Source: Octopus sinensis
Taxonomy: Eukaryota
Assembly: GCF_006345805.1 (NCBI RefSeq)
Contig: NC_043009.1
Span: 11,284,001 to 11,348,000, forward strand
Length of the DNA: 64,000 bases
Direction of reading: 5' to 3'
Position numbers and translations under genes: made by a program. Under the pieces are notes generated by a model. That model was given only the letters and a program-made list of their open reading frames with translations. It did not search any database and had not been told where the DNA came from. Below are positions 1 through 64,000 of this stretch, one piece after another. Numbering within the stretch: position 1 is the first letter of the stretch; each line of letters starts with the position of its first letter.

Positions 1-877
1 GTTTCATTCATCGGATTGACTTGACTGGAACCCCTCGTCGTAGTAGCCGACAGAGTGCCAGCGAATGTATGAGAGATTTATTTGTTCCCAGTTGATCTTC
101 TTAGAGGATCTCTCTCAGTATATCAAGCGAAGGTAGATTATGTTTTGTACAAAACAACTAAAGTTCGATATTATATTTTGCAAGTACATATTTTCCCAAT
201 GGTTTTATTTTGTCAATTTCTGCTTACTCATTTACCCTTTTTATCTAAATTTGATAAAAATGTTATTTTTATTTGATAAATTTCGTTTCACTTAGTTGTG
301 AATTGTGAAGTTCCTAGATTTCGTTTCTACATCTCGTTTCAGAAGAAGCTCATTGGTGAATCTCGGCGTATGACCAATAGTAGGTAGGGACTAGAATCCC
401 GAGTCAGACATTTTATGTTTTTTAGCTATAGAATTCTCTTACAGAAATTTAGATGGAAAAGGGGCACTTTGTTGTATTTTACACATAGGGTTTGAAAATA
501 CTGCCATAAATTTAAAGTTTGGAATATAGCTTGACGCTGATGTGTTCGTAATTTTCTGTCGCTTTACATTTTGCTGTGTTGATAAAAATGCGTTGACGGC
601 AAGTCGTAGAAAGGGCAAGGAACTTTGCCGTTATGCAAATTGATTTCAAATCTAAAACCACTTTTATGTGACAAAGGGAATAGAATTTTCTTTTTTTGCA
701 TTTCTTTTTTTTGCTTTTTGTTAGTAATTTTGGAATTAGATTTGTATCAATGTAAGGTGTCTGAGATCAATTTACTGATATTCGTAACTTGCTTCAGTTG
801 AACATTTCTCACTCTCTAGTGATTTGAGTGTTGATGTCTAACTTTAGTAAGGTGTTAGACTATCGCTGTTGCTGCTT

Positions 878-1221
878 GCTTGTTTGTTGAGCGAAGCGGT
901 CTTCGTCCTCTTGGGAGAAGTCCGAAACGTTGTCCTTTGCTATTCGTAAGACCCGCAGAAGAGAAAGCAGGTCAACCCCCAACACCGAGACGGATGGAGG
1001 AATGCGCATCCAGGCTCAGCGGTTGCATAGGAAGTCGGAAGAGTGAGAGAAAGTTGGAGCGAAAGAGTACAAGAGGGGTCGCCACCACCCCCTGCCGGAG
1101 CCTCGTGGAGCTTTAGGTGTTTTCGCTCAATAAACACACACAACGCCCGGTCTGGGAATCGAAACCGCGATCCTCGGGTCGCGAGTTCGCTGCCCTAACC
1201 GATGGGCCATTGCACCTCCAC
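878..1221 (-). mobile_element. tRNA-derived SINE, family C body, tail type 1
   Basis: The minus strand starts GTGGAGGTGCAATGGCCCATCGGTTAGGGCAG (A-box-like) and continues to GGTTTCGATTCCC (B-box-like). The body is near-identical to the element at 13001-13293 (ccggagcc.cgtggagctt.aggtgttttcgctca.taaacacac; agagtgagagaaagttg). Confidence 0.85.
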
Positions 1222-1499
1222 CGCTGTTGCTGCTAGTGATGACTATATGAAATTAATCATACTTGTTGACATATAATCACCCATATCTTCCTGCCACTGT
1301 CACTTGTATTCCACCAACGCTTCTGTCATAAAATCAGGAACCATTTTCTATTCCGTCTATATTAGCTGACTGGCAAACTGCCCTCTCGAAGCACACTTTT
1401 ATTCCTTTCTAACCATGAAACTCAGCCTTACTCAGTATTTAGCCTGCTATCACTCTCTTTATCCTAATTAGATTCTTTGACAACTTTTAGATATTTCGA

Positions 1500-1800
1500 A
1501 TATTCCACTTGTACGACAACTATTACTTAAGAGCCAGATAACGCTTGACATCAGCTGTCTGGACGGAGTTTGTCTATTCTATGCGGAAAACTATTGGAAG
1601 TATATGTGCTTTAGATTTTGTCTGCGATAGATATTGTACCAAGAAGGTCTTTCTTTTGTATATTTTAGTTCACATCTGTCAAATAGTTAAACCTCATAAT
1701 ACCAAACTCGGAAAGGTATTTTATTAGTTGCGTTTCTCTTAGAGAGATTAATGATATAGGACGCAACTTACAGCTGTTCGAGAAGAATAAGTGTTTGGGT
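1500..1800 (-). pseudogene. Possible very old LINE reverse-transcriptase remnant
   Basis: The minus-strand translation KLRPISLISLRETQLIKYLSEFG resembles the YRPISL...QLIKYL segment at the start of non-LTR RT domains. The rest is heavily decayed. Confidence 0.25.
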
Positions 1801-2092
1801 CTCACCGATCTTGGTGGGTCTGCGTAGAACACTGGCGTAGCTTCTTTCTCCTGGACATACGAATACAAAAAAAATATCAGTAAACCAACTGCCAAAAGTT
1901 ACTCAGCATCAACTAAAAACTTTATACTACTTTATCATCGGCAGGCAACACTCTAAAAATAAAGAAAAGATACTTATGTGCAGTGCACTACATGGCCAGT
2001 ACGCTGTCTCACGTCATAAAGTGCAGCTTGGCCAAATTGTTTGCCCAGAAGTAATATCCTACACAGCCGGCCTTGTGCAAAACTTAGAAAAC

Positions 2093-2480
2093 AAGGCGCC
2101 CAACTGGCAGAATCGTTGTCACATCCAGCTGTACGTTCTGAATTCAAATGCTGCCGATGTCAAATTTGCTTTTCATATTCGGATTCAATAAAATAAAGTA
2201 CTGATCAGGTACATAACCTGATGTAATCGACTAAGTCCTCTGCCCTCCAAATTGTGACTTTGTACTAATATTTGCTATAAAGGTTACGAACCGGTAGAAC
2301 CGTTAGCACGTCTGCCAAAAATGCGTAGCAGTAATTATTCTGACTACGAGTTTAAAGGTCTCCGATGTTGAATTTCTCTTTCTTTATTGGGGGTGAATAA
2401 AATAAGAAGCAGGTGAGCACTGGGTTTGATGAAATCGACTTAGCCACTCTGCTAAAAGTTGTTGGCCTTGTGACAAAATC
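2093..2480 (+). mobile_element. Two adjacent, strongly diverged SINE family B copies
   Basis: ggcgcccaactggcagaatcgtt...gttctgaattcaaatgctgccgatgtc...tgtaatcgactaagtcc and accggtagaaccgttagcacg...gatgaaatcgacttagcc match younger family B copies in this window. Confidence 0.6.
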
Positions 2481-3330
2481 TCAAGCCACCATTTTTATTG
2501 CTATCATCATCATCATCATCATCATCATCGTCATCGTCGTCGTCCTCGTCGTTGTCGTCTTTCTGTTAGTGTTATTAACGTTGCGTTGTAGTTGGATCGT
2601 CGAGGACAGCTCACTGTGTTTGTTTCGCCGGAAAATCGCGAGGGGTTTGGTAAAAGTCTAGAAACCTTTTATAAACGGAAAAGTTAATGTACTAAATATA
2701 CCGTTCCGGATCGACAATATTTATTGTATGTATCGGTAATGTATAACACAGTTCGGAACGAAAATAAAGCAGTTAGTATAATAGGTAAGTCAAGAAACCG
2801 AGCATTCATAAGGCCGAAACTTAAACTACTTTTCAGGGTGTATAAATAACTGAAATTACAACATGCCACTCCTGAACGGGTGGGGGTGGGGTTAATTGAG
2901 GGCACTGGAGCAACGTTGAATGAAGTACTTTGATTCAGAAGATAACACAGCACCCAGTCTAGGAAACGAAATCACTATCTTATAATTGTGAGTGCAATAC
3001 GCCTGATCACCGTGCCACACGCTCTCAGTCAGTGCAAGATATATTTCAAGTTTCTAAACATGGTATATCGACGATAATATATTCTTCATGATTTTCTTAA
3101 TTTTGATATCGATTATCTCGTTGTTCTGTTATAAGACTTTGGAACAAATTTCACAGCAATTTTATTGTCTACGATAGCATCAGACTTACACATTCGGGCT
3201 AATTACGTTCTGTGAAAGATTGAAATTCGTTGATTACCGCAGTTAGGAGATAAGGAGTGACTGCGCTCATGGTTGCTTTAAGTATAGATATAGATACATA
3301 CGTACAAATATACACATAAATATGCATATA

Positions 3331-3546
<216 letters not shown>

Positions 3547-4439
3547 TTGTGTGTCTAAATATGTTCTATTACATAAGAAGCGATGCTCTCATTCAAGTGC
3601 TCAATGCATCGCATTATACAGAGTTGCATGATTTATACATACATACTTACATACACAAATACGTACATAGACGCACATGCATACATGCGCATATGCATTC
3701 CCGTGGATACACACATAAACATAATGTGTGTGTGTGTGTGTAGTCAGTGACATAACAGCTTTGTGATCAACCTTGTCTGAAATGTCCCTATTAATATAGC
3801 TTTTGTGACTCGGACTTGTCTTCTGGCTTTTTTTAAGTTTTAACTCAATATTTTGTTGAGAATGCTGTTTTGACCTAATTCAAAATGGGCTCCATATGTG
3901 ACTATTCCGGCTTTTGTTTGATCATGTATCTCTCTTACATGGTAATTCCACCTTTATTTAGTTGGCAATCCCTTCTTTATTGAAAAGACAGGTGTAAATT
4001 GAGGGTTATTTCGATGATAATTCTACTAAATCGAGTGATGACGCAGGAGACTCACTCGTTAGATTCTGACCTCGTAAGTTACACCTAATTAAATCAACAA
4101 CTTAGATTGTCGTGGTTTTCAGTTTTAATTTCCGTGTTCTATTTTATTACCATCGCTAGTTTGTGATTGGAAATAATGCATTTTATAACCTACTGCACAG
4201 GTTTCATATTCGAGTAACCTTTTATTCTTCTCTGACTCAATGTGTTCTTTTTTCTTTCTCTTCATGCAAAATTTACACTATGTATTTTATTTATTAGCTT
4301 CATCCATTACATTTAAAATTTTATTTTATTTTAAATTTCATGTACTGTATTATTTGAATACATTTTATAACCTAGTGTTTCTGTTTTTCAGTAGCATTCC
4401 TTTGTTCTGTGCTTCATTTATGCAAGTTATTTTAAAGGT

Positions 4440-4860
4440 CATTCTGGAAAAGGGTTTTATAACTGAAGGGGTGTGGAACAAAGACCTGTCGGCAATCATG
4501 ACTTTTATCGAGTTCAAGAAGGCATCTCATACAACTAACCAAGAAAAACTATCGTGTTTTGAAGCGTGTGGTATTCATTAGGAGTTAGAACAATCTTTCA
4601 GCGGCTTATACGGGAACATTCGATGCAAAGTCATCTCATCTTACATGAGCTAGACAATGCCAACATCAAAACCGATGTGATTATAAATACATTATCATTC
4701 CTTGCCTCATCTGAACTCGATTATGTGCTGAGTATGTCCATCATTGGTTGTGAGAAGGAGGTCTGGCTCATTTTGGGCTCCAGAAAAAAATCATCGTGTG
4801 CCAGATGTTACAAATGCTGAACTTGACACTCAATATCTCGCTCGTGATAAGTAATGATTT
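4440..4860 (+). pseudogene. Decayed RTE-like LINE reverse-transcriptase fragment
   Basis: Frameshifted translation AIMTFIEFKKA...EACGI / ELDNANIKTDV...LDYVLSMSI...VTNAELD resembles the RT motifs FIDFKKAFD...AYGIP, IKTGVLQGD...LDYVL and DFADD. Confidence 0.55.
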
Positions 4861-5293
4861 TAAACACAATAGATCTTTAAAGGGAGCCCCAATGGACGAA
4901 TTAACACAGTTTTACAGCCTTTCCTAAAGCACATACAGTAAGCACGTTATATTGACAATGTTTGCATTATTCAACTCCTTCAAACACAAACTTTTAATTT
5001 TATTTTCGTTGTGCAACCCATTTCCACATAAGCAAACATTATTTTATGCTATTGTGTAAATACCTCTACCAGACCAAGATAGGTGGTTTCGGAGGTGGAG
5101 GAGTAGCATTCAGAGCGGAAATGACAGTAAAATATTGATATCTATCACTGTCTTTCATTTCCGTGGCGATTTCATTTCGCCTAAGTGTGAGATATGCTAT
5201 ATATTAAAAAATAATACGTTTTTAAACGGGTCTCGCCTGAATGAATTATAGCAACTTTTCTATCTTTACTAATGCGCAGACATTGTCTATGTG

Positions 5294-5336
<43 letters not shown>

Positions 5337-5394
5337 GTATGTATGTATGTTTGTATGTATGTATTATGTATGCATGCATATATTCCATTACATT

Positions 5395-5461
5395 TTTATT
5401 CTTTTACTCATTTCAGTCACTTGACTGCGGCCATGTTGGAGCACCGCCTTAAGGTATTTAT
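5395..5461 (-). mobile_element. Solo (5'-truncated) SINE family A tail
   Basis: The reverse complement reads aaggcggtgctccaacatggccgcagtcaagtgactgaaatgagtaaaagaata. Confidence 0.8.
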
Positions 5462-6997
5462 GCTGTTATTGTTTCTTTATTTAAACATTTTGAGCTAAGG
5501 ATTCTACTGGCAAAACATGGAATTCTTTAACTTACTGTATTTAAAAACGAACAACGATATTTCCCAAGCTTCTTTTATTTTACTTTATTGACCTATTCTT
5601 TCGTATTTGTCATGTGAACAAAATACTAGAAGAATAGTTGAAGGAAATCTTTCATGAGATACGTATTACGCAGAAACGCATTCAAATAAAAAACCCACGC
5701 GTATGAACGATTGTGTCTCCGGTGGTTTCCTGACTTGTTAGAAATATCAGCAAAATCTCTTTCGAATCATATTGTTTTGTATGAGCAAAGTTGGAATAGG
5801 TGGTCTAATCGTGGGAAGCATTACGACTGAAAAAAAAAAAACACAACATGGCCATTGGTGGAATATCGTTAATCACAAATCTGTTGAAACAGGGCTGAGG
5901 TATAGCAAAAATTAAATAAATACAAAGAATTACCGCTGCAGTAACAACAATAACAACTTCAACAGCAAAGATGTACATAACCCCACAACAAGGCTATGTG
6001 CTGATTGCTAAAAGAATTATACAACTTATACAGTTTGAATTCATATAAACATGACCTTGTACCTAATTCAGAAAAAAATATCAATATTCTCTACTTCCTA
6101 AAAACAATTTATTGCCGTGTTTACAATACAGTATTTTTTCGGCATATATATTTATCTCATCAAGTAATATCACGACTCACTTCGCCGCAATTAAAGCAAA
6201 GCTTTTTAAAAACTTGATTTGTTTCGTAAACATTAAAGTTATCGCAATTGATATGTTGAAGCGATTTCACAGTAGTGTAATTTTTATGGATCTTCATCGT
6301 TTGTTTTGCTTTGATTGAAGCATAAAAAAGCGATAATTTTTTTTTTTTTTACATCAGTGAAATATTTAAAGCGAAAAAAACGTAGAAAAAAAAGTATTCT
6401 TTTCAGTTATCTGGTCGCATGATATAGAATATTAAAAATAGTAACGTTTTAAATATATTAGACAACATTAGCATTTAATGAGGACAAACCAATGTGTGTT
6501 GTGATACTTAAGCGGGGTACCTCAAATGGTGTGTTACTAACTCGCCAGACAAGTGTTTACTTAACTATCTTCCATTTTATCCGAACTCCAATAGTTGCAA
6601 TTATTACAGAACCAACTACTATGCCAGGAATTTTACCTCGACTAGACAGCAAACTATCAGGAGCAATATAGCAACACTACAAACTAAACAAATGTATCAA
6701 AATAATAGCTTTCCTAAATATATATTTTCAGTTCATGAAAATTTATATTCATCGAGATGTGATCAAATAATAATCCTGTTTCATTTTGACACAATGACAG
6801 CAATTTCTAGTGGGAAAGGTTAATCGGTATCACTGGCATTAGCGCTTCACTGGTACTTTCTTTTATCGACTTGGGGAGGATGAAACACAAAGGCATGCTC
6901 GGCGGGATTTGAACTCAGTTCTGATGACTCGAGACCAATATAGCAAATCAGTTTTGCCATTCTGTAACAAGTCTGCTAATTCATCGAGCAAAAGAAA

Positions 6998-7392
6998 TAC
7001 TCTCTTTACTCTTTACTCTTTTACTTATTTCAGTCATTTGACTGCGGCCATGCTGGAGTACCGCCATGACTTAATCTTTGTAAGCCCAGTACTTATTCTA
7101 TTGTTCTCTTTTGTCGAACCGCTAAGTGATGGGGACATAAACACACCAGCATCGGTTGTCAAGCAATGCTAGCGGGACAAACACAGACACACAAACACAC
7201 ACGCACACATATACATATATACATATGTACGACGGGCTTCTTTCAGTTTCCGTCTACCAAATCCACTCACAGGCTTTGGTCAGCCTAAGGCTATAGTAGA
7301 AGCCACTTGCCCAAGGTGCCACGCAGTGGGACTGAACCCGGAGCCATATGGTTGGTAAACAAGCTACTTAACACACAGCCACTCCTGCGCCT
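6998..7392 (-). mobile_element. tRNA-derived SINE family A, near full length, internal deletion
   Basis: The head (aggcgcaggagtggctgtgtgttaagtagcttg...gggttcagtcccactgcgtggcaccttgggcaag) and tail (ggcggtactccagcatggccgcagtcaaatgactgaaataagtaaaagagta) match the copy at 50802-51220. Confidence 0.9.
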
Positions 7393-7434
7393 TTGCAATC
7401 ATAACACTTTTTACTATATATGTTTGAAATTTCT

Positions 7435-7620
7435 TTTGGTAGGAGGTCAGGCGATTACATTGAACCCAGTCCTCATCTGCTACTTATTTTATCGACCCCC
7501 GAAACGATAAAAGCAAAGCCAACCTCAGAAGAATTCAAACTCAAAACATAAAGACCGAAGGAAGTGTCGCTATGGATTTTGTCCGGCGTGCTGCCGATTC
7601 TGCCAGCTCGTCGCCTTCGA
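7435..7620 (-). mobile_element. Diverged SINE family B copy; a second diverged copy lies at about 6830-6985
   Basis: ttttatcgacccccgaaacgataaaagcaaagccaacctcagaagaattcaaactca...tgccgattctgccagctcgtcgcc. Confidence 0.65.
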
Positions 7621-9144
7621 TGAAGTAAAGATAACGAAAATAGGCCAAACAAATATAACTAAAACATTACTGTATCTATATGACTCATTGTTTACGGTGT
7701 TATCGACTATTTTACTGCGCAGTTGGTGCGAGAAATACAGTTTTGTTTGCGAAGTACGACAGGGCAGAAAAATAACATACATTATCATTTTAGTGAATGA
7801 TACTTTTTATTCTCCGAGATTCATAATTATAGCTATAGCAATGCGATTATATTGTGACTATAATACGACTGTCACATAAATGAATGACCCAGGAAAATTT
7901 CCCAGAGTTGCCTTCTGCATGAAAACCTTTCAGCTAAGTAGAATTAACATACTTAATGTAGTTAGTAAGCCTTCTAAAAATATTTTTAATTAATTAAAGT
8001 TACACCCGTATTTAAGGATACAAGTATTAACTTTAGAGATAATTGATGTCAAGAAAAGCAAGGGGGTTAACTCTAAAATTCAATTTAATTCAATGTGTGC
8101 ATGGCGTTTGGTGGGAACGAGTCTGATCTTTGGCAAGTAGGATTAATAACTTCGGATAATTAACGTCTTATTAGAATCTTATTATTTTTATGTGAAAGCT
8201 ATTCTAACCTGTACGAAACCATACCTATGAGGAAACGAAAAATCCCAGCTCTTATCCTGAAAAGGAGAAAATCCACACGGATTTCATGCAACTGGGCGAG
8301 AAACAATATTTCCGAGAATTCTAGTCTATTAAATGACACTAATTACTATTTTATCGAGGGATCTAATTTTCTACTCGAATTCCAAAAGTCAAGTTAACTA
8401 TGACAAGATTTTAATTAAAATCAGTAATTTGACAAATTGTATATATAATTAATTTAATTGGATGCTTTATCACTATCGTCATGAATCAAGAACAATAATT
8501 CCGAATAAAATCAAATGAAATATTGAAAGTCTATAATCTCAACGCTTACATATTAAATATTGTTATATTTATGAATATTATTTGAGGACATCATTCCATG
8601 GAAGTTTTTCCAAATCACTACGGTTTAATGCCCCCTCCCACACACACACACGCATACCACTTTACGGATAATATATTCACGTCTTTGTTTACATGTGGGA
8701 TTCGTTAATTCATGAGATAAAGTATTTTGGACCCAACTGATACTTTGAACATACTACACTTGAGACACGAGTAGAACACATAGCTTAATTTAGCAGTCAT
8801 CATCGCACCCATTCTTATCAATACAGCATTGTATCATTATTATTCAGGATGAAAAAAAATAAAAAACATAGGTAGTAATAGTACTTGTAAAACACTCGTA
8901 AAAAAATTCAGAAGCAATTTTCAAACTATGAAATTAGAAGATATTAAATACTGTTAATCACAAACTGACGAAATGTTTCTGTTAATGTTGTTAAAAAGTA
9001 TTTCAAATACACCAATGAAAATCTTTTATCGCTAAATTTAATAACAGCAGGTGTTTACCTCCACTTACATCATTTTTTTCCCATATCTTTTACTTGTTTC
9101 AGTTTTTTAACTACGGCAATGCTGGGGCACCGACTTACTATATG

Positions 9145-10634
9145 TCTTGGTTTATTTGTATCTTAGTTTATATATGAACTAAACCATCATAAATACTTAT
9201 GTTTAGATAAAAAGAAATCTTTATCTTCCTATATTTAGTTATCAAAATGTACTAAATTGAACAATGTATTGCATGCTGTACGGCTCAAGTCTCTTCGAAG
9301 TTACAGGATCGTAAAGCCCCTAACGCTAGTTATCAAGCAGTGGTGGGGGACAAACACAGACACAAAGATACACACGTAGATACACGCACACACACACGCA
9401 CATGTGTATATGTAAACATATATGTGTGTGTGTCTTTGCATATATTCTTTTATTCTTTTACTTGTTTCAGTCATTTGACGGCAGCCATGATGGAGCATCG
9501 CCTTGAAGGGTTTTAGCCGAATAAATAGGCCCCAGGACTTATTTCTTAAGCTTAGAACGTATTCTATCGGTCTCTTTAGCTGAATCGTTGTGTTACGATG
9601 ACGTAAACACACCAACATCGGTTATCAAGTGATGATGGCTTGGTGGTGCAAAAACAGGCACAAAAACAAACACACATAGATATATACATATCCATGTGTT
9701 TGGGAAGCAAGCGTCTTACCACACAGCCACGCACAACGGGCTTTTCCTGTTTCCATCTGCCAAATCCACTCACAAGGCTTTGGCCGGCCCAAGGCTATAG
9801 TAGAAGACACTTGCCCAAGGTGCCATAGAATGGGACTGAACAGGGAAACATATGGTTAGGGAGTAAGCTTTTTACCACACATCCACGCAGATATTATTAA
9901 TATCCATTATCCATTCTCTCTCTCTGATGAACGTCACGTAGTTATAGTTTTGACAAGATATTTCTGTATGGCCATTAAATTCTCAAGAAATAGCATGCCT
10001 TGGTTAATCTTTTCGCAAGACGAAATTAGGTGCCTCAAATCTAATGGTCTAAGAAACCTCATCGTATTTACAACCGAATGGATTTTCAATATCAAACAAT
10101 ATTCATACAACTACATAAGGGAAATCTGGTTGCCAGTTAGAAACTAATGAGGTATAATAACTATATGACAGTCGGATGAATTTCCTTTACATTTATGAGG
10201 ATATAAGTTCAATTCTGCTGCATACAGCTTGATATGTCTTTGAGCGGAAAGTTTAACTACATGTCTTAATTCCCTATAAAGAAGGCAAATACATACTAGA
10301 ATATTCTACCGGTAACTAGTTGATGTTCTACTTTTTGCAGAAAAGGTTTTATCGCTCATCTGCTTAATGCCGTCAAACTTGATGTGCTCACTCCACTCAT
10401 GACTTCCCTGTGGACTATAACATATTTGCCATGCCATCATTTGTTATAGATTGATTCTTCTTATTTATGACTTAAATATAAAATATTATATCTTGGTTTA
10501 TTTGTATCTTAGTTTATATATGAACCAAACCATCGTCAATACTTATTATGATTAGATAAAAAAAAAAATTCCTTAATCTCTGGTCATCAAAACGTACTAA
10601 ACTGATCAATATATTGTATGCTGTACGGCTCAAG
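9145..10634 (+). repeat. ~145-bp dispersed direct repeat (9145-9289 and 10491-10634)
   Basis: Both copies read tcttggtttatttgtatcttagtttatatatgaac.aaaccatc...gctgtacggctcaag; about 80% identical by eye. Confidence 0.85.
9442..9890 (-). mobile_element. SINE family A copy with an internal duplicated head fragment (about 9692-9734)
   Basis: The tail tattcttttacttgtttcagtcatttgacggcagccatgatggagcatcgcc and head region gacacttgcccaaggtgcca...ttaccacaca are both present. Confidence 0.8.
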
Positions 10635-11280
10635 AACAGACCATGTAATATAAAGATATACAACTATTTCTCTTATTGATTTTCTGGAGAAGACCAAGAT
10701 ACAAAGACAGATATAGTGTTAACAAAAGATTACTGCTCCGACAAGTGTGAATGCATTTAATTATATTTGATCAAATACAGTGAGTTATAGAGGTCAATTT
10801 ATTAAATTCTGTGAGGAAATCACAGCTGGTCCATTTTCTAATTTTCCCTTGAGATTCCATTGAATCTTTTACAAAATGCATGTCATATGTTAAAACGAAA
10901 ATAACTGAATTTCCAATACATTGTCTTTCAAACTGTAAAATGTTTAAACAGCATGATGTACATAGAGGAAAGCACTTGCTCGTAGTACATTCAAGCATCC
11001 ATACGCTCGCAGATAAACGTATGCATATTTTAAATAATATATTTACTCACAATTACTATATGTGTGTATGTGTGTGCGTGTGTGTACTGTAACTGGATAT
11101 GCATATGTTAAATACAATGAAATATCTTTATACAGTCTTAAAGAAATTGAATCAAGTCTCGCGTTAACTACGTTTACGAACCTCTTGGAAATATCATCTT
11201 AATCCATTCATTCATCAGATATTTTTAGACGTGTCTGCTCTCAAGTGTGTTCTGTAAAGAATATCGGGTGTGTAATGTAT

Positions 11281-11506
11281 TATTTCTTTACTACCCACAA
11301 GGGGCTAAACACAGCGGGGACAAACAGACAAAGGGATTAAGTCGATTACATCGACCCCAGTGAACAATTGGTACTTTATTTATCGACCCCGAAAGGATGA
11401 AAGGCAAAGTCGACCTCGGCAGAATTTGAAATCAGAACGTAACGACAGACAAAATACTGTTAAGCATTTCGCCCGGCGCGCTAACGTTTCTGGCAGCTCG
11501 CCGCCT
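11281..11506 (-). mobile_element. SINE family B monomer
   Basis: Head ggcggcgagctgccagaaacgttagcgcgccgggcgaaatg, core gaggtcgactttgcctttcatcctttcggggtcgataaa, and a 3' end at gtagtaaagaaata. Confidence 0.9.
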
Positions 11507-12104
11507 GTACGGTATTATACATCTGCCAGTTTGTTATCAGTGTTATGCGACTTAGATTTTATATTTGCGTGTGACAGTTATGCATGTGGTGCTCTTAACT
11601 ATTATGATGTGCCATTCAGTAGGTATTCCAGGGAATAATCGCACGATGTTGTGCTGACTAAAAAAGTACTTTCAAAAATTAATTGTACCTTGTGACAACT
11701 TTTGAAATTCATCAAGGCACGAGCTTTCTCTCTTGCTTTTTAAACGTGTGGATATATGGGCCGTTTCTGTCTAACAACTTGCATTTCATGCCATGCCCAG
11801 GCTTATGCAGCTTCAGTCTGTCTATTATCCTACTTAGTTTTATCCCTCCCATCAAAGTACCTGAAAGACCTGTTGCCGTGAAGTCATGTTGCTTTCACTT
11901 ACCTTCAAACATACCAATGCAGTAACGCCGCTCAGGTGTCTTCAAGTAGCACGTGACTTTTAACATAAAATTTCCTTCATGTTTCAGTCGTTTATCATTT
12001 GTTTATATTTCTTCTCACATTGTCAATAATCTCAGTGAGACATTTTAATCAAGATTTGAAATTTCTAAATATCTCAGAGTGATATGAGCGGTGGTGGAAC
12101 GATA

Positions 12105-12344
12105 GAGCGGTTGTATACTGTCAACTTAGCGTGACAGTCCCGTAAAGGGAATCACACCACCGCTATGCATGTCTCTGGATGCAGGCCTAGATGTTAGGGG
12201 TGCTTGTCTCCTCTTCGTAAACATAAGGACACAAGAAATGTGTCAAAGCCGACAGGAAGCGTCGATGCTTCCTAGGGCTAAATAGCGGTTAGTGGGATTC
12301 CCTTTACGGGACTGTCACGCTAAGTTGACAGTATACAGCCGCTC
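12105..12344. mobile_element. MITE-like foldback element with ~61-bp inverted arms
   Basis: Arms at 12105-12165 and 12283-12344 include a 42-bp perfect inverted match (tgtatactgtcaacttagcgtgacagtcccgtaaagggaatc). No clear TSD. Confidence 0.8.
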
Positions 12345-13000
12345 TTCATTTTAATCAAGGTTACATGATTAAAATTCTCCACGGATTTGCTTATATGCAA
12401 GCTTCATAAATAAAAAAAAAACTAGCCGCCTACGAAACAGTAGCAAGAAACAAATAGTTTATGCAGATTCAGCTTTAAATAAACATTATTCCTCTGTACC
12501 GAACAGTATTCACTATTTTAGCTTAATTGAAATGCGTACCTAGGAGAAACAACCCTCCCCCATGTATGTATATGCATTTGCAGTGAAATGAAATGTCTTG
12601 GCAAAATAAAGCCTTCTTCATACTGAAGACGAAAAAGAAAACTTCGAAATCTCATCCAAATTTTGGCCCATTAATACTTTCAAAATGAATTTTGTATCGT
12701 TCATAAAATTATCTTAGCAACAGCAAGCACTGACAAAGTGGTTTACGAATTTTGATATGTACCGTAACTTTTTTTTTTCCTGAAATTTACGTTTATATTT
12801 TTACCACGATAAAACAGCAAGCAGTTGATTTTAGATGCTATTTCAGAAAATTATGACTCAATAAAAACAAGAATACACATGATATATAGTTTTAAGTTAC
12901 TTATTTCATAAAATGGCCTTTCATCAATTTTTTTTCCAGTTATAAATTTAAAATAAATTATATTTGTAAAGCAATTCCGTAATGCTGTCAGCAAATATGT

Positions 13001-13293
13001 TTGTTCCTTCTCGAGCCATGCTTGGCTCATAAGGGCCGGTTTCCCAGTTTCCTTGGCATATAGGTTCCCCACCTGGACGGGACGCCGGTCCGTCGCAGGT
13101 AAGCTGCAAGAGGAAAGAGTGAGAGAAAGTTGTGGCTAAAGAGTCAGCAGAAGTTCGCCATTACCTTCTGCCGGAGCCGCGTGGAGCTTAGGTGTTTTGC
13201 TCATTAACACACACATCACCTGGTCTGAGATTCGAACCCGCGATCCCTCGACCACGAGTCCGCTGCTCGAACCACTAGACCATGTGCCTCCAC
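13001..13293 (-). mobile_element. tRNA-derived SINE family C body, tail type 2
   Basis: Head gtggaggcacatggtctagtggttcgagcagcggactcg...gggttcgaatctc. The tail includes ggaaactgggaaaccggcccttatgagccaagcatggctcgagaagg. Confidence 0.88.
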
Positions 13294-40879: not shown

Positions 40880-41230
40880 TAAGGTTTCGAGATGATGTAC
40901 AGCTATAATGTATTAGGAGAAATAAGGGAGGCAGAAATTTGGATGGTTTTCTATTTACAGATATTTATTAATATGTCACATGTTTTTATAAATCATATAT
41001 TGGTGCTTTGGACGCAAACGTTAATATATGATTTATAAAAGCATGTGATATATTAATAAATACGTGTAAATATAAAACCATATATACTTTTTTTTATTAA
41101 ACTTGCAAAATCATCACAAAAACTGCTGCTCAGAGTTTCACGTTCCCGTTCGTCGGGCGATTGTAATCAAGAATCTTGGAAATGGTGTCTGGTACTTTGT
41201 AGCTATAATATAGTGATATTTTTCAGAAAC
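40880..41230 (-). mobile_element. Probable PLE terminal remnant with a degenerate hammerhead-like motif (41128-41157)
   Basis: The minus strand reads CCGACGA-A-CGGGAACG-T-GAAACTCTGAG, with a core U4>C change and a reduced stem II. Confidence 0.35.
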
Positions 41231-41558
41231 AATTTAACATTCGTATCTCAGTCAAACATCAAGTCCTAAATCAAAAGATAAAAAAGTTCCTGTCCAGTCG
41301 GCGCGAGCAGACGTTTTAAATATAATTTATTATTTATAGAAATGTTGAGAAAATGGTGAGAAGAGAAAAAAAGAAGAGCTGCTCAACTGGTATACCGGAT
41401 TTGCTGAAGTTCATGAGACACAGCTTTAAGCATTTCAGCAATATTGTGTTGGTGTTCTTTGACAATATTTTTCCTAAGCATATGAATTTTGAACTAGACA
41501 CGATTCCTGGTACCTTTATAATGAAATGTACGTCCATACACACATGAATAGTTGTTGT

Positions 41559-41589
<31 letters not shown>

Positions 41590-42014
41590 AGTGGTGGTGG
41601 TGTTGTTGTTGATGTTGTGGTGGTGGTGGTGGTGGTGGTGGTGAAGGTGGTGGTAGGTGGTGGTAGTGGTGGTGGTGGTGGTCTCTCGTTATCTGAAAAA
41701 GAAGATTCTGCAATTTCTTACTAAACAAACTGGACATATAATTTGTTTAGAGTGATCAAATGTCTGTGCTGGACATTTGTTTACTCGCTCATTTGTTTAC
41801 GTTGCCAGAAAAGGTGCACGGCCAAACATATGTCAGGTGTCGAAGTGAGCGTAGAGCAAGGTGAGATGAAGTGTTTTGCTCAAGAGTAGATTGCAGCACC
41901 CAGTCCAGAATTTGAAACCGCGATCTCACGATCATGAGTGCAAGACTATAGCTACAAGGCCATACATGTGTGTGTGTGTGTGTGTTTCTGTGTATGAATG
42001 TATATATATATATA

Positions 42015-42265
42015 TATATCTTTTATCTTTTATTTATTTCAATCACTTGATTGCAACCATGCCGGAGCACCACTTTGAAGGGTTTTTAGCCGAACAAATC
42101 GACACTCGGACACATTTTAGAGCCTAGTACTTATTCTATCGACCTATTTAGGCCGAACCGCTAAATTATGGGGACGTAACCACACCAGCACTGTAGTAGA
42201 AGATACTTGCCCAAGGTGCAACGGAGTGGGATTGAACTTGGAACCATGTGGTTGGGAAGCAATTT
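42015..42265 (-). mobile_element. SINE family A copy with a large internal deletion
   Basis: The tail tttatttcaatcacttgattgcaaccatgccggagcaccac is joined via cacaccagca to gtagtagaagatacttgcccaaggtgc. Confidence 0.75.
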
Positions 42266-42407
42266 TCTTTATTTTATCAAATTAGCCAGAAAGGCTTTAC
42301 ATAGATGGAAGCCAATGCGAGCTGGACAACAACACAAATTAAATGAATGATGAGTAAAATAATGATATTAATGAGGGAAGCAGACGACGCCCACCGATCG
42401 ATGCTTC

Positions 42408-43385
42408 CCGAAAATATTGTTCCTTTTTTCTCATTTATAAAAACAAATTGAGGTTATAAACCTCTTACTATAGTGCTGGTAGCTAATTAGCATAGCAGTT
42501 AAAGCGTCTGATAGGCTTTTGCAGGAATTGTTTCCGCCCTTAGCATTCCGATTTCAAATGATTTTGAGGACACTAATATATGAGGGCCCAATTGCTTTGT
42601 AGTTGAGCAGGCATACGTCGATAAAGAGAGCCGTCAGTCCATTGCAGGGTAATTCATTTACGGCCGAAAAATTGTTCCTTTTTTCTCATTTATAAAAACA
42701 AATTGAGGTTATAAACCTCTTACTATAGGCTGGTAGCTCTAATTAGCATAGCAGTTAAAGCGTCTGATAGGCTTTTGCAGGAATTTTTTCCGCCCTTAGC
42801 ATTCCGATTTCAAATGATTTTGAGGACACTAATATATGAGGCCCCAATTGCTAGTTGAGCAGGCATACGTCGAATAAAGGAGCGTCAGTCCATTGCAGGG
42901 TAATTCATTTACGGCCGAAAATATTGTTCCTTTTTTCTCATTTATAAAAACAAATTGAGGTTATAAACCTCTTACTATAGTGCTGGTAGCTAATTAGCAT
43001 AGCAGTTAAAGCGTCTGATAGGCTTTTGCAGGAATTGTTTCCGCCCTTAGCATTCCGATTTCAAATGATTTTGAGGACACTAATATATGAGGCCCCAATT
43101 GCTAGTTGAGCAGGCATACGTCGAATAAAGGAGCGTCAGACGGCCGAAAATATTGTTCCTTTTTTCTCATTTATAAAAACAAATTGAGGTTATAAACCTC
43201 TTACTATAGTGCTGGTAGCTAATTAGCATAGCAGTTAAAGCGTCTGATAGGCTTTTGCAGGAATTGTTTCCGCCCTTAGCATTCCGATTTCAAATGATTT
43301 TGAGGACACTAATATATGAGGCCCTAATTGCTAGTTGAGCTAGGCATAAAGGAGCGTCAGTCCATTGCAGGGTAATTCATTTACG
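42408..43385 (+). repeat. Tandem satellite, 4 copies of a ~250-bp unit
   Basis: Units start ccgaaaa(t)attgttccttttttctc at 42408, 42664, 42915 and 43144 (periods 256, 251, 229). The copies are near-identical and differ mostly by short indels. Confidence 0.95.
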
Positions 43386-43520
43386 ACCAATATGAAATGA
43401 AATGCTTTACTCAAGAATACCAGGCACCACCCTGTCCGGAAATCGAAGCCAAGATCTTGCGAGCTACGCTATAATCACTCGGCCACACGCCTTCACACCC
43501 CCACCATACACACACTCACA

Positions 43521-44283
43521 TATTCTTTTCTACACTAGGTACAAAGCCCGAAAATTTGGGGGAGGCGGCCAGTCAATTAGATCGACCACTTACGCAAGTG
43601 GTACATAATTTATCGATCCCGAAAGGATGAAAGGCAAAGTCGACCTCGGCGGAATTTGAACTCAGAACGTAGCGGCAGGCGAAATACCTATTTCTTTACT
43701 ATCCACAAGGTGCTAAACACAGAGAGGTCAAACAAGGACAGACAAACGGATTAATTCGATTATATCGATCCCAGTGCGTAACTGGTACTTATTTAATCGA
43801 CCCCGAAAGGATGAAAGGCAAAGTCGACCTCGGCAGAATTTAAACTCAGAACGTAGCGGCAGACAAAATACCAATTTCTTTACTACTCGCAAGGGGCTAA
43901 ACACAGAGGGGACAAACAAGGACAGACAAACGGATTAAGTCGATTATATCGACCCCATCGCGTAATTGGTACTTATTTAATCGACCTCGAAAGGATGAAA
44001 TGCACAGTCGACCTCGGCGAAATTTGAACTCAGAACATAACGGCAGACGAAATACCTATTTCTTTACTACCCGCAAGGGGCTAAACACAGAGAGGACAAG
44101 CAAGGGCAGACAAACGGATTAATTCGATTATATCGACTCCATTGCGTAACTGGTACTTATTTAATCGACCCCGAAAGGATGAAATGCAAAGTCTACCTCG
44201 GCGGAATTCGAACTCAGAACATAACGGCAGACGAAATACCAATAAGTATTTCGCCCGGCGACGTTTCTGCCAGCTCACCGCCT
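43521..44283 (-). mobile_element. SINE family B head-to-tail multimer (head + three 184-bp units + terminal body with alternative tail)
   Basis: The motif gaaatacc recurs at 43681, 43865, 44049 and 44233 (period 184). The head aaggcggtgagctggcagaaacg begins at 44283. Confidence 0.93.
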
Positions 44284-44812
44284 TCACACACTCATATATT
44301 ATTGATATTGTTTGAAATTTCATCTTTTCCAATAAGCACAAGCGCAGCCTTTGATTATTATTTACTTTAATTAAAGTTTTCCGGACTATTAACCTCGTTT
44401 CTTTGTCTTTCCATTCATATATCCTCTTAATCGATTCATTCTCTAGTGAGGTTAATACACTGGAAGACTTTAATTATATAATAATTCATAACTAAAGTTT
44501 AGACACATTATTCGATTCCTTATTTAATTACTTATGCTGCTGGTATAAACACCATTTATTACGCTTGTGTGACCTCCTTGGTAATCTATCCACATAGAGA
44601 TCAGTTATGAGGTCACAAGAGTAAAAGAGAAGACATTAAACACTTAATTAAATACGAGATATTAATATTAATCACAATTAATGCGTGTGTTTATTATTGG
44701 TAAAATGACTCTTTCAAGATACAATATCTGTTTCTATGCAAGATTTAATTTCAAGACAAACACATACGTATTCATACTCACACACGTATACGGTGTTATT
44801 CTCAGCTTTCTC

Positions 44813-44895
<83 letters not shown>

Positions 44896-45050
44896 ATATA
44901 CGTGTATAAATATGCACACACATATATATATATATAAATCACATCATAACTATTTCCAGTTGATTTCAACTATATGTGTCTCTTATCACTATATTACAGC
45001 CCAAATCCTCATTATGCTTCTTCATAGATGGCATTGTATGAGAACGGGAA

Positions 45051-45248
45051 GGCGGTGAGCTGGCAGAATCGTTAGCGCGCTGGACGAATTGCTTAGCAGT
45101 ATTTCGCCCGTCGCTACGTTCTGAGTTCAAATTCCGCCGAGGTCGACTTTACCTTTCATCATTTTGGAGATGATAAATTAAGTACCAGTGAAACACTAGT
45201 CCCTTCCCCACAAGTTTGAGGCCTTGTACCTCCAGTAGAAAGGATTAT
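45051..45248 (+). mobile_element. SINE family B monomer with alternative tail
   Basis: ggcggtgagctggcagaatcgttagc...gagttcaaattccgccgaggtcgac...gaggccttgtacctccagtagaaaggattat. Confidence 0.88.
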
Positions 45249-45456
45249 GAGAACGGGATCTCAACGCATATGAAAATTAAACCTCATTCATATGGTTACT
45301 TGCTGTGCACTTTTGCACTACTAAGTACACACACGCACACACACACGCAGACACACACTCGCGTGTACACACACTCGTGCGTGCACATACGCGCGCGTGC
45401 ACACACGCACAACTTCACTCACCACACACACACACACACACAAACACACAAACATA

Positions 45457-45510
45457 TTAGGCTTCCTGGCTTTCAAACAGGCGGCCCGGGTTCGGTTCCC
45501 GGCATGAGGA
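45457..45510 (+). pseudogene. trnE: 5'-truncated tRNA-Glu(TTC) pseudogene fused to a SINE tail (45519-45583)
   Basis: TTAGG CTT CCTGG CT TTC AA ACAGG CGGC CCGGG TTCGGTT CCCGG CATGAGG A matches eukaryotic tRNA-Glu from the D-loop onward. The anticodon TTC is at 45472-45474. The 5' acceptor strand is missing. Confidence 0.8.
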
Positions 45511-45608
45511 CACAACTATTCTAAGGCCGTGCTCAAGTATGGCCGCAGTCATATGACTGGAACAAGTAAAACAATATAAGAATATATATATATATATATA
45601 TATATATA

Positions 45609-46490
45609 CATGGGTTGGACAAAATAATGGAGATACCTTAAAATTTCAAACAAATTTATTTTAATACGGCGTAGGACCGCCTTTGGCAGTAATTACAGCT
45701 TGAATTCCACAAGGTATGAACACGTACAAAGTTTGAATTGTTTCCAACGGAATTTTTGCCCATTCTTCAGCTAAAACAGTTTCCAGTTCTTGTAGTGATG
45801 ATGGTGGGAGATATCGACTCCTCCCTTGTTTTATTAAAATGAACCATCAATTTTCAATAATATTGAGATCTGGGGGACTGTGGTGGCCAGATAAGATGTT
45901 CAACTTCACTAGAATGTTCCTCGTGCCATTTCAGTAACTACTTTAGCTGTGTGATTTGGTGCATTATCATCCTGGAAGATTAAGTTTCTCTCCGGAAACA
46001 GTTTCACAACCATAGAATGAATTGGATCAACTAAAATGCTTAGTCCTGACTATTAATTCTGCCTTGAAGGGAAACCATTGGGCCGGCGGATTTCCAAGAT
46101 ATAGCATCACCAGATCATCTCATATCCATGTTTAACGGATGGAAGAAGGCAGTGTGGGTCAAATGCTTTCGGCTGTCTCCACACATATACTCGGCCAGTG
46201 CTCAGAAATTAGGTAAAGGATGACTCGTTCGAGAAAATAACAATCTTCCACCCCTCCAGGGATCAATTCTGTGAAGTTTTACTCCATTCTAAATGCTTTG
46301 CAACGTTTGTCTTTGAAAGTAGTGGTTGTCTGATTGCAGCCCTCCCGTGAAATCCGGTTTTGTGCAGCTCTCCCGTCGACCATTTTTTGTGGAAACTGGG
46401 TTCTTGAAGTAGTCATTAAGCTCTGCAGTAATTTTGTAAGCTGTACTTTTGTAATCCTTTCTAACAATTTGCGTATGAGTCCAACTGTCC
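45609..46490 (-). mobile_element. Tc1 (DD34E) element, 3' half with TIR
   Basis: TA|CATGGGTTGGACAAAATAATGG TIR at 45609. The minus-strand translation gives TQIVRKDYKSTAYKITAELN, VIFSNESSFTLF, IFQDDNAPNHTAKVV and IWPPQSP-DLNIIEN, with frameshifts. Confidence 0.88.
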
Positions 46491-46494
46491 ATCA

Positions 46495-46985
46495 GACTTG
46501 TTTATTGACATAGCGAAAATGTGTTTCACTGGGAACTGGAACTGTTTAAATGTAAATGGGAGGTCATATGGGATTAACAGGATTCGTGGAATTGAGAAAT
46601 CTTCACCCTTGTAATTCCCAGTCATAACTGTTGTCTCTAGGACATGGGGTCGCATCGCTTTCACCACCAGTCTGGTGCCATTGCACAGACGAGGTGGATC
46701 CAGATTCCTGAGCAGCATAATTGGATCTCCATTTTTAAGTGTTGAGTGGTTAGATATCATCTTAGATGGCTGTAGGGAGTTCAGGGACTCAGTTGCAAAA
46801 ACTACAGCCTGGTCCTGATTACTAGACGTCGAGGGATTTGAAAGTCTGTTCGTGTCCAGGCAACGGCTGCAAGAGACCCCAGTTGATTTTGTTGACAGCA
46901 TCATTACGTGGAGCGAAGATGGCTCGCTCACAGAGCCGTTTACTGTTGCTAAAGTTTCGGGCAATGTTTAGGAGCACATGTATTA
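46495..46985 (-). pseudogene. Helitron PIF1-family helicase C-terminal fragment
   Basis: LCERAIFAPRNDAVNKIN...PGHEQTFKSLD / ESLNSLQP...PIMLLRNLDPPRLCNGTRLVVK...IPRILLIP...FQFPVKHIFAMSINKS: SF1B helicase motifs up to motif VI. Confidence 0.9.
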
Positions 46986-47014
46986 TGAGATCGTTGACAG
47001 TTGGTACCGTCTAC

Positions 47015-47736
47015 CCACAGGCTTTCTGCACCCACGCTCGATTTGGATGATGATAACTCCAAGAAAATTGGATATTTTTTAATGAAATTTTCTACATATA
47101 TGTGTTATATCATGTAGACTCCGAATATATACTTCTATATTTAACTGAGCGTGTATATTCCTAATTTTTGCATCTAGTATCTTCTGCTTTTCTATTAGAA
47201 CTGTTTACCTGGGAATTTATTTAAAGTGAAAAAATATCACATGCAACAGATAAGTCGTCTTAATAACATATATATGTATACCAGACATTTAGCTGTTATT
47301 TTTAGCATGAGTTTTTTGGTGAGTATTTCATTGCCCGTTGCTTCAGTAGAAATGTAGGGATGCACAAACGCACAAAACAGAAAAGATAACAAGTATGGAC
47401 GACTTGTTCCGAAACATCCCCGAATGGGGAACAGTTCACAAAAATAACCCCCGCCTCCAATTTCTATATGCCCGGAATGCACATAGTCCGAGGTATATTT
47501 TTAGATAATTTCATTTAAAAATATCCATTTTCCTAAAAGTTAAGCGAACTGAAGTGGACTTAGATTAAATTTCCGAAAATCCACCTCCATCTCTCCTAAA
47601 ATACTTTCTCACTAAAATTTTGTATATTCGGAATCTACATGATATAACACATATTCGTAGAAAATGTTATTAAAAAATATTCATTTTTCTGAAAGTTATC
47701 ATCATCCAGAGTCGGAGTGGGGACAGAAATCTGTGG
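47015..47736. repeat. Long inverted repeat (~117-bp arms, ~490-bp spacer), foldback/MITE-like
   Basis: 47015-47131 (ccacaggctttctgc...ggatgatgataact...tgtgttatatcatgtagactccgaatatatac) is the reverse complement of 47622-47736 at roughly 80% identity. Confidence 0.85.
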
Positions 47737-48094
47737 TTATGCCGTGTTGACAATTAAATGAAATCTCCGTATGAGTGGTTTTTTTTCTTCCTCACAGACA
47801 CACACTCACGTAGGTATATATCTTACACAAATAGAAAGCCGGGGAAGAATATAAAAAATGCAAGTAACTTTCGAAATTATTTTTTATCTGAAATCCTCAC
47901 AACTGTAATGATGTTTACATAATTGTGTATGTAAATAGCTGTGTTAATAAGTCGATTTGTGCCAACAATAATCACATGGGATTTAAATGTGAAATATCAA
48001 ATCTTAATAAAGCAACTTCTTCCAAAAATGTCCGAAATATGTATTGGAACATAAATATACAATACACAGTACTTCATTTAATTAATTGAGAAAA

Positions 48095-49120
48095 AAGGCA
48101 TCTAAATGCTTTCCTAGTTCCTTGATGCTTTTCAACATTGCTTTCTGCAATACGTCACAATAAAGCTTCGAATCCATTGTTTTCTCAATAAATGTAAGTC
48201 CTTCCAAACAAGTCACACTCATGCATCCCCAAAACATAACACGCTGCCGTGTTTCATGGTAGGCCCGGTGTATTTGTCGCTATTATCTTCCCCAAGTCGT
48301 CGCCATACTCGTTTGATACCATCTGACCCAAACAAGTTGATTTTAGTCCTATGAGAAAAAAGAATTTTATTCCAAAATTCCTTTCCCTTACTCACATAGG
48401 TTTCGGGAAAAATAAAAAGATAACTTGATTTTTACCTGGTAGTGAAAAGAGGCTTCCTACGAGGAATGCGTCCATGAAGACTACACTGGTTCAAACTTCG
48501 GCGAACAGTTTGGACGGATACACACTTTCCACTAACAGATGACATTTTTAGGGTCAAAGAAGAAGCGGTACGACACCGCCCAGTAGCTTTGTGCTTCTGA
48601 ATTAATTTGGCAACTGTGTTACGCTAATATGTATTTGTTTGCTAATTAACTTGTATCCTACGCCATTTTTGTGCAAATTAAAAATAATTTTCTTCAAATT
48701 TCTACACAATTCATTTCCTTTTGGAGCCATTTTTATCATAGTGAAGTGGATTTTCACCACGGGCCACAAATCAGAATTCCTGCAGTTGCAATAACAATGA
48801 TCGGTGCAAAGATTCCAGGAGAAATAATTCATTAGAACTGAAATTATCTGAATTTAGTAAAAAAATAAAAATATGCATAAAATATTTAATATAGTAAATT
48901 TCCTATAGGGTGTACGTATCTTTGTAACGTTTGAAAATTAATATTTCGTTTGTATTTTTGAAAATTTTTGTTTTGTGTTCCAAATTTGTATAATGTTTGC
49001 ATGTATAATTGCATAATATATTTTATTTAGTATATATTTCATTTGATTTCCTTCGATATTATAAGGCTAATAGCAATCTTACTGAAATGTTTTAGGGGTG
49101 TACATACTTTAGTGCGATAG
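48095..49120 (-). mobile_element. Second Tc1 element: 5' end and decayed transposase, with IR/DR-type terminus
   Basis: ATG at 48730 (MAPKGNELCRNLKKIIFNLHKNGVGYKLIS), followed by QTVRRSLNQCSLHGRIPRRKPL, KINLFGSDGIKRVWRR and VMFWGCMS. The motif ggg(g)tgtac.ta.cttt occurs at the outer end (49094-49110) and again about 190 bp inside (48907-48923). Confidence 0.85.
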
Positions 49121-50418
49121 TATATATACATATACAAAGACGCATATGTGTACATATGAAGTGTATGTATATACACGATGCTCTAAATTATCTTTATAAT
49201 TTCCACAATTTGCTGTATTTTATCGTCTTGATATGTTGCGTGCAACCGTTGGAGGCCACGGAGAAGTGTTATGATGTTTCTAACAAAACTTTGTTTGCCA
49301 AAAACAAAACAAAACAAAAAAACAACTCCGCATAATTATCTTTATTCTTTATTTTTTTTTTTAGAATTTTTCAGTTGTAAAGCTAAATTATGGACACTCT
49401 TTATACGCATGCTTTTCAGTCAACACATACATGGCAATGCCATTAAGAAGGTCGCTTACCAAGCATAAAGTCCCATAGCCCTTATGATCCGCATCTTCTG
49501 CGTTATGTGCCGGTTCAAGATGGAGTTTGTTAGGAAGCCTTCTGTATTCCGATACACTGTGTAAGAAATATTCGGATCAGGACTCCTGTCTAAGCTCGGA
49601 AATTCAAACCCCTATAATATGAATCCATATATACACGTATATGTCTCCCTCTGTGTGTGCGCGTGTGTGTGTGTCTACATCTGCGCACGCGAATGTGTGT
49701 TTATGTGTGTGAGCGTATGTGTTTTTCTTGTGAGTGTGTGTGTGATTTTCTTGCACATACTAGTGAGATCACGCGCTTACATGAATGTGTGTATGTGTGT
49801 GTAGATGTTACAAATTATTGGTGAAGAGTAAAGAAGATTAACAGAAGTTTAACATATAAATATACAAATTTTAGAAAGATAGGTGAGAAATAAGAATGAC
49901 TCAAAAGAAAAAAAGGAAAGAAAAAAAAACGATGACTGCAGGGAAATGATGTCGGATAAAAAAGCAGCTGACAAACATACGCGCACATCTAAGTGCAAAT
50001 GTACTAATGAAACAAAATTTTTATATAACAATTATATACTTTTTTTCACTGCATTTTTTTTTTTTTTTGAAGAAAGAGGCTGGGCTCATTGTCAGTGAAA
50101 ACTATTTGTGAAACAGTCAATATTCGTTTTGAATTGTTGCTAATTATTGAAGACAGTACCACATGTTGTAGTTAGTATGGGCTCAGATAACAAGAAATAA
50201 ACAATGCGTGTGACAAGTGGAGGAGAATAGACTGAGCTGGGATTATCTACGTGAGACGACGACACGCAAATGTTTAGTTGAGTGGAACAGGGACCGCAGT
50301 AGTAGCAGTAGACAGGCAAATAGATGATACATTATGTGTCATTAACTGATTGCCATGAAATTGCCTACTGACATTATGCCAATTATTTATACATACATCA
50401 TACATACATATATATATA

Positions 50419-50469
<51 letters not shown>

Positions 50470-50486
50470 TACATACATACATACAT

Positions 50487-50549
<63 letters not shown>

Positions 50550-50560
50550 TATATATATAC

Positions 50561-50610
<50 letters not shown>

Positions 50611-50612
<2 letters not shown>

Positions 50613-50711
50613 TAGAATGGCCGATTGGTCTAAGGCACCAGGTACCTTAACCTGAAGATTGTGTATTCTGACCCACGACTGTGGGCGTAGGTTCGAATCC
50701 CACTTCTGACA
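50611..50711 (+). pseudogene. trnL: tRNA-Leu(CAA-type) pseudogene with an apparently retained 24-nt intron and missing anticodon, fused to a SINE-type tail (50726-50799)
   Basis: Acceptor stem GTTAGAA/TTCTGAC+A, D-arm TGGCCGATTGGTCTAAGGC, variable arm CCCAC-GACT-GTGGG, T-arm GTAGG-TTCGAAT-CCCAC. The segment 50642-50665 occupies the position of the anticodon loop and the canonical 37/38 intron. Confidence 0.85.
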
Positions 50712-50801
50712 GATAACGTATATTTCTAATGGCGGTACCCCAGCATGGCCACACCTCGTGAGCTGAAACTAGATGAAAATGAAAATGAAAAAAAATGAAT
50801 A

Positions 50802-51220
50802 GGCGCAGGAGTGGCTGTGTGGTAAGTAGCTTGCTAAACAACCACATGGCTCTGGGTTCAGTCCCACTGCGTGGCACCTTGGGCAAGTGTCTTCTGCTAT
50901 AGCCCCGGGCCGACCAATGCCTTGTGAGTGGATTTGGTAGACGGAAACTGAAAGAAGCCCGTCGAATATATGTATATATATATATGTGTGCCTGTATGTT
51001 TGTGTGTCTGTGTCTGTCCCCTTAGCATTTTTTGACAACCGATGCTGCTGTGTTTACGTCCCCGTCACTTAGCGGTTCGGCAAAAAGAGACCGATAGAAT
51101 AAGTACTAGGCTTACAAAAGAATAAGTCCCGGGGTCGAGTTGCTCGATTAAAGGTGGTACTCCAGCATGGCCGCAGTCAAATGACCGAAACAAGTAAAAG
51201 AGTAAAAGAGTAAAAGAGTA
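50802..51220 (+). mobile_element. SINE family A, full length, young
   Basis: ggcgcaggagtggctgtgtggtaagtagcttg...gggttcagtcccactgcg...ggtggtactccagcatggccgcagtcaaatgaccgaaacaa(gtaaaaga)x3. Confidence 0.93.
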
Positions 51221-51222
51221 TG

Positions 51223-51281
<59 letters not shown>

Positions 51282-51337
51282 TATATAATATATATATATA
51301 ATATATATATATATATAAATCAAAACAAAAGAAATAT

Positions 51338-64000: not shown

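What the first reader, a model, noticed from the sequence alone, without database searches (positions are those of the whole stretch)
50611..50799. Intron-retaining pre-tRNA-Leu captured with its trailer and fused to a SINE-type tail
The cloverleaf is otherwise nearly intact. Between CCAG and TTCTG lie 24 nt (GTACCTTAACCTGAAGATTGTGTA), the size and position of a metazoan tRNA-Leu(CAA) intron, containing TTG and an antepenultimate G as expected for anticodon-intron pairing. The expected ACTCAAG is absent, explicable as a 7-nt deletion between two AG dinucleotides. After the discriminator comes GATAACGTATATTT, a trailer ending in oligo-T with no CCA, then CTAATGGCGGTACCCCAGCATGGCCACACCTCGTGAGCTGAAACTAGAT(GAAAAT)n, a variant of the family A tail. 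An unspliced, untrimmed nuclear pre-tRNA therefore appears to have been the RT template. With the Glu chimera 5 kb away, this points to a route that turns arbitrary pre-tRNAs into proto-SINEs, or to tail elements that target tRNA gene 3' ends. It could also inflate tRNA gene counts in these genomes.
Basis: partly seen in the sequence, partly recalled or inferred. Interest (0 to 1): 0.8.

Follow-up and report, generated by a model that had tools for sequence, protein, structure and literature searches.

The report
Decayed pre-tRNA-Leu fused to SINE tail
In an octopus genome, a broken leucine tRNA copy that still seems to carry its intron and its 3' trailer is joined to the short tail that the local jumping genes use to get copied. 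It is most likely a one-off product of the known process that creates new SINEs, not a working gene.

Summary
Window 50611-50711 is the only Rfam tRNA hit above threshold (38.2 bits). It is closest to tRNA-Leu(CAA). It has 24 nt where the 7-nt anticodon loop remainder should be, so no anticodon. A 14-nt trailer ending in TTT follows, with no CCA. Then comes a 5'-discrete, roughly 50-nt two-hairpin tail with (GAAAAT)n.

This tail is a variant of the tail on the window's abundant octopus SINE. A second copy of the same variant stands alone in an Octopus sinensis locus, so the tail exists independently of the tRNA.

A 5'-truncated tRNA-Glu(TTC) at 45457-45581 has the same layout. Leu and Glu are the only non-SINE tRNA-like sequences in the window, and both are tail-fused.

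Best reading (about 0.5): one retrotransposition event. The reverse transcriptase copied a tail RNA and then jumped onto the U-ended 3' end of a nuclear pre-tRNA. The copy then decayed.

Not excluded: a daughter of a small Leu-headed SINE family, or a decayed tRNA gene in place with a tail inserted beside it.

The intron reading is plausible: the 3' boundary is exact and TTGnG sits where it should pair with CAA and C32. It could not be checked against host Leu-CAA genes, because no octopus genome could be searched by DNA.

Moderate interest. It is a variant of a known kind of event.

The parts
50597..50610 (+). 5' flank: (TA)n microsatellite ending ATATATATATATGT, flush with tRNA position +1. 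Candidate target-site duplication.
   Evidence: The same 14-mer recurs at 51224-51237, just past the neighbouring SINE. It also occurs inside that SINE (50974), so this is weak evidence.
50611..50641 (+). tRNA-Leu(CAA)-like 5' part: acceptor 5' strand, D arm (box A TGGCCGATTGG at 50618-50628, one mismatch) and the 5' strand of the anticodon stem (CCAG).
   Evidence: Rfam tRNA 38.2 bits. Best match is Leu-CAA.
50642..50665 (+). 24-nt segment in place of A31-G37 plus intron. Probable intron remnant. TTG at 50659-50661 and G at 50663 lie at intron positions -7..-5 and -3.
   Evidence: Chance of TTGnG at that exact place is about 0.0036. Alternative parsings: CTTAAC at 50646-50651, or CCTGAAG at 50651-50657.
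50666..50711 (+). tRNA-Leu 3' part: T38, anticodon stem 3' strand (TCTGA), long variable arm (CCCAC/GTGGG), T arm with a perfect box B (GGTTCGAATCC, 50690-50700), acceptor 3' strand and discriminator A.
50712..50725 (+). 3' trailer GATAACGTATATTT. No CCA. Ends in three T, fewer than the four or more usually expected of a Pol III terminator.
50726..50774 (+). Tail module, variant type. Hairpin 1 is GGCGGTACCCCAGCATGGCC (50731-50750). Hairpin 2 is CACCTCGTGAGCTG (50752-50765). Then AAACTAGAT.
   Evidence: It is 86.5% identical to the stand-alone tail at L004 5191-5243 in O. sinensis.
50775..50801 (+). Tail repeats (GAAAAT)2 followed by GAAAAAAAATGAATA. This is the 3' end of the element.
50802..51219 (+). 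Full-length canonical octopus SINE: tRNA-like head, internal microsatellite, canonical tail with (GTAAAAGA)3. Inserted later, directly after the Leu element. Not part of the chimera.
   Evidence: Probable TSD is ATGAATA/ATGTATA.
45457..45510 (+). Companion case: tRNA-Glu(TTC)-like, positions about 18-73, 5'-truncated against a (CA)n microsatellite.
   Evidence: Rfam tRNA partial match, 14 bits.
45511..45581 (+). Glu trailer CACAACTATT (45511-45520), then a canonical-type tail module (45521-45581), followed by (TA)n.

Best explanation
The element 50611-50801 is a dead chimeric retrocopy made in one retrotransposition event.

Proposed steps:
1. An octopus LINE reverse transcriptase started target-primed reverse transcription on a short tail RNA. 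This RNA has two hairpins plus short tandem repeats, and it is what the enzyme recognises.
2. The enzyme reached the discrete 5' end of that module.
3. It jumped onto the 3' end of a nascent nuclear pre-tRNA-Leu(CAA). That transcript still ended in the U-run left by Pol III termination and still carried its intron.
4. It copied that transcript to, or near, position +1.
5. The product, tRNA-intron-trailer-tail, was integrated into a (TA)n microsatellite.
6. It then decayed: about 9% substitutions and loss of the 5' side of the anticodon loop.
7. Later a SINE inserted directly behind it.

Shown: the parts, their order and orientation, the relation of the tail to the SINE tails and its conserved hairpins, the parallel Glu case, and the independent existence of the variant tail.

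Inferred: the RNA nature of the junction, the template jump, the identity of the 24 nt as an intron, and the timing of the deletion.
For: 1. Association. A box-B scan finds only two tRNA-like sequences that are not SINE heads, Leu and Glu. Each is followed in the same orientation by a tail module, after 14 and 10 nt. Of four tail-only modules in the window, two are tRNA-fused. By my own arithmetic, random placement gives roughly 6e-7.

2. Both trailers end in only TTT or TT directly at the tail's first base. That fits an RNA 3' end inside a terminator U-run. There is no CCA.

3. The Glu copy lacks tRNA positions 1-17 and abuts a microsatellite. This is the 5' truncation typical of retrocopies.

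4. The Leu 5' boundary is flush with (TA)n, and (TA)n resumes beyond the tail. A 14-nt ATATATATATATGT flanks the unit.

5. The tail is a real recognition-type module. It folds into two hairpins, z=-3.5 for the canonical form. Across 16 copies, 88.5% of cells are paired, against 18-45% when partners are slid. Three of the five hairpin-2 pairs change on both sides. The covariation score is 0.247 against 0.182 for shuffles, reached by 0 of 500.

6. The Leu tail variant also occurs alone in O. sinensis at 86.5% identity. Together the two copies imply the stem CAGCU/AGCUG, against CAGUC/GACUG in the canonical tail.

7. Homology of all five tail-only modules begins at the same point. This is also the point where different SINE subfamilies join their bodies to the tail. 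That fits a preferred switching point or a discrete donor RNA.

8. Intron reading. The extra sequence ends exactly before T38. TTG and G lie at -7..-5 and -3, where they would pair with CAA and C32 (p about 0.004). Leu-CAA is one of three tRNAs whose introns are widely conserved in Metazoa (10.1101/2025.06.17.660180). Eukaryotic tRNA introns lie between positions 37 and 38 and pair with the anticodon loop (PMC10485636).

9. Precedent. tRNA/CR1-tail chimeras formed by template switching gave rise to PittSINE (PMC5729268). U6/L1 and tRNA/L1 chimeras are also described (PMC4476161; 10.1101/2025.02.02.635956).
Against: - Intron, trailer and absence of CCA are also exactly what a tRNA gene looks like at the DNA level.
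- No second copy of the Leu-tail junction was found, and no parent gene or empty orthologous site could be examined.
- The flanks are low-complexity, so the candidate TSD is weak. A TA-type TSD can also be drawn for a tail-only insertion.
- The anticodon is missing, so the intron assignment needs an extra event. Two other parsings of the 24 nt exist.
- A real U6 gene in O. sinensis has a SINE about 30 nt from its terminator. So insertions beside Pol III genes do happen.
- The partner LINE was not identified.
Confidence: 0.5

Rival explanations
1. This locus is a daughter copy of a small Leu-headed simple SINE (tRNA head plus tail, no body). The master arose once, either by template switching or by a tail inserting behind a tRNA-Leu gene with a weak terminator. 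Pol III then read through TTT into the tail, and the LINE machinery copied the transcript.
For: - Box B is perfect and box A has one mismatch.
- TTT is shorter than the usual terminator of four or more T, so read-through into the tail is conceivable.
- Octopus genomes are reported to hold many unclassified SINE families: 893 among the recently active insertions in O. vulgaris (PMC13282606).
- The head-plus-tail layout is that of a simple SINE.
Against: - There is no second Leu-tail copy in the window or in 82 kb of other octopus DNA.
- Protein-proxy searches across the junction found none.
- The variant tail's only other copy is not attached to a tRNA.
- A head without an anticodon loop could still be transcribed, so this point is neutral.
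Confidence: 0.2
2. A tRNA-Leu(CAA) gene or DNA-level pseudogene decayed at its original locus. A 5'-truncated tail copy then inserted independently beside its terminator. This could be chance, or the element's endonuclease may prefer T/A-rich sites such as Pol III terminators.
For: - Intron, trailer and lack of CCA are gene features.
- Tail-bearing elements here usually sit in TA-rich sites.
- In O. sinensis a SINE lies about 30 nt from the terminator of a full-length U6 gene (116.7 bits).
Against: - It needs two events at each of two loci, with the tail in the same orientation and starting right after a 2-3 T run both times.
- No full terminator of four or more T remains.
- The Glu partner is 5'-truncated.
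- Microsatellite reaches tRNA-Leu position +1, so no normal 5' flank is left.
- Three tail-only copies have no tRNA or other Rfam RNA upstream.
- The tRNA part has diverged about 9% from positions conserved between human and fly. The tail has diverged about 7% from the two-copy variant consensus. The similar values fit a common age.
Confidence: 0.15
3. The 24 nt is not an intron. It is a later insertion or rearrangement inside the anticodon loop of a copy made from an end-unprocessed but already spliced tRNA.
For: - The anticodon is absent.
- 5-of-7 matches to ACTCAAG somewhere within the 24 nt are expected by chance about 23% of the time (my calculation), so internal 'loop remnants' prove nothing.
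- CAGGU/ACCUG can form a local 5-bp hairpin.
Against: - The extra sequence ends exactly at the canonical 37/38 boundary.
- Its last 8 nt carry TTGnG in register with CAA and C32.
- Its length is in the range I recall for vertebrate Leu-CAA introns (from memory).
- Leu-CAA is one of the isoacceptors expected to have an intron in animals (10.1101/2025.06.17.660180).
Confidence: 0.12

Closest known systems
tRNA/CR1-tail chimeras that found new SINEs (PittSINE from TguSINE1 in passerine birds; PMC5729268)
   Same: A tRNA joined, in the same orientation, to a LINE-derived SINE tail. The proposed origin is RT template switching from a SINE or LINE tail RNA to a tRNA.
   Different: - PittSINE is an amplified family with presence/absence data; here there is one decayed copy.
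- Nothing in that paper mentions an intron or a trailer.
- Here the tRNA part looks like an unspliced precursor with an untrimmed 3' end.
U6/L1 and other small-RNA/LINE-1 chimeric retrocopies (PMC4476161; 10.1101/2025.02.02.635956)
   Same: A Pol III transcript fused 5' of a LINE 3' part. It is explained by a template jump during target-primed reverse transcription. From my own recollection, the U-ended 3' terminus of U6 lies at the junction in those chimeras.
   Different: - L1 is a relaxed, poly(A)-dependent element, and its tRNA chimeras are mostly antisense half-tRNAs.
- Here the partner is a structured tail with short repeats, the tRNA is in sense orientation, and the Leu copy is full-length.
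Stringent-type LINE/SINE 3' tails, for example eel UnaL2/UnaSINE1 with a stem-loop and (TGTAA)n (reviewed in PMC3747384)
   Same: A hairpin kept by compensatory changes, followed by short tandem repeats at the very 3' end and shared by different non-autonomous elements.
   Different: The partner LINE was not found in the window or loci. The clade (CR1/L2-like, RTE or other) is unknown. Function was not tested.
Octopus tRNA-derived SINEs (OK, OR1, OR2; Ohshima and Okada 1994, cited in PMC4758252)
   Same: Same host group. Pol III tRNA-type heads mobilised by LINE machinery.
   Different: - Those are high-copy families with bodies.
- The Leu element has no body.
- Its head is much closer to a real tRNA than the SINE heads in this window: 38 bits, while no SINE head reaches the tRNA gathering score.
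Tailless tRNA retropseudogenes (PMC5322556)
   Same: Retrocopies of tRNAs or tRNA fragments, often truncated.
   Different: By definition those lack a LINE-type or A-rich tail. This element has one.

Membership tests
Functional eukaryotic tRNA-Leu(CAA) gene | Cloverleaf scoring above the Rfam tRNA gathering score, with a long variable arm | tested here: met
   38.2 bits against 29. Variable-arm stem is CCCAC/GTGGG.
Functional eukaryotic tRNA-Leu(CAA) gene | 7-nt anticodon loop carrying CAA | tested here: not met
   CCAG is followed directly by the 24-nt segment, and ACTCAAG is absent. ARAGORN makes no Leu call.
Functional eukaryotic tRNA-Leu(CAA) gene | Intact stems and a terminator of four or more T | tested here: not met
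   A.C mismatch in the T stem, C.A at pair 27:43, and only TTT before the tail.
Intron-containing pre-tRNA (canonical eukaryotic tRNA intron) | Intron between positions 37 and 38, with a proximal anticodon-intron pair (position 32 with intron -3) and pairing to the anticodon | tested here: inconclusive
   The 3' boundary is exact and TTGnG is in register. The 5' exon end (31-37) is missing, so the pairing partner is absent. Host introns were not available.
SINE (Pol III head, LINE-derived tail, repeated family) | Internal Pol III promoter, boxes A and B | tested here: met
   Box B is perfect at 50690-50700. Box A has one mismatch at 50618-50628.
SINE (Pol III head, LINE-derived tail, repeated family) | 3' tail shared with other LINE-dependent elements | tested here: met
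SINE (Pol III head, LINE-derived tail, repeated family) | Many dispersed copies of the same head-tail combination | not testable with these tools
   No DNA search of an octopus genome was available. There is no second copy in the 64-kb window or in 82 kb of octopus loci. Proxy searches were empty.
Template-switch chimeric retrocopy | Two RNA-derived parts in the same orientation, joined at the 3' end of the upstream RNA | tested here: met
   The tRNA plus a trailer ending in T-run abuts the first base of the tail module. The Glu case has the same layout.
Template-switch chimeric retrocopy | One target-site duplication flanking the whole chimera | tested here: inconclusive
   The 14-nt ATATATATATATGT lies on both sides, but it is microsatellite sequence and also occurs elsewhere.
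Template-switch chimeric retrocopy | Absence of the whole unit at the orthologous site of a relative | not testable with these tools
   No ORF of the window is on record in the gene-position index. No orthologous locus could be fetched.
Stringent-type LINE 3' tail | Conserved stem-loop with compensatory changes, followed by short tandem repeats | tested here: met
   hairpin 2 is 93.8% paired and 3 of 5 pairs change on both sides. Repeats are (GTAAAAGA)n or (GAAAAT)n.
Stringent-type LINE 3' tail | An autonomous LINE ending in the same tail | not tested
   No reverse-transcriptase ORF ending in this tail was seen in the window or loci. A systematic search needs the genome.

The most novel reading that the evidence does not exclude
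Octopus LINE reverse transcriptases may habitually finish a discrete tail RNA of about 60 nt and then jump onto the oligo-U 3' ends of nascent Pol III transcripts in the nucleus. This would yield tRNA-trailer-tail chimeras from many isotypes genome-wide, intron-bearing ones included. It would act as a standing 'SINE factory' that could explain the very large number of unclassified SINE families in octopus genomes and inflate tRNA gene counts.
Probability: 0.2. Interest if true: 0.7.

Novelty: new variant of a known kind. Interest (0 to 1): 0.4.

Why it matters
SINE birth is usually reconstructed long after the event, from amplified families. A copy that keeps the trailer and probably the intron of its tRNA donor would show which RNA species is captured: a nuclear, end-unprocessed precursor. 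It would also show where the switch happens, at the 5' edge of the tail module.

If such chimeras are common in octopus genomes, they would help explain the many SINE families there. They would also be a practical warning for tRNA gene counts. Here the Rfam tRNA model scores a dead copy above its threshold.

As a single locus it has no evident function.

Tried and rejected
1. Protein-proxy search for other copies. The 42-aa antisense ORF segment spanning tail, trailer and tRNA 3' half found nothing in the word-indexed database. In the exhaustive HMMER search it found only generic antisense tRNA-Leu ORFs from other organisms.

2. The 79-aa ORF and the Helitron ORF of the window are not on record in the gene-position index.

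3. DNA pattern scans found no octopus DNA. Collections tried: metagenome contigs (the one hit is a GC-rich bacterial chance match), viral contigs and prokaryotic genomes.

4. The Penelope-like GIY-YIG ORF 1.1 kb downstream was used to fish for an orthologous locus. It gave only distant, non-octopus hits.

5. Locus L006, fetched through a 68%-identical helicase hit, has no octopus SINE and was dropped.

6. I looked for small-RNA remnants upstream of the tail-only copy at 5453 and found none. Upstream regions of the two tail-only copies in the window are unrelated, so they are not a shared LINE 3' UTR.

7. Similarity between the Leu and Glu trailers (8 of 10) is not significant, p about 0.05-0.09.

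8. A functional tRNA with another anticodon is rejected. The only relaxed ARAGORN call ('His' with a 15-nt intron) appears only at the lowered threshold, and the stems carry mismatches.

9. More than 200 sub-threshold miRNA-family hits are microsatellite artefacts.

Full report
**What is there**

The window is octopus DNA. Its commonest repeat is a SINE with the head GGCGCAGGAGTGGCTGTGTGG... and a 3' tail, CTAAAGGCGGTGCTCCAGCATGGCCGCAGTCAAATGACTGAAACAAGTAAAAGA(GTAAAAGA)n. The same repeat occurs in loci I fetched from Octopus bimaculoides (L002, L003, L005) and O. sinensis (L004).

At 50611-50711 lies the only Rfam match above a gathering score in the whole window: tRNA, 38.2 bits against 29. 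Exact parts:
- 50611-50641: tRNA 5' part ending in CCAG.
- 50642-50665: the 24-nt segment.
- 50666-50711: tRNA 3' part, starting TTCTG and ending in discriminator A.
- 50712-50725: trailer GATAACGTATATTT, no CCA.
- 50726-50774: tail core.
- 50775-50801: (GAAAAT)2GAAAAAAAATGAATA.
- From 50802: a full-length canonical SINE.

**Which tRNA, and in what state**

Leu-CAA fits best, 69-70 of 83 positions, against 60-65 for other Leu isoacceptors and 55 for Ser.

The copy is not functional.
- The anticodon loop is missing.
- The pair closing the anticodon stem is C.A.
- The T stem has an A.C mismatch.
- Box A has a G-to-T change.
- Two acceptor-stem transitions keep pairing.

That is about six substitutions at roughly 64 positions where human and fly agree, or about 9%. 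ARAGORN finds nothing except at relaxed settings.

**The 24 nt**

A spliced Leu-CAA would have 7 nt (ACTCAAG) between CCAG and TTCTG. Here there are 24, so at least 17 are extra, and they end exactly before T38.

Eukaryotic tRNA introns lie between positions 37 and 38 and pair with the anticodon loop. Only the proximal anticodon-intron pair seems conserved (PMC10485636). Leu-CAA is one of three tRNAs whose introns are widely conserved across Metazoa (10.1101/2025.06.17.660180).

The last eight bases, ATTGTGTA, put TTG at -7..-5, complementary to CAA. They put G at -3, the partner of C32. The chance of TTGnG at that place is about 0.0036 with the window's base composition.

This supports an intron remnant. 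The 7-nt loss between two AG dinucleotides is only one possible parsing. CTTAAC (50646-50651) or CCTGAAG (50651-50657) could be mutated loop remnants with shorter introns. By my calculation, a 5-of-7 match somewhere in 24 nt is expected about 23% of the time. Without host Leu-CAA genes this cannot be settled.

**The tail**

The canonical tail folds into two hairpins (-17.8 kcal/mol, z=-3.5). I aligned 16 tails from the window and from two other octopus species.
- 88.5% of cells are paired, against 18-45% when partners are slid by 1-3 columns.
- Hairpin 2 is 93.8% paired, and three of its five pairs change on both sides.
- The covariation score is 0.247 against 0.182 for shuffles, reached by 0 of 500.

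The Leu tail matches the first hairpin region well. A leave-out HMM gives E=3.4e-5. Hairpin 2 and the repeat unit, however, are replaced.

The same replacement occurs in a stand-alone tail in O. sinensis (L004 5191-5243), which is 86.5% identical. Each copy has one mismatch at a different stem position. Together they imply the stem CAGCU/AGCUG with loop YGUG, against CAGUC/GACUG with loop AAAU in the canonical tail. That is two compensatory pair changes.

So the Leu tail belongs to a distinct tail lineage that exists without the tRNA. Hairpins followed by short tandem repeats at the 3' end are the signature of 'stringent-type' LINE/SINE tails such as UnaL2 (PMC3747384). I did not find the partner LINE.

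**The pattern around it**

A box-B scan finds only two tRNA-like sequences that are not SINE heads: Leu, and a tRNA-Glu(TTC)-like fragment at 45457-45510. The Glu fragment covers positions about 18-73, is preceded by (CA)n, and is followed by the trailer CACAACTATT and a canonical-type tail.

So both tRNA-like sequences are followed, in the same orientation, by a tail after 10-14 nt. Both trailers end in 2-3 T directly at the first base of the tail module. By my arithmetic, random placement of four tail-only modules would give this about 6e-7 of the time.

The window has two more tail-only modules (5394-5453 and 9086-9137, minus strand), and O. sinensis has one. None has a tRNA or any other Rfam RNA upstream.

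In all five, homology begins at the same point, (CT)AA(A/T)GGCGG. Different SINE subfamilies join different bodies to the tail at this same point. That argues for a discrete donor RNA or a preferred switching point.

**Flanks**

(TA)n reaches tRNA-Leu position +1. Once the later SINE and its probable TSD (ATGAATA/ATGTATA) are removed, (TA)n also follows the tail. The 14-mer ATATATATATATGT then flanks the unit on both sides. The motif is common here, so it is only compatible evidence. A TA-type duplication can also be drawn for a tail-only insertion.

**Most likely mechanism (confidence about 0.5)**

I propose one target-primed reverse transcription event in the nucleus.
1. The RT copies the tail RNA to its 5' end.
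2. It jumps to the 3' end of a primary Pol III transcript that still ends in U's.
3. It copies that transcript, fully for Leu and only to the D loop for Glu.

Non-templated A addition pairing with the U-run would favour such jumps. That step is my inference.

An intron-bearing precursor with an unprocessed 3' end and little or no 5' leader is a normal nuclear intermediate (established tRNA-processing knowledge).

The tRNA part has diverged about 9%. The tail has diverged about 7% from the two-copy variant consensus. The similar values fit a common age.

The mechanism has precedent: PittSINE (PMC5729268), U6/L1 and tRNA/L1 chimeras (PMC4476161), and module exchange in mollusc SINEs (PMC4758252).

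**Rivals**

- *Daughter of a small Leu-headed simple SINE (about 0.2).* Box B is intact and TTT is a weak terminator. No second copy was seen, but I could search only 146 kb of octopus DNA.
- *Decayed gene in place plus a separate tail insertion (about 0.15).* Intron, trailer and lack of CCA are gene features. In O. sinensis a SINE ends about 30 nt from the terminator of a full-length U6 gene. Against it: two events are needed at each of two loci with the same geometry, the Glu copy is truncated, there is no full terminator, and no 5' flank remains.
- *The 24 nt is not an intron (about 0.12).* This is a sub-question and is not exclusive of the readings above.

**Limits**

No tool here searches an octopus genome by DNA. 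Protein-proxy searches, exact-ORF look-ups and pattern scans of the metagenome, viral and prokaryote collections gave nothing useful. Three things remain untested: copy number, the parent gene, and the orthologous empty site.

**Verdict**

This is a decayed tRNA-Leu(CAA)-derived sequence, with probable intron and trailer, fused to a LINE/SINE recognition tail. It is best explained as a template-switch chimera, which is a known kind of event. The unusual feature is that the captured RNA appears to be an unspliced, untrimmed precursor.

Interest is moderate. It would rise if a genome-wide scan shows that such chimeras are common.

Noticed in passing
L004 7441-7640 (O. sinensis CM016877.1): A full-length U6 snRNA gene (7535-7640, minus strand, 116.7 bits, TATA-like box upstream) lies tail-to-tail with a SINE copy. 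The SINE's 3' repeats end about 30 nt from the U6 terminator.
   Followed up: partly
window 5394-5453(-), 9086-9137(-), 45521-45581(+), 50726-50801(+); L004 5191-5243(+): Tail-only modules of about 50-80 nt with no SINE body. Their homology always starts at the same (CT)AA(A/T)GGCGG. Different SINE subfamilies attach their bodies at this same point, which suggests a discrete tail RNA or a switching hot spot.
   Followed up: partly
window 9137-9290 and 10487-10634: Two 83%-identical paralogous stretches. Only the first is followed by a tail module, so this pair could serve as a natural filled-versus-empty comparison.
   Followed up: partly
window 46464-46967(-), 48605-48853(-), 51910-52290(-): Remnants of transposon proteins: Pif1 2B-domain helicase (Helitron-type; closest named hits are Octopus proteins), a Sleeping-Beauty-type HTH below Pfam's cut-off, and a GIY-YIG nuclease domain (Penelope-like).
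   Followed up: partly
window 13139-13405(-), 45100-45250(+), 57250-57540(+): At least three other tRNA-headed SINE families, with heads and bodies different from the main SINE.
   Followed up: no
window 18450-21420 and many other sites: Very long (CATA)n, (TA)n and (CA)n arrays. Nearly every SINE tail is followed by (TA)n-type microsatellite. These arrays produce more than 200 sub-threshold Rfam miRNA hits (mir-297, mir-3149 and others) that are artefacts.
   Followed up: partly
window 25400-30300: Long low-complexity arrays that read as poly-Ser, poly-His or poly-Leu ORFs of up to 368 aa in several frames. These are simple tri- or hexanucleotide repeats, not genes.
   Followed up: no
window 50802-51219 and other full SINE copies: The main SINE has an internal (TA/TG)n microsatellite between its head half and its tail half. 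It looks like a composite of two older units.
   Followed up: no
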